A DNA stretch of 64,000 nt from Paraphysomonas bandaiensis (lineage: Eukaryota; Protista; Chrysophyceae): NCBI GenBank assembly GCA_965644295.1, contig CBFFRP010000207.1:6282-70281 (forward strand). Reading direction: 5' to 3'. Positions 1 to 64,000 of the stretch are shown here, piece after piece. The translations under genes and the position numbers were made by a program. Position 1 is the stretch's first letter, and each line of letters begins with the position of its first letter. Under the pieces are notes generated by a model. That model saw only the letters and a list, made by a program, of their open reading frames with translations. It did no database searches and had not been told where the DNA came from.

Positions 1-1388
1 TGCTGACTGAGTTGTTTGCTGAGGAGATTGCAGCGCATCATTAGTTGGCTATCGGCCTCCTCCCACATAGTTTCAGCCATGTCTCTTATATCAAGGTATT
101 GGTTCAGCACCATACACAATTCCGCTGTTTCGTAAATGTGCTCTTCAGCCACTAACTCATGTACATTGTCAAGAACTGTCAGCCTACTTAACCACTCGCG
201 AACATTTGATGGTAATTGCAAGCCGTTTCCTCGATTTAAGACTAGTTGGGCAAGCTGAGAAATATCTTCCGCAGAACTCTCTCTTGCTATTTTCATTTGC
301 TCAAAAAAGTGGTCCTTTAAACGATCAGTGACCTCAGTAGCTGTACAAGCCATGTAAATCTGCTGCTCCCAATGCTGCAGTGGCTCTGCTATATGAGCGG
401 TGTATCGCTGTCTTGACCATCTGGTGGTATGTACCCTCCGTCGATCTGCGTACTGTTGCAGGATGTTAAGAGAAATCTTTAGGTCCATAGGGTCTCTAGC
501 CCCACGATCCAGGTACAAATGCTCCATATATGTGTCCTCGTTTAGGTCTGGCCGAGGACGCAATCTTCTATGGCCCAATATTATGCACTTCTCTAATGTG
601 TCTGTGGTGGGTCTCTTTGATCTGAGTATCCCCCTTCTTACTCGGCATCGATAACATAGACCACCCTGAATTTCCATTGAATTCACCTGGTCCTTACAAT
701 CAATACATTGATTTTCCGAGCAATAATAACATATTCCTCCAGCGGTGAGACGCTTGGGATCTGTGAGTCGCTGACAGATTTGACACCTATCTGCATCTCT
801 ACCTAGTTGGTCTGGTCTGCTGGTGTTATATACACCTTGCAATCCAGAGGTGGAATGTAGCACATTGTGTGCTTCATCCCCTGCGTGAGGTAAGGGTGTA
901 TAATGACACTCCTTTGCCTCAGCCTCCTTGTTACTTTGTTCCTTGAATGGCAAGGGGTCCATATGTAATGGACTATCTCCTGTCGCATCTGCATCAAACG
1001 AACAAAAATCATCCTGAGCCCTCAATGGTTGAATAGCGTCCTTACCGAATGCGAGAGGTTTTCGGGCTGACAAGGGTACCTCCTCCGGACTACTAAGACG
1101 ATCCACCAGTTCTGGAACAGTCGTTGCTTGACTGTCTGCTTCATGAGTTTCTGTCTCTCTAAAGTCGTCACTTTGTTTATTGAGAGATGAAATTTCCTTA
1201 AAAAATTGAGACACCAACGTCTCTGATTCGATCTCAGACAACCCAAATGCCAAGCCTATATCCCGGATTTGATCCTCACTGGCATTGGCAATGGAAGGGT
1301 CTAACCCTCCAAGCATAAGCCTGAGGGTCCTTCTCACTGACTCGAATTTAGTAGACTCTTGTGCGCTATCAAGAGTCTCCTCCTCCAT
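1..1388 (-). CDS. Long intronless ORF (462 codons or more, open past the window edge) with a Cys-rich zinc-finger-like cluster; possibly transposon-derived (gag/ORF1-like)
   Basis: Manual translation from ATG at 1388 (MEEETLDSAQESTKFESVRRTLRLMLGG...) meets no stop down to base 1. Contains CQIC..CYYC..CIDC..CYRC. It is absent from the ORF track because no stop falls in the window. Confidence 0.7.
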   Translation of the reverse strand, partial: MEEETLDSAQESTKFESVRRTLRLMLGGLDPSIANASEDQIRDIGLAFGLSEIESETLVSQFFKEISSLNKQSDDFRETETHEADSQATTVPELVDRLSSPEEVPLSARKPLAFGKDAIQPLRAQDDFCSFDADATGDSPLHMDPLPFKEQSNKEAEAKECHYTPLPHAGDEAHNVLHSTSGLQGVYNTSRPDQLGRDADRCQICQRLTDPKRLTAGGICYYCSENQCIDCKDQVNSMEIQGGLCYRCRVRRGILRSKRPTTDTLEKCIILGHRRLRPRPDLNEDTYMEHLYLDRGARDPMDLKISLNILQQYADRRRVHTTRWSRQRYTAHIAEPLQHWEQQIYMACTATEVTDRLKDHFFEQMKIARESSAEDISQLAQLVLNRGNGLQLPSNVREWLSRLTVLDNVHELVAEEHIYETAELCMVLNQYLDIRDMAETMWEEADSQLMMRCNLLSKQLSQ

Positions 1389-2833
1389 AATAATAGCAAT
1401 ATAATCAAATCACAATGAACAAATATATGTCTACAACTACAATGCTATCTACCAGCAATTTCAAGAGTAAGGAAATTGCATCTTATTATCAATAATATAA
1501 ATATGTCTACCTACGATTCCGTGATCAATGGAATGAACATCATTCATATTCAATACCAAACACATCAGTCTAACACAGTTGATCATAATAACTCATCACA
1601 ACTGTATAAGGGAAGATACATTCAGTATTCTCTTTGTAGTTGAAGCCTGGTATTCGTACTCCTTAGTACAATCAATCCCCAATAAGCACTGAAGGAAATA
1701 CGTAATGTATAACTGTATTACTGGATAATCTGGCAATACACATCTATCAGCGTGGATATCAAACCCGGAATTCTCCAGTAAACTTCTCCAGCCTTAAAGT
1801 CAATATATATATATAATAAGAACTTATATATATATCATCCATCATCAGTATCATCATTATGTCTCATTATTGATAATCATGTCTTTCTTTGTCTTTTGAA
1901 TGATTATGTAAATGTCAATGATAAGCATGAATTGTCATAGTCATAATACATCATATATCTCAGTGTGAATTATGGTAATAATAATAATATTCAAGCTATG
2001 TTTGCACAGATAGTATGTACAAACTTAAGCATATACAATAGAGAGCTTGTAGAATAGAATAACTTGATAGCTGGTTATTACACGAAAACATACGGTACTG
2101 TACTGTGTAAAGCTATTAATTTATGCTTTTAGTTAGTGCAATATTGACTGATTGATATTATAGGAGATATAGTAAGTAAGTTTATGATGTTGTAGCACTG
2201 TGAGTTAGGAACCACGTCATTCACCAACATCAACATTCTGTTCTACAAATCATATCTTTAACAGCTACTATATTTTCAGTTTCTTTGTATACTTGTAATA
2301 GCTACTCCTATACTGTAGTCATGTATATTCTGTATTTCATTGCTACATAGAATACAGGATAACTAGTAGCGATTGGCTTTACCAAACTTCAAGTACGCAC
2401 GTAGGAGTTGGTTGTAGTTCAATAAAAGCATTAGTACAAGCTGGTAGAAACATGCAGATGTAAACTCTTTTGATTACATCGATGCAATAATTTTCCCTTT
2501 CTTTTAACAAGAACACAAATCAGCACAGTGGATGATGGCATCTGAAAAGATACGCAACTGCAATAGTTGCATAGTAAAAACGTAAAAACCATGTATATAT
2601 ACGAATACGACACCTCAAGCGCAATAAAAATACAATTTAACGTTATATTTATTAATTGCTTACTACGAGCTAGAATTGATTACCAAGATATTACATTGAT
2701 CGTTTTTTCGATATCAACATTGCTGACACGGAATTGCGACAAAATGCAGCAGGCATTTGAAAGCAACTGTAAAGATAAAGATGACCGTATATTCTATAAA
2801 CTTTCTTTCAGTTGTCATATTACTTGCCACATT

Positions 2834-4209
2834 TTAGTTATTCGGATCAGTTCCATCGCGAGGGTTAGGCAACAGTCCAGCAGCGATAGCCCTCTCTTTG
2901 AATTTCGCGATGAGCTCACGGGCATTCGGAATATCAATGCACAGCTCAGAAGCATACTCATCGGTACTCTTAAATCCCAGTATGCACTGGTCCTTGGACA
3001 TAATATCCGCTGACACCAAGTGGGCGAAGAGAACAGACATGGCCTCCTGTTTATCAGCGCTCTGGTCAAGGGACAGAGAGATGCCGCGCTTGATGATTTC
3101 ATGATGAAAGTAAGCAGAATTGAGTTCTTGAATGCATCTGACGAAATACAAAGAATATCATATGGTATATTGATAGCGTGAAATCGATAGTATTACCTGG
3201 ATGCTTCAGTAATATCACCAGCAAGAATATACTCTCTGAGAAGGAGATCCACAGCCACCTACACACCAGAGACTATTAAAAAAGTAGTATTTCCCAGAAA
3301 CGCTTGATACCTTCAAGTCTTGAACGGGACGTCCATCGCCCGGGCCCCATGCGCGCTCAAGCAGGGTGCTTCCATGCTCGCGAGAAAGCATGCGCTTAGC
3401 GTGTTCGACAACATCACCGCCGAGGTTGCGAACAACAACGTCGGATAGGAAAGAAGGCGGGATAACTTCATCCACTACGGCGCGCGCAATGAAGGTCGCA
3501 ATTCTGTCCCGCGCACTGGGAACATCTTTTTCCAACTCACTTACAAGCTCCAGTAGTCGTTCAAATCCTTTGCCAATCATGTTCGTTGAGAGAATATCGG
3601 GATAACTAGTAGACAACAATTGGGATACCAGCTCGCGTTCTCTGTCGGATCGATCCAATGCCATACTTACTGCGCGTTTCACAAGTTCATATGAAAACTC
3701 CGGGCATTCTAATTCAAGAACTAGTCTCTGAATTTCATCTATATCCCCACTCTCGAAATATTCCTAACGATGCATCGTCATTGTAGCAAGCGATGGAAAA
3801 AACAAAATACCTCGATTGCCGATTCAACTTTCTTTTTGTACTCAGGTAATGGCATAGCGGCCAAAGTCACAGCTTTGCGCAATTCAGGATCATAATTGCA
3901 CCTCACTGGAGATGTCCCAGGCACATACTCCCTCCCAGTGTCCTCCTAACACACAACTAAGATAACCCATACGACTTCTGCATTACAAACCTCGCTGTCG
4001 TAATTCGGATCATTCTCATCTAACGCACATGGATCCTGATAGAGACTCCCATCATCGATTAGTTTAGATTTGTTTGATTTTGAACTGCCTCCACTGCCAG
4101 TTCTCTTGCGCACAATGTTTCGCTTTGAAGATCCCTCCGGGCCCGTTCTAGTCTCAGGGATAACAGGGCGGCGAGGTCCAGCGGAACTGTTGTTTGCAAA
4201 TGAAGACAT
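2834..4209 (-). CDS. PDCD4: MA3-domain protein, PDCD4-like translation regulator (multi-exon)
   Basis: Exon ORFs give ALDENDPNYDSE, KRAVSMALDRSDRERELVSQLLS, FIARAVVDEVIPPSFL, RAWGPG and FHHEIIKRGI, all typical of tandem MA3 domains; short GT-AG introns. Confidence 0.9.
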
Positions 4210-4278
4210 GTCGTAGTTTGTACTTATGTTATTGTAAATATTCGAAGTAAGAATCCAGAAATCTAAACTTGTATGCAG

Positions 4279-4500
4279 TGGGTGACTACCTAAATTGCAC
4301 AAACACATAAATGCATAAAAAATAGGCTGCATAAACTCATGAATTTATGCAGATTTATGTTTTTTTAGGAGACCCCTCCGGACCCCTCGTGCAAACTATC
4401 CTATATGCATAAACATATGCAGAAACTGGGTCTGAATAGATTTCTATAATCCCAGATTTTTTATGCATTTATGTATTTATGCAATTTAGGTAGTCACCCA
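4279..4500. mobile_element. MITE-like element, about 222 bp, with about 43-bp terminal inverted repeats
   Basis: TGGGTGACTACCTAAATTGCACAAACACATAAATGCATAAAAAA at 4279 and TTTTTTATGCATTTATGTATTTATGCAATTTAGGTAGTCACCCA ending at 4500; internal CATAAA/TTTATG subrepeats. Confidence 0.8.
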
Positions 4501-5026
4501 GTAATCAGCAGGGTGTTGTGCATACACACATACACATAAATACAGCGAGACTGACATACCATACATACGATACATGCACTTATACAGAACAGCAACAAGA
4601 ACTCTTATGATGCAGTGAGCGATGAATGGGTCTTGAACTGATCAAAAAAAGGGGAAGTTGGAGAACTTTTTCAGTTTGTAGTTTCATATTATCAAATCAT
4701 CTGGCTGTAGTCCTTGTATACCATGGTATACACAGTACATGAGAGTGTAAGTTGTTGGGTTGGAATTCGAAAGAGTGTACCAGTATACATCCGACATCTG
4801 GTATATAGATATAGGAGCAGTTGCTGTATTTTTGATACGTCTGCAATTTTTATATAAGGGTTGAATTGGTATCTTTTTCCGGGATTTTTATTCCTAAAAT
4901 TGCACATTCTTATCAAAAACAGCTCGATACATAAACACCGTATGGTTTAGCACACAGTCGAGTCGAGTGTTTAAAGTCGTCTAGAATGACAAGTGATCCA
5001 ACACATTCATAGAACAGTATTATATC

Positions 5027-5825
5027 ATGCAAGATATTATCGCTCGTGCCAGGCTGCTTGTAGAGCCTGAAAGGAAACGAGAATGGTATGAAGAGGTCGA
5101 GCAAGAGGTCTGTTCTCTGTTCCCAGAAATGACATATCAGCAGCGGCTTATCGGTAATAACATGCTCAATAGAGGGGGATCTGCATTGTAACTCATATAC
5201 AGGATGCTTTAGCTGTATTGCTTTTGGATTTCTTTTGTCAATGGGAAGCTTGTTTCGATTAGTGCAGTTGTTGGAAGGAAACCCCGGGCCCTTCGCCCTC
5301 ATGTACTCTATAGGAAATATAGTTGCCCTTTGTGCCTCTTGTTTTCTTTATGGGCCATGGTCACAGATAAAGAAAATGTTTGCATTCACCAGGATAGTCA
5401 CAACTGTAGTGTATTTAACTATGCTTGGACTGACACTGTTTTTGGTAATACATTGTTGAATTTTTGTTTGTACTCATTCGAGATTTAGGCCCTCTACCCT
5501 GGTGATATCCCATTGCGAGTTTTATTTCTTGTATTTTCCATATTTCTTCAGTTTCTTGCGTTGAGTAAGTTATTGCTTTAGGAAGTGTAATATTTACAGG
5601 GGTTTACTAACTCCTACTTCCCTGTAGTTTGGTATACCATCAGCTTCATTCCTTTTGCGCGTGATATGGTTAAGAACTGCTGTATTACAGCTTGTTGCCA
5701 GTGTGACGCCTGCAAGGTAAAGTTATATAACGCCGTTGTGTATTGCTATGACTTTGCCTGTTCGAACCATAAACTAACTTCTTTCGTAGGATAAAAGTTG
5801 GCAAGACTTCGGTAACTCGCTTTAA
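5027..5825 (+). CDS. SFT2: Vesicle transport protein, SFT2/Got1 family (5 exons)
   Basis: Spliced reading MQDIIARARLL...MTYQQRLIGCF...FALMYSIGNIVALCASCFLYGPWSQIKKMF...WYTISFIPFARDMV matches the SFT2 pattern. Confidence 0.9.
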
Positions 5826-6959
5826 GGAATGTAATATTAGAGATTTTAATTATGAATCGTGCGTTACTTCAAGGATATTCTATTATATTGTAGTTTTTGC
5901 ACTAGGGTCCTTCTTGATTACATCTTTTAGAAAGACCCAATGCTTGGATATGTGTTTATAAGTCATTTGTTGTCAACTAAAGTAATAAGCCATGACACAC
6001 AACAGAGTACGATGACCTGATTTCTTTCAAAATAATACATCAACTACTCTACGGTTACGACATACGGCAGTACTACTATAAAACCTACTCAACATTACTT
6101 TCACTGAAGTTGTTGAGAATGGCTCTTTGTAAGCAATTAAAATCTATAGTCTGAGATATTTGAATTATCGAAGAATACAGCAGTGGGTAACTGTATGTTG
6201 GAAATTGCTCATTCTTAACTAGATCTCAGAGAGAATTTGTCGTTAGACTAGATAGATTAATTAACATCGTTTACATGAAAATGTGACAAACAATACTATC
6301 TCACTTTGTTCCACGCATAATCTCCTACATATGTGAACCTCTTGTTACTAAACATATCTTGAAAGATCAAACTATTTCAGTTTCTCAATATCATCACAGC
6401 ATTTGTACATCACAATATTTCACTATATTCTCGTACATTGTCTTCAAGTGACATACTGAATATACTAGAATATAGTCCATATTTTAATGCTGTATTCTGT
6501 GTTACGAATGAGAACTAATGTTATGATATAGTGATGTAGTGATGACAGTAGTGAATTATAAAGATCGTAAGTTGTGTGTCTCATCGTAAATGACTGGTAG
6601 TTGAGATTTGAGATAACGTGAATTAGGGTTACCGAAATAAATTACTGCCACAATACTGCAAACGAAGTAATACTATACATAGCAAGAGGGAAGATGGGAC
6701 AGGTCCTTACATCTTTCATGATTAGTATCTATATATATGTAAAATGCACCACCCAGCAATGAAATTGCCTAGCATTTCCTAGTTATAGGAATTGACTATG
6801 GTTTGAGATAAGCCGGTCTCTTTCAACCACGGTTACGGATCAACCACCTAGAATACATTGTTATGCACCAATATCGTTATTGTTGTTGTTAAAAGCTTGC
6901 TCACATTGTTTGGAATGTCTTACTACTAGCAACAAGCGTTTTAGCATTTTTCAATATAA

Positions 6960-7563
6960 CTAACTAGTGTTTAATTCTGATATCCTACTATTTAGCGCTA
7001 CCAAAGCTGCTTGTGCGTCACCGCAAGCACCAAGGTGCAACTCCTTTCGCTCTATCACTCTAAGCAAACGCAGCGAGTATGCAGAATGTTGATATATACC
7101 TGACATCTGACATATGCTGACTTCAGGATTTTCAAGAAGTCCTCAAGGTGAACAGACCGGATGCTTGACTTCAGCAGCAGGCAGCCCTATACCCCGGCGG
7201 ATGCCCTTGAAGTGGACCCATTCCCGGGTGCCTGTTTATTCGTCAAGGTCCAAAGGCGACTACACAAGTGACACTTATTACTGTCCCTTGTACTACACAA
7301 GCATTGCCATGCATCCATGAGGAAAGTTTGACGCATTACTTCGGTCATTGGCCACAGAGATACCGAATAATGTAAACTCATACTCAGCATCAATCACTCA
7401 AAGAAAACGCAATGAGCAATCAGAATGTTGATATGCCTGATACCCCTGTTACCCCTGTTACCCTTGAGGTGGGGCCATTCTGGGATGCTTGTTTATTCGT
7501 CAGGGCCCAAAGACGTCTACACAAGCGACACTTATTAGTGTCCCTTGTACCACACAAGCATTA
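6960..7563 (-). mobile_element. Degenerate copy of a dispersed retroposon-like 3' fragment, with an internal duplication
   Basis: 6975-7055 is the reverse complement of segments at about 38800-38872 and 44220-44297. 7205-7305 and 7461-7563 are diverged direct repeats matching the reverse complement of 44062-44160. Confidence 0.65.
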
Positions 7564-8142
7564 GGCTACGAGTGGGCTGAGAATTTTCAGCTGACTATGC
7601 TTGCGGCTCAAGTTAGTTTCGCGGAGAAATATCTCCCAGAAAAGATGTGAGTTCGACTGTGTTGATGGTCTTTGGTATATTGGTATATTTCGGGGTTAGG
7701 ACTGCAATCTCATACATATATTTAATCACAATGCCTGATTTGATAAAAATAAGTTAGTGTATATCACTACAGCTTTTACACTGAATCGATATTCGATAAC
7801 GACGGTACATTGAGGGAATTTCAATTTAGTGGATTTATTCAGCTGAAAGTAATCTGCGGAGCAGCCTCCTAACCACCTCGATTTATTCCTGTGATACAAG
7901 AGTTTGGCAATTGTAAAAGCACTTGAACCTAAAGGCATTGTCCTCTTCAGAATATAATATTATTCACTAGTAATGCTAATGGCTAGAATCGAATACAACT
8001 ATATATTATTTAATTTATTCATAGTGCATTATTCGAAAATTCCTCTATAACATTATTCAAATACATGTTTGTAGTTGCGAGAAATTCAGCAACACACATA
8101 ACTGCCCTATCACCTCCAAACGTTTCTCAGACTTGCATCCCA

Positions 8143-9874
8143 TCAGTAAAAATTCTGGAGTGACTGTCTATATCTTAACTCCTTCAGATTTTGTTTTGCT
8201 CTCTCGATTCCAGGAATCGTTTTCTTCACTGCCATCGAAGAATTGAGCCGAAGATCTACCTCCAGCATCTGACTAGCACTAACTGTGTGATATAAATCAC
8301 ACTGCTGATATGGAGTTAAATGGGAGTGCTCTGTAACAGATCTAGCTCTTGTTGATGTCAACATGTCTTTAAAAAATCTAGAAATCTCTGCGTCAGGGAT
8401 ATATCTCTCGAATCCAGCTTTCATGGCGGGAGTAGAGAGAATCATTCCTATTATCTCAGACACTATTCCTGTCACAAGTGCGGTAGAAGCAGATGATCCT
8501 GACACCACGCCAAACTCTTTGTTCGATGGACCGATAAAGGGAGCGGAGATGTCTTCACCGGGGACGTGGACGTCGAGACAGTCACCGAAATTACTTCCTA
8601 ACAGTGGGAGATTAGAGTAGCGGCTTGTTGCTCCTACTGTCAGCGCGAAGTCTGAGTTCGCTGGTGACCGACCGCACGAGAACATATCCTCATCACCGGC
8701 AGACACCACTGGGAGAACAACTACAATTGAGAGGCCCCTGTCAGCAACAATGGTGATGTACTACATATCCAAACCTTGTGATAGCACATAAATGGCGAAC
8801 TGAAGGGCTCTAGAATGCTTTCCACTGAAACTCATGTTTACAACGGCGTGTAGCCGGCCGCGAAGGTCAGCTATTTCTCTATGCATATCTGCTCACATGT
8901 ACGTAAGAATACACGCCAATCGACGCAACACTACAATAACGTATACATAGGCACTAAGGCATGATACAGGACACCATTTCGAACCAGCAACAGATATGTA
9001 GGATTAGTTCAATGAATGAAAAATCACCTAGCACATAGTCCAGCCCGGCGATAACATCATCCACACGTCCTGTACCATCCGGTCCGAGCACACGCACATT
9101 GATCAGGCGCGTATTGGGGTTCACTCCGCGCATGCTTCCTCCAATTATACCTACACACCACATAAGTACATGTCTTTGTGCGTCATCGACGAAACGGAAG
9201 ATTCATACCAGCCACTTGTGTTCCATGTCCATGGGGGTCGTTTCGTATGTACTCATCGTTAAATGCGTCGAAGCCATGGGTCACCCTCCCGTCGAAGGTC
9301 ACATGGGTGGACTGAATCCCAGTGTCGAGTACGTATACGTTCTGTAAGGAGAATATATCAAAACCTAAACAAAGAAATTATGAAAACGACTTACAACTGA
9401 AGTTTTAGAAGTTTTATTTGAAGAAAGAACGCCGTCTATTGTCTCATACGTTATGGTACAACTACCCTCTTTCGTCATTGTCGGCTCAGTACTGAGGCGC
9501 TCTGCAGATGGTACAAAAGGTACAAAGCTAACAAACTTATCAACATTAGCAACTTTAACCAAATCCACTTCCTCAACAAATTTGACTTCATCATAAACCC
9601 CCAGCATAGATATGTCCTCATCCATAGCCATCGAATAAGCGACAAATCCCATAGTAGCCAAAGACTCGTAACGTCTCAATATTTTAATACTATTAATAGT
9701 GTTCGTTACATTCGTAATGTGGTTATTTAGATAGCTCTTAGCTTCATGACTGGAGCTTATCGCTCCTGTGTCTGTTAGTGGCTTCAGGACGACTATATAC
9801 TCATCTGCACACACTACAGCCATACATATGAATACAAACACATGATACATCGCCAGTAGATTCCACATGATCAT
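8143..9874 (-). CDS. Secreted subtilisin-like S8 serine protease with I9 propeptide (multi-exon)
   Basis: Signal-like N-terminus, DEYIVVLK propeptide, VYVLDTGI (Asp), DPHGHGTQVAGIIGG (His), VVNMSFSG, VSAGD, LTVGAT, SNFGDCLDVHVPGEDI, SGSSAST (Ser). Confidence 0.88.
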
Positions 9875-10333
9875 TCAACGCATTAGTTATAGTGTGGTTA
9901 TGTTATTGTGTCGCTAACTGGAGATTGTGCTCTATGGCGAGACCACATTAATAAAATATTCAGGTGGACACTCTCTCTACATAACTAGAGAGCGTGTAGT
10001 ATACGTATAGTACACACCATACAGAGGGTGGATGGGGGATGAGGACTGTATGTAGGTATGTATGTAGGTATGTATGTATATATGTACCAGGATTCCTACT
10101 ACTATATACGTATATGTCCAGTGTGTGTGCTATGATATGAGTCCAGTATACGGTATACAGCAGTAGTTGTTATGTTGTGTGACTATTGTAGTCTACATCG
10201 CATAGAGCATCAGATATAATTAGCGGCGATATCTAACCTAATCTGCAATTAAGGACAGCTATATACACTAACCGCTGTCTCTATTACAACTACCGGCTGA
10301 TAGAATCAATCTACTCTACACTATAACGCAGAC

Positions 10334-13300
10334 ATGAATATATCTTTCGGTAAAAAGAAATCTCAGTCTCAAGATATTGACGGCCCGCCCACACCTGATA
10401 CAGAAGCCACACATTCACCATCTGGACGAGGATTTTCATCTAAGTTTGGTGATTATGGTCGAAGCATATCGAGTATGTCGAAGAAGATGTCATCCGTTAC
10501 TAGTGCACTTGGGATGGGAGAGAATGAAGATAGTGATAATCGGAAGAGTGACAGCAAACAAGCAGAACGATCCAGAGAAGTTGAAAGACTCGTCGAGCAT
10601 TTCAGGTATACATTACATGCAGTATATATATATGCGGTTTAACTTTTATCTCAGACTTCAATGCCCTCAAACTCATGCCGGTCTCGTAGTAGCCTTCACC
10701 TCGACTACACTTTCTCCTCTTATCGACCCGAACGTAAAGTTCAAATGGTACCGTATGGGGGCTGACATGGAGGGATTTGTACAAATTGATGAGAGTTCTA
10801 GAGCATGGTACCCACCTACAGCAGACGATATTGGGATGAAGATATGCGCCAACTGCGAGGACACTATGGATCAGGGATATTGCAGATATGCCGAGGTACA
10901 TTTCATCCGCATGGAGTTTCTTATCTATGATGTTAACTGCCTCATGTTAACTTACATTTAATTAGCAAGGATATGTTAAATTGTATATTTTTCCCATACA
11001 TCACGAAATAACTTACATGACATCTTTGGACAGGCTGGGCCCGTGGAAGCAGACCCATTACTTTGCTCTATGGTTGAGTCAGCACTGGAGAATGGGCGAT
11101 ATGAGGTACTGTTTTGTACTTGTCTGCGTTTAGTATGTACTGCTACGGGATATGAAGTATGTGCTTTTAAATTGGTGTTCTGGTGTAGGTAAAGGATGTA
11201 AGTGTGAGTCTCGGTACCAAATCGTTGTCACTCTCCGAGCACGGCTTTTCTGCATCAGCCGCTGCTCGTGGTGTATCATCTGGAAATATTACATTTGATA
11301 TGCACAGTGAAGATAGACCATCTGCCCTCTCGTCAAATGCTCCCTTCGTAAAGATCCCTCAAAATATCACGGTGGAGGTGGATAGCAGTGGTGTATTTAT
11401 ATCCGGTGTTTCTGTGTCATCTGATGAAGCACGAGCAAGAAAGGGTTTGTTAGTTTACCCCTCACCAGATCTGGATGTGTCATGCACTCTCCCGGCGTCC
11501 CTTATAATAGTGGTGCCATACACTAAATCTCCGGGTGGGGGACACAGTACGCCGAAAAGAGTGGATTCTGGAGATGCCGACCCCGACGATGGCGGTAGCG
11601 AGGGAAATGATGACGTAAAACCGGCATTTGAATGGGTTGGAGACACGCAGGGTGGCGTCCATGAATGCGTAAAGGAGTTCTTGGAGACAATCCCTCCAGA
11701 TACGACTTGCTTCAAAATATGTCTGGCTTGCTCTGACCGTATGATAAGAGACGCGTTGGTACTTAGCTGTCGTGCCCTAGCAGGTTTCAACCCTGATGTT
11801 GGCGTGCGCGAGCGACTTCAGAGCCTGCCATGGTTTTCCTCCGATGGAACGAGGCGTGTAGCTGAAGTACAAAGCATGGCTGGCAGCGATCTGGGAGGTA
11901 GACTGAAACAGTTAGAGGATGAGAATGCTACCCTAAGGAGGCAGCAACAAGAACTCACCCTCCAGCTAATGGAACATGAGCAGGATTATGGAGGGCCAGG
12001 TTATTTACTGCTAAGGTGTGTAATATTAGTTATAGTATGTCGCAGAGCCTGTCATCCATCTTACTCGAGCGGCATCTGAATCTACTCTCGGAGACGGCGA
12101 TGCCTCTGGTAATGAGGATTCTACTTCGGCATCGCCCAAGCCTGAGGAAAAAGACGAAGAGTCGCAGAATCATTATCAGCAGGCTAGTAACCAGCTAAAA
12201 TTGAAGAATCGTGAGCTCGAGAAAGCGCTTCAAGCAGCTAAGCACCGTGAGGTCTGTACATATTAATGCCTGTTGGTGTAGTTGTATATCCATAGTGTAT
12301 GTGGTTGCAGTGTATATATTCTTTTATGAAACCTTGTTGCAGATTGAATCAGAAAAGTCAATATTGGATTTAAGTACCAAGCTAAAGCGTCTCCATACAG
12401 ATGCTGAGACCCAGGTAGCTTTGTGCAATCATTCATTGAAGTGTTAATAAATTTTACTCCTTAGCAAAACTCGAATCATGAGTTGCTCCAGCGCGTGGCA
12501 GAATCTCATGCAGACGCTAGGGCCCAGCGGAACGCTGCCGAAAAAAGTCAGGCAGAGGCTGCTGAGCTTCGTCAACGCTTGGAGACAGAAACTGCAGAGT
12601 TGCAACGACGACTTGAAACTCTTACCTCGGAACTACAAGATAAGGTTCAGTTGGCCTCCTTGGAATCTTCACAGTCGGTGTGTTTCAAACATATTACTGA
12701 TGCTATATCTATACTAACTTTTATCAGAGCGAATTGCAAGCTGCACTGGATGAGAAGACATCCACAGTATCTCAATTGCGGGATCGCATTATGTGTCTGC
12801 AGACAGATGTGGAAGAGGCCAAATCTCTACGTGAAAATGCAGAGGTCGCATTGGGACAGTGTCGTCAGGAATTGGAAGCAACGCAGCTTGCAGCAGCAGA
12901 TAGCGTAAATGTTATTGAGGAACTGCGGTCTGAGGTCGGGAAGCTAACTGCGAGCAATGAAACGTTGAGTATAGATCTTGCGAAAGTGAAGGAAGAGAGA
13001 GATGAGCTGGAAACGAGGTCCATCCCCAGGCAAAAGTACGAAGAATTAGAAGCATTATGCGACACCGTGCAAGGTACTTGTGATGCGCCATATTGTTATT
13101 ACTTTCTAATGTGCATCTATCTAGGTGAGAAAAATCACTGGCAAAAGAAAGCCGAGAGCTTAGCCAAAGAGGTGAAAAAAGTGCTCAAGGAGTCAAAGCA
13201 TACAGTTCGTGGCCTGGAGATCGATATCGACAACCATCGCAGTATGTGCGCGGTAAGATAGTGCACATTTTGTACACTTCAATTTAAAAAATACATGTAT

Positions 13301-13466
13301 TCCGGATTGTATTGACTGTCATGCGCAGAAATTAAGGGAAGAATTAGAGCAGTTAAAGCGGCAGCAAGAACTAGATGAAGCCAAGAGGAAAGAGGAAGAA
13401 GCACACAAATCAAGGGGATTGTTTCGTTTGAAACGGGGTTCGACTACTGCTCAATCTTCGACTTAG
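10334..13466 (+). CDS. Uncharacterised multi-exon protein with an Ig-like segment and a long C-terminal coiled coil
   Basis: Chain of + strand exons. FKWYR...WYPPTADDIGMKICANC resembles AIR9/A9-type Ig repeats. Heptad-rich exons at 11900-13440; stop TAG at 13464-13466. Confidence 0.75.
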
Positions 13467-14850
13467 CTGTTCTTCATTTACTCCATCCCTGACTTATTAT
13501 ATTAGCACTGATGTTCAGTTGACTCTTACTTGTTAGCATTATGTTGTGCTCGTTGTATGGTTGGAGAAGCTGTATCATAGCGATATGTGTAATACTAGTA
13601 AAACGTATAACGATATGATGACACTATTATTTAGCTCTGTTTGAATGCTGTTATCAATTCCGAAACAATTTGTTTAAACACAATAAATTTGTGCCGGGAC
13701 TCTACGACGTGTAATTGTGTCTATACATCTATTCTATTGCTATAGTTTTCATATCGGGTGGCATTTCTGATAAAATGGAAATGACAGTCACGCAAAGCAA
13801 TTCAAGTCACTGAAGTAATTTCTGGTAACTACCAAACTGGCAGAAGTGTACAATGGAATACTTGCTTAGTTTGTTTACAATTTACAAGTATCGTCAGGAG
13901 TTAGTTATCATGGAAGCTCAATGAGAGGGTTTCCTGATAATATCGAGTGGTTCATGTGTGCTACCACAATGCCATGATGGAACTGATTATTCATGCCCAC
14001 TGTATGTATTAATCAATAAGCTTTACGTATCTAGCAGTTACTATACTATACTTTCCCTGCTTAATAGAGTCCCTCGATAAGATCTATAGCGACAGGCACT
14101 GTGATCTATTGGCACTATATTATATACGTAACACTCTTTACATATCTATATATCTATTGGTGTATACGTATATACCATACAGTGTTGTGCAATATCAGGA
14201 TATTCACAGTACACATAAACTTATAGGTAAAAGTTAGAGGTTTTGAGGCATTATAAATCCCACAACAGTATATAAATAGCTGCATATCATGCATAATGAT
14301 CCTCGATTCCTATTGGCCATCAGACACTTTCACTTCTATCGTTGGAGGGACACTTCACGCTACTGTACTTTGAAGCTCTTTCGTATACAGTATACGTGTA
14401 CGGTGTCACTGAATCTCTACCATATCCATTATCTAAACATCTATATACCCATATCCGGATATTCACAGTGATAACATCCATCCGTATCGGCATCCTTTGT
14501 GTATTTTTGTTCAAAGATGGCTCTAATATAGAGACAACAATTATGTGTATTCCAGCCGTAGTTGTATGTAAGTAATATAGAAAATATTTGCTTCAATTTA
14601 TTCCCGAAAAATAAGATGCAGACTGCCGATACGTCTGTGGGCACAAGTCACGCCTGCCTTCAAGACTACAACCGTAGTTCGTAGTATACTCATATTGTGT
14701 ATGCAGTGTAGATATACGCCGTATACCTCTTCAGACACTCTGCTTCCTGCTGTGTCGCTTGTGGATGCTCACATATTCATATATGCGTAGATTGTATATG
14801 GATACTGTGCATGTCATAGATAGCACCATATCACTGTAGTTTTCTCCGTC

Positions 14851-15941
14851 ATGTTACTTAGCAGGGAGGTTTCCTTTTCAAATGACGTGTTTTCCCAGCG
14901 GAAGTATTCCGTGTTTGCTGGTGCTGGATATGAGGAGTTAGGTCAACGGCTCCAGGTGCTCCAGGTGAGACCCTCCCACACATATACACACATACATACA
15001 TACACATATAGACAGTCATATTAATACTGTCACAGCCAGGGAGATTTGAATATTACCACACGAGTTATGATAAATTTCCGGATGGCACTGATAACATAAC
15101 TCTCTCCGGCTTCACTCCCACTAACGTCATTGCTGGGTCTCATGTTTTATTTCTGGCATCTCTTCTGAATAATGATGCGACTGTATCGCAAATATCTGTT
15201 TTAATTGTGTTACTTCAAAGCTTTATAAAGAGCTTGACTATCGTGATGCCGTTTTACCCCGCTGGTACTATGGATAGGGTTGACGTTGAGGGTAAAGTGG
15301 CAACTGCTAATACACTCGCGATGATATTTAGCTCCCTACCGAGTTGTGGGAAACCGGCCCGTTTAATGATATATGATATCCATGCTCTTCAAGAGCGATT
15401 TTATTTCCATGGCTCTGTTATTCCAAGCCTGCACACTGCCCTTCCTTTACTGCTCCCGAAATTACGTGAACATAATATCAGTGCAGTGGCATTTCCTGAT
15501 GACGGGGCGGCCAAACGATTTGGCCATTTTTTCTCTAGTAATGGGTTTAATATAATTGTGTGTGGTAAGGTGCGGAATGGAGACACACGTATTGTTACTA
15601 TACAGGATGGGAATCCGAATGGATGCAAAGTGGTAATTGTAGATGACCTAGTGCAAACAGGTGGAACCATATACAAAGCTGGCCAGCAGCTTATGAAATC
15701 TGGTGCAACACAGGTGTTTGCCTATGCCACTCATGGAGTCTTTCCCGAAAATTCCTGGGAAAGATTTCTTTACCCCGTCTCACAGGACAACTCCACTCCA
15801 TCAACCTCCGAAAGAATATTTGAGAAGTTCTGGTTTACGAATAGCATACCACACACTGTATCACGAGTACCATCAGACAACGTCTTTGAGGTTATTGACT
15901 TACTACCACAGATAATATCTGATCTAGAGTTCAGGAGTTAA
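14851..15941 (+). CDS. Ribose-phosphate pyrophosphokinase (PRPP synthetase), class II / plant PRS3-4 type
   Basis: KFPDGTDNI, VMPFYPAGTMDRV, DIHALQERFYF, AFPDDGAAKRF, VVIVDDLVQTGGT, ATHGVFP; one intron at about 14965-15035. Confidence 0.92.
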
Positions 15942-16200
15942 TTTAATATAGTGTAGTGTGCAATGATTTTGATACCTACTAGTCTTGAATAGCGATGACG
16001 GTAGAGTGGCAAACTTTGAAAGTACCATACTGTTGATACGATAAGTTTATATTGAAATATTGTGCTACTTGTGTTTATACACTATTATTGCTTTCCCATG
16101 GAAAATTTATTTGGGAGGGTTTCTAGTCAGCTGCGGCTAGTATTGTACGCTGATATCATCATGAACATTGAACACTGTTGCTTTAGTACGTTGGTATGTA

Positions 16201-16740
16201 CTATGTTATGGAGTAATTAATAGATTGCTTAGAATTATGTAGAGAGGCCGCAAAGGTTTGGGACTCATCATGTCCAACCCAGTTATTCAGCAGTTCGGAG
16301 TGAAAGGGCATGTAACCCAGGCCCTCTGTACGTTGGAGGGGGTAGGTGGTGATATCGGTAGGCATTACATCCGGCATTGTGTGGAGATTGGCAGCGGAGG
16401 ATGGAGGTGGTCCGTCTGGGACTGATGCTGGAGGTGCCATGGTGTTCATTTGAGTAAGTGTGGTGGTAGGTGGCTTCCGTTTGACGGTGAAATAGTCAAA
16501 TAGTGTAGCGCGCGGCGGGATGGTGTCGTTAGTGGATTTGGGTAAGTTGTGGGTGGGTTTGCTGGGTCCGTCGTCGCTGTTGTCGGAAGGAAATTCCTTG
16601 CCCTGGAGAGCGTGGGAGGGATGGCTGCTTATTATTATATAAGAACTTAGGATGATAAGGAAAGAGTAATAAAACATTAAGGATACCTAAGCGGCACAAG
16701 CGCCCGGTTTCACCTGCTTCGTTCTTGTGTGTAAAGCAAT
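16201..16740 (-). mobile_element. Retroelement-like remnant
   Basis: Low-complexity ORF with PSDNSDDGPSKP, similar to SSDDSSDGPPKR at about 26010-26050. 16690-16730 is weakly similar to the dispersed 3'-end family. Confidence 0.35.
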
Positions 16741-17301
16741 TATAACTATCTACTAATAATCAACTGTGTGATTGCGCATAATGAGCTATCTAAGAATACC
16801 AGGGGGCGATAACAATATATTGCAATATATTGCCCGAAAAATAATAATAACATTTTCAAGACCAATAATAAATGATTAAATATGTTGCAATATATTGATA
16901 TATATTGGGCGCTAAGAAGAAGAAATGAGCTCGATCGGCAGTAACTAGTTAGTAGAGGTTACAACACAATGATGAATACCCAATAACAATGCAGCAACTA
17001 GTACTCTAAGGATTCCAAATCTTCGTCACTGTCGTCCTTATTCTCGTCCTGATGGAACGGTCCATGATCGATAACCTGTTGCACTGTCTTTTCCTCACAT
17101 AGTGACTTTCCCTCTACCTCTTTTTTTCTTCCACTACAGTGACACGAGATGCTAGCAATGCTCCCAAACCCCCTAAAATAATTGTCCAGAAATATCTTTA
17201 CGATATATGCAATACTCACTAAATTTGAGAGTGACTTATTAATGAATAAAGCAGATATAATATAATTATTGGTATTTACTTTGTCATACTTCATAGAAAT
17301 C

Positions 17302-17790
17302 CTAACTAGAAAATCTATATGACAATGAACACAGCCAGTGCAGAACATGCGGGTGTCCAAACACAGCAGCAGACGTTTGGCAAGCGTGTATATCCCATGG
17401 ACATGGAGGGTCCTGTGAACGAAGCCACTGCAGAATATCCAAGTTTCTACCCCTAGCAGCAGCTTGGCAGGTCGATGTATCCCAGGGACATGGAGGGTTC
17501 TGTGAACGAAGCCATTGTAGAATATCTAAGTGTCCACTACCAGCAGCATCATGGCAACTACATTCATCCCAGGGACATGGAGGGTCCTGTGAACGAAGCC
17601 ACTGCAGTACACCCAAGTGTCCACCACTAGCAGCACCACGGCAAGTACTTTCATCCCAGGGACATGGAGGGTCTTGTGATCGGAGCCACTTCAGTACACC
17701 CAAGTGTCCACCACTAGCAGCAGCATGGCAAGTACTTTCATCCCAGGGACATAGATGGTCCTGTGAACGAAGCCAGGCATGTATGTGGCA
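17302..17790 (-). pseudogene. 5'-truncated ankyrin-like repeat gene fragment (WLRSQDPPCPWD repeats, 81-bp units)
   Basis: Five to six 27-aa repeats of the form CxxAAxxGHLxVLxWLRSQDPPCPWD; no convincing start codon or N-terminal domain. Confidence 0.7.
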
Positions 17791-18481
17791 TATAAGAAGT
17801 ACCGATCTTACACCGAGATAACTTCTGCTGTATGATACAGACACAGAGGGTATATATACTAATTATTTAACCCAAAATATATTTTCTTTACATCGCATTA
17901 TTCACTAATACATGCATTATTAACATATAGCATTGACGCTCTTATGTGTTAGTCCATGTTCGGACCACTGGGCACAGCTGTAGTATTGCTATAATACACC
18001 AGTATATCATATAGCAGTATACACACATATACGCACTGTAGTATAGGAGGGCTCTAAAAAGGGTACGAATGCAAGTGTATAGGAACCCTAGCATAACACA
18101 CTGAGTACAAGATAATATGTAAGTATTCAGAGCTAACTAAATAACCTATAGCGATCCTAGTTAAGCAAAACGTTTTTTTTACCCTAGGGATGAAAAAGTC
18201 CACTTGTCATGTCGATAAGAGACACTAAAATGACTGTTTTTCACAACCGCGTGCCAAAAAAGCAGATATTTTTCTTTTCACTATTTTTTGTTCACAACTC
18301 TTGCTGGAAATTCGAACCCAACTAACGTTTTTAGCTGCATTATTATCACACTATGATACAATACTTATACTTACTTCCAACTCATCACAAATGAACTCCC
18401 TCACAGTAGAAACACCTCGAAACCAACACAACCTGAACATACATTCACTATCTGAGTGCTGTCCGCAATTTTCTTCTTTAG

Positions 18482-21264
18482 ATGAATAGTCCATTAAACG
18501 TAGCAGCAGCAGGAGGGAATCTCGCAGCTGTTAAGCGTTTATTGATGAATGGAGCAAATGGAAGTGCCGTGAACGGCCAGACACCGCTTCATTGGGCAGC
18601 ATGTAGACAGAGTTTTACGAAAAAAGAAGGAGATTTTGTGAGTGTGATGGAATGTTTGCTAGATCATGGAATCCCCATCAACGAAAGAGACAATGAAGGA
18701 TATACTGCTCTTCACAATGCGGTGATGTATTCTATGCCGAGTGACACTCATGCCATTCTTCGACTCCTTTTGCAACGAGGTGCTGATGCGACCATCAGGT
18801 CGCACACCGGCGAGACACCATTCGACTGTGCCGAAAGTGAAGATGTTCGTAATTTCCTAAGGATGCATGGTGCGGCTCCTTTGCCAGTTGTAGAAGAACA
18901 AATCATCGAGGTGTGTATTCCGGTGGTTATCACAGGATGCATGTGTTTGGAGAGAATAGTCTCATACTATGTTATTGATGGGCATAGATTGTAAGTAATA
19001 GTATTATATTGTGTTTATTTGCACGATAGGTACGAGGTGTAGAAGATAGAGTCCAAGAATTGAATGACACTGAGGCGGCACTTCTAGTTGCAGCTCTTGC
19101 AGCCTCGGAGGAGGAGTATGAGCGTGCGACGACTGCCAGGAGATTACAACAAGAAGCTGAGGAGAGAGAGAGGCAAGAAGAGGAGGTCTTGAGAGAGAGA
19201 ACTGCTCGCCAAGCAGTGGAGAAGAAGGAGGAAGATGAGAAGGAACACGCTTTGCGGGTTGCTATAGATACAGTATTATCGGGTGGAGCACCCGTCTCCT
19301 TGCCCTATGATCTTGTTCGTAAGTGGACTGGTGGGTTCAAGAACGAACTTGATAGGGGTGCTTATGGAATAGTTTATAAGGGATTGGTGACGTTTGCGGA
19401 CGTTGAAGAGTGTGGAAGCGCAGGCGGTGATCATGATGTAGCAGGTGGACGATATGTTGCAGTGAAGGTTTTCAACACTGAAATGTTGACTGATTTTGTC
19501 GGAGTGGGTGAAAATAAACCAGATATTGATATGGTTAATGGCGACAGTAGTAAGAATAGGATGTTGGAGAGCGCATCCAGGGAAATCAATATATTGAGCA
19601 CCTTTAATCATCCAAACATCATCCGATTACTTGGATATACACTCCCTGCTGTCGATGTGCTTCCTGCGCAAGGGCTAAACAACATTTGCCTAGTGTATGA
19701 GTATGCCTCGAGAGGGGGGTTACATAATGTCCTGAAGGATGATACACAAGCATCAGAGTTGCCCTGGTTCCAACGGGTTAAAATTGCACTTGGTGTGGCA
19801 AAAGGTTTGGCGTACATGCATCACAGAGATGCTAATCGACCTGCTTTCCATCGAGACATAAAAGCTGCCAATATTGCTCTTACCAGTGGATTAACCCCTA
19901 AAATTATTGATTGTGGATTGGCGAAGTACATGCCAGAAAAAGAAACAAATATGAAAGGTCCTACATCGATTCACTCCATGACTGGAGCTCGGTTTGGGAC
20001 TGTGGGATACATGTGTGAGAAATATTGCAAAAGGGCAGAGATGTTGTTTGATGCAAAGTGCGAGATTTTTTCTTTTGGTATTGTCTTATTGGAGTTGTAT
20101 TGCGGTGAGATTCAAGGAAGCAATAGTGAACTCAATCTGGAAGAGATGTTAGATGATGAGGACGATATGATATCTGCTGACCAGCGCGCCGGATCATGGC
20201 CGGAGGAGGCAGCCAGCTTGTACCTTGAACTGGCTTCGGAATGTGTAGCCAAGTACTCAAAACGAAGGTCAAACATGCGTTCTGTAGTGCAATCTCTCTC
20301 TCGTATACTGGCACTTCACCAAGTAAGCACTTTAGAGTCTTCACTCTTACAACTACGTGATCAATTGACGGCCAAAAATGAGTTATTATCATTGAAGTTG
20401 GATGTTGCCGACCGACTGTCTTTGGAGTCTATGCATAACTGTATTGTTTGCTTCAATACTTATCCTTTGAGCAAGGGAGTAATGTGTCCTAGAGAGAACG
20501 TGGAGGATTTGAATGAGTGTCATTTCTTTTGTGATGAGGATTTCAGTGACATGATTAGTTCTCAAAGCTCTGATATTGGTCAGTTCATCAAATTTGGCTG
20601 TAAGATTGTCTGTCCGATGTGTCTGGCAGTGCCTGTACCGCAGGGTGAAGTTCAGGTTCAAACCCAATTGCCTCTATCTGCTCATGCCACAGAGGAAGCA
20701 TTATCATCATATATTGAAGCGTGTAGAAGGGCTGATCGAGACCTTGAAGACAGAAAGAATGCAGTAGAGCGGGCTAGAGATCAGGAGAGACATATGGACG
20801 AAATGCAGGCGTTGAGAGAGGAAATGATGGAAAACAAGACAGCGAAGCTAGCTGCCTCTGCTGAGCGTCATCGACAACGTATTATCAATGATATTCTTAC
20901 GCTAAAGTGTCCACATTGTGGGCTTACTGTCTTCGACTTTGATGCTTGCTTCGCTGTACAGCATTCTCCAGATGCCATGCGAGGTCACGGTCAGGGCTGT
21001 AGTAGATATTTCTGCGGGTGGTGTTTAGCGCCAAGTGAAGGGTCGGCAGCTTGTCACAGCCATGTCAAAGTATGTCCCGCTGCCCCTGCACAAAGACGAG
21101 GAAGCTGGAATGGTAATATGGATGAGTTTAATGTTGTTCATGGACAACGACGGCGAGCAGCAGTGTTACAATACTTGGCTGACCGAGTGCCAAATTTGGA
21201 GGAGAAGACTGCAGTTTGTCACGCCATTGCATGCGACTTGAACGATTTGAACATCTATCTGTAA
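18482..21264 (+). CDS. Ankyrin - UIM - Pelle/IRAK-like (TKL) kinase - RING - Rcat/IBR-like fusion protein
   Basis: Ankyrin GQTPLHWAA, GYTALHNAV and GETPFDCA; intron 18911-19030; LLVAALAASEEE; kinase motifs RGAYGIVYKG, VAVK, HPNIIRLLGY, HRDIKAANI, DCG, GTVGYM; CIVC...CPMC; CPHC...C...CSRYFCGWC...H...C. Confidence 0.85.
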
Positions 21265-21293
21265 AGGGTTTTGAATCAGTTCTGTTCTATCTA

Positions 21294-22380
21294 CTAACTG
21301 AACCACCTACAGATAATAATAACATAATTACAATTTAACAAAATATTAAATACTTGAAAAAATACACATGAAGAAGAGTTCCCGCGCCAAAATATATAAA
21401 TAGAATGTGCGTTGATATGTACATGCGTTGATATGTACAGAAATAAATTGACTGAATGATCACCAACAATATCAACAACTTCGCATCCGATGTATGATTT
21501 ATCTTTGTTCGTTATGCTGGGCAATTTAGATTTAGAATCCACACAGCTGGCGCTTCTCCTTATTGCCATGTCCGCCATTTTCTTTGCTTCCTTCTTTGAT
21601 TCCTGATTTTCAGTCAATGAAGCAACAAATTGACGCATACAAGCGACTTGACTTTCATTTGAAGAATCGCCAAGGGCTTCTATGAACTCTTCAAAGGAAA
21701 TAAACCCTGACTCATCGGCATCAACTCCCTTTAAAAATTGTAGAGCATCAGAAAAGTTATCAAATAAACCTATTTGATGAAATCGTCCGCTGCTCTGTCG
21801 AGACGAATACCACCAGTGGCTTCATGTTCTGACCCATTCACCTCACGACGTGATGAGTACCAAGCCCAAAAGACACGAAACTCTCGTTTAGTGAGCCTGT
21901 ACACTGGTTTTCCGTTCCGCTTCTCAAGCCACTTCTTCCAGTTGTATTGTTGTAGATTTAAGCGATTTTCTTTTTCTATTCTTTTCTGTTTGCTTCCTTT
22001 CTTGAAGCATTGATTTTCAAAATTTACTTTTATTTGTCTGAACTCTGCTTTTATCGAAGCTTGTCTTTTGGATGAAACGGTGGCATGCTTAGCATTTACG
22101 ATGTTCAATCTCGTTGACCTTGCTGTATCTCCAGGCAAGCGCAAATTTCCTTTAGATTGAACTCGATAAACTTGAGTTTTGATTCCAGTGCTAATGTCTG
22201 GTAAAAATGATATCCCAATTGTGGGTCGTGATGGTTTCAGATTGATTGTTTTGTATTACGTTTCGATAACGTTATTGTTCTGGCGTCAGGTTTAGGATGT
22301 CGGGTAGTTGTTTTCGCAACACCTTCGATGGCAAGAGTCAAGATTTCCTAGGCGGTTCCTTGATGATTTCAACACAGAAT
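21294..22380 (-). CDS. EF-hand protein, frameshifted in this assembly (boundaries approximate)
   Basis: Canonical EF loop DADESGFISFEEF at about 21685-21725, in frame with ORF 21294-21638. It joins ORF 21770-22144 only through a 1-nt shift in an A-run at about 21772. Confidence 0.55.
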
Positions 22381-23106
22381 GTGATCAATGAATGAAGAGA
22401 AAAAAACGTGAAACAAGTTCAACAAATAAATACCGCAATGTTGATAATAATAATGCTCTCATCTTGCTGCTGCTGGCTGTGTGTTTCTGTCGTCCAACGT
22501 AACGCAAAACATGAAAAAAGCAAAACTCCGGAACGAATCGAACTCTAGAACTGGAAAACGAACCTCCAACCTTTTGGCACTGACATGACTTTTTCCAGCG
22601 GTTTCGTCGTCGCCAGAGGGAGCCAAAAACATGCCATGGATCCAGACGCATCATACTTGTACATACCGGTATATATATATACATGTACATGTATAACGTT
22701 ATATATATAAATAATGTACATGTATAACGTTATATATATATATATACATCATGCATGATGCCAGCAGATTGCCAATACAGGTAAGCTTACGTAGTACCGG
22801 ATAACAAAAAAAAACTATCATTTGTGATTTTGTTTTCACCTCCATTATTGCTCCAACAAACGCCACAACGAATGGGAATGCCAATTCCAGAAATCCCTCA
22901 TCTATGTCTCCCATTCATCATTTCTCTACATTTCATCCAAGTGTGACAGGGTTCTCCTGACTTTCAGCAATGGCCGAGCTATAGCACAGAGCATCGCGCT
23001 TCGTATACTCTATTATCGCCAAGACCATCGAATTTCATCGTGCCTTAAAATCTGAGCGATGTCTAAACTTGCAGCCCCCACTTTACTCACTTTTGTTCTT
23101 GGCACA

Positions 23107-24202
23107 ATGTTGGAAATCCTCGCTTATGTTGACGACAGAGACTTGTACCAGTTTGGATGCTCTTGCAGAAAAGACACTTTATGCTATACTGTGTGGACAA
23201 GGAATTTCGTAAATCAATATTGACAACAGCATCCAGAACAAGCAGGTTTATCTCGTTTGTAGTGTTTTCTTCTCGTATCTAAGCACATTTATAATACCCA
23301 ATTCGGATTGTTAGATTTTTACCCAAAGGTTGGAGAAAAGAGACCGTGGCTCTAGTTAGCTATCCCCGCTCAGGCAACTCGTTCCTGCGACGTGTTCTTG
23401 AGAAGTGGAGTGCCACGATCACCGGATCTGACAGCCGCCCTAATCGAACATTGAGTTTCAGCCTTCTCAGGTGCGGTTTCCGGGGAGAGGGGGTTACTGA
23501 TGACTCTGTATGGTTAGTTAAAACGCACTACCCCGAAAGAATGGGTTTTGTAAAATTTGTGGCTAATCGTGCTGTCCTCATCATTCGAAATCCTTATGAT
23601 ACCATTGAGTCGTATTTTCACATGGTGAGGCATTGTATTGAGCTAATCTAATCTGTTAATTTTGATATTGTTGCTAATATATACTGTTGTTTCGTTGTGA
23701 TTATTTCTTTGGCCTTCTTATTGTTGGTATATAGAGCATGACCAACACCCACAACAAGAGTTTATCTACTTCAGCCTTCAATAGCTTACATGCCGTTTGG
23801 AATCATTTAATTATCAATGAAATTAAAATATGGAAGCAATTTTATTTATATTGGTTGCAAGGGGGCAGTGTAGTCTCTGCATCGGAATATGGCACAGTCG
23901 TGACTTCGAAACAGACGGAGTTGCTAGTCATTCGCTATGAAGATTTGCTGCTGCACAAGGAGGTAGGTGTTTTCCTCGACTCTTCATATATATGTTAATT
24001 ATCATTATTCATCATTGTTACTGTGTTGGATTGGCTGTGATGGTAGGGAGTGCAGTCCCTCTTTTTTTATTATCTTGGGGGTGCAAATGGTAACCCGCCT
24101 CTCGGCGTCACCTTGGACATAGAAGGCGCGCCTCATCCTGCTGCGACTTCTGCCACAACAGGCAACAAAGAAAGAAGGGAACCGGGATATCAACCTCGCC
24201 AA
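23107..24202 (+). CDS. Sulfotransferase-domain protein with an F-box-like N-terminus; 3' end unclear
   Basis: SYPRSGNSFLR (5'-PSB loop), VKTHYP, LIIRNPYDTIESYF (3'-PB) and IRYEDLL. LEILAYVDDRDLYQFGCSCRK upstream lies in another frame. Confidence 0.75.
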
Positions 24203-24261
24203 GTGCGTAATATGGATATCATGAATACTTACTGATGCTCGAAAAGGTTACTATCTGATAT

Positions 24262-25926
24262 TTCACAGCCCATGGTACTGCTCACCTGCATCAAACCACC
24301 CACATCCACCTCCCCTCCCGTGCCCGTCCACTAGCACAACACCACCAGCACACGCCAACTCGCGCTCTCACGCGATGCCCAGAGCGGACTGTGGAAATGC
24401 TGTGCATGCACCAGGTGTGCCTGTTCACAGCCCATGGTACTGTTCATCTGCATCAAAACACCCACATCCACCTCCACCTCCCCTCCCGTGCCCGTCCAAT
24501 AGCACACCACTACCAGCACACGCCAACTCGCACTCTCACGGGATGCCCAGAGCGGACTGTGGAAATGCTGTGCATGCACCAGGTGTGCCTGTTCACAGCC
24601 CATGGTACTGCTCACCTGCATCAAACCACCCACATCCACCTCCCCTCCCGTGCCCGTCCCCTAGCACAACACCACCTACATCCTCCAACTCACGTTCTCA
24701 CAGGATGCCCAGAGCGGACTGTGGAAATGCTGTGCATGCACCAGGTGTGCCTGTTCACAGCCCATGGTACTGCTCACCTGCATCAAACCACCCACATCCA
24801 CCTCCCCTCCTGTGTCCGTCCACTAGCACAACACCACCAGCACACGCCAACTCACGCTCTCACAGGATGCCCAGAGCGGACTGTAGAAACGCTGTGCATG
24901 TACCAGGTGTGCATGTTCACAGCCCATGGTACTGTTCACCTGCATCAAAACACTCACATCCACATCCACCTCCACCTCCCCTCCCGTGCCCGTCCAATAG
25001 CACACCACCAGCACACGCCAACTCGCACTCTCACGGGATGCCCAGAGCGGACTGTGGAAATGCTGTGCATGCACCAGGTGTGCCTGTTCACAGCCCATGG
25101 TACTGTTCACCTGCATCAAACCACCCACATCCACCTCCCCTCCCGTGCCCGTCCCCTAGCACACCACCACCTACATCCTCCAACTCGCGCTCTCACAGGA
25201 TGCACAGAGCGGACTGTGGAAATGCTGTGCATGCACCAGGTGTGCCTGTTCACAGCCCATGGTACTGCTCACCTGCATCAAACCACCCACATCCACCTCC
25301 CCTCCCGTGCCTGTCCAATAGCACACCACCACCTACATCCTCCAACTCGCGCTCTCACGGGATGCCCAGCAGAGCGGACTGTGGAAATGCTGTGCATGCA
25401 CCAGGTGTGCCTGTTCACAGCCCATGGTACTGTTCACCTGCATCAAACCACCCACATCCACCTCCCCTCCCGTGCCCGTCCAATAGCACACCACCACCTA
25501 CATCCTCCAACTCACGCTCTCACAGGATGCACAGAGCGGACTGTGGAAATGCTGTGCATGCACCAGGTGTGCCTGTTCACAGCCCATGGTACTGCTCACC
25601 TGCATCAAACCACCCACATCCACCTCCCCTCCTGTGTCCGTCCACTAGCACAACACCACCAGCACACGCCAACTCACGCTCTCACAGGATGCCCAGAGCG
25701 GACTGTAGAAACGCTGTGCATGTGCCAGGTGTGCATGTTCACAGCCCATGGTACTGTTCACCTGCATCAAAACACCCACATCCACATCCACATCCACCTC
25801 CCGTGCCTGTCCAATAGCACAACACCACCTACATCCTCCAACTCACGCTCTCACAGGATGCCCAGCAGAGCGGACTGTGGAAATGCTGTGCATGCACCAG
25901 GTGTGCCTGTTCACAGCCCATAGTAC
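24262..25926 (+). repeat. Tandem repeat, 10 units of 162-172 bp
   Basis: CACAGCCCAT anchor at 24264, 24426, 24594, 24756, 24918, 25089, 25251, 25416, 25578, 25740 and 25912. Confidence 0.97.
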
Positions 25927-26329
25927 TCACAAGCTTCCACACGACAATCCTCCGACGCAAAGAGGTGCGAAACAACACCAACCCAGACCACGCCAGGTTG
26001 GACCTGGTTACAGCAGCGACGACAGCAGCGACGGTCCGCCCAAGCGTCGACCACGTAAACCCCCTAAGGTATCTCGACAACTCACAACCCCAGGTAATAC
26101 CCACCAAGCCGACGCTCCCACTCCCATGGCAGCTCCAGATAACGCGGGACAACTCCCCAGAAGACATAACCGTCCTTCCCCTATATCCCAATCCATACAT
26201 CCCCAGGCTACACTCCCACTCTCACTGTTGTGTTCCCTGGGGTCCGAGCTATGTAGTCCCGCCTACACCTCGCACTCACCGCGGAGAACCTACGAAACAC
26301 TATCACTTTTGTCTCCACCTCTACACCCA

Positions 26330-27070
26330 AAACATATTGTAGCTTGGTGTATAACAGCGTACCCTGAAGCTCTGATGATGAAAATTTGAAGATTCCATTC
26401 CCGAAAGACATCTCTCTTGAGTACTTCGGCCATCTGTTCACACCGGCTCACGAAGGAGCGAAAGAGGGAATCTAAGGGCCCCAGATGACATTCCAGAAAG
26501 TGAACCTGACCCCCCTAGTAGATCCCACATTAAGGGATATAGAAGCCCTATTGTCTACTTATATACCTTAAGAAATATGAAGCTGGTCGTGGATGTAGTC
26601 TTAGACTTAGAACTAAGCCAGGCGATAGATGGCTATGAGAAAGACATCAATGAACTGACGAAGAAAGCACTCATGAAACCAGAAGAGGGTAAAAGTCCGT
26701 TAAAAATGAATGGCTATAAAATTTTAGCGACGAATATGATGTTGATGGTTCCCTGTGCTATTGCAGGCAGTTAGTCCTATATCTTGTTCATGTAGGCATA
26801 TTTTGTACTGATGCGGAATATAATGAGTAGATCTGATTCAGTAGCTTGATTGATGTTTGAATATTTTGACTGGAGAGGTGATGCAACGCTTGTTCAAGAG
26901 CAAGGAGACACAAACTGGACAAAAAAGACTAGTAATGAAACATTCTCTAGTGCGCTGAATATAATTGTGAATCATATCGTAAGTGTTCATAAGTTAAAGC
27001 AGATGGATATAGTTTCGTACGGTAGGTTGTACAATGAAATCTGCAAGTTGAAATGTGTATGGAATTGATA
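26330..27070 (+). mobile_element. Degenerate Crypton-like tyrosine recombinase transposon fragment
   Basis: EEGKSPLKMNGYKILA...AYFVLMRNIMSRSDSVA*LMFEYFDWRGDATLV resembles the Crypton pattern GKxPL..Y..L...F..L.WN.M.R.....W.GDA; in-frame stops present. Confidence 0.65.
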
Positions 27071-27117
27071 AATGACACTTCTTTAAATTTAAGCAGTAGA
27101 AATCAAACTCTTGACAA

Positions 27118-27382
27118 ACAGCTCTATAAGGCTGATAAATATGTATATATGTTGTCAGTAGATATGTTATAACATTATGTGATATACGATATACTTACAT
27201 CTACACCAGCACCTTCATCTTGATGAAGGATTAGTAGACAGCTCTACATTACAGTGTCTGATAAACACTGATAGTAATATATGATATAAGTTGTAAGTAA
27301 GTGGATATGTATGCTATAGCATTATGTAATATACGATATACATCCATCTCTTATCTACGACAGCACCTTCATCTTGATGAAT
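27118..27382. repeat. Diverged tandem duplication, two units of about 120-140 bp
   Basis: CATTATGTxATATACGATATAC...CAGCACCTTCATCTTGATGAA occurs twice, ending at about 27227 and 27381. Confidence 0.75.
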
Positions 27383-28479
27383 GATGTATGTAAACCTCAG
27401 TCATATTTACAGGACACAGCAGATCATTACGAGACAATACAGTATTAGGAGTCATATGGTCGACAGTATCGTCCCTATACCACATACATACACTCTCACC
27501 ACCCCCACAACTCATCCACACTCTCATATTACTCATATGTTATCCTTATAGAGGGAGTCCTCATATGGATGATCACCACCAGCTCCACTAACAACAGCGT
27601 CACAGTCATCTAACGGATACTATGCTTCCACAGCTCCATTAATGCAGATACACCATATAAAATAACATACTCAGAGGCGCATTAGTGGTGAACGCTTCTG
27701 GTTCAGTTGTATGGCTATTCAGGGTGCTCCATGCGGTCTATGCATGTATGTGTGTGTGGGTGTTCTGTATGTATGTGTGTGTATCTGCTGCGGTATTATT
27801 CATATGATCATACGAGTCTCTCTCCTCATGAGGAGCACACACCACTATACACCACTATGACCACACACTGTTGATAGTCCTCACTCGTGTCTGTGAGTAG
27901 AGGCAGCAGCAGAGCCTCTGAATCATGTACTCATATATGCATATATCCACATCACATTCACTTCGAAGTCACCCAGAGATATACACTCTTATACGCACAC
28001 GTATACCTATGTATACCATATACACAGTATACAGAGAATACGTTGATTATATATATATATACGATTGTACGATGTATGAACTGCTGTACTGCATTCACAG
28101 TTGTAGTAAAAAGTTTCATATATGCACTCATTATATGTATGTATGTACAGTACGGATTACACGACTGGTTTTAGATGGTGATAGTGTAAAAACCCATGGT
28201 TTAAGCACTATATTACTTGTGTTTTTTGTACTGTAGGAAGTGTTTGTACGTAGTCCAACAGTGACTGTTGATGTGTTCTAGATGAATATTCATGTACAGA
28301 GCAGTGCATACAGCAGCAGCAGGCAGCAGTGTATCTGAATATCTACTGCGGATATGCATGATGTGTGTGTAGGTCAGGAGATGCACATATACATACATAC
28401 ATACCATAGTTGTAATATTAACCACCCCTCATATCCATCTATCCTCTTACCTGATATACCTCACATCCCAAGTGATCAA

Positions 28480-29825
28480 ATGAACATATCTCCTGGTATG
28501 ATACGATACACAGTCATAGCTACTATGCAGTCCCCTGGTGTTATAGATGAGTACATCGGGTGGCTTAAAGGAGGGCATATCCAAACCATCATAGACGAAG
28601 GAGGTGCCCTACAGGGAGATGTCAGCGTACTGGAAGGCACTGATAATGTGCAAGTTGCTTCGACATATATTTTTCCAGACAAGAAGACGTATGATGCCTA
28701 CTGCAGCGGACTGGCACTGCGACTACGTCCTGAGGGAGTGGCTCTATTCGTTGACACCAATAAGGTGAAGTTCTCACGAATGGTTTCTGAGGTGAATTTT
28801 TCCTATCGCTCAACACCCGAATACGCTATTACAGAAGCGACGCCGTATTTGTACTTTAACGGAAATTGCAGAGAGGCAATGGAGTTCTATAAGGAGTGTT
28901 TGGGGGGTGCACTTGATATTATGGTATCAAATATTTTATATCTAATGTATCACAATAATATGGTTTAAGGTTTATGCAGGCTCCCCTACGGCAGCAGAAC
29001 TGCCCCCTGGTGATCACAACAATGTTATGCATTCTAGTCTAGTTCTCTCTGACAAGGCTCGGTTGATGGCATCAGACTCATGCGGTACTAACAAAGAAGT
29101 TTCGTTTGGTGATAATGTCGCTGTTAGCGTGAATTTTACGAATGATGCTGAGATTACAACTGCTTTTGAAAAGCTCTCGGCTGGAGGCACTGTGACTATT
29201 CCTCTAGCGGATCAGTTTTGGGGAGGAAAATTTGCACAGTTTGTTGACAAATTTGGCGTTTTATGGATGCTTCATCTATCCTTAGACGGAGAGTGTATGA
29301 AGTCTGTCATTGAAATCACTTCATATCTGCGATTTAATGGGGCTTGTCGCGAAGCGACATCTCTGTATAACACTGTTTTGGGGGGTCATTTGGACATCAT
29401 GGTGAGTAGTACTTAGTCCTATGTGTGTGTGCAAATTTTAAAATTTGCAATAGACATTCGAAGGCACTGAAATGGGAGCAGCTCTTCCTAAGGAGGATCA
29501 AAAGCAGATTATGCACTCCCTTTTGCAATGGAATAACAAGAAGTGCAGCTTTATGGCCAGCGATTCGGGCCCAGGCAGTGTGATTTCCTTTGGTGATAAC
29601 GCTAGTGTAAGCCTCTTATTCACCAAGGATGACAAGGCACGGGAGGTTTTCGATCGGTTGAGTGAAGGCGGAGTGGTGTTGGAGCCGCTAAAAAAACAGT
29701 TTTGGGGAGGCCTTTTCGGGCACGTCAAAGACCGATTCGGGCTTTGTTGGATGGTTGTGGGGCCACACGAATGTGGGAACTCTGAAACTGAAGATCCTGA
29801 GGCGAAGAAAGCAAAGTACAACTAA
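28480..29825 (+). CDS. DUF4286-like domain fused to two PhnB-like VOC/glyoxalase domains (3 exons)
   Basis: Two copies of the pattern YLxFNGxCREA..Y..LGG.LDIM / MHS / MASD / FGDN / F.LS.GG.V..PL..QFWGG.F....D.FG..WM. N-terminal YTV..EYIGWLKGGHI...Y...LRPEG. Confidence 0.85.
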
Positions 29826-31199
29826 ATGAAGCATATTTATGAGTCGTCTTGTGGGTTTTAAAAGGAACTATAGGGTCGAAGTTGCACATGCTGTGGTCGT
29901 AATTGTTTTTTTGCATACGAATTGGTGTGTACTTTGGTTGCCTTTACTCTTCCTTCAATATGTAGTCGGCTCTTAATCTTTGAGGGCTTTGTTGATTCTG
30001 AGTGAATCTAATAATGCTATTCTATTGCTTCTGACATACGCGACTCTTGATGAAGCACTAATGGTGCTATATATAATTTGGGTCGAACAATATATAATAT
30101 AATAAATGCATTTGGCATTTGAGTAGCATTAAAACTCGCCTGGAAAATATTTATTATTCTCTATTCTTCTGATGTGATCTATTTAGATATCTAGATATTT
30201 AGTCATATGCTACAGTCAGTGTTAGTAACTAGGTTTTGGCCAGGAAAAAGGAATGCTTGTCATTTCCACTGTATCAACTCAGTTGAAATATTCTTGTACA
30301 TGGGAATGTTACATTATTAAATGCAGAGGTATGTGATGGTGGTAAGAAGCAGGAAGGCGTCTTATGCCAGAAAGATCAAATTTGAACCTAATAACTGACA
30401 GTGTATTGTTTCTTGTCTGTATGTGTTTACACACACAATACGAAGTCTTGTGTGTGTTGTTTGTATTCCAAGCGGGTCTTGACTATTCCCACTGGAAAAG
30501 AAGATGCTTGGCTCTACAGTGAAAAATGAATCGACTACGAATTAAATGGTTTCCTTGCATAGTGGGACAATAAACAGTCCAGGGAACCCTCTACAATACA
30601 TTGAGAGCAACTCGAATGAACATAACCACCTCGATTTTACATAATTTGTATCAGCAGACATCCAATCAACGCCACTGACTTCTGACCGAATATACAGTGC
30701 AATACTATTGTCTGTACACAGCTATCAGTGTCCAGTGCATGTAAGGTCCTCTACCTGCAGCTGTCATTGATGGAGCACCTTATAATAGCTTCGTTACACA
30801 TCGGTAATTACAGAGCGACACATACTTTACACGGAGCGATCTTTACCTATGATATTTCTATGATATTTCGTACTGATCTTACTTTATATCCTTCTTTCGT
30901 AGAAGGATGCCATGCTATGAATATCCAGGATATTGTTGGAGAAATCCTGATGGCTGTTGAGGAGATGATCAAAATCAGTACACATAACAACACCCAGGCC
31001 TGAAAATCCCCGTATATTTGGTGAAACCACAGGTTTTCACACTGTTAATATCTAGATATTATTAATTGTAGTGATTTCAGCCAAGATTTCCGTTCCTTTT
31101 GGAGCGAATATATCATGCATGTATCGTGTGTGTTCGGGCGGAGCGAGATGGAATTTAAGAATAATCCACAGTCTTACCCACTTCTACAGGCAAACGTTA

Positions 31200-32575
31200 A
31201 TGACAAACATTTGGACTTCACTCTTGTTTGCAATACTGCTGTCTGATAGTAGTAATGCCCTATTTTCAGGTTTCTACCGCCCCAATACTACTTATTCCCA
31301 GGGTACTGATCCACTGTATGGTTTCCTGTATAGTGTGTGACGTTTATATGCAGAGACATACGGCGCGTCATGGTTAGCTCCGCGACATATGTTTCTCTCG
31401 TCTAGACGAAATATGCTTACTATAAATGCGTTGGAGGGCGCCACCACATCTGTGCTCAATGCAAGAGCGGTTATGACTCGGGACTACTTTGACTACTTTG
31501 TTGAGCACCTTTCATCGACAGTAAATATTTTAACAAACTATGAATTAGATGCTTTATTGGTTGAAAGATTACAACGAAAGATTCAGCACTATCGTTCACA
31601 CCTGAGAAAATCCCGAAGGAGTCCTGGGCCGTTTCATAACAACACCGTAGCCATCATGCCCTTCAGCACGAATGCATTCCGCCCAAGCGAACCAGAGGCC
31701 ATGCGCATCGCATTCTTCGAACTAACTTACCTGTCAATATATATACACTTCCCCCATATTGCGGTAGCAGTTGAAGATGATAGACATCATCGACTTCTTG
31801 AATCTCTAAATCTGCCTGCAGTATTTCATGTATTTATGTGTCAAAAGACTAATGCAGCGGACTATGACCTGATGAAAAGCATGCTACTACAGACACATGA
31901 TAAACTCTCAAGTGCTGATGTTGTGTGGTCCAAGTTTAAGTATGTGTTTTTCACAGAGTCTGATCAAGTCACCCACTTGCGGGTGCCGTGGGAATTGGCA
32001 AGGCTTTTGGAGCGGTCTGAGGAAAGCTTTATGATAACACCTCATCGCATGAATGTAAGAACCACACAAGTACTCATTTACAGTTGCATTTATTCCATAC
32101 CTGTGTTGCAGCTAACATGATATGTAGACAATGGTTCTGCCTAAAGATATGCCGAATAACCTTCAAGAGCATTCTGGTGAACCATGGAGGATAAATATGT
32201 AAGTTTTTGCTGCTTTTTATAATTGCATTAACATAGCTGCGGACTACTTGCAGCCTCAAGGATGTCAATTTAATGCACGAAAGTGTTGTTACTCCTCGAG
32301 GTTCCTGTTGCGATGATGGGAGGTATATATTCACCAAGCAATGTGGAAACTTCTGGTATTTCTGTGAAGATTGGGGAATGAAGACCTTAGATAAGAATTG
32401 GGTAAAGTTCGGAGCACACGGTTTCACGATGCCCCTCGTAACTGAACATCAGGGAAAGTGTAAGTATTATCCCAATAGAATTCAATGCTTGTTACCAGAC
32501 GATTGTGATAACAGCATTCCCATGAAAAAAGATAGTGTAGTATGTAAAGAGGTTCAGAAGGCCATAGTTGTATAG
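31200..32575 (+). CDS. Hypothetical secreted or type II membrane protein, possibly glycosyltransferase-like (multi-exon)
   Basis: Hydrophobic N-terminus, long exon 31354-32054 with TVAIMPF and KYVFFTESDQV, Cys-rich C-terminal exon. Confidence 0.65.
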
Positions 32576-33641
32576 TAATTAATCTATTTCATGCTGTTAT
32601 TGCTCCATAAGAGGAAATATCTATGACCTAATACCCACTCCATTCTGAAAGAACGACGTGGGAAGCCCCTTTCTACCCTCCAACCCCCAAGGGGCTCTCC
32701 CCTTGATAACTTTACTTAATACTTTATTTTATTTATATTTTTATAAATTATTTACATTCTAATATTAAAGTTAAAAATTAATATTGGTTCTATGACTATT
32801 GGGCTCTATGACTTTTACGAACCTAAGGAAATGTATCTATAGCTACTGGTTTGTAAGTTGAAAAGATAACCGTCAGGTGCCTACTGTGTGGGTGGGGCAA
32901 CATAATAGTAATAATAATAAAGTATACACATAAAATAATAATGTAATTTTAAGTTGACTCAGGAAGAGGGTAACTTGATACTAAATATATTTCATCATAG
33001 AGATTGCAAAGTAGAAAACACATAAGGATATAGTAAGAAACGGATTCAGGACGGATCTTCATCTCAAGAAACATTTCTTTCAAGGTTAACATGAATAGAA
33101 ACATCAACTCTTTATACGTCATTAGAGTCTGCAGTAGGAGTACCATTGCAAAACGTCTTCCAGATAGACATGTCTCTACAACTGCAGATTAATGACGTAT
33201 GAAAGAGTCGCAACTCAACAGTAACATTCTCAATCCTTCCCATGTACGAAGAGTGCACGTTATTTCGCAATCGTTCCAACCCGCCCAACTTCTCTTCGGG
33301 CATCTGATGCATATTCGTACACAGCAGTATGTATTAGCTAACAAAAGTCCCCAATTTCATGTGTTTATGCACTTTTGTTGCTGTAGATATTATTAAAAAC
33401 CCGCAAAATCTTGAAAATTCACCGATTTTAGTGTACTAAATGTGCATTGTGTCCTTCTCGACTTCCTGATAAGAAGTGCAGAAGTGTGATTTATCAATCC
33501 AGCGAATCACTTGACTCCAAAGTGAAGTTAACTTGTGCATTGCTCACTTCATCTCTTCAAATATCAAACCATAAATGAACCTCATATTTTCATACCTTAA
33601 TCAAGCTGTACACATCACTGGACTGATCTATCGGGATCCTC

Positions 33642-36600
33642 ATGGAGTCCGTGGATTCGTTTCTCAAACAGTTGGAGAGTATAATGCGTGGCAAGCGGAT
33701 CGACGAGAGTGCGTTGCTTCATCAGGCGAATGATTTTTATTGTAAATCAAGAGAAGAGTTTCAGAGGTCTGATTCAGGTAACACGTATGCCTCATTAGAC
33801 TGAAAGGCATCTGAATGTGTGTGATAGAGTCACTGGAGGAGGATAAAGAGGGACGACAGAAAATAATTGATGCCGCCGTGGCGCTTTATAACAAAGCTAA
33901 GGCTGTTGTTGTGCAGCCTAATACCACACTTTCGGAGTGTGTGGCGTATCTTAAGGCTTCAGCCGCCTGGATGTTATCCACCTATGGACATTCTAGCACC
34001 AAGTTTGTTGTAATGCATGTGCGGCTACACTGTAGAGCTGCTAGTGATATGCTGCAAGTAGGACAACGGGAAAATGCTAGTGATAATCTCACACACGCCT
34101 GTGAGTGCTGGTCTAAATTGAATGCACAAGCGCTTGAGAGAATACTTTCTCCTATGGATCTAGAGGGCTTGCGATACGTGGCTTTTAATGGGTTGATGGA
34201 TTACTGTATGCTTTTGAGGGAGGGCATAGGCAGAGGTACTGACAAGGATCGAGAGGAAAAACTTGGAAAATGTGTAGGGTTGGTTTTGGACTTACTTCCT
34301 TACCTCCCGTCTGAGTGTCAGCGATTCTGTCGACTTTTACTGGACATTGGACAGGAACAGATACTGGCTGGATCATATGAGGCAGGTTTGCATTACCTTC
34401 GCACGACCGTGAGTACACTGCGCCAGCATCAGATCACACCTGGAAATGACAGAACAGAAAGAGGGGATAACAATAATTTGTTGCTTGTGAAAGCCCTCCT
34501 GGCCATGGCATACGCGTTCCAGGAATTAGGACAGTATGAAAAAGCACTGGAAAGTGTGAATGCTTCGGAGGAGGTACCTTTTCCAGACAATTCTAGCCAG
34601 TCTGTATCCTCAGAAACATTTGCATTTGCCAAGTTATCCATTCACTGTCGACAAGGGGATGCGGGGTCTGCGAGTGCGCAGTTGCGGCGGCTTATACAGG
34701 AGGCAGGGTCCTTTGATATGGCCTTGAACGCGGTAGTTTTACTCATACAGGGTGCTGCAGGAATGAATACCTCTGAAGACCAGTGGCTGCAGAATTTAGA
34801 GTATTTTCAGCTACTAGGTGAAAAGTTCCAGCGGTGAGATGATGTGCAGGCTGTTTTTTGAAGATGCTGTATTTTTTAGTACTATTTATTTGTTAATATT
34901 GTTGTGTTTATGCGAAGAGATCCAGAGTTCACTACATCGCGCATTGCACATCTCCAGTATTCCCTCTTGGGCGCTCGCCCCTCAGATAGCCAAGAAGACA
35001 ACTCGGGTAGAACTATGATGTAGTAAAAAGTGACTTGTTTTTTATGTAACACATGTTGCGCTATTTGCATTTGTACATTCTCATTCACGTTGTATTATGT
35101 ACACGTAGTGATATATAAATAAGTTTGAATGCACAGGTATCTGCTTGTTCTCCAAATGTATATGGATGTACTTTGACTTTCAAATGTTTCATAGGCATAC
35201 TCACCCAGCGGGCTATGAGTATTAGTAAAGCCATTATTCTTGACCATCAGCAACGAGTACATCCCTTGACCGAAGGAGATTCTCTTAGGTTTTTGCAGCT
35301 CTTGCAGGAAAGAGTGAAGCTCAAGCGCTTCAGATCAGAATGGGATGAAGTTATTCAATGGTGTGACATGCTGCTTTCGTTTTTACCTGCCTCTGACGTC
35401 AACAATAAGGTGTGGTTGTTTAATGAACATAACTCAATGGTTTATAAGTATTGCACTGCGTGTGAAGGATATCTCGATTCATGCATGTACCCTGTTTGGC
35501 ATGACGAATGTAATGTTCAGGTTGTAGTCATGATGTGGAAAGCTGGGGCCTGTACACATGTGTCTGGTCGAGAGGAAGAGGCTCTGGCTTTGTCTGTAGC
35601 TTGCGCAGAGATGACCCCCTGCACCCGCACCATGCTTCTTGTACTTCACGCAGCACTCTGTGTTCGACCTCCCCAACAGGCTGTCCACATATTCCTTGAA
35701 TTTCATAGAGGGAAGGGTAATGTTGACACCAGTCTCCCGGAAGATGGCAATAAATTGTATGTACAGAGCGATGGTGAAATCCCCAGCAGTACTAGTGATT
35801 TGTCGCGTTTACTCATGGCTTGCAAAGTAGTGCGAGAGTGTGAAGCCACGAAAGGAATTTGTGTTGAGGTGGGGAATGGATGGAGTTCAAAATGTGATGT
35901 GGTCATAAGTCAACTACTTGCGGAGTGGGTCGTCGGCTATAAAGTAGGGGAGCACTGGAGACATACACTCCTTGGTCCTAATCCCACAGGGAATGCAAAT
36001 GGTGGAGGCAATGTAGGATTGGATTTATGTGTACATGGGATGACACAAAACGTTGCTGTTCCTGCAATTCTGTCGGAGGACTTTTTGTCTTCTGCCCCCT
36101 CTCACAGCGATGAAGGTACAACTACTACGCTATTAAGTGTGTTAAGTGAACTCTGCCAACTGTTCCTGTGCATGCATCTGAATATCGTCAGGGATGGTGA
36201 GGAAAGACCTTCCATATCGTACTCTCAAAGTCAACACAATGTAGCAAGCAATAACGCGACAGTCAATAAGTCAGCTGAGGTGACCAGTGACGAACTGCTT
36301 GATGGAGTAAAAAATAGTGTTGAATCGGAAGTGGCCCAGAATAACACTGAAATAGCATCTACAGAAGATTTAAATGGCGCACAGGAGGAATTTGCAATTG
36401 ATGCTGAGGGAACGTCTAATTCTGTGGGAAATAGAAACTCCATTAGCCTTATATTTAGAGAGAATGATGTGGGAAATGAAACTGCCGATGAGACGTATGT
36501 TCTTTACGGTAGTCTACATCAGATACGTTCTGGCCTGTTAGTTCATATACAGTCCTTTTTGGAGATTCACGATGTCGTTGATTCATCAGGTGCTGTGAAT

Positions 36601-38034
36601 CTCTGTGTATTAGGCGGAGTAGCGGATATATACTGGCTTGGTGACTTGGCGTGGAATGTAGGGGTGTTGCTTATGCACAAGGATCGGTGTGGACTATGTG
36701 ACCCCAGTGGCGAAAGCTGTGAAGGACAATCTGAGGCGGACAGGTATGCGCTTGGAGCGGAGTTTTTTGAGGCAGCAAGTAGGTTATACAGAACTACAAG
36801 TTCTTATCCAAGAACAGAAGAAGTTGACTGTAAGCGCAACAGTTTCGATTCGGTGTCTCTTCGAAATCAAGTGACTTGTCTGTTGGTAGCATCGGCACTG
36901 CGGTTGGACATTGATGAATTGATATTTGAAAAATCTGAGTGCAACAAGCAAACTTCAGTCGAAACGATTCTAATAAGTAATGACCAAACGGTAAAAATGC
37001 GAGACACAGCATTCGAGATTGATAAAAATATAGCAACTGCAGAAAAGAACATTCAACTGGCATCCGATCTTCTCCGACGACTTCTGGGATATGGAGACTC
37101 CGAACAACGTCTGCGTAAAATATTTCTCATGCTTTCATTAGCGGTCAAGTGCCGCACGAGTGCTGTGGACACCGAAAACTATATCTCACAGCACCAGGAC
37201 GAGTTACTGTCTTTCTCTGCGCAGGAATTAGTTCGTTGTGCAGATATAGTCCTCACTGAGAGAGGTGGTACTCAAGAAGGAGGTCGACGAATTCTACTGT
37301 ATGCTATACAAGTCCTCACTCGCGCTACGGCACCAGACTACCCCCTCATTGGCACGTTGTACAGAAGGCTCATTATTCTCAGCCCCAGCCGGACGAAGGT
37401 AACGCATATATATTTTCGATGTAGTGTTGATGTCGAGTGAAAATTTTACTTTAATATTTAGAGTGCATGCAATGCAGTATGGCTTTTTTGAAACTAAAGA
37501 TTACTGTGTATATGTGGGCTATTGTACTGAGGCCACATAACTTCTCTCAATTTAGGCGATGGAGTGGATTGAGGAGTTCGAACAGTTAATAAAAAGTTTT
37601 GCTAGCACAGACGCCAATAATTCAACTGTCAACGAGGCGTCGCCTTTTCATAATTCCGATATAGACACTATCTGCACTACTTGTTACAACTGGAGTGTCA
37701 CCTTGGTGGAACTTGGACAGCATGATCTAGCAGAAAAGTTTGCTTGCAAGTCCCTGGGGCTCACGAAATATGCATCACCGCATATTGCTAAGCTCAAAGA
37801 AACAATTCAGGTGATGAGGTTCACATTCTCTGTTAGTTTTGTGGTAGTTTAAACACCATTACTTGTTTACAGGATGCCTACTTGTACATATTGAAGCTCA
37901 AGGCGGACCGCAGAGGTAATGACACCGTCAATAGGGTGACCTGCTTTGGTGTGAATGATTCAACACTAGTATCCGTGGATGACGCGAATGCTACTGTTCC
38001 AATGGATATAACACACTTGCAAGAGCCAATGTAG
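33642..38034 (+). CDS. Large TPR/helical-repeat protein, probable meiotic ZIP4/SPO22/TEX11 homologue
   Basis: TPR-like helices (ALLAMAYAFQELGQYEKALESV), WLGDLAWNVG, LYRRLIIL and C-terminal CYNWSVTLVELGQHDLAEKFACKSLGL resemble the ZIP4/TEX11 pattern. The gene itself is certain; its identity is inferred. Confidence 0.6.
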
Positions 38035-38357
38035 ACTGTGTTAATGAGGTCGCCTCTATAAATATTATATGGTTGATTTGGAGTCATATAGGTGAAATAA
38101 ATTCGGGAATGCATTTGCCTGCTTTATCGAAACGTGATTATTTTTTGTCTGCTTTGAGTTTTCAAGATTGGTATAAATATATGTATTTATTAATCGTTGA
38201 ATTGTGCTTTAAGAGTATGGATTGGACTAATTTTATTTAAATCGGATGTATGCGTATCTCTTATCTGTTGATTATAAGATACCGGTGTATCAACCATTGA
38301 AACTCTTTCCATTAGCATAAATACGACGAAAATAATCTCAGCTCCCGTATTTTACAT

Positions 38358-38987
38358 CGACTCTCACCTAGACCGCGTCAGCGACGTACGAAGCAAAGCA
38401 TGGTAGAGTTCACAGGTTTTTCCCAGATCGCGTCAAACTTGTGGCAACACACGATTTAAATGGAGTAACACCCAGCGCGAGTTCTACGCGAGACCTAACG
38501 CACCCCTCCGGTTGCCTTCCACTTCCACTACCCCCGCCTCTGCGGAGACGCCACAATGCCAACTCCGTCAGCTACTCCTCTGCCCTAGACCCAACTTGCA
38601 GCTGGAGCCATTCAAAGACACGCTGGAGCCCCAATATAACCCCTCGCCCATGTATCTCAGGCTACGAACACTTGACTCACTGATACAGAATCCTCCTCCA
38701 CAAAGTCCTGCGGAGCTCTACCCCTAGGGACACCCCCCTGACTAATCCCTTCTGTACCTCAAGAACTCACGTTCATAGAGAGCTTCTCTCCACATACAAG
38801 AACGGAAGTGGTTGCACCTTGGTGCTTGCGGCGACGCACAAGCAGCTTCTGTAGCGTTACATAGTAGGATATGAGAATTTGTGCTAGTTAGTGACAGGTA
38901 GAAGTTAATCTATAGCTTGACTAGTCTTCATCTAACTACTTATCTGGTGTTAGTCCTTGTCGCCTACTCTAATAATAGGACTTTTAA
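38358..38987 (+). mobile_element. 5'-truncated retroposon-like insertion flanked by 45-bp direct repeats
   Basis: Flanks 38313-38357 and 38988-39032 match at 40 of 45 nt. The interior ends in ERKWLHLGACGDAQAASVALHSRI*, shared with copies at about 7.0 kb and 44.2 kb. Confidence 0.7.
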
Positions 38988-39299
38988 TAGCATGAATACG
39001 ACGAAAATAACAACAGCTCCCATATTTTACATTCATCATTTCTTTTTAGTCATGTCGTAAATAGAGTTGATGCTGTAGCCTTCTTTGAAATTCTTCTCAT
39101 TGAAAAATGAAATTTTCATCTTTAGTGGTTGACGATGTTTAGTGTGTTTTCAGAGTATTCAGTATTCAATAAAGTCTACAAACTCACAATAGAATTAGCA
39201 ATCAGAAAAATATTATACATTCATTTACTTAAAAACCTAGTGCTATCTTTCCATGAATGTTGGGAATAGACTACTAATAAGTATATTTTTCTAGCTAAA

Positions 39300-41929
39300 T
39301 TATTGCATATTTACAACGCTACTTTTTTGTATCGTAGATTCTACATGCTCGAACTCCTCAATTTCATTTTCTTCCGCTGCTATATATTCATTTTCTTCAG
39401 GGGGGGCACAATATATTCGCTTACTTAGCGGACGTGGTAGCGCTCTTCCTTTGGCGGTGTCAGATCTTCTAAAGACATGTGGGAAATAGAGAAGTAACCC
39501 ATTGGCGTAATAAAACATCAATAAAAATGTGAGACCCCACCCTGCATTATTCATATAAACATCATATAACGGTACGACGTCGTCACATCCTCCATGCCCA
39601 TGCTGATTTCCCTCCACGTAATAACTCAGACATGTATGCTTTTTGTCGTAGTCATTAGCGCCTTCACAGAAATTGGGCCAAAGTCTGTGGTAAGCACATA
39701 AAACATGGCTGTTATCAGCTAAACTGGCAGCTTGTCTAACACAACGGTCCGTAGTGTTGGTGGAGTAGTCGATGACTTCCTTATCAGAGTACACCTCTGC
39801 AAACTCGGAAGTAGAAAAGAGGAGTGCTAGAAGGGCACAGCCTACAGCGAGAGATACGATATACCATATATAGTCAAAGGACCGTCTTCCAGTTATCAAA
39901 GTGAAAATATTAGATATTGCCCATAGTATCGTAAATACGGCGTAGGTTGCCTCCAACTGAAATCCGGCAGGCCAGTGCTTGGCTGCTTCTCCAGCATTGT
40001 CAAAATATACGTTTACTTTACCGGACTCAGTGTAGAAAGAATTCGCTTCCGCCCACATCACAACGGCTATTACTGGCAAAAACCAAAGCAAAAAAAGATT
40101 CAACCAAGTCAGGCGTACTAGCTGTCTCTTCAGTTTGAAAAAATCTCGACACGGCCCATCACAGAATCTTGCCTGAAACTCCTTCGCAATATATTTAACC
40201 CAACTGTCATTGACTTCAATATCCCCGAACCACTCCCCAGCAACCGGAAACTTTTCGGTACAAACAAAAGGCTGAGGGGGGCGCACCTTGGTGTAGGCAA
40301 CGACAAGCTTCTTCTTTGGGTCAGGTTCAGGTTTCAGATCAGAGGGATACGCAACACACGGTCCCCAGAAAAAAAAATTGAAAGTAAAAGACCCGGTGAA
40401 CATTCCTTTATCATTATCCCAAAACATATGGATTGTCACTGTTTGACCTTCATTCTGATCGTTGAATCTATCTCTATCATTCAGCGATCCACGTATGTAC
40501 TTTTTTTGCATAATTAATGCTCCTAAAGTGTAGCAATACACCCCGCCGATCACATACTCACCAACATTGTCCATTCCCACGTTATCTGCAATGAGATCTC
40601 CCATCTGATGATCAATCGCACGGTAATTCATCAAAGGCAAGGGGGCATGATAACGGCCTAGTCGATAGCTTTTCCCGTAAAATTGCTCCTGGACAAATGT
40701 GAATTTGTACTTGTCAAACAGATCAACTGGGAGGTTGCAACTTCTTCCGGACAATCGAATCAAGTAGATATACATCATTGGTCGGATCTGAGCCACAATT
40801 GGAAAAAATGCAAATGTAAGTACAGTCAATACCGTTCCTATTACAAATATTATAAACATAGAACCCACGAGATTTCCTGAAGTGTATGAGTTGTAACAGT
40901 ATGGGCCGCGATCATCTGAAATCAAACACTTCATGAGGCAGGATAATTCGTATGATCATAATATACCTACCACTAGGTCCCTGCCCCACCCAACATGATA
41001 CCCGCTGCCCTGCAATAAACTCGTCATCATCTTCTTCACCTCCCGCTGACACCCCTTCTCCAGCAATTTCACATACTGGTTGTATGCTATGCTTCACATG
41101 TTCGGCATCAAGCAAGCATTCACTTGAAAAATTGTAATAGAGTACGCCAAATCCTCGATCATTACATTTTTTAATCTTCTCCGCCTTAAAAGAATCTGTT
41201 GATGACTCAAAGCAATTTCCTGTACCGAGAGCAACATATTTATATGCACCACTCGGCGTTTTGTCTTCGCACTCACTCAAGTCGTCGTAATACCTGCATA
41301 TCAGCGAAACTGGAGTCACAAACCCACATAAATAATACATTATAAAACCACTTACTCAAACACAACACTCCGTGGGAGTTTCTTCCATGGCTTCATATTT
41401 CTCGTGCACATCAGGTTCTCAAACCAGCTGTCATCGTCGCCGGTAGCTGAATCGCACACACTTTCCATAGTGGTGGCATACACTCTTGGAACACCCGTAC
41501 AGTCCGATGAGTTAAAGTAATACATTATCCTCGATAGTGACTCCGGGTCATTATCTATCGTACTGCATTCGTAGTAGTGAGAATCACCCTCTGAAGAGTC
41601 TGTGATGCATTTTCCCAGCTGTTGACCTGCAGACCATTAGCCACTACACAGGTTCCAGATGTTGCATTACCATACTGAGAATTAGCCCCTTGACACCCCC
41701 CATTAGTGTAGTAGGTGAGCACCATGTATCCAGTGGTGAATGATGAGGTGAGTCGTCTATCTGATAGTGTGTCTGTGTCTGCCGTCTCTCTCAGTGCATG
41801 TGACTTATCTCTACTCACAACTGCACTGAAACGACTCTCAAGTAACTTCTTTTGATATTGGAAGAGCTCCGAGTGACTGGGTGTTAAGATACAGGTGACT
41901 ATGATGAGAAGTATGGAGGAGTATGTCAT
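39300..41929 (-). CDS. Multi-pass membrane protein with signal peptide and Cys-rich extracellular repeats (multi-exon)
   Basis: Signal-like MTYSSILLIIVTCILT, repeated YYxxxxC..G.C motifs, and a 544-aa terminal exon with about 5 hydrophobic segments. Confidence 0.75.
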
Positions 41930-42428
41930 CGTCTGTGTGTATGTGTATGTATGTATGTACAGTTACTTTCTGACAGTTAAGATACGGCTGTAGTATGAAC
42001 TACAGGCCAGCGTCTACATGACAGGGACGCATAGAGGAGGGGAGGAGGATGATAGCCTACTGTCAACTCTTTCAGATCATCAGGAGTGAGCTGCTGGGTG
42101 TAATCTGATAGTTTGATGTTGTAATTGATATTATCATATATACACACAGCTCATATGGAGTGTGTGTGTACTGCTGTACATGCTGATGTATGCTATGAGC
42201 TAAGAACGTGTACATATGTACAGGTGCAGCAGTACTCTCCATATACAAATACACCGCTGTGGACTGTATAGCGTATACTACTGCTGTAGTCCACTATACA
42301 ATGCTACACCGTAACGGAACGACTGTTATACAGCAGTATATACCGGTATACAGCAGATGTATTATGGGTGTGATACGGCGGTAGGTCGTGCAGAGTTTGC
42401 TGTATGTATATGTATGTATATGTATGTA

Positions 42429-45189
42429 GGAAGTAGGGTCCCAACTAATGCCGATTTCAGATTTTTTGGTTCCTGCTTGTGCCGATTTTTTTATAGAAAA
42501 GTGCACGATTGGTATGAAGATTAACTGACTTCAGGCAGATCTCTCATACATACATGCACTGAGTCGCACATTGCACATAAGGTTGCACATTATACTGCGC
42601 ACCATTCATATCAGACAATGCCACAACAGTATCAATGTAAGCTCGTGCCCAATACATAACGTAGGGGCTCTGAATCCATGCCGTTGTTGGGACCATCGAC
42701 CAGTCTGCAGCGATATCGCAACAACAAGGGATCTTCCTGACTATGTGCCTCATAGGACAGTAGTGAATCGTGTACTTTGATCATTGGGAGACTCGCCTTT
42801 GCCTGATAAAGTATCTAGGAAGGATGGAAACATACCAACTATGACCAGAGAGAGGTCTCATGGTTGGAGGTATGAAACTGCGGTTAAGCTCCTCTCTCTA
42901 CGGTGAATCTACACTCTGAAGGAGCGCAAAATATTTGTTTGCAAGGTAGTTGTTATTTTGTGCTTATCTACTTGTGTATATGTCTACGATTTATAATATC
43001 ATGTATATCTAGTTGCCTTGTTGAAGGGTGTCATCTCCACAACTGGAAGAGAAATCATACTGGAAAAGTATGGTGCTGTATTGTACACACAATCGATGAT
43101 AGGGCACAGTTTCGGGATATTCTTCGGCTAGACTTTGGTAGTACCGAAGATGCGTCCTCTTTTCGCTACTTCTGCAAAAGACCCTCCAACTACACCATTG
43201 TGGATATGGTCTTCCCTCTTGGTCGTACCCAGAGCCATATTTCCAACAGCGTTGACCGCGATATTATGGCCTCGACGTCTGAACTTCTGGACCGATTAGA
43301 CGTCTGATCTTCATAAGCGCTTCATGTAGGAAGTACTACATGTGCATTCACATTCATGCGGTTGGAAGAGGCCTATTGCGGCAAGAGTTCAATTCGCTCC
43401 AACTTTATGGTTCCCGGAAAGCTTTGAATTCCGGTGACGCCAGGCTTCTCCAGACATTCGGATTGTTCTGTCGCTGGTTTCTCACAGGAGCGCCAGGTGG
43501 CTGTGGAAGAGCAGCCGAGGATGAAACACATGGTATTATGTGGAGCCGTATGAGGGGGGTTCAGACTTCTGCCTTCTCATCAAGAGCACCACGGCATATT
43601 TCCATGAGAAGGGCTGGATCACCCCCGCCCGCGAATACTAATATTTGTAGTAGTTTATATGTTTATATCATGTAAACGATGTGTGAACTGCACACCTTTA
43701 CACCTGCCATATGTGAACAACTACACACCACATTTTTCTCCTATAAGAGTACTCAATATAAATATCTCCTATACTCATTATTAATTTCTTTTAATACTTG
43801 AATCTTATTTCCACTACTACTTACCAGGGTTGCGAAAAAATTAATTGGTGAGATGCAAACACTACCCAAGAATCCAATTATTGTCGTTGCAATTAATTGC
43901 CTTCTACTCTAGTGCTTGATTTTAACATAGCTTTCACTACTTACTTCTGCTAGCTACCTTCGCCCTCAAAAAAGTCTGAATCGCACCTTTTATTCTGAGT
44001 TCTCCGGGAAACTAACGTGAGCCCCATATATAGTAAGCAGATATTGTTCTGCCCACTCATAGCAGAATGTTTGTGTGATACACGGGACAAAATAAGTGTC
44101 ACTTCTCGTATAAACGTCTTTGGGCCTTGACTATTAAACAGGAATGGGCCCACCTCAAGAGTATCTGGGGTATTGGACTGCATACTGAAGCCATGCATCC
44201 GGGCTATTCACCTTAAGGACAGAGAGGGAAAGTGGCTGCACCATGGTGCTTGTGGTGACGCACAAGCAGCTTTCGTAGCGCCAAATAGTAGGATATCTTA
44301 GTTAAGCACTAGTTAATTATATTGCTTGGCTACATTAGTGCTGACTCTTACACGCCTACTGCTAATAATCAGACATTCACTACTAGCTACTTTCGCAAGA
44401 ACTATCTACTGAATTGATCCGAAGTCACCAATCAGCATCATCTGAACACTGGCCAGTGGATAGTCCCTTTCCAGCGCTTACAGTGCATTCCAACACGCGC
44501 TTCGTCGACCAATGTGTCAAATATAGTGATATATATTCTTTTACCATTACTAACATCACCATCACCCATATGATTGCATACGTGTCAACCTCTAGTATTG
44601 AGGTAGGTGCATTGCTTTGGATTAATAGGAACGTAATGATGATATCATACAAAATTCATACACAATTATGAGTGCACAGTATCTACAGAGCTACATTCTA
44701 CAAACATACAGGCTGTGTAGAGTCACGTGGTGTTTGTATTCCAGGTGATACACACAGTCATGTGTGCTACACAGAGTCTTAAATATCGGGCTACATTCAA
44801 TGTTTTGAGGGAATTAGGCCTCGGATTCGAGTCCAGCACTATTGAATTAGTACAGAATGCTGTTTGTGTCCTCAGAGTCACATGGTGTGTTGATGTATCG
44901 TGTAGAGTGTGTGAAGGACTGTCATCAGTGGAGTGAGGGGGGTCATGAAAACCGGCACTAATAGGATCCTAAAAAAAAAGATAACTGAAAAACCCCTTAA
45001 GGGCACTCACTTTGGACATGAATAACTCGAGATCCAAATCATGAATCAAGCTGGTCAATTATAATGCATCTCACACAAAATCATTCCACATCTGATGACG
45101 TATTTGCTAACGTCATCGCCACTCTGTGACTGAAACTGTGATTGACTGAAAACACCTAAAAAACCGGCATTAGTGGGGACCCTACTTCC
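42429..45189. mobile_element. 2.76-kb non-autonomous or decayed TIR DNA transposon with TA flanks, inserted in (TATG)n
   Basis: Left ta|GGAAGTAGGGTCCCAACTAATGCCGATTT; right AAACCGGCATTAGTGGGGACCCTACTTCC|ta (27 of 29 inverted match); no intact transposase seen. Confidence 0.7.
44060..44390 (+). mobile_element. Dispersed retroposon-like 3' fragment nested in the TIR element
   Basis: GKWLHHGACGDAQAAFVAPNSRIS* followed by CGCCTACT..TAATAAT, as in the 38.8-kb copy. Confidence 0.65.
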
Positions 45190-45271
45190 TATATGTATGT
45201 ATATGTATGTATATGTATGTATATGTATATGTATGTATATGTATGTATATGTATGTATATGTATATGTATG

Positions 45272-45303
<32 letters not shown>

Positions 45304-45469
45304 TGTATGTATGTATGTATGTATGTATGTATGTATATGTATGTATATGTATATGTATGTATATGTATGTATATATGTATATGTATGTATATGTATATGT
45401 ATATGTATGTATATGTATGTATATGTATATGTATGTATGTATGTATATGAATATGTATGTATATGTATG

Positions 45470-45501
<32 letters not shown>

Positions 45502-45818
45502 TATGTATGTATATGTATGTATATGTATATGTATGTATGTATGTATATGAATATGTATGTATATGTATGTATATGTATATGTATGTATGTATGTATATGA
45601 ATATGTATGTATATGTATGTATATGTATGTATATGTATATGTATGTATATGTATGTATATGTATGTATATGTATATGTATGTATGTATATGTATGTATGT
45701 ATATGTATGTATATGTATGTATATGTATGTATATGTATGTATATGTATATGTATGTATATGTATGTATATGTATGTATATGTATATGTATGTATATGTAT
45801 ATGTATGTATATGTATAT
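45190..45818. repeat. Compound (TATG)n/(TATATG)n microsatellite
   Basis: Directly visible. Confidence 0.98.
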
Positions 45819-45944
45819 GATGGTGCACCAGCCGCAGTATGTATTGGCAGCACGCCGCTTGATAGACTATTAACAGACACACCAGACAGATAGACAGACA
45901 GAGAGAGACTGTCAGATCACCGAAGAGGAAATATTTCAAGCAAC

Positions 45945-47480
<1,536 letters not shown>

Positions 47481-47956
47481 GTGTAGATGTTTTATTGCAC
47501 TGTGCCAGTTTAACTCGGCCTTGATTCTAACATAGTAGGTAGATCACAAATTGACTTGTGGAGTTATTACATGTTCTAATCAATTCAAAATCTTTTTAAG
47601 CTGTGAAAGCTATTCGTCCCACATTTGCATCCCATTTGGCTTCATGCGCATTTGTTGACCATAGAAATCAAATGTGAAATCGTGTTACTTCTCACTTCAT
47701 TCTAGAAACCAAAATTTTATTCGTGGTACATATGTATCATTTCTATAGAGAATAATAGAATATGCTGATGATATGGCCAGCTCTAATTCGTTTCGCTAAA
47801 ATTTGCCCATATTTGAAATATTCCACATTCAACTTGTTTTTCATAATTTGCAATGACGGATCTATTTACTTTATCGACACACCAACTGCCATATGACAAA
47901 AACTATTACTAAGTACTACAACAAATCAGCACAGTTATTTTAAATTACAACACTCA

Positions 47957-49014
47957 CTATGTCGCTGATGTTATATCTGGGTAGCTACGTCTATAAGCTC
48001 GGTATAAGTGTTCCCCATATATATAAACGGGATCTTTATTTTCATGCATCAAAGCAAGAGGATTGCCAGCTGCATCAGACAATTTGCTCTCCAAGTCGGG
48101 TTCAAAAAAAAATGGAATAGAGTAACGTGATCGTTCACACTCAGGGTTCAATACTCGGTGAGGTGTGGCTCGAAAAACATCGCACGACCACGCCTGCAAA
48201 GCATCTCCAATATTCACTGCAAATGTATTCTTAAGTGGTGGTACTGATATCCATTCTCCACTTCGGGTCTGCGCCTCGAGGCCTGCCACGCCATCGTCCT
48301 GTAGAATCATAGTAAGGAATCCGTAGTCTGTGTGTGGACCTATTCCCTGCTGTTTTTCTCGAGTAGGTGGGTACTTTATAAATCGAACGATGGAGAATGG
48401 GTGTTCGAAATACGGAGCCAGTTCTTTGGGGTCACGGTCAAGAATAAGGGCCGCATTATTCATGATTATTCTTCCGACTTTACACATTTCAAATATATAC
48501 TGATTCAAAAAAGAACGGAACTGTACTTGGTTACGAGATGGCCATTGATTTGGGCCACGTAACGACTTCCAGCCTTTAGTGTCAGTTGCAGTTTCATCCA
48601 AACCAAAGTCAAACTACAACACTCTATTTAAACAAAGAAATAAGTAATATTTTATAAACTTACGGTTTCCTTAAAGTCTGGCATCCCAAGAGTAAACTCC
48701 TCATTGACTGAACTCCATCCTCTGAAGTGTTGTGATTTGGATAAATGGATCTCACGCTTCTCCTCTACAGTCATATCGAATGAACTCCTCACACACTGAT
48801 GAGCCTCTGCTATCATACTATCAGAGAGACAGTCTGATATGTAGAAGAAGCCCACATCTGTTAAGGCGATCCGCAGCTTCTCTCTTTCTTTAGAACAGTT
48901 ATTCTTTAGCCTGTGAATGCTTACAGTCTGCAGAGTGGATATGTATGTATGTCTGTATGAGGGTTTGCTGTTAATTATATGGGAAGATAATAGAGATGAA
49001 ACCACTCGAGACAT
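47957..49014 (-). CDS. 2-oxoglutarate/Fe(II) dioxygenase, IPNS/DIOX family (2 exons)
   Basis: VGFFYI, FRGW, PDFKE, GPNQWP, HTDYGFLT (HxD), VNIGD, TPHRV, RYSIPFFFEP. Confidence 0.93.
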
Positions 49015-49379
49015 GGAAGGAGAGAGCGGGGGTGACGCCTGTGTCTTTAGAGTAACGATAGACCCACAGTGATGATACTGTTATGGACTATATGATGATG
49101 CTCTTCTGTAATCTTCTCAGTGATGTACTGCTGTATATATATATCTGTACAAGTACATACAGCAGTACATTATTGATACGGCTGTGCAGTACGAAGTGTG
49201 TTTCTGTATTAAAACTGTGGATTTTCTATTCAAGAACCCTCATTTTATGGTCAGTAGTACATAAAACATCAGCAGCAATAAACTGCAATCATGATGCCAT
49301 ATATACATACAGACACTGCCGTCTGCTCATATATACTCTACATTCAACCCCATATTTACTCATACACAAGCAACTAACC

Positions 49380-50494
49380 ATGACCCATCTCCTGTCCCTC
49401 ATCCCATACCTCTCTCTATGTCTCCTCTATCAGGTTCAGTCCCATAACTATACTATGGATATATCTCTACAGGGAAACAGTTTCTTCGATGGGTTTATAT
49501 TCGAGACTATAGACGACCCCACTCACGGTAACACTACACTACATCCATCGCTTGACCCCTCCCTCACCCCTATACAGGCTATGTCGACTATGTGGATGCC
49601 GAGTATGCATATGGGAATGGTTTGGCGTATGTTACTACTGATGAGAAGGTGTTCATAGGAGCAGACAGCATTAATGTCGTCGGCGACTATGACAGAGGAA
49701 GAAAATCTATTCGACTAAAATCAAAACAAGCTTACAATGGAAATAATTTGATTGTCATTGACTTGGATCACATGCCCACCACGAATGGGTATCTGCCGGC
49801 AGGTTGCTCTGCATGGCCAGCTTTCTGGTATAATAATTCCGTTCGACGAGAATGTATTTAACATGGTTATGTAATATATAGGTTGTTTGGTCCTGACTGG
49901 CCATATAATGGCGAAATTGATGTTATTGAATACCAGAATTCTGACTCAATTGTCTCTACCACACTGCATACAAATGATGGGTGCGACCAGTCTGGTGAGG
50001 ACACCTCCACTTTCACTGGACACTGGGGTACGGGAAGTCAAGGAAACCCGTCAGATAACTGTGATGTTAATGCATGGGACCAATGGACAAATGAGGGATG
50101 CGGTATTATTGGTGACTCCCAGCCTGTTGGACAAAGTTTCAATGACCAAGGTGGTGGAGTGTATGCAACCGAATGGGTTGTGGATGAATACATACGGGTA
50201 TTCTACTTTCCACACGGCTACGTACCCGAAGACCTAGCAAGTCGTACGAATCCTAACCCAGATACATGGGGAACTCCCTACGCCCGCTTCGAACTAGGAG
50301 ACAATTGCCCGTCGAGCCATTTTATTGACAATCAGATAGTATTTGATATTACTTTTTGTGGTGACTGGGCAGGCGCGACTTTTCCAGATATGTGTTCTTA
50401 TGATGTTTCCTGCACAGACTATGTGAAGTACAATCCCGATACCTTCAAAGAATCGTACTGGTTAGTTAATTATGTGGATGTATATTCGAGCTAG
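49380..50494 (+). CDS. Secreted GH16 endo-1,3(4)-beta-glucanase (laminarinase-like), 3 exons
   Basis: Signal peptide, DPTHGYVDYV, GRKSIRL, GCSAWPAFW, WPYNGEIDVIE (ExDxxE), FDITFCGDWAG. Confidence 0.93.
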
Positions 50495-51125
50495 ATATTC
50501 TACCCTACTATTCTAGCCACTTATTATGTGCTACCTCTCACAGCATCGTGACTTGTTCACAATTAACCGAGCATAAGTATATGCTAGTCATGGTGTGAGA
50601 TTGGTTAACTATGTACTATGTATCACTGGTTTGTGACAACTATAATTGTGTTTGCCTGACTGAATTTCTTTGTAATAAACAATAATTATTCTGCTATGTA
50701 TAGTATTTTGAAGCATCATAGGTGTTAGATTCTGTCATAAATTTGTCAATGATCTGTAAATATTACTGTTGTTAGGATCAGATCTGATAACGGTTGAATT
50801 TATTACTAGAAACAATAGTAACGACTGGACCATATGTTAAGATTTGAATTGGCTTTAGGGTCAAATGCGAATGGTAGTTTGTATTCTTTGTAGTGTATAT
50901 CACAGTTCAATAGATATAACCTATAATCATTATAATGTAGTAAGGTTCACGCTTCTTCGTGCATACAATGTTATAATTTCTGTGTTTGTTTTTCGCATGC
51001 AGAGGATACATATTTATTACTTGCCTACTCCACACAAGCAATAAGTGAAACGCATACAATCCGCACAAATGGCACAGTTAGAGTGCTGGTTGTTAGTACG
51101 GTAGAAAACGCATCATAGCCCTAAT

Positions 51126-52888
51126 TTATGGAAACACTTTCGACACTACGTGCTTAACGAAATCACTTTCGACGGTCATTTCAGCTAATATAGATTCCAG
51201 AGCCTGTCCATTCATAGCATCTTCCGCATCCAAGATTTCAAGGTACTTCTGAGAGAATGTATCCAACACCTCCACAGTTTTCGAATCATCAATGACAACC
51301 TCACCTGCTTCATTAAGCGACAGGTATCCATGCCTGTTGTACACACCATATGCATAAATCTGAAAGATGATGTACGGTCGCAGCGGCTCGGACTTAAACT
51401 TCGCGAAGTACCTGAGGGCATCCAATGCAAAATGGGCGAGGCATTCCTTGAGGTGTGGAAGAGTGAGGACATTCTTCGTATACAGCAGACGCAGAGTAAA
51501 CATTGCTGTCAACTCAGCTCGCGGTTCTTCAAGCAGAGTCACAACAGACGGGCTACCCAGAGATTCCTCGACCGTCTCCAAGTTATATATGGCATGCCCG
51601 ACTTCATGGGCAGCAACATGCCACACTAGCTGCTCAACCGCATCCGGCTTGTATTTAGCAACCACCTAGGCAACAAAAAACGATAATTAACATGCTACCA
51701 AAACAATAAAGGTATATTTTGACAATAAAATAGACGTAAAATAATTTTTGAAAGTCAGGACAATCTGTGGGCCTACAAACAACATACCGCATTCGGGTCA
51801 TGGAAGACTTTTTGGATGTATAAGAGGTTCTGGTTGACTCTAGCTTCGGTCTCCACTGCATCAAAATAAATCTTGACCCCTTTCTCGACCTTAACATCCA
51901 CTCGGTTGGGGATAGACTGGCCAGAAAATGAGAACTGTAACGAAATTCCAGTCTTGAATGGGATGTAGTAAATGCCAGCCATGGTGTTACCCAATGCTGT
52001 CAGTCCTTCTCTTGATATTTGCGTGTCACGTCCTCTAAAGTACTCCATCATGTGATTCTGAATGTCTCGAATAGTTGCATTCTCGGAAGCATAAGTGTCA
52101 TCCAGAAATCGGAGAGAAAAATCAGGAGTAGCCTTCCGTCGCAGAGGATCTCCGTACCCAGTCTCAATATCATGAACCACTTGAATATTACCTTTCGTGT
52201 CCATCCACTTTCGGTCGAGGTCTGCCCATAGCTTCTCGAGAGTAGGGGCATCCCCGTCAGAAGAATGACACAGGCGATAATGCTCAAAGAATTCGATGTA
52301 CTTTTGCTCGTCAGCAGAAACATTAGGCAAAGCTTTCATTTGCTCAATCATCTCATCCATTGCACCCAAAATAGGCAGCAAAGAATTTTCAAAATGCTTC
52401 GCAAATGAAGTTGTATAGTAGCCATCCGTATCGTTGTGCAACACAATCGTGTAGTGGGAGTAGCAGGCCTTGTCCGTAGGTGGTGATGCAGCAATCTTTG
52501 CTGTAATAGAAGGCTCTTGCACAGATTGCAAGTAGGCAATATAGTATGCATCATACAATCCAGATATCTTAGCACAGCCGACAATCATAGTCCTCTCAAA
52601 GGCACTGAATCCGGTGTCATCTCCCATCTCGTTCATCACTGATACAGTGAGATCTCTGCACAGCTGCATGCGATGCATCTTCGCACGAATCACTGTATAC
52701 CATTCATCAGAAAACTCTTCAATTCCCGCTAGATTTGATTCGAAGACAACTCTTTCGATCTTTGATCTGACGTGAGAGTCTCTCTCGGAGAGATAATTCG
52801 CTGTGAACTCATCTTTAGTTAATGCATCTATTTGCTTTAGAAGAGCCACTCGGCGAAGACCGTTGAGAGAAGAAGTGGAGGGGGACAT
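51126..52888 (-). CDS. HEXXH zinc-metallopeptidase-like protein, CiaB / M49-related (2 exons)
   Basis: AAHEVGHAI, then LEEPRAE; LDRKWMDTKGNIQVVHDIE.Y.DPLRR; FSGQSIPNRVDVKVEKGVKIYF; intron at about 51666-51788. Confidence 0.75.
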
Positions 52889-52965
52889 GATGTGCTGTAC
52901 TGTGTTTTGGATACCACGACACTGATAATAACAATCTAACAATATAGACATACACACACAGAGCA

Positions 52966-53521
52966 TATACATACATACTACATACATACATACATACTAC
53001 ATACATACATACATACATACATACATACATACATACATACATACATACATACATACATACATACATACATACATACATACATACATACATACATACATAC
53101 ATACATACATACATACATACATACATACATACATACATACATACATACATACATACATACATACATACATACATACATACATACATACATACATACATAC
53201 ATACATACATACATACATACATACATACATACATACATACATACATACATACATACATACATACATACATACATACATACATACATACATACATACATAC
53301 ATACATACATACATACATACATACATACATACATACATACATACATACATACATACATACATACATACATACATACATACATACATACATACATACATAC
53401 ATACATACATACATACATACATACATACATACATACATACATACATACATACATACATACATACATACATACATACATACATACATACATACATACATAC
53501 ATACATACATACATACATACA

Positions 53522-53551
<30 letters not shown>
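52966..53551. repeat. (CATA)n microsatellite, about 145 units, nearly perfect
   Basis: Directly visible. Confidence 0.99.
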
Positions 53552-53552
<1 letters not shown>

Positions 53553-54520
53553 CGTAGCGTATTTTGCGAACGTATGCAGGGGGCTGATCACATTTCCCCT
53601 ACACTGTATTCCTAAAGTGTGACTCAGTTGCTCTCATAATATGCAGCTAATTATTGGGCTGAGTGTATGGTAATGTAGGCTTCATTATTGTTACTTTGCT
53701 ATGACATTCGAATCAGATTTATCAAGTTGTGTGTTTGATCGATATCACTACAAGCAAACTAGCTACAGCATAGGGAGCGACAGTAGGTGATGGATACCTT
53801 CCTATTTCGACTTGCCTCTGCGCTCGTATTCTGTGTCCTGTAAAGACTCAGAGGTGATCAGAGGTTCCACCGTAGATGCAGCAAAGGCAGTAAAGGGGAC
53901 AGTGAGGGAAGCGTACTCATTGGCTGCAGGGCATTTCACATACCGGTATCCAATGTCCATGTTCTTCCAGTATTTCACCTTCTGCTCCTCTGGATGAATG
54001 ACCTGGTCGCACCGCGTGCAAATGAGGTTTGAAGGCTCGGGCAGGTATTTCTTGTGACAGCAGAGATGTAGCATCTTCTTGCTCTTGAAATGCATTGTTA
54101 TTAGATGGCCCTCTTGAACCTTTTTACGGCAGGCATAGGTACGAACTGGTATTTGGCCAAGTGGACTACCCACCACTTGCACTCTTCTCTGTTGCTGGAA
54201 CACAAACGTTCGACCTGTCTACGACATCTGTCATCCCGAATGCACTCCTCGTGTAGAGGACAGTCAGAATCAATACTGAACTGCTTAAATCCCAGTGTAG
54301 ACACCTCAGCACTATTTGGTAGAAGCCTACGAATACCCCGTCCTGTTTCCTACAGGCCATTCCATGGATAACACTCTAGTAGCTATTACATACTTGTAGC
54401 TGTCTAGACTTATCCACATTGAAACATTTAATCCTTTAAATTTAAATTTCAAGCTCTAAATAAGATTTTTATCTTTTACGAGACATAATAACTCTATGCC
54501 AACATACATACATAAATACA

Positions 54521-57500
54521 TCATCCACGTAATGAAATTGTGTAGGATGTGTTGTTGTATGGTGTGAGGTAATAAATATGTTCCACTGCGACTTCATATG
54601 GCATGGCTGCGGCTATCTAAAGTGCAATAACATCAGCCACACCGCAGGGGTTCATCCTGTGCAGGTATATTGGCGCCCTTCAGCACACGCTAATAGCATT
54701 GATTCGCTATAGGTGCGACTCTAAACAGGACGCCGACGTGTGTATATGTGTACAATCGAAGTGGGTGTAACACAAGAATATGCTTACCTTGCCATATCCA
54801 ATAATGGAGCCGTATGAGTAACACATCCCACCCATCAGCATATCTACCAATACAATAGTAAGAATAGTTGTCATCCACGTAATGAAATTGTGTAGGATGT
54901 GTTGTTGTATGGTGTGAGGTAATAAATATGTTCCACTGCGACTTCATATGGCATGGCTGCGGCTATCTAAAGTGCAATAATATCAGCCACACCGCAGGGG
55001 TTCATCCTGTGCAGGTATATTGGCGCCCTTCAGCACACGCTAATAGCATTGATTCGCTATAGGTGCGACTCTAAACAGGACGCCGACGTGTGTATATGTG
55101 TACAATCGAAGTGGGTGTAACACAAGAATATGCTTACCTTGCCATATCCAATAATGGAGCCGTATGAGTAACACATCCCACCCATCAGCATATCTACCAA
55201 TACAATAGTAAGAATAGTTGTCATCCACGTAATGAAATTGTGTAGGATGTGCTGTTGTATGGTGTGAGGTAATAAATATGTTCCACTGCGACTTCATATG
55301 GCATGGCTGCGGCTATCTAAAGTGCAATAACATCAGCCACACCGCAGGGGTTCATCCTGTGCAGGTATATTGGCGCCCTTCAGCACACGCTAATAGCATT
55401 GATTCGCTATAGGTGCGACTCTAAACAGGACGCCGACGTGTGTATATGTGTACAATCGAAGTGGGTGTAACACAAGAATATGCTTACCTTGCCATATCCA
55501 ATAATGGAGCCGTATGAGTAACACATCCCACCCATCAGCATATCTACCAATACAATAGTAAGAATAGTTGTCATCCACGTAATGAAATTGTGTAGGATGT
55601 GTTGTTGTATGGTGTGAGGTAATAAATATGTTCCACTGCGACTTCATATGGCATGGCTGCGGCTATCTAAAGTGCAATAACATCAGCCACACCGCAGGGG
55701 TTCATCCTGTGCAGGTATATTGGCGCCCTTCAGCACACGCTAATAGCATTGATTCGCTATAGGTGCGACTCTAAACAGGACGCCGACGTGTGTATATGTC
55801 TACAATCGAAGTGGGTGTAACACAAGAATATGCTTACCTTGCCATATCCAATAATGGAGCCGTATGAGTAACACATCCCACCCATCAGCATATCTACCAA
55901 TACAATAGTAAGAATAGTTGTCATCCACGTAATGAAATTGTGTAGGATGTGCTGTTGTATGGTGTGAGGTAATAAATATGTTCCACTGCGACTTCATATG
56001 GCATGGCTGCGGCTATCTAAAGTGCAATAACATCAGCCACACCGCAGGGGTTCATCCTGTGCAGGTATATTGGCGCCCTTCAGCACACGCTAATAGCATT
56101 GATTCGCTATAGGTGCGACTCTAAACAGGACGCCGACGTGTGTATATGTCTACAATCGAAGTGGGTGTAACACAAGAATATGCTTACCTTGCCATATCCA
56201 ATAATGGAGCCGTATGAGTAACACATCCCACCCATCAGCATATCTACCAATACAATAGTAAGAATAGTTGTCATCCACGTAATGAAATTGTGTAGGATGT
56301 GCTGTTGTATGGTGTGAGGTAATAAATATGTTCCACTGCGACTTCATATGGCATGGCTGCGGCTATCTAAAGTGCAATAACATCAGCCACACCGCAGGGG
56401 TTCATCCTGTGCAGGTATATTGGCGCCCTTCAGCACACGCTAATAGCATTGATTCGCTATAGGTGCGACTCTAAACAGGACGCCGACGTGTGTATATGTC
56501 TACAATCGAAGTGGGTGTAACACAAGAATATGCTTACCTTGCCATATCCAATAATGGAGCCGTATGAGTAACACATCCCACCCATCAGCATATCTACCAA
56601 TACAATAGTAAGAATAGTTGTCATCCACGTAATGAAATTGTGTAGGATGTGCTGTTGTATGGTGTGAGGTAATAAATATGTTCCACTGCGACTTCATATG
56701 GCATGGCTGCGGCTATCTAAAGTGCAATAACATCAGCCACACCGCAGGGGTTCATCCTGTGCAGGTATATTGGCGCCCTTCAGCACACGCTAATAGCATT
56801 GATTCGCTATAGGTGCGACTCTAAACAGGACGCCGACGTGTGTATATGTCTACAATCGAAGTGGGTGTAACACAAGAATATGCTTACCTTGCCATATCCA
56901 ATAATGGAGCCGTATGAGTAACACATCCCACCCATCAGCATATCTACCAATACAATAGTAAGAATAGTTGTCATCCACGTAATGAAATTGTGTAGGATGT
57001 GCTGTTGTATGGTGTGAGGTAATAAATATGTTCCACTGCGACTTCATATGGCATGGCTGCGGCTATCTAAAGTGCAATAACATCAGCCACACCGCAGGGG
57101 TTCATCCTGTGCAGGTATATTGGCGCCCTTCAGCACACGCTAATAGCATTGATTCGCTATAGGTGCGACTCTAAACAGGACGCCGACGTGTGTATATGTG
57201 TACAATCGAAGTGGGTGTAACACAAGAATATGCTTACCTTGCCATATCCAATAATGGAGCCGTATGAGTAACACATCCCACCCATCAGCATATCTACCAA
57301 TACAATAGTAAGAATAGTTGTCATCCACGTAATGAAATTGTGTAGGATGTGCTGTTGTATGGTGTGAGGTAATAAATATGTTCCACTGCGACTTCATATG
57401 GCATGGCTGCGGCTATCTAAAGTGCAATAACATCAGCCACACCGCAGGGGTTCATCCTGTGCAGGTATATTGGCGCCCTTCAGCACACGCTAATAGCATT

Positions 57501-60500
57501 GATTCGCTATAGGTGCGACTCTAAACAGGACGCCGACGTGTGTATATGTGTACAATCGAAGTGGGTGTAACACAAGAATATGCTTACCTTGCCATATCCA
57601 ATAATGGAGCCGTATGAGTAACACATCCCACCCATCAGCATATCTACCAATACAATAGTAAGAATAGTTGTCATCCACGTAATGAAATTGTGTAGGATGT
57701 GTTGTTGTATGGTGTGAGGTAATAAATATGTTCCACTGCGACTTCATATGGCATGGCTGCGGCTATCTAAAGTGCAATAACATCAGCCACACCGCAGGGG
57801 TTCATCCTGTGCAGGTATATTGGCGCCCTTCAGCACACGCTAATAGCATTGATTCGCTATAGGTGCGACTCTAAACAGGACGCCGACGTGTGTATATGTG
57901 TACAATCGAAGTGGGTGTAACACAAGAATATGCTTACCTTGCCATATCCAATAATGGAGCCGTATGAGTAACACATCCCACCCATCAGCATATCTACCAA
58001 TACAATAGTAAGAATAGTTGTCATCCACGTAATGAAATTGTGTAGGATGTGTTGTTGTATGGTGTGAGGTAATAAATATGTTCCACTGCGACTTCATATG
58101 GCATGGCTGCGGCTATCTAAAGTGCAATAACATCAGCCACACCGCAGGGGTTCATCCTGTGCAGGTATATTGGCGCCCTTCAGCACACGCTAATAGCATT
58201 GATTCGCTATAGGTGCGACTCTAAACAGGACGCCGACGTGTGTATATGTGTACAATCGAAGTGGGTGTAACACAAGAATATGCTTACCTTGCCATATCCA
58301 ATAATGGAGCCGTATGAGTAACACATCCCACCCATCAGCATATCTACCAATACAATAGTAAGAATAGTTGTCATCCACGTAATGAAATTGTGTAGGATGT
58401 GTTGTTGTATGGTGTGAGGTAATAAATATGTTCCACTGCGACTTCATATGGCATGGCTGCGGCTATCTAAAGTGCAATAACATCAGCCACACCGCAGGGG
58501 TTCATCCTGTGCAGGTATATTGGCGCCCTTCAGCACACGCTAATAGCATTGATTCGCTATAGGTGCGACTCTAAACAGGACGCCGACGTGTGTATATGTG
58601 TACAATCGAAGTGGGTGTAACACAAGAATATGCTTACCTTGCCATATCCAATAATGGAGCCGTATGAGTAACACATCCCACCCATCAGCATATCTACCAA
58701 TACAATAGTAAGAATAGTTGTCATCCACGTAATGAAATTGTGTAGGATGTGTTGTTGTATGGTGTGAGGTAATAAATATGTTCCACTGCGACTTCATATG
58801 GCATGGCTGCGGCTATCTAAAGTGCAATAACATCAGCCACACCGCAGGGGTTCATCCTGTGCAGGTATATTGGCGCCCTTCAGCACACGCTAATAGCATT
58901 GATTCGCTATAGGTGCGACTCTAAACAGGACGCCGACGTGTGTATATGTGTACAATCGAAGTGGGTGTAACACAAGAATATGCTTACCTTGCCATATCCA
59001 ATAATGGAGCCGTATGAGTAACACATCCCACCCATCAGCATATCTACCAATACAATAGTAAGAATAGTTGTCATCCACGTAATGAAATTGTGTAGGATGT
59101 GTTGTTGTATGGTGTGAGGTAATAAATATGTTCCACTGCGACTTCATATGGCATGGCTGCGGCTATCTAAAGTGCAATAACATCAGCCACACCGCAGGGG
59201 TTCATCCTGTGCAGGTATATTGGCGCCCTTCAGCACACGCTAATAGCATTGATTCGCTATAGGTGCGACTCTAAACAGGACGCCGACGTGTGTATATGTG
59301 TACAATCGAAGTGGGTGTAACACAAGAATATGCTTACCTTGCCATATCCAATAATGGAGCCGTATGAGTAACACATCCCACCCATCAGCATATCTACCAA
59401 TACAATAGTAAGAATAGTTGTCATCCACGTAATGAAATTGTGTAGGATGTGTTGTTGTATGGTGTGAGGTAATAAATATGTTCCACTGCGACTTCATATG
59501 GCATGGCTGCGGCTATCTAAAGTGCAATAACATCAGCCACACCGCAGGGGTTCATCCTGTGCAGGTATATTGGCGCCCTTCAGCACACGCTAATAGCATT
59601 GATTCGCTATAGGTGCGACTCTAAACAGGACGCCGACGTGTGTATATGTGTACAATCGAAGTGGGTGTAACACAAGAATATGCTTACCTTGCCATATCCA
59701 ATAATGGAGCCGTATGAGTAACACATCCCACCCATCAGCATATCTACCAATACAATAGTAAGAATAGTTGTCATCCACGTAATGAAATTGTGTAGGATGT
59801 GTTGTTGTATGGTGTGAGGTAATAAATATGTTCCACTGCGACTTCATATGGCATGGCTGCGGCTATCTAAAGTGCAATAACATCAGCCACACCGCAGGGG
59901 TTCATCCTGTGCAGGTATATTGGCGCCCTTCAGCACACGCTAATAGCATTGATTCGCTATAGGTGCGACTCTAAACAGGACGCCGACGTGTGTATATGTG
60001 TACAATCGAAGTGGGTGTAACACAAGAATATGCTTACCTTGCCATATCCAATAATGGAGCCGTATGAGTAACACATCCCACCCATCAGCATATCTACCAA
60101 TACAATAGTAAGAATAGTTGTCATCCACGTAATGAAATTGTGTAGGATGTGTTGTTGTATGGTGTGAGGTAATAAATATGTTCCACTGCGACTTCATATG
60201 GCATGGCTGCGGCTATCTAAAGTGCAATAACATCAGCCACACCGCAGGGGTTCATCCTGTGCAGGTATATTGGCGCCCTTCAGCACACGCTAATAGCATT
60301 GATTCGCTATAGGTGCGACTCTAAACAGGACGCCGACGTGTGTATATGTGTACAATCGAAGTGGGTGTAACACAAGAATATGCTTACCTTGCCATATCCA
60401 ATAATGGAGCCGTATGAGTAACACATCCCACCCATCAGCATATCTACCAATACAATAGTAAGAATAGTTGTCATCCACGTAATGAAATTGTGTAGGATGT

Positions 60501-63500
60501 GTTGTTGTATGGTGTGAGGTAATAAATATGTTCCACTGCGACTTCATATGGCATGGCTGCGGCTATCTAAAGTGCAATAACATCAGCCACACCGCAGGGG
60601 TTCATCCTGTGCAGGTATATTGGCGCCCTTCAGCACACGCTAATAGCATTGATTCGCTATAGGTGCGACTCTAAACAGGACGCCGACGTGTGTATATGTG
60701 TACAATCGAAGTGGGTGTAACACAAGAATATGCTTACCTTGCCATATCCAATAATGGAGCCGTATGAGTAACACATCCCACCCATCAGCATATCTACCAA
60801 TACAATAGTAAGAATAGTTGTCATCCACGTAATGAAATTGTGTAGGATGTGTTGTTGTATGGTGTGAGGTAATAAATATGTTCCACTGCGACTTCATATG
60901 GCATGGCTGCGGCTATCTAAAGTGCAATAACATCAGCCACACCGCAGGGGTTCATCCTGTGCAGGTATATTGGCGCCCTTCAGCACACGCTAATAGCATT
61001 GATTCGCTATAGGTGCGACTCTAAACAGGACGCCGACGTGTGTATATGTGTACAATCGAAGTGGGTGTAACACAAGAATATGCTTACCTTGCCATATCCA
61101 ATAATGGAGCCGTATGAGTAACACATCCCACCCATCAGCATATCTACCAATACAATAGTAAGAATAGTTGTCATCCACGTAATGAAATTGTGTAGGATGT
61201 GTTGTTGTATGGTGTGAGGTAATAAATATGTTCCACTGCGACTTCATATGGCATGGCTGCGGCTATCTAAAGTGCAATAACATCAGCCACACCGCAGGGG
61301 TTCATCCTGTGCAGGTATATTGGCGCCCTTCAGCACACGCTAATAGCATTGATTCGCTATAGGTGCGACTCTAAACAGGACGCCGACGTGTGTATATGTG
61401 TACAATCGAAGTGGGTGTAACACAAGAATATGCTTACCTTGCCATATCCAATAATGGAGCCGTATGAGTAACACATCCCACCCATCAGCATATCTACCAA
61501 TACAATAGTAAGAATAGTTGTCATCCACGTAATGAAATTGTGTAGGATGTGTTGTTGTATGGTGTGAGGTAATAAATATGTTCCACTGCGACTTCATATG
61601 GCATGGCTGCGGCTATCTAAAGTGCAATAACATCAGCCACACCGCAGGGGTTCATCCTGTGCAGGTATATTGGCGCCCTTCAGCACACGCTAATAGCATT
61701 GATTCGCTATAGGTGCGACTCTAAACAGGACGCCGACGTGTGTATATGTGTACAATCGAAGTGGGTGTAACACAAGAATATGCTTACCTTGCCATATCCA
61801 ATAATGGAGCCGTATGAGTAACACATCCCACCCATCAGCATATCTACCAATACAATAGTAAGAATAGTTGTCATCCACGTAATGAAATTGTGTAGGATGT
61901 GTTGTTGTATGGTGTGAGGTAATAAATATGTTCCACTGCGACTTCATATGGCATGGCTGCGGCTATCTAAAGTGCAATAACATCAGCCACACCGCAGGGG
62001 TTCATCCTGTGCAGGTATATTGGCGCCCTTCAGCACACGCTAATAGCATTGATTCGCTATAGGTGCGACTCTAAACAGGACGCCGACGTGTGTATATGTG
62101 TACAATCGAAGTGGGTGTAACACAAGAATATGCTTACCTTGCCATATCCAATAATGGAGCCGTATGAGTAACACATCCCACCCATCAGCATATCTACCAA
62201 TACAATAGTAAGAATAGTTGTCATCCACGTAATGAAATTGTGTAGGATGTGTTGTTGTATGGTGTGAGGTAATAAATATGTTCCACTGCGACTTCATATG
62301 GCATGGCTGCGGCTATCTAAAGTGCAATAACATCAGCCACACCGCAGGGGTTCATCCTGTGCAGGTATATTGGCGCCCTTCAGCACACGCTAATAGCATT
62401 GATTCGCTATAGGTGCGACTCTAAACAGGACGCCGACGTGTGTATATGTGTACAATCGAAGTGGGTGTAACACAAGAATATGCTTACCTTGCCATATCCA
62501 ATAATGGAGCCGTATGAGTAACACATCCCACCCATCAGCATATCTACCAATACAATAGTAAGAATAGTTGTCATCCACGTAATGAAATTGTGTAGGATGT
62601 GTTGTTGTATGGTGTGAGGTAATAAATATGTTCCACTGCGACTTCATATGGCATGGCTGCGGCTATCTAAAGTGCAATAACATCAGCCACACCGCAGGGG
62701 TTCATCCTGTGCAGGTATATTGGCGCCCTTCAGCACACGCTAATAGCATTGATTCGCTATAGGTGCGACTCTAAACAGGACGCCGACGTGTGTATATGTG
62801 TACAATCGAAGTGGGTGTAACACAAGAATATGCTTACCTTGCCATATCCAATAATGGAGCCGTATGAGTAACACATCCCACCCATCAGCATATCTACCAA
62901 TACAATAGTAAGAATAGTTGTCATCCACGTAATGAAATTGTGTAGGATGTGTTGTTGTATGGTGTGAGGTAATAAATATGTTCCACTGCGACTTCATATG
63001 GCATGGCTGCGGCTATCTAAAGTGCAATAACATCAGCCACACCGCAGGGGTTCATCCTGTGCAGGTATATTGGCGCCCTTCAGCACACGCTAATAGCATT
63101 GATTCGCTATAGGTGCGACTCTAAACAGGACGCCGACGTGTGTATATGTGTACAATCGAAGTGGGTGTAACACAAGAATATGCTTACCTTGCCATATCCA
63201 ATAATGGAGCCGTATGAGTAACACATCCCACCCATCAGCATATCTACCAATACAATAGTAAGAATAGTTGTCATCCACGTAATGAAATTGTGTAGGATGT
63301 GTTGTTGTATGGTGTGAGGTAATAAATATGTTCCACTGCGACTTCATATGGCATGGCTGCGGCTATCTAAAGTGCAATAACATCAGCCACACCGCAGGGG
63401 TTCATCCTGTGCAGGTATATTGGCGCCCTTCAGCACACGCTAATAGCATTGATTCGCTATAGGTGCGACTCTAAACAGGACGCCGACGTGTGTATATGTG

Positions 63501-64000
63501 TACAATCGAAGTGGGTGTAACACAAGAATATGCTTACCTTGCCATATCCAATAATGGAGCCGTATGAGTAACACATCCCACCCATCAGCATATCTACCAA
63601 TACAATAGTAAGAATAGTTGTCATCCACGTAATGAAATTGTGTAGGATGTGTTGTTGTATGGTGTGAGGTAATAAATATGTTCCACTGCGACTTCATATG
63701 GCATGGCTGCGGCTATCTAAAGTGCAATAACATCAGCCACACCGCAGGGGTTCATCCTGTGCAGGTATATTGGCGCCCTTCAGCACACGCTAATAGCATT
63801 GATTCGCTATAGGTGCGACTCTAAACAGGACGCCGACGTGTGTATATGTGTACAATCGAAGTGGGTGTAACACAAGAATATGCTTACCTTGCCATATCCA
63901 ATAATGGAGCCGTATGAGTAACACATCCCACCCATCAGCATATCTACCAATACAATAGTAAGAATAGTTGTCATCCACGTAATGAAATTGTGTAGGATGT
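54521..64000. repeat. 350-bp tandem satellite array, 27 or more near-identical copies, running off the window
   Basis: Exact 350-bp period, confirmed by ORF spacing; only three variant positions seen, all in the first 9 units. Confidence 0.99.

Follow-up and report, generated by a model that had tools for sequence, protein, structure and literature searches.

In the 64,000-nucleotide stretch of DNA analyzed here (the window), from the marine protist Paraphysomonas bandaiensis, a chrysophyte, we found a two-exon gene on the forward strand (18482-18910 joined to 19030-21264) whose 887-residue product carries ankyrin repeats, a protein kinase domain, and a C-terminal zinc module in a single chain. 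Profile comparisons and structure models support the derivation of this module from RBR ligases, with two long helices in the place of the IBR domain. We consider it reasonably probable that the protein is a cytosolic signaling enzyme in which ankyrin repeats and a charged helix are joined to a TKL kinase and an RBR-derived Cys-relay ubiquitin-ligase module.

The 143 coding codons of exon 1, counted from the ATG at 18482 (18482 to 18910, +), and the 744 codons of exon 2 with its TAA stop (19030 to 21264, +) are both in frame and flank a 119-nt intron with GT..AG ends (18911 to 19029, +; GT at 18911, AG at 19028-19029). The exons were searched separately, and P0001, a Paraphysomonas transcript protein from MMETSP1103 (889 amino acids), was used as the joined form; it is 99% identical to the window protein, its complete open reading frame spans all domains, and its exon junction reads ...EEQIIE followed by VRGVED... 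In addition, a contig from run X1 (record 1, 2,830 nt) maps to 18351-18908 and 19028-21299 with 0 differences, and a contig from run X4 extends as a single piece from 18385 over the splice to 21268. Both skip the 119-nt GT..AG segment, which is kept in the DNA run X14; X1 and X4 are runs of two studies and are probably RNA, a label that we guessed. The X1 contig gives a spliced transcript extent of 18351 to 21299 (+), with a 5' UTR of about 131 nt and a 3' UTR of about 35 nt, and its ends may not be true RNA ends. The initial annotation had placed the splice at 18910/19031, and while the donor was correct, the acceptor lies one base earlier, at 19030.

An artifact of assembly or annotation, by which two or three adjacent genes would be read as one, is suggested by the open frame of exon 1, which continues into the intron (ORF 18482-18994), and by one metatranscriptome contig that begins within the intron, at 19013. 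This explanation is nevertheless extremely improbable in view of the complete MMETSP reading frame that covers everything, the single contigs from two studies that cross the splice, and the frame of exon 2, which is unbroken over its whole length. Ankyrin repeats, kinase, and Cys-rich module are thus parts of one transcript, and a separate transcript for the ankyrin exon, which would have undone the proposed fusion, was not borne out.

Three ankyrin repeats occupy about 18494-18829 (+), where Pfam detected tandem 33-residue repeats in exon 1 (Ank_2, 1.7e-22, residues 5 to 106; Ank, 2.8e-18, three stretches; Ank_5, residues 59 to 116), in agreement with the initial annotation. The interval between the repeats and the kinase holds a Glu/Arg-rich charged helix (19108 to 19278, +), read from the sequence, and the string earlier described for it is present in the translation of the exons. 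Together, repeats and helix presumably form a partner-binding part of the protein; the former designation of the repeats as a sensor is not supported, and neither is the immune or stress signaling once suggested for the protein. Likewise, the ubiquitin-binding motif proposed earlier appears to be a pattern match only. The string EAALLVAALAASEEE (19072 to 19116, +) is present in the translation and fits phi-x-x-A-x-x-x-S-x-x-acidic by eye only, but Pfam returned no UIM match even at an E value of 10 (HMMER filters lose weak short matches), and neither P0002 nor P0003, the nearest relatives, has the pattern. The loose core pattern occurred 14 times in 81,211 residues of fetched proteins, and once when acidic residues were also required upstream. 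Pfam gave only ankyrin repeats before the kinase, with no sign of the death domain of IRAK proper.

The kinase domain (19300 to 20319, +; Pfam Pkinase, 2.8e-29) finds its best solved relatives, by PDB sequence search, among RLCK and RLK proteins (95.9 to 87.6 bits), IRAK1 (84.9 bits), and IRAK4 (82.6 bits). Among the 60 PDB sequences listed, the top 59 are RLCK, RLK, or IRAK, with scores running from 95.9 down to about 60 bits, and the first member of another family is MLKL, at 59.9 bits. An RLK-style motif, LPYDLVRKWTGGF..LDRGAYGIVYKG, precedes the G-loop (19348-19383, +), and the relative P0020 was named "interleukin-1 receptor-associated kinase 4" by JGI, so that the RLK/Pelle/IRAK-like character first read from the translation is upheld. 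All five catalytic residues are kept, namely the VAIK Lys (19465-19467), the αC Glu (19582-19584), the HRD Asp (19855-19857), the catalytic-loop Asn (19870-19872), and the DFG Asp, the motif itself reading DCG (19909-19917), while CEK stands in place of APE (20014-20022, all +); both substitutions had been noted before. We take the domain for an RLK/Pelle/IRAK-type member of the TKL group that is probably active.

RBR ligases have, by definition, three zinc domains, and in the C-terminal module we recognized a RING1 and an Rcat with no IBR between them, as the initial annotation had proposed. The RING1-type domain (20440 to 20622, +) follows the pattern C-x2-C-x11-C-x11-H-x2-C-x2-D-x23-C-x2-C. 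Its sixth ligand is the Asp of HFFCDED (20539-20541), which we place at a metal-ligand position because Cys occupies the same column in 90% or more of the 94 family members; the family-wide alignment thereby bears out the suggestion that an Asp replaces a Cys ligand here. The place of the IBR is taken by a hairpin of two long helices (20692 to 20898, +; residues 95 to 138 and 143 to 163 of the model, pLDDT 93 to 97), which carries the conserved motifs H..E.Q and RHR.RI and lacks zinc ligands, the whole interval being free of a conserved Cys/His ligand set. The Rcat (RING2)-type domain (20908 to 21075, +) reads CPHC-x9-C-x4-H-x11-C-x4-C-x2-C-x9-CHxH-x3-C, and the translation contains both CPMC and CPHC..DACFAV..CSRYFCGWC, the latter at 20908-21075. 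Within it, alignment points to a candidate catalytic Cys (TGC, 20947 to 20949, +; residue 640 of exon 2 and 783 of the protein) that is present in 94 of 94 family members, is surplus to the eight zinc ligands, and corresponds to the GCNHMTC Cys of the canonical Rcat. The domain departs from that canon in having His as ligand 4 followed by an 11-residue insert, and CFA in place of C-x-H, with no His at Cys+2. A conserved helical tail follows (21118 to 21246, +; residues 237 to 259 and 263 to 279, pLDDT 97 to 98).

An RBR origin is indicated by profile-profile comparison with hhalign. The family profile matched the canonical RBRs of the organism's own genome with a probability of 95.4 (E value of 1.8e-8 over 171 columns). 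The RING1-like domain matched the own-genome RING1 (probability 94.2, E value of 1.1e-7) but not IBR (0.4) or Rcat (7), and the Rcat-like domain matched the canonical Rcat (94.1, E value of 1.3e-7) ahead of IBR (40, E value of 3e-4) and RING1 (2), whereas the hairpin linker stayed below 0.1 with the RING1, IBR, and Rcat profiles alike. The module has no Pfam or PDB sequence match of its own. Pfam returned only noise for the C-terminal 304 residues and ten relatives, a PDB sequence search of the module found nothing with either the single sequence or a 10-row profile, and a search of the whole genome with IBR_1 did not reach the window's own Rcat even at an E value of 1, although it reached the paralogues L003 and L006, below the cutoff. 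Matches to Pfam IBR_1 or IBR_2 were seen at 8.2e-7 within the family and at 5.3e-5 for L003. In the paralogue L002, a DEAH11-type KH domain, RING1, and IBR are followed by the same Rcat-like domain, in the RING2 position.

Structure models are consistent with this origin. An alignment of 94 rows was needed for a confident AlphaFold2 model of the module (pLDDT 93.4, pTM 0.83); an earlier model from 10 sequences reached a pLDDT of 73.7, with about 50 over RING1, and all of its Foldseek matches were above an E value of 0.06. With the confident model, about 40 of the top 50 Foldseek matches in the PDB were RBR ligases, the best being the RNF216 RBR/E2-Ub/Ub complex (E value of 2.5e-3, probability 0.92). 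VIA gave a Z of 7.9 over 208 residues to the RNF216 complex chain, Z values of 6.0 to 6.8 for RING1 against the RING1 domains of parkin, ARIH2, and RNF144A (root mean square deviation of 2.5 to 4.0 Å over 81 to 90 residues), and an alignment of the Rcat plus tail with RNF216 residues 647 to 772 at a Z of 4.9 to 5.2. These models also bear out the former reading of the C-terminal Cys cluster as an Rcat, and the neighbors of the module in the ESM Atlas belong to RBR, IBR_1, and Rcat_RNF216 clusters. In the first model, the HOIP Rcat superimposed with a root mean square deviation of 1.7 Å over 38 residues and the parkin IBR with 2.5 Å over 45 residues. All structural matches fall short of the customary significance thresholds (Foldseek E value of 2.5e-3 at best; VIA Z below 8), and we do not rely on structure alone, because an unbiased VIA search with the first model placed unrelated helical proteins on top (Z of 5 to 6.4) and RNF216 only at rank 37.

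A predicted complex of the RING1-like domain with an own-genome E2 scored 0.34 against 0.00 for the best control, which the tool rates as weak support; at least 95% of contacts are shared between the runs, and the partner has a pLDDT of 86. Of 78 solved complexes, 51 reach the mark used, as do 2 of 108 mismatched pairs; at values of 0.60 or less, however, it is reached by only 5 of the 78 and by all 4 mismatches that passed. We counted the weakness of this docking, along with the atypical RING1 ligand 6 and Rcat residues, against our best explanation.

Two alternatives bear on whether the kinase and the zinc module are enzymes at all. The kinase domain could be a pseudokinase that phosphorylates nothing and serves the ligase as a regulatory or substrate-docking part, as might be read from the change of the DFG Phe to Cys, the loss of the APE Glu, the replacement of the first G-loop Gly by Asp, and a 30-residue insert that separates strand β3 from helix αC. 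Since the DFG Asp is Asn in 8 of 48 relatives, loss of activity appears to be tolerated in the family, and we entered DCG, the lost Glu, the G-loop Asp, and these eight relatives on the debit side of our explanation. We nevertheless find a pseudokinase rather doubtful, as the window copy retains all five catalytic residues, which are also kept in most of the 48 kinase-linked members (Lys in 41 of 41 aligned, Glu in 38, HRD Asp in 48, Asn in 47, and DFG Asp in 40), and as DCG and C-P are a signature conserved across the clade (in 39 and 40 of 48) rather than random decay. Similarly, the zinc module might be catalytically dead or an E3 of the RING type only, its RING1 being an ordinary RING or a scaffold or dimerization domain, its Rcat-like domain a structural knuckle of the IBR type, and its invariant Cys structural or redox active. 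IBR and Rcat share one common fold, the Rcat-like profile has its secondary match to IBR, the parkin IBR and not the parkin Rcat gave the tightest local superposition in the first model (2.5 Å, 31% identity), Cys ligands are exchanged for Asp and His in the window copy, and there is no His at Cys+2; to our knowledge, RNF216 has none there either. The first ligand pair, however, is a CPxC as in Rcat domains, while the canonical IBRs of the same genome open wider (for example, CPNESC in L010), and the extra Cys stands nine residues after the first pair, as in the canonical Rcat, and is retained throughout the family without being needed for eight-ligand zinc binding. A true IBR precedes the domain in L002, and the nearest solved RBR, RNF216, is an active ligase that works by transthiolation and has Cys 688 in its active site (PMC9834252). 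We therefore regard a dead or RING-only module as unlikely and favor the Cys-relay ligase.

Over the whole module, the best structural match is human RNF216 (TRIAD3; PDB 8eb0, 7m4m, 7m4n, and 7m4o), which likewise has a RING1 with a following helix and an Rcat with a helical extension after it (Z of 4.9 to 5.3). It differs in having a true IBR where the window module has two helices, in lacking a kinase and ankyrin repeats, and in a sequence identity of only 10 to 16%. The canonical RBRs (Parkin, HHARI/ARIH1, ARIH2, HOIP, HOIL-1, and L010 to L015 of the same genome) share the RING1 fold with its following helix (root mean square deviation of 2.5 to 3.2 Å over 80 to 88 residues), the ligand pattern of the Rcat, and the site of its catalytic Cys, at profile-profile E values of about 1e-7 to 1e-8. 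Unlike them, the window module has no IBR, carries the Asp and His ligand swaps and the 11-residue Rcat insert, and is missed by the Pfam RING and IBR models. The DEAH11/DEAH12-type RBR helicases, represented by L002, have the same Rcat subtype with its C/H-x-H-x3-C end and helical tail, and the A2 profile matched L002 at an E value of 2.3e-21, but L002 keeps the order RING1-IBR-Rcat and has a DEAH11-type KH domain and no kinase. P0079 and P0119 of Pythium probably belong to this type as well, on our guess that they are among the members with helicase domains or a Pfam IBR match.

In the pairings of IRAK/Pelle with Pellino or TRAF6 and of PINK1 with Parkin, the kinase controls or feeds the ligase, and the two are separate chains. 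The window kinase is IRAK/RLK-like, and we propose a similar kinase-ligase logic by analogy, but here both belong to one polypeptide, which has no death domain. A kinase and an E3 in one chain are not new, because KEG (Keep on Going) of Arabidopsis unites E3, kinase, and ankyrin repeats in a single chain (PMC3697954, PMC5385374), in the order RING-HC, kinase, ankyrin, and HERC2-like repeats (PMC3697954). KEG is an ordinary RING E3 and not of the RBR type, whereas the window protein has the order ankyrin, kinase, and RBR-like module, with no HERC2-like repeats detected by Pfam. For a kinase-E3 chain that is RBR-type and lacks the IBR, we found no earlier description in the open-access literature, and none of the module family as a whole; searches there on fusions of kinases with RBRs, RBRs devoid of an IBR, RBR architectures of protists, and accessory domains of oomycete or diatom kinomes likewise yielded none.

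The module belongs to a family of 2,372 cluster representatives, where its fusion partners are helicases, PX, MORN, and LRR domains, and kinases from at least two classes. Among 48 long members scanned, 30 have a kinase, 2 have helicase domains, and 3 have a Pfam IBR match, and in the same genome the module is also fused to kinases of another, unrelated class, whose best relatives are MAP2K-like, S6K, and STE20. The taxonomic range of the family is only sketched, because cluster look-up assigned a source organism, Paraphysomonas or Pythium, to few members.

Beyond the gene structure, its transcription, the identities of the domains, and the family, which the data show, we infer a module that catalyzes by Cys relay, an active kinase, and a coupling of one to the other. 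In the mechanism that we propose, the RBR-type RING1 would recruit a ubiquitin-charged E2, the helical hairpin would take the place of the IBR, and the Rcat would accept ubiquitin as a thioester on the invariant Cys (20947-20949) and hand it on to a substrate, while the helical tail resembles the one after the RNF216 Rcat. The kinase may turn the ligase on, or it may mark or hold the ligase's substrates, and such coupling could stand in for the allosteric ubiquitin switch of canonical RBRs at the RING1-IBR interface. The frequency of kinases among the long members and the second, unrelated kinase class on the same module were counted in favor of coupling. In solved RBR complexes, the IBR gives a strand to the allosteric ubiquitin site, and the switch includes the IBR in every solved member (PMC9834252); the missing strand donor was counted against our explanation.

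A bolder reading, to which we give only a small chance, is that RING1, helical hairpin, and Rcat make up a separate and widespread class of Cys-relay ligases in which the IBR switch has been replaced by the control of domains fused in cis, mostly kinases. If this is true, the members with ankyrin, LRR, MORN, or PX domains in front would be a protist repertoire of one-chain "sensor-kinase-ligase" proteins, and one polypeptide would do the jobs of IRAK and Pellino or TRAF6, or of PINK1 and Parkin. More than 2,000 clusters that keep RING1 and Rcat, with helices in place of the IBR, would be a natural experiment on the need for the IBR and on the control of RBR ligases. Because two unrelated kinase classes are fused to the module, the cross-talk of phosphorylation and ubiquitination would be directly testable in one recombinant protein. 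The module also gives a name to many proteins now called "hypothetical" or "serine/threonine kinase" in chrysophytes and oomycetes, and probably in haptophytes and giant viruses.

The C-terminal module of the 887-residue protein encoded at 18482-21264 (+) resembles an RBR ligase that lacks the middle IBR, as the initial annotation had proposed. The window module alone gave zero Pfam or PDB sequence matches, and the assignment draws on the family to which it belongs. An exhaustive profile search counted 2372 cluster representatives in this family with the limit set at E <= 1e-3, and 1309 with E <= 1e-10. Family members share a first zinc domain (C-x2-C..C..H-x2-C-x2-C..C-x2-C), about 90 helical residues and a last zinc domain (CPxC-x9-C-x4-C-x2-C-x4-C-x2-C..H-x-H-x3-C) followed by a helical tail. 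Pfam IBR_1 identified five canonical RBR genes in this genome, and profiles built from their RING1, IBR and Rcat segments were compared by hhalign with these family parts. The first zinc domain matched RING1 (probability 94.2, E 1.1e-7; IBR 0.4, Rcat 7) and the last matched Rcat (94.1, E 1.3e-7; IBR 40, RING1 2), while the linker stayed below 0.1 against all three; the entire module matched the entire RBR at 95.4 (E 1.8e-8). In the alignment with canonical Rcat, the Cys nine residues past CPHC pairs with the catalytic Cys of GCNHMTC, and this candidate catalytic residue is invariant in 94 of 94 members, with eight other ligands, enough for two zinc ions. The window copy itself departs from the family at ligand 6 of the first zinc domain, which is Asp (Cys in at least 90% of the family), and at ligand 4 of the last, which is His and precedes an 11-residue insert.

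Structure prediction points the same way. A model built from 10 sequences was poor across RING1, and an unbiased structure search with it ranked unrelated helical proteins at the top; the 94-sequence model reached a pLDDT of 93.4 and a pTM of 0.83. Of the 50 highest-ranking Foldseek PDB matches, about 40 were RBR ligases, foremost among them the RNF216/E2-Ub/Ub complex (E 2.5e-3, probability 0.92), HOIL-1, RNF144A RING1 and parkin. VIA-align gave Z 7.9 over 208 residues against RNF216; parkin, ARIH2 and RNF144A aligned through their RING1 and the helix after it with Z 6.0-6.8 (rmsd 2.5-4.0 A, 81-90 residues), and residues 647-772 of RNF216 aligned with the Rcat and its tail at Z 4.9-5.2; no match of either program reaches its own mark for a safe match. 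ESM Atlas neighbours by features and shape were RBR, IBR_1 and Rcat_RNF216 clusters, haptophyte hypothetical proteins and one Nucleocytoviricota cluster. Docking of RING1 with an E2 of its own genome scored 0.34 against 0.00 for the best control, graded by the tool as weak support. Of 78 solved complexes, 51 attain this mark, as do 2 of 108 mismatched pairs, but at 0.60 or below it takes in only 5 of the 78 and all 4 mismatches that passed; contact agreement between runs was at least 95%, with a partner pLDDT of 86. The predicted structure supports the sequence-based RBR assignment without proving RBR identity.

A family profile search found five further loci in the same genome. One of them, L002 (G000:C236:133950-137309), carries a DEAH11-type KH domain, RING1 and a true IBR in one exon and, in the next, the same diverged Rcat subtype and helical tail at the RING2 position; the ancestor of the IBR-less module may have been similar. 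At L003 (G000:C447:15013-18393) a Cys-rich N-terminal region precedes the RING1-like domain, helix and Rcat-like domain (IBR_2 5.3e-5), and an intron interrupts the module immediately before Rcat; the Cys-rich region looks NFX1/ZNFX1-like by eye, and Pfam detected no NFX1-type finger in this locus. The remaining three, L004 to L006, have a different kinase ahead of the module, for which the best solved relatives at L004 are MAP2K-like, S6K and STE20. L004 (G000:C453) and L005 (G000:C618), both kinase, RING with a long insert and Rcat-like domain, have identical scores and match lengths and probably represent haplotigs or arose by very recent duplication. A kinase is present in 30 of 48 long family members and ankyrin repeats in 3, and IBR_1 matches 6 of the 48 (best 8.2e-7); further members have helicase domains of DEAD/HA2 or UPF1-like type, and single members combine ankyrin, LRR and kinase or MORN and kinase, or have PX or an ALK/LTK glycine-rich domain. 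Members are named 'hypothetical protein' (Pythium) or, by automatic annotation, 'serine/threonine protein kinase' and 'IRAK4'.

On the (+) strand, one frame starts with ATG and spans 18482-18994, and a second, long frame stops at TAA 21262-21264. Exon 1 (18482-18910, 143 codons) is in frame with exon 2 (19030-21261, 744 codons) across a 119-nt intron at 18911-19029, with GT at 18911 and AG at 19028-19029. The C-terminal region, used in a word search, led to P0001, a complete 889-aa ORF in the transcriptome of a chrysophyte of the genus Paraphysomonas (MMETSP1103, taxon 36769), to which both exons are 99% identical and in which EEQIIE runs directly into VRGVED at the junction; the exons were searched separately, and P0001 served as stand-in for the joined protein. 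When public-run contigs were aligned to 18300-21500, one contig each of X1 (0 differences) and X4, both probable RNA runs by the tool's guess, extended from 18351 or 18385 as far as 21299 or 21268, leaving out exactly the 119-nt intron, which is retained in DNA run X14; exon 2 also has coverage in poly(A) marine metatranscriptomes. P0001 and these contigs join the exons, and the ankyrin exon is therefore part of the same transcript, as first read. The intron of the initial annotation (18910/19031) is likewise borne out, with its acceptor moved by one base, so that exon 2 begins at 19030. A poly(A) metatranscriptome contig of X5 (record 4, 19013-19234) starts 17 nt within the intron and continues into exon 2, and could stem from pre-mRNA before splicing, from carried-over DNA or from an internal start. 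A 6-nt GATATT insertion behind 19521, adding Asp-Ile in a kinase N-lobe insert, occurs in the MMETSP strain (X4) and in marine metatranscriptome X5 and is absent from the window and X1.

Exon 1 encodes three ankyrin repeats (Ank_2 1.7e-22, Pfam), and the start of exon 2 encodes EAALLVAALAASEEE together with a Glu/Arg-rich helix. EAALLVAALAASEEE matches a simple UIM pattern by eye only: Pfam gave zero UIM match for this region even at E 10, and the UIM-like string is missing from the different N-termini of the protein's nearest relatives, P0002 (module identity 87%) and P0003.

The kinase (Pfam Pkinase 2.8e-29) is RLK/Pelle-like by its best solved relatives, as initially proposed. Its best 59 distinct solved-structure sequences are plant RLCK/RLK, IRAK1, IRAK3 and IRAK4 (95.9 to about 60 bits), ahead of MLKL, the first other family, at 59.9 bits, and the pre-G-loop stretch LPYDLVRKWTGGF..LDRGAYGIVYKG is in RLK/IRAK style; Pfam found no death domain before the kinase. 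The window kinase retains all five catalytic residues (Lys, alphaC Glu, HRD Asp, Asn and DFG Asp), which are conserved in 38-48 of 48 kinase-linked relatives (the DFG Asp is missing in 8), and from its sequence it is probably active. DCG stands for DFG (19909-19917) in 39 of the 48, and Cys-Pro takes the place of the Ala-Pro of APE (20014-20022), with Cys in 40 and Pro in 31; we read these changes as a clade signature rather than decay. The two Cys flanking the activation segment, kept in 39 and 40 of 48 relatives, have a possible redox or regulatory role.

Elsewhere in the window, an ORF at 17302-17844 (-) is made up of ankyrin-type repeats (Ank_4 2.9e-13) whose unit is WLRSQDPPCPWDE.TC..AA.GGHL..L, and it probably represents a single exon of a larger gene. 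The ORF at 15207-15941 (+) has weak phosphoribosyltransferase or PRPP-synthetase-associated matches just under Pfam cut-offs, and 24001-26000 has a GC content of 0.565, against about 0.42 elsewhere, with a GC skew of -0.32.

Solved structures of RBR complexes show E2~Ub bound by RING1 and the donor ubiquitin bound by the pre-Rcat helix and Rcat; an allosteric ubiquitin lies on the RING1-IBR helix, paired with the IBR strand (PMC9834252). Compared with these ligases, the module retains RING1, the long helix behind it, the pre-Rcat helix and Rcat, but not the IBR strand. By analogy, a Cys relay would operate in the module as it does in RBRs, and allosteric-ubiquitin control would be changed or substituted. 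Kinase, E3 and ankyrin repeats on one chain are already known from Arabidopsis KEG, whose E3 is an ordinary RING (PMC3697954), whereas a full-text search of the open-access literature found no published description of an IBR-less RBR or a kinase-RBR fusion. The recurrence of kinase fusions in the family suggests that the kinase may control the fused ligase module by phosphorylation or may capture substrates for it.
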